Shown: piece after piece, positions 1-6,265 of the stretch
Numbering within the stretch: the first letter of the stretch is position 1
Layout: the number at the start of each line of letters is the position of its first letter
Virus record (IMG/VR): IMGVR_UViG_3300011982_000015
Span: 1 to 6,265 of that record
DNA from: a virus
Reading direction: 5' to 3' (one strand)
Length of the DNA: 6,265 nucleotides
Notes under the pieces: generated by a model
The model's input: the letters and a program-made list of their open reading frames with translations, nothing else
Told to the model about the DNA's origin: nothing
Database searches by the model: none
Position numbers and translations under genes: made by a program

Positions 1-99
1 CGATGATAGTTTCGACATTGCTACGTTTACTACTGATGTTACTATTGATGATATGTATAGTAGTTCGGATACATTGTCGGCAGACGGTCGTACAGGTGA
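1..99. repeat. Left copy of an exact 99-nt terminal direct repeat, identical to 6167-6265. This is the circular-genome overlap.
   Basis: Base-by-base comparison by eye: cgatgatagtttcgacattgctacg...cggtcgtacaggtga occurs at both window ends. The capsid reading frame is continuous across the junction. Confidence 0.97.
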
Positions 100-799
100 G
101 CCTTTGGGAAAACGTGGAGGACGTGGAGACGGTTATTCGAATGATAATTCGTTTAAATTCAAAGCTAAACAATTCGGTTTTGTTATTGGCTTCTGTGCTG
201 TGTATCCTCAAAACTATTATTTCCAAGGAGACGAAGCGCAGCTTTATATGACAACCAGGTTTATGTTTCCAGAGCCTACTTTTGATTGCTTAGGCTACGA
301 ACTTACACCATTGGCTACTATTTATGATAATAGCGGTTTAGCGATTGATGATTCTGATAACTTGAGTAATAAGTCGTTCGGTTATCTTCCTCGCTATTCA
401 ATGTTCAAGACCAAAAAGAACTTGGTTAACGGAGATATGCGTTTACGCTCTACTCGTGATAGCTTCTTGTCGTTTTATCTTGATAGGTACGTGCAGCTTA
501 AGGAAGTGTACCAAGATGGTAAAGACAAAGCTGTTATCATTCGTAACGATATTCCCGATGCAGGTGTTGCTTGGCGTTTTAATTTACGCTATCCTCAACT
601 TTGTTTCCCAAACCGAATATTTTTGAATTCGGGTAATACGTTGCAAGAGGATTTGAAGTTTTCGAGACTTGACGATAATTTTACAATTCAATGCCGTATA
701 TCGGCAGAGGTTGTGAACTCTTTAAAGCCTTTGTCGCAAAGCTTTGACACTTACGACCCAGATGTTGATGGTGCGACTACAACCGTATCAAATGTGTAG
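2..799 (+). CDS. VP1: Major capsid protein VP1 (phiX F-like), C-terminal part. It continues the ORF that starts at 4938 after circular closure. The track ORF 53..799 is the same frame counted from an internal Met. Stop codon TAG at 797-799.
   Basis: Position 2 equals position 6168, which is in frame with the ATG at 4938 (1230 nt = 410 codons). There is no stop from 4938 to 6265 or from 2 to 796. The joined length is 2028 nt, or 675 aa. Its size and its position directly upstream of the pilot gene are typical for Microviridae VP1. Confidence 0.9.
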   Translation, partial: DDSFDIATFTTDVTIDDMYSSSDTLSADGRTGEPLGKRGGRGDGYSNDNSFKFKAKQFGFVIGFCAVYPQNYYFQGDEAQLYMTTRFMFPEPTFDCLGYELTPLATIYDNSGLAIDDSDNLSNKSFGYLPRYSMFKTKKNLVNGDMRLRSTRDSFLSFYLDRYVQLKEVYQDGKDKAVIIRNDIPDAGVAWRFNLRYPQLCFPNRIFLNSGNTLQEDLKFSRLDDNFTIQCRISAEVVNSLKPLSQSFDTYDPDVDGATTTVSNV

Positions 800-817
800 T
801 TATTATTTGTTTACTAT

Positions 818-850
818 GGAGGGTTTTATTACCCTCCTTTTAATTTTTTT
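818..850 (+). terminator. Rho-independent terminator or attenuator directly after VP1.
   Basis: A perfect 7-bp stem GGAGGGT (818-824) / ACCCTCC (831-837) with a 6-nt loop TTTATT, followed immediately by TTTTAATTTTTTT (838-850). Confidence 0.7.
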
Positions 851-854
851 GTTT

Positions 855-2177
855 ATGTTTGGTGCATTGTTAGGCGGTGTTGTTTCCGCTGGTTTAGGTG
901 CTTTGAATAAATGGGTATCTAATAAAATTGATTCGTCTTCACAAATAAAGACGTATAAACGAAAAGCTGCTATTGATTATGAGTATGCGCAGAAAATGGC
1001 AGCAGATAATGACGCATACCAACGTAATTTGATAGTAGACCGTCCCGGAATGGAAAAAGCAGGTATGCAAAATGCAGGTCTTTCTGTCGCTTCTTTGAAC
1101 GCAGGCGGTTTTCAGAATGTTAGTTCCAATGCTGCGCAACAGCACGTGCCAGGTGCTTTACCTCCTCAGACCTCGCCCGATGTTTTAGGCGGTGCGTTGC
1201 AGGCTTTAAATGGTCTTGTTTTAAATAAGACGCTCGACAAATTAGACTCGGAAGTTCATAATCTTGATGCAGACACCGAAAAGAAGTCGCAGGAAGGTGC
1301 TTCGGTTGAGTTGTCTAATATCAAACAGGAGCGTTCTCTTGAAGATGAGCAAGCATTGTCTAATTTGCGCAATGAATTTGTTTATAATGTTACTTCGCAG
1401 AAACTTGGCGGTGAGAATGCGGATATTTCCGTACCTCGTTCGTTTAAATATATGTCAGAAGAGCGTATGTTGGCAATTCTTGGCGGTAATCAGACGAAAG
1501 TGCAGCAGCAAGATACAGCTAATGCGCAGGCTATGGCAGAAAATCAAAAGTATGTTTACGATTTTAACGTCTATCGTTTGTTCAATGATAACCCAGAGAG
1601 TGCAAAAGCTGTTGTTGATGTAACGTTTGCCGAACGTGATAAAATCCAGGAAGAAGTACGAAAGCTTAGGAATGATAACGAGTTGTTCGAATCTTGCGAG
1701 CAATTCTATAAAGCTGCTGTTCAATTGAATTTGATAAAGACTAAGTCGGAGATTTCCAAGAATTACGCAGAAGCAAATCAGCTTGATGCACTTGCTAAAA
1801 ATTATAAAGAGCAGATGAGAGCCATTTTTGGACGTCTTCAAATGGACGGACAATTGGCAAAGCTTGACGGTTTATTGAAAATTATTGACATTAAAGGAAA
1901 GGGTGCAGACCTTGAATTTAATTTTAATAAAATAATGTCCGATTGGATACAGAAAGGCGAACTTGATGTAAAGGCTTTAGGCGTTTGTTTGCTTGGTGGT
2001 TCTGCAGAGCTTTTAAATAGTGTTGGTAAAGGTGTTGGTGCAGGTCTTGGTTTTAAAGGTGCTGCCAAATCTGGCTCAAAAGCCAAACCTGTTAAAGGTT
2101 TTGGCACAGGTAAAAGTAAAGGCAAATCAAATGGAGATACTTATTATGGTAATCTTCCAGGCACTACAATGTGGTAG
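855..2177 (+). CDS. VP2: VP2 minor capsid / DNA pilot protein (phiX H-like), 440 aa from the ATG at 855. The track ORF 744..2177 has in-frame ATGs at 744 and 816, but these lie inside VP1 or inside the terminator hairpin.
   Basis: The N-terminus MFGALLGGVVSAGLGALNKW is a Gly-rich hydrophobic segment. The centre is long, rich in Q/E/K/L/N and coiled-coil-like. The C-terminal tail is Gly/Lys-rich (GKGVGAGLGFKGAAKSGSKAKPVKGFGTGKSKGKSNG). The gene sits immediately 3' of VP1, as in gokushovirus-type and alpavirus-type genomes. The call rests on architecture and synteny, not on a homology search. Confidence 0.78.
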   Translation: MFGALLGGVVSAGLGALNKWVSNKIDSSSQIKTYKRKAAIDYEYAQKMAADNDAYQRNLIVDRPGMEKAGMQNAGLSVASLNAGGFQNVSSNAAQQHVPGALPPQTSPDVLGGALQALNGLVLNKTLDKLDSEVHNLDADTEKKSQEGASVELSNIKQERSLEDEQALSNLRNEFVYNVTSQKLGGENADISVPRSFKYMSEERMLAILGGNQTKVQQQDTANAQAMAENQKYVYDFNVYRLFNDNPESAKAVVDVTFAERDKIQEEVRKLRNDNELFESCEQFYKAAVQLNLIKTKSEISKNYAEANQLDALAKNYKEQMRAIFGRLQMDGQLAKLDGLLKIIDIKGKGADLEFNFNKIMSDWIQKGELDVKALGVCLLGGSAELLNSVGKGVGAGLGFKGAAKSGSKAKPVKGFGTGKSKGKSNGDTYYGNLPGTTMW

Positions 2178-2183
2178 TTTATT

Positions 2184-2215
2184 GTTAGGCGCAGATAATG
2201 CGCCTAACTTTATTT
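2184..2215 (+). terminator. Perfect 10-bp hairpin 7 nt after the VP2 stop. It is a probable intrinsic terminator closing the structural operon. It may instead, or additionally, be an ssDNA structural element.
   Basis: GTTAGGCGCA (2184-2193), loop GATAA, TGCGCCTAAC (2199-2208), followed by TTTATTT. Six of the ten stem pairs are G:C, in an otherwise AT-rich genome. Confidence 0.55.
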
Positions 2216-2347
2216 ACAATATCCGCGCGTATGGTTAGCGGGTGCGGCACTTGCCTACTTATACACAACTGGTACACTTAGTGCCAGCCCCTTGTGGGTC
2301 AATTATGTATCATTTACCCTAATTAAATAATAATTGATTATATATAT

Positions 2348-3715
2348 ATGAGAATAGAAAGAAAGGATTATTTTTCGTTTCGTTCTTACGTTGATATTCC
2401 AGACAATACTGTTATAAACGCGAAGATGCGCCAGGACGGTTATTTTCAGCGTCTTTGTTCATCTGTTGATACTACTTATAAGAAAGGCGGTTGTTGTTTG
2501 ATGTTGTTGCTTACTTATAATAATAATTCGTTGCCTTTTTTTTATAATCCTTTATATAAGGAGTATGCACCTGTATTTGATAGAAATCATTTGTCTACAT
2601 TTTTGAATCGTTTAAAGGTTTATTCTCGTAGACGTTGTTTGTCGGGTTATAAGTATTTTATTTGTATGGAGTATGGTGAGCATACCAAACGGCAGCATTA
2701 CCATTTAATGCTTTTTGTTTCTAATGCTTCGCAGTATCGTGAATATGTAGACCTTGTGCGTCATATTTGGTCGGATAGTTTGGATTATGGTTTCGTTTTC
2801 CCAGATAAAAAGATAGGTTCTTATGAAAAAGCCTTGATGCGCTCTAAAGACGGTGCTTCTTCTTATTGTAGTAAGTATGTTACAAAAGATGTTGCATTTA
2901 TTGGCGAACCTCGTGTTAGACGTTTGAAAGAGTATTACAGACAGTTGGTCGCTCAAGGTAAAGAAGATGATGCGTTAGCCGTCTTGCGTTTGTTTCCTCG
3001 AGTTTTTCAAAGCCAAGGTATAGGAGCAGATTTGTTGTTGCAGCTTCATTCTAACTTTAAAGAGTGTGTTGCCAAAGGCATTTTGAATCCTATTACGAAG
3101 TCTTACGCTCCTATTCCCGAATATGTCAGAAATAAGTATTTTTATAAGAGCGTGAAAGCCTTTGATGGTCGTTTAGGTAAAAGAGATAAGCCTTTGTATG
3201 ATAGAGTATTGAAAGCAGATGAAGAGCAGTATGTTTATTATCAGCTTTCAAAAATAGACAATTTGGCGTTGAAGTATTATAACATTTTGGCTTTAGATAT
3301 TAAGAGTGATTTTGACACTACTGCTTTGAAGTCGTTTTTTGCAGATATTGACGTTATGGATATTTGCCGAAAGCTTGTTATATTTCGCAATTTTTCGTCT
3401 TTGTATTCTTGTAATATGATAGATTATGTCGGTAGTTTAGATGATTTTTTTAATGTAGATGTAGTCAAGAAGTATTTACTTCTGCAGTCAGATACTTATT
3501 CACGTTTTTTAGAGCGTGGAAGACGTACTATGTACTCAAATCTTCAATCTTGCTTCACTGAATATTTTAATATATTTATACTTTTAAATAATACAATTAA
3601 ATTTCTTGATGCAAGATTAGAAAGTGAGTACGAGGAACGTTTTTTACAAGATAATAAAGCTTATGAGTTAAAAAGAGTTAATACGAGAAGATTATTTCCC
3701 CAAAACCTTTGTTAA
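2348..3715 (+). CDS. VP4: Rolling-circle replication initiation protein VP4 (phiX A-like, HUH superfamily I), 455 aa.
   Basis: Motif I LMLLLTYNN (uuTLTY type, residues 51-59). Motif II HUH is QHYHLMLFV, with H117-Y-H119 at nt 2696-2704. Motif III is SSYCSKYVTKD, with two catalytic-type tyrosines Y173 (nt 2864-2866) and Y177 (nt 2876-2878) spaced Y-x3-Y as in the phiX174 A protein. Confidence 0.92.
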   Translation: MRIERKDYFSFRSYVDIPDNTVINAKMRQDGYFQRLCSSVDTTYKKGGCCLMLLLTYNNNSLPFFYNPLYKEYAPVFDRNHLSTFLNRLKVYSRRRCLSGYKYFICMEYGEHTKRQHYHLMLFVSNASQYREYVDLVRHIWSDSLDYGFVFPDKKIGSYEKALMRSKDGASSYCSKYVTKDVAFIGEPRVRRLKEYYRQLVAQGKEDDALAVLRLFPRVFQSQGIGADLLLQLHSNFKECVAKGILNPITKSYAPIPEYVRNKYFYKSVKAFDGRLGKRDKPLYDRVLKADEEQYVYYQLSKIDNLALKYYNILALDIKSDFDTTALKSFFADIDVMDICRKLVIFRNFSSLYSCNMIDYVGSLDDFFNVDVVKKYLLLQSDTYSRFLERGRRTMYSNLQSCFTEYFNIFILLNNTIKFLDARLESEYEERFLQDNKAYELKRVNTRRLFPQNLC

Positions 3716-3738
3716 TTCAAATTTTCTTTGTACCTTTG
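3708..3738 (+). promoter_or_regulatory. Bacteroidetes-type sigma-A promoter driving the 78-aa ORF and the peptidase gene.
   Basis: -33 TTTG (3708-3711), an exact 19-nt spacer, then -7 TACCTTTG (3731-3738, matching TAnnTTTG). The ATG follows at 3765, about 20 nt downstream of the predicted transcription start. The -33 box lies in the last codons of VP4. Confidence 0.55.
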
Positions 3739-3764
3739 CGTTGTAAATAAATAATAATACAATT

Positions 3765-4001
3765 ATGGTACAGAAAGTTAAAATTTTAAAAAGTGATTTT
3801 CATTTTATGCCTATCGGTAGAGGTGCTTATAATGTTAAGTATACTTCGCCTGTTTCTCGCCGTTGGTGGATAGCTCGCATTGAAGATATGCAGCTTATAG
3901 ACGCTACAATGTACGCACCTTATGGTGAGGTGAAAGTTAAGGATTTAGAGATTTTAAAACGTAGAATTAAAGATAATTATTTCGATTGTTATGTTAAGTA
4001 A
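3765..4001 (+). CDS. Hypothetical small basic protein, 78 aa, of unknown function.
   Basis: The ORF starts 26 nt after the promoter -7 box, fills the gap between VP4 and the peptidase, and overlaps or couples with the peptidase start (ATGTTAAGTAA). I recognise no motif. Confidence 0.55.
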   Translation: MVQKVKILKSDFHFMPIGRGAYNVKYTSPVSRRWWIARIEDMQLIDATMYAPYGEVKVKDLEILKRRIKDNYFDCYVK

Positions 4002-4320
4002 GAATTTTATGTACACCGTTCACTATAAGAACGGTGTACCAGCGACAACCTTAAAAGATGTTATGCAGATGTACGTTAATATTATGGCGTATGCTCATTT
4101 TAAACTTTTTGGTAAATATATGGTCGTTACGTCTACTACAGATGGTAAGCACGGTAAAAACTCTTTACATTATAAAGGATTTGCTGTTGATATTCGCATA
4201 AATGATAAGTCCGCCGTACAGATTAATCAGTTTGTAAACTTTCTTAAGTTTCATTTTGACAAGACTTTGGACATTGTTTTAGAACAAGACCACATACACG
4301 TTGAGTATGACCCTAAATAA
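3991..4320 (+). CDS. Minimal zinc D,D- or L,D-peptidase of the LAS / peptidase M15 type, a probable peptidoglycan-degrading endolysin. It is 109 aa. An alternative in-frame start at 4009 would give 103 aa.
   Basis: An exact SxHxxGxAxD signature, S58-L-H60-Y-K-G63-F-A65-V-D67 (nt 4162-4191), which contains the Hx6D zinc ligands. An HxH motif lies near the C-terminus (H101-I-H103, nt 4291-4299). This is the pattern shared by VanY/VanX-type M15 phage endolysins. There is no N-terminal hydrophobic signal. Confidence 0.82.
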   Translation: MLSKNFMYTVHYKNGVPATTLKDVMQMYVNIMAYAHFKLFGKYMVVTSTTDGKHGKNSLHYKGFAVDIRINDKSAVQINQFVNFLKFHFDKTLDIVLEQDHIHVEYDPK

Positions 4321-4332
4321 CGTACATTATTT

Positions 4333-4347
4333 CCCCCAACCCCCCCC
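4333..4347 (+). repeat. Homopolymeric C tract C5-AA-C8, 13 nt after the peptidase stop codon.
   Basis: The sequence reads ttCCCCCaaCCCCCCCCaag. This is very atypical for this AT-rich genome. The 8-mer CAACCCCC (4337-4344) recurs at 4495-4502. Confidence 0.9.
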
Positions 4348-4427
4348 AAGAACAAACAAAAAAGAACCGAAATGGAATAAATACAAAATTAAAAAATGTT
4401 AAAACAAGCGCAGCGTTTTTAATATTT

Positions 4428-4464
4428 TTTGCATTTTTTATTTATGAAATGTAGGTTAACTTTG
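4428..4464 (+). promoter_or_regulatory. Candidate Bacteroidetes-type promoter for the structural (late) operon.
   Basis: TAACTTTG (4457-4464) matches the -7 consensus TAnnTTTG. The nearest upstream TTTG (4428-4431) sits at a non-ideal 25-nt spacing. It lies about 90 nt upstream of the first ORF of the operon (4552). Confidence 0.4.
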
Positions 4465-4551
4465 TGAGTTCTTGGAGAGTTGGAGGAAATGTAACAACCC
4501 CCACGAGTTATTAGTTTTATGTTTAATATAGTATTTTAAAATTGTTTTATT

Positions 4552-4650
4552 ATGGAAAATTTCACACCGGAGGTTATTAACGCTATCATTGCGGTAGTAA
4601 GTTTTATCATTGGTCTGTTTACCAAGACCCCTAAGAAAAGAAAGAAATAA
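4552..4650 (+). CDS. Unannotated 32-aa single-pass membrane micro-protein (MENFTPEVINAIIAVVSFIIGLFTKTPKKRKK). It is a candidate holin-like or lysis-accessory protein.
   Basis: ATG at 4552 and TAA at 4648-4650. The hydrophobic core VINAIIAVVSFIIGLF (about 16-18 residues) is followed by a strongly basic tail KTPKKRKK. The stop is only 2 nt before the next ATG (4653), so the ORF exactly fills the 5' end of the operon. It falls below the length cut-off of the ORF track. Confidence 0.45.
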   Translation: MENFTPEVINAIIAVVSFIIGLFTKTPKKRKK

Positions 4651-4652
4651 CT

Positions 4653-4925
4653 ATGTTTGGAAAAAAACTTCCACAAACATTTTTTGCTTGTGGTCGTAAA
4701 GTTGATAGGTATGCTCTTAGAGAATACCTATCTAAAGGAAAGAAGATTGTTGAGCGTTGCGTACAACCAACTGTTAATCTTCCACCCTATCAAGAGTACG
4801 TTTTGGACACTCTGCTTGAGGCAGGTGTTAAGTTAGAACAATTGAACCCGAATGTTTTGGGTATTTCTCCAATTTCAGACGCTCAAGCAAAACAAGTGCT
4901 TAGCGATTATGAAATAGAACTTTAA
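4653..4925 (+). CDS. Hypothetical 90-aa protein immediately upstream of VP1. It could be a scaffolding or assembly protein, judged by position only.
   Basis: The ORF is tightly packed between the micro-ORF (2-nt gap) and VP1 (12-nt gap). It has a basic N-terminal half and an acidic C-terminus (SDYEIEL). I recognise no motif. Confidence 0.55.
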   Translation: MFGKKLPQTFFACGRKVDRYALREYLSKGKKIVERCVQPTVNLPPYQEYVLDTLLEAGVKLEQLNPNVLGISPISDAQAKQVLSDYEIEL

Positions 4926-4937
4926 AGTTTCTTTATT

Positions 4938-6265
4938 ATGAAGTTTAGTATAGGTATTAAAAAGCGCAAGTATAGGCACGATAGTTCCTATAACGTGAAC
5001 ACTACTTCCGATTTTGGCAGTTTTCAACCGTTAGTGTGTCAATTCTTGCGCCCTTGTGATTCTTACAATGTTAAGAATTTCACTCAATTGGTGCGTAATT
5101 CCGTTATGCCCAATCCTACGTTTGGTGCTATTTCCTGTGTGAACAAGTACAGATTTGTTCCGATGTCTGAAATATTCCCACAGTTTGACGCGTTGATTTC
5201 TGGAAAGGATATTAATTCGTACGTTATCAATTATAAGCCTACAGAAGTACCGACAGTAACTAACAGTTATTTGGTATTTATGTTGTCGCTTTTGTTTGGT
5301 CAGATGCGAGTTTGTAAATACACTTCAACGCTTGAAAAAAAGTTTGACGATAGCGGTTTTGCTCGTGAAATATTGGATTTCGCAGATAATATTTTGTCTT
5401 TTGATTTCAAGTTTTTTGTCGATATGTTCAAAAGTAAAGGTTTGGAATTTGAGGACGATAAGTCAGAGAGTTGCAAGGAAATGTTTTCAAAGTCTTTCCA
5501 CTTTGGATCGTCAAAACTTGATTTTAACAATAGCGACTTTGTGCTTAGGAATGATAAGCATATTTTGTTTATTCGCTTGAGTTCTGCAGGTAAGCGTTTG
5601 TTTAAGGTGTTTAAAGGTCTTGGTTACTCTCTTGATCCTAATTGTCAGAATAAAGTTTCAATTCTTCCGCTCTTCGCTTATTACAAGGCGTATTTTGACG
5701 CTTACTATCCTACCAGGATAAAAGGTTGGCAAAACACGTGGTGTTTTGAACTCATTAACACCATATTTGAGCAGAATTTGCAGTTTTTGAACGTCAAGGA
5801 TAGCAAGGCAGGTTTTTCGTTCCATTCGCTTATCGTCAATTTCTTCTTGCACGAGTTGGCAGAATGTTGGTACGTCTACCCCGATGATTACGTTTCGGCA
5901 AATCAGCTTAAGCCGTTGGAAACGGTACAAGACGATTTAGGCTTTGGCACTCGTGGTAATGACGGTTCGCCAGGTGGTGATTTGGGAACAGATGCACGTG
6001 AGAATATCCCTTCGCTCAATACAAAGGAAAATCCGAACGTAACGCAAGTGGCTTTGGATACTTTAGGACGTATAACTCGCTTTATGAACAAAAATTCTTT
6101 GATAGGAAATCGTATCAAGGAGTATGTAAGAGTTCATTTTGGTGAGGATATTGTTTCCGATATGTTCGATGATAGTTTCGACATTGCTACGTTTACTACT
6201 GATGTTACTATTGATGATATGTATAGTAGTTCGGATACATTGTCGGCAGACGGTCGTACAGGTGA
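4938..6265 (+). CDS. VP1: Major capsid protein VP1, N-terminal part. It is open to the end of the window and continues at position 2 after circularisation. The unique part is 4938-6166.
   Basis: My manual translation from the ATG at 4938 gives MKFSIGIKKRKYRHDSSYNVNTTSDFGSFQPLVCQFLRPCDSYNV... with no stop through 6265. The ORF track omits it, apparently because there is no in-window stop. The N-terminal pattern resembles the conserved start of Microviridae capsid proteins: a basic stretch, then DxG-x-L/Q-P, then a PGD-like segment here reading RPCDS. Confidence 0.9.
   Translation, partial: MKFSIGIKKRKYRHDSSYNVNTTSDFGSFQPLVCQFLRPCDSYNVKNFTQLVRNSVMPNPTFGAISCVNKYRFVPMSEIFPQFDALISGKDINSYVINYKPTEVPTVTNSYLVFMLSLLFGQMRVCKYTSTLEKKFDDSGFAREILDFADNILSFDFKFFVDMFKSKGLEFEDDKSESCKEMFSKSFHFGSSKLDFNNSDFVLRNDKHILFIRLSSAGKRLFKVFKGLGYSLDPNCQNKVSILPLFAYYKAYFDAYYPTRIKGWQNTWCFELINTIFEQNLQFLNVKDSKAGFSFHSLIVNFFLHELAECWYVYPDDYVSANQLKPLETVQDDLGFGTRGNDGSPGGDLGTDARENIPSLNTKENPNVTQVALDTLGRITRFMNKNSLIGNRIKEYVRVHFGEDIVSDMFDDSFDIATFTTDVTIDDMYSSSDTLSADGRTG
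6167..6265. repeat. Right copy of the exact 99-nt terminal direct repeat, identical to 1-99.
   Basis: As for the left copy. Position 6167 corresponds to position 1. Confidence 0.97.

What the first reader, a model, noticed from the sequence alone, without database searches (positions are those of the whole stretch)
3991..4320. Minimal LAS/M15 zinc peptidase (probable endolysin) encoded by a microvirus
The 109-aa product carries an exact SxHxxGxAxD block (nt 4162-4191) and a C-terminal HxH (nt 4291-4299). These form the zinc-binding core of M15-type cell-wall peptidases used as endolysins by tailed phages such as T5. The classic Microviridae (phiX174 protein E) lyse without any muralytic enzyme by blocking MraY. 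The lysis mechanism of most non-Bullavirinae microviruses is unresolved. As far as I recall, M15-like peptidases have been noted only sporadically in metagenomic microviruses and have not been characterised functionally. At about 100 aa this is close to the smallest possible catalytic domain, with no cell-wall-binding domain and no secretion signal. It also has its own good promoter (3708-3738), separate from the structural operon. That arrangement suggests an independently timed lysis module acquired horizontally.
Basis: partly seen in the sequence, partly recalled or inferred. Interest (0 to 1): 0.75.

Follow-up and report, generated by a model that had tools for sequence, protein, structure and literature searches.

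The report
Microvirus zinc cell-wall peptidase, probable endolysin
A small circular ssDNA phage of Prevotella-like human-associated bacteria encodes a 109-residue zinc cell-wall peptidase that probably bursts the host; such enzymes have been known in microviruses since 2012, but this one always travels with a conserved 32-residue membrane peptide that may let it out of the cytoplasm.

Summary
ORF 3991-4320 (+) encodes 109 aa, with SLHYKGFAVD at nt 4162-4191 and HIH at nt 4291-4299. The interpretation as a LAS-type zinc peptidase and probable endolysin holds.

- The predicted fold (pLDDT 86) matches Hedgehog N-domains and MepA.
- The putative metal and catalytic residues are invariant across 100 relatives.
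- More distant homologues in tailed-phage contigs sit directly before holin-like and spanin-like genes.

Three qualifications apply.

- It reaches neither the Peptidase_M15_3 nor the HH_signal Pfam cut-off. It belongs to a large family of ~100-aa stand-alone proteins whose nearest solved relatives are Hedgehog domains, not T5 Lys or Ply500.
- The idea is not new. Roux et al. 2012 and Kirchberger et al. 2022 proposed horizontally acquired peptidases as microvirus lysis genes.
- The element at 3708-3738 is a Bacteroidota-type promoter, not a sigma-70 one. Nothing shows that it is separate from the structural genes.

One addition: a 32-aa membrane peptide (4552-4650) co-occurs with this peptidase clade, is under purifying selection, and is absent from capsid relatives that lack the peptidase. 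It is a candidate holin. One homologue already carries an automated "holin" label. Verdict: new member of a known kind.

The parts
3991..4320 (+). LAS / Hh-DD-peptidase-type zinc peptidase, 109 aa (possibly 103 aa from ATG 4009); probable endolysin
   Evidence: ORF and motifs. Pfam HH_signal E=1.8e-4 and M15_3 E=8e-3, both below cut-off. PDB profile hits to Shh/Dhh/Ihh N-domains, E 1e-7 to 2.5e-6. AF2 model pLDDT 85.8. Foldseek to DhhN, Hh and MepA. Invariant T47 H54 S58 H60 A65 D67 R69 H101 H103 E105 in 100 relatives.
4162..4191 (+). SLHYKGFAVD block. H60 and D67 are the putative Zn ligands (H-x6-D) and align with Shh H141 and D148.
4291..4299 (+). HIH (H101, H103) aligned with Shh H181-I-H183. 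E98 just upstream is conserved in at least 90% of relatives and is a candidate general base.
4552..4650 (+). 32-aa bitopic membrane peptide MENFTPEVINAIIAVVSFIIGLFTKTPKKRKK: acidic N-end, about 18-residue hydrophobic helix, basic tail. Candidate holin-like partner of the peptidase.
   Evidence: ORF. Homologues next to the peptidase in the 16 loci listed and in prophages L098 and L177-L182; absent from 7 peptidase-less capsid relatives. dN/dS 0.10-0.20. Long variants carry an N-terminal signal-peptide-like segment. One homologue (DAK63207.1) is labelled 'holin' in nr.
3708..3738 (+). Bacteroidota-type promoter motif TTTG-N19-TACCTTTG, 27 nt upstream of the 78-aa ORF
   Evidence: It is the only full match in the window. 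Alone it is not significant (97 of 200 shuffles give at least one match). It is conserved at the same position, with a variable spacer sequence, in L001, L010 and L011, and lies upstream of the peptidase in L008.
3765..4001 (+). 78-aa ORF of unknown function, first gene after the promoter. Its stop overlaps the ATG at 3991.
   Evidence: Conserved in L001 and L010 (E 1e-13 to 1e-15) but broken into fragments in L011. No Pfam or PHROG hit. No hydrophobic segment.
4321..4551 (+). Non-coding spacer between the peptidase and the membrane-peptide gene. It contains a long imperfect hairpin (about 4323-4493) with a poly-C arm.
   Evidence: Inverted repeats I4, I5 and I9. ssDNA fold -29.8 kcal/mol, z = -4.2, 0 of 200 shuffles as stable. 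No Rfam hit. Sequence not conserved with L001, L010 or L011, which carry their own GGGGGC/GCCCCC hairpin.

Best explanation
The ORF encodes a soluble, cytoplasmically made, single-domain Zn2+ peptidase of the LAS (lysostaphin / D-Ala-D-Ala peptidase / Sonic hedgehog; Pfam clan Peptidase_MD) superfamily. It cuts a peptide bond in host peptidoglycan and so acts as the endolysin of this 6.17-kb circular microvirus.

Shown:
- The fold and the conserved H60/D67/H101/H103 site, plus H54, R69, E98 and E105.
- Purifying selection on the gene.
- Homologues sitting in holin/spanin-type cassettes of tailed phages.

Inferred:
- The protein has no export signal, so it needs a membrane lesion to reach the wall.
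- The best candidate to make that lesion is the co-inherited 32-aa N-out/C-in membrane peptide at 4552-4650, acting like a very small holin.
- Both genes lie downstream of a Bacteroidota-type promoter (3708-3738). That promoter may equally drive the downstream capsid and pilot genes.
- The host is probably a Prevotella-like member of the Bacteroidota from a human oral or mucosal site.
- The peptidase plus membrane-peptide pair moves as a unit between distantly related microviruses.
For: - Motifs at the stated coordinates, chance expectation 0.0005 per window.
- Family profiles of 14 and 100 sequences hit only Hedgehog N-domains in the PDB (E 2.5e-6 and 1.3e-7). H54, H60, D67, H101 and H103 align with Shh H135, H141, D148, H181 and H183.
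- AF2 model pLDDT 85.8, pTM 0.78. Foldseek against the PDB gives DhhN 3n1g and Hh 2ibg at probability 1.0 with TM about 0.6, and MepA 1u10 at probability 0.84-0.93.
- Foldseek against BFVD gives a microvirus protein at 44% identity and TM 0.77, and many proteins labelled 'Peptidase M15A' or 'Peptidase' from tailed phages and microviruses.
- T47, H54, S58, H60, A65, D67, R69, H101, H103 and E105 are invariant in 100 relatives.
- Peptidase dN/dS is 0.12-0.14.
- In tailed-phage contigs the homologue is followed directly by a 58-62-aa TM protein, then a ~90-aa protein with an N-terminal TM helix (embedded lipobox ORF seen in L002-L005 and L037). This is a holin plus i/o-spanin layout.
- The TM peptide lies 12-40 nt downstream of the peptidase in most microvirus relatives and prophages. 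It is present in every locus of the closest peptidase clade and in none of 7 capsid relatives that lack the peptidase. Its dN/dS is 0.10-0.20.
- The promoter motif is conserved in position in four clade members and in L008.
- A prophage carrying the pair lies in a contig of Prevotella sp. UBA5387.
Against: - There are no biochemical data for this family, and I found none for any microvirus peptidase in the searchable literature.
- The protein is below the curated Pfam cut-offs for both HH_signal (21.7 against 22.1 bits) and Peptidase_M15_3 (16.7 against 23.2 bits). It has no PHROG hit.
pLDDT falls to about 60 in residues 51-60, next to H60.
- The cleaved bond is unknown.
- The holin role of the 32-aa peptide rests on linkage, co-occurrence and topology only. 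It shows no profile similarity to the tailed-phage holin-like family (hhalign probability 1%) and only an insignificant Hol_Tox match (E=0.14).
- In this genome the two genes are separated by a 231-nt structured spacer rather than being adjacent.
- The co-occurrence sample is small, and many of its loci are close relatives of each other.
Confidence: 0.72

Rival explanations
1. The 32-aa membrane peptide, or another small protein, is the real lysis effector. It would be a single-gene lysis protein in the manner of phiX174 E or the ssRNA-phage Sgl proteins. The peptidase would be an accessory that only speeds up wall breakdown or serves another purpose.
For: Classical microviruses lyse with a small membrane protein and no muralytic enzyme (established knowledge; also Roux 2012). 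The peptide is conserved and under purifying selection. Capsid relatives without the peptidase carry small lipobox ORFs at the equivalent position. This suggests that small envelope-targeted proteins can suffice in this lineage.
Against: The peptide never appears without the peptidase in the loci examined. That fits a two-component system better than an autonomous lysis protein. The peptidase keeps every catalytic residue. Its homologues occupy the endolysin slot of tailed-phage cassettes.
Confidence: 0.12
2. The peptidase is a cell-wall enzyme used outside lysis. It might remodel peptidoglycan locally during genome entry, or during prophage life in the host. The membrane peptide would then be unrelated, for example a J-like basic packaging peptide or a superinfection-exclusion factor.
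For: The peptide's basic tail (KTPKKRKK) loosely recalls the small basic DNA-binding J proteins that sit just upstream of the capsid gene in phiX174-like phages (own knowledge). The pair is the first gene block at one end of integrated prophages, a position where lysogeny-expressed genes often lie.
Against: A free 12.7-kDa soluble protein with no capsid- or pilot-interaction domain is an unlikely virion component. The peptide has an uninterrupted ~18-residue hydrophobic helix (KD 2.5). Its long variants have a signal-peptide-like N-terminus, which points to a membrane protein and not a DNA-binding one. It is absent from capsid relatives that must still package DNA.
Confidence: 0.1
3. It is a catalytically dead LAS-fold protein, a binding module like Drosophila Hedgehog, or a spurious ORF.
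For: Best database matches are to a signalling domain. The protein is below all curated family cut-offs.
Against: Drosophila Hh has lost the H-x6-D / H-x-H motif and E177 (PMC6027127). Here all of these positions are retained and invariant or nearly so in 100 relatives. The family is very large and under purifying selection.
Confidence: 0.04

Closest known systems
M15_3 peptidases of human-associated Microviridae (Roux et al. 2012, PMC3394797) and the peptidase/amidase accessory genes of microvirus families (Kirchberger et al. 2022, PMC9239249)
   Same: A small stand-alone LAS-clan peptidase in a human-associated microvirus, acquired horizontally and proposed to be the endolysin. It is sometimes next to an unknown small ORF. 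It has been exchanged between distant microviruses.
   Different: Those proteins were recognised because they match PF08291. This one scores below that cut-off and matches HH_signal better. Its GenBank relatives are all annotated 'hypothetical protein'. A conserved membrane-peptide partner was not described in the passages I searched in those papers.
Hedgehog N-terminal signalling domain and bacterial Hh/DD-peptidases (Roelink 2018, PMC6027127)
   Same: The H-x6-D ... H-x-H zinc motif lies in a nearly identical local sequence (SLHYKGFAVDI here, SLHYEGRAVDI in Shh; HIH in both). These are the best sequence and fold matches among solved structures.
   Different: Hh and bacterial Hh domains are about 145-160 aa and have two Ca2+ sites. 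Here only the C-terminal ~75 residues align, and most Ca2+ ligand positions are not conserved (alignment). E98 is one register away from Shh E177 in the alignment. The context is phage lysis, not signalling.
Single-domain M15 endolysins of tailed phages of Gram-negative hosts (T5 Lys, ST79 M15A endolysin) and the Ply500 catalytic domain
   Same: A globular LAS zinc peptidase with no wall-binding domain, made in the cytoplasm and released by a holin. Distant family members sit in endolysin-holin-spanin cassettes.
   Different: No detectable sequence-profile similarity to any solved M15 chain, even at E<=10. None appears in the top 50 Foldseek PDB hits. At 109 aa it is shorter than T5 Lys (137 aa, own knowledge). 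Bond specificity is unknown.
Small one-helix holins and holin-like peptides (class III holins; Pfam Hol_Tox, 34-residue model)
   Same: For the 32-aa partner: one TM helix, a charged basic C-terminal tail, and a gene next to a muralytic enzyme gene.
   Different: At 31-35 aa it is far shorter than characterised holins (about 60-220 aa, own knowledge). There is no significant similarity to any holin family. Function is untested.

Membership tests
LAS metallopeptidase superfamily (Pfam clan Peptidase_MD; Hedgehog/DD-peptidase fold) | H-x(3-6)-D and H-x-H zinc-binding motifs in that order | tested here: met
   H60-x6-D67 and H101-x-H103. All four residues are invariant in 100 relatives.
LAS metallopeptidase superfamily (Pfam clan Peptidase_MD; Hedgehog/DD-peptidase fold) | Antiparallel beta-sheet with flanking helices, superposable on known LAS structures | tested here: met
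   AF2 pLDDT 85.8. Foldseek probability 1.0 to DhhN and Hh with TM about 0.6, and 0.84-0.93 to MepA. M15A-labelled viral models appear in BFVD hits.
LAS metallopeptidase superfamily (Pfam clan Peptidase_MD; Hedgehog/DD-peptidase fold) | Bound Zn2+ with His-Asp-His geometry and peptidase activity | not testable with these tools
Pfam Peptidase_M15_3 (PF08291) | Score at or above the curated gathering cut-off (23.2 bits) | tested here: not met
   16.7 bits, E=8e-3. Seven of 14 close relatives match at E<=0.05, best E 1.2e-3.
Pfam HH_signal (PF01085) | Score at or above the gathering cut-off (22.1 bits) and coverage of the ~160-residue domain | tested here: not met
   21.7 bits, covering only profile positions 101-133 of 161. 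Some relatives pass (P0016 30.7, P0039 27.1, P0019 23.3 bits), but they also cover only the C-terminal 60-70 positions.
Phage endolysin (functional class) | Muralytic enzyme gene linked to holin/spanin genes | tested here: inconclusive
   Met for distant homologues in tailed-phage contigs. In this genome the only candidate partner is the 32-aa TM peptide 231 nt downstream. No spanin-like gene was looked for or seen.
Phage endolysin (functional class) | Degrades host peptidoglycan and is required for lysis | not testable with these tools
   Needs enzyme assays and genetics.
Holin (for ORF 4552-4650) | Small membrane protein with at least one TM helix and a charged C-terminal tail, encoded beside the endolysin | tested here: met
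   KD 2.51 over 17 residues, tail KTPKKRKK. Adjacent to the peptidase in most relatives.
Holin (for ORF 4552-4650) | Homology to a described holin family, or demonstrated timed membrane permeabilisation | tested here: not met
   No significant Pfam or PHROG match. hhalign probability 1% to the tailed-phage holin-like family. Function not testable here.

The most novel reading that the evidence does not exclude
The peptidase and the 31-35-aa (or signal-peptide-bearing 57-60-aa) membrane peptide together form a minimal two-gene holin-endolysin cassette with about 430 nt of coding sequence. The cassette moves as a unit among distantly related microviruses of Prevotella-like Bacteroidota. The peptide would be among the smallest holins known. 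It would also be a documented case of ssDNA phages using canonical two-component lysis rather than a single-gene amurin.
Probability: 0.35. Interest if true: 0.65.

Novelty: new member of a known kind. Interest (0 to 1): 0.4.

Why it matters
How microviruses outside the phiX174 group lyse their hosts has not been shown experimentally. Peptidases have been the standing hypothesis since 2012. This locus adds three things. It gives a well-defined family of about 100-aa Hedgehog-like LAS peptidases that standard annotation misses; GenBank relatives are 'hypothetical' and one UniProt relative is auto-labelled 'Sonic hedgehog'. It gives a conserved candidate membrane partner. It also gives a host assignment (Prevotella-like Bacteroidota) through prophages and promoter type. 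Together these make a compact, directly testable two-gene lysis hypothesis. The peptidase could also serve as a very small enzybiotic scaffold for Gram-negative anaerobes. None of this overturns current views.

Tried and rejected
- **Embedded hydrophobic ORF 4058-4201 (+1 frame inside the peptidase gene) as an overprinted E-like lysis gene.** Rejected. No equivalent ORF exists in the 70%-identical relative L001.
- **Homology between the 32-aa peptide and the 58-62-aa holin-like proteins that follow the peptidase in tailed phages.** Rejected. hhalign probability is 1%.
- **The peptidase plus peptide pair occurring in a tailed phage (L026, a 49.7-kb contig with tail and amidase PHROG hits).** Withdrawn. 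From about position 6900 the contig is 91.6% identical to microvirus prophage L177 and continues into a microvirus Rep gene. It is therefore a microvirus integrated next to tailed-phage-like genes, or a chimeric assembly.
- **Sigma-70 promoter at 3708-3738.** Not found.
- **Rfam family in the structured spacer.** None found.
- **Link to solved M15 enzymes using a deeper 100-sequence profile.** Only Hedgehog domains were found.
- **NCBIfam.** Only a sub-threshold MepK match, 13.4 bits against a cut-off of 185.
- **PHROGs.** No match for the peptidase, the 78-aa ORF, the 90-aa ORF or the peptide.
- **Compositional sign of recent transfer.** None. The peptidase is 33% GC and the window 37%.
- **Capsid-based search of IMG/VR for a larger co-occurrence sample.** It returned only 9 loci, so the co-occurrence test is small.

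Full report
**1. The window**

The 6265-nt window carries an exact 99-nt terminal overlap, so it represents a circular genome of 6166 nt. All recognisable genes are on the + strand:
- major capsid protein, 4938 through the overlap to 799 (PHROG 514 'major head protein' E=4e-26; Pfam Phage_F sub-threshold)
- a 477-aa ORF at 744-2177 with an N-terminal hydrophobic segment, in the position of the annotated DNA pilot protein of the relative OR148990
- Rep at 2348-3715 (PF23343, E=1e-10; PHROG 942)

This is a microvirus. The closest GenBank genomes are Microvirus D_HF3_26 and D_HF32_302 from human saliva. They are about 70% identical over 48% of the query and have the same gene order: capsid, pilot, Rep, ~80-aa ORF, peptidase, ~90-aa ORF.

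**2. The observation**

ORF 3991-4320 encodes 109 aa. SLHYKGFAVD is residues 58-67 (nt 4162-4191) and HIH is residues 101-103 (nt 4291-4299), exactly as reported. The 10-residue pattern is expected 0.0005 times per shuffled window. The conserved core starts at M7 (ATG 4009), which is where the GenBank relative is annotated to start. The start could therefore be 4009, which would remove the 11-nt overlap with the upstream 78-aa ORF.

**3. What the protein is**

Against Pfam the protein matches HH_signal (E=1.8e-4; 21.7 bits, cut-off 22.1) and Peptidase_M15_3 (E=8e-3; 16.7 bits, cut-off 23.2). Both belong to the LAS/Peptidase_MD clan, and both scores are below cut-off. There is no PHROG hit. NCBIfam gives only a far-sub-threshold MepK match.

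Profiles built from 14 and from 100 family members hit only Hedgehog N-terminal domains among all PDB sequences (E=2.5e-6 and 1.3e-7). No VanX, VanY, Ply500 or T5 Lys chain appears, even at E<=10. In those alignments:
- H54 aligns with Shh H135
- H60 and D67 align with H141 and D148
- H101-I-H103 aligns with H181-I-H183

This is the 'Hh/DD-peptidase motif' H-x6-D, H-x-H as defined by Roelink 2018 (PMC6027127).

An AlphaFold2 model built on the alignment is confident (pLDDT 85.8, pTM 0.78). Its secondary structure runs beta-alpha-beta-beta-alpha-beta-beta. Foldseek results:
- PDB: Desert hedgehog 3n1g and Drosophila Hh 2ibg at probability 1.0 and TM about 0.6; the murein endopeptidase MepA at probability 0.84-0.93.
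- BFVD: a Microviridae protein at 44% identity and TM 0.77, auto-labelled 'Sonic hedgehog protein...'; and many proteins labelled 'Peptidase M15A' or 'Peptidase' from tailed phages and from marine microviruses.

An exhaustive profile search finds 5702 cluster representatives at E<=1e-3 and 3427 at E<=1e-10. Most of the 150 best are stand-alone proteins of 98-110 aa. Across 100 of them, T47, H54, S58, H60, A65, D67, R69, H101, H103 and E105 are invariant. K13, G15, G52, Y61, G63, D94, E98 and P108 are conserved in at least 90%. dN/dS against two relatives is 0.12-0.14.

The protein has no hydrophobic segment and a pI of 9.1.

I conclude it is an intact LAS-superfamily zinc peptidase from a large, poorly annotated, Hedgehog-like subfamily. 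It is not a threshold-level member of M15_3.

**4. Evidence for a lysis role**

The homologue P0011 (50% identical over the core) lies in a ~40-kb tailed-phage contig. Three genes follow it directly:
- a 62-aa one-TM protein
- a 91-aa protein with an N-terminal TM helix
- an embedded ORF with a lipobox (LLLDGC)

This is the endolysin, holin, i-spanin/o-spanin layout. In the 90 fetched loci that carry a + strand peptidase hit, 52 have a TM-containing small ORF within 600 nt downstream. The same conserved 58-aa and ~90-aa pair recurs in many tailed-phage contigs. In bacterial genomes the relatives lie mostly in diderm phyla. The best core identity (58%) is in Prevotella sp. UBA5387.

**5. A conserved membrane partner**

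The window has an unannotated 32-aa ORF at 4552-4650: MENFTPEVINAIIAVVSFIIGLFTKTPKKRKK.

An HMM of this peptide finds it in every locus of the closest peptidase clade:
- the window
- free microvirus genomes and contigs L001, L006-L008, L010-L018 and L024 (L015 seen)
- L026
- prophages L098 and L177-L182

It usually lies 12-40 nt downstream of the peptidase, whatever the gene order. In the window's clade the order is Rep, 78-aa ORF, peptidase, peptide, 90-aa ORF, capsid. In the Prevotella-prophage clade it is peptidase, peptide, Rep, capsid. The capsid proteins of these two clades are only 17% identical.

The peptide is absent from all seven capsid relatives that lack the peptidase (L090-L096). 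Four of those (L090-L093) still match the neighbouring 90-aa gene, though only weakly (E=0.003-0.26).

Its dN/dS is 0.10-0.20, with synonymous sites near saturation. The 57-60-aa variants add an N-terminal signal-peptide-like segment. Together with the basic tail, this argues for an N-out/C-in membrane protein.

Forty-two clusters of this peptide exist among 5.8 billion proteins. One of them (DAK63207.1) is already labelled 'MAG TPA: holin [Microviridae sp.]'. I found no discussion of a holin partner in the papers searched.

The peptide has no significant similarity to any Pfam or PHROG family, or to the tailed-phage holin-like family. The holin assignment is therefore an inference from linkage, co-occurrence and topology.

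**6. Promoter and transcription**

3708-3738 is the only match in the window to the Bacteroidota bipartite promoter TTTG-N17-23-TAnnTTTG. On its own this is unremarkable, since 97 of 200 shuffles give at least one match. However, the two boxes are conserved at the same place while the spacer sequence varies:
- between Rep and the 78-aa ORF in L001, L010 and L011
- after Rep and before the peptidase in L008

The sigma-70 scan finds nothing there on the + strand. No terminator-like site lies on the + strand between the peptidase and the capsid genes. The best terminator-like hairpin (2184-2208) follows the pilot gene. The element may therefore drive the whole block from the 78-aa ORF to the pilot gene. 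'Independently timed' is unproven.

**7. Horizontal acquisition**

In a rough NJ tree (no bootstrap), microvirus peptidases fall at four or more separate places among phage and bacterial sequences. All peptide-linked sequences except L008 form one cluster. This agrees with Roux 2012 and Kirchberger 2022. No compositional anomaly marks the gene.

A contig that at first seemed to place the pair in a tailed phage (L026) turned out to be a microvirus integrated beside tailed-phage-like genes.

**8. Prior knowledge**

- Roux et al. 2012 reported M15_3 peptidases in 11 human-associated microviruses. They argued for horizontal transfer and proposed an endolysin role, citing Ply500. They also noted an adjacent unknown ORF in 5 of the 11.
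- Kirchberger et al. 2022 list peptidases as lysis-associated accessory genes and document a peptidase recombining between distant families.
- Marine and rhizobial microvirus papers annotate M15 peptidases routinely.
- I found no functional test of any of them.

**9. Verdict**

The finding is a new member of a known kind. The useful increments are the Hedgehog-like subfamily assignment, the Prevotella-type host inference and the conserved 32-aa candidate holin.

Noticed in passing
window 4552-4650 (+): Unannotated 32-aa ORF encoding a one-helix membrane peptide with a basic tail. It is conserved, under purifying selection and strictly linked to the peptidase in relatives. It is a candidate holin.
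   Followed up: yes
window 4321-4551: The 231-nt non-coding spacer folds as ssDNA into a long imperfect hairpin (arms about 4323-4360 and 4461-4493, including a poly-C tract). Its z-score is -4.2 and there is no Rfam match. Relatives L001, L010 and L011 have a different GGGGGC...GCCCCC hairpin at the same place. It could be a complementary-strand origin, an attP/dif-like site or an RNA element.
   Followed up: partly
window 1-99 and 6167-6265: Exact 99-nt terminal overlap running through the capsid gene. The contig is a circular genome of 6166 nt.
   Followed up: yes
L090 3110-3268, L091 2110-2274, L092 168-371, L093 5311-5499: Capsid relatives that lack the peptidase and the TM peptide instead carry small ORFs (53-68 aa) with lipoprotein-type signal sequences (e.g. 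...VVFAC|CRTYFEG...). In L090 and L091 these lie just upstream of the 90-aa-ORF homologue. They may represent an alternative lysis strategy based on a small lipoprotein.
   Followed up: no
L098 6893-10798; L177-L182: Integrated microvirus prophages in a Prevotella sp. contig and in other bacterial contigs. The order is host genes, peptidase, TM peptide, Rep, capsid, ~150-aa ORF, pilot, 42-45-aa ORF, host genes. The integration junction therefore lies just upstream of the peptidase.
   Followed up: partly
L006 3688-3798, L007 3643-3741, L016 3853-3972, L024 870-989: A second conserved small hydrophobic ORF (32-40 aa, e.g. MNYDKFFRYFIYTAIMLYIVFAALYLIVHYLF) lies after the pilot gene in the Prevotella-type clade. 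No counterpart was seen in the window.
   Followed up: no
window 3765-4001; L011 1330-1577: The 78-aa ORF that precedes and overlaps the peptidase start is conserved in L001 and L010 but split into three fragments in L011. It may be dispensable, or L011 may contain assembly errors.
   Followed up: partly
window 2184-2208 (+): Strong terminator-like hairpin (10-bp stem with 6 GC pairs, followed by TTTATTT) immediately after the pilot gene and before Rep. It suggests one long transcription unit running from 3738 around the circle to about 2208.
   Followed up: no
BFVD A0A8S5SY19; nr DAK63207.1: Automated TPA annotations of human-metagenome Microviridae already label a homologue of the peptidase 'Sonic hedgehog protein...' and a homologue of the peptide 'holin'. 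Curated GenBank relatives call both 'hypothetical' or leave the peptide unannotated.
   Followed up: partly
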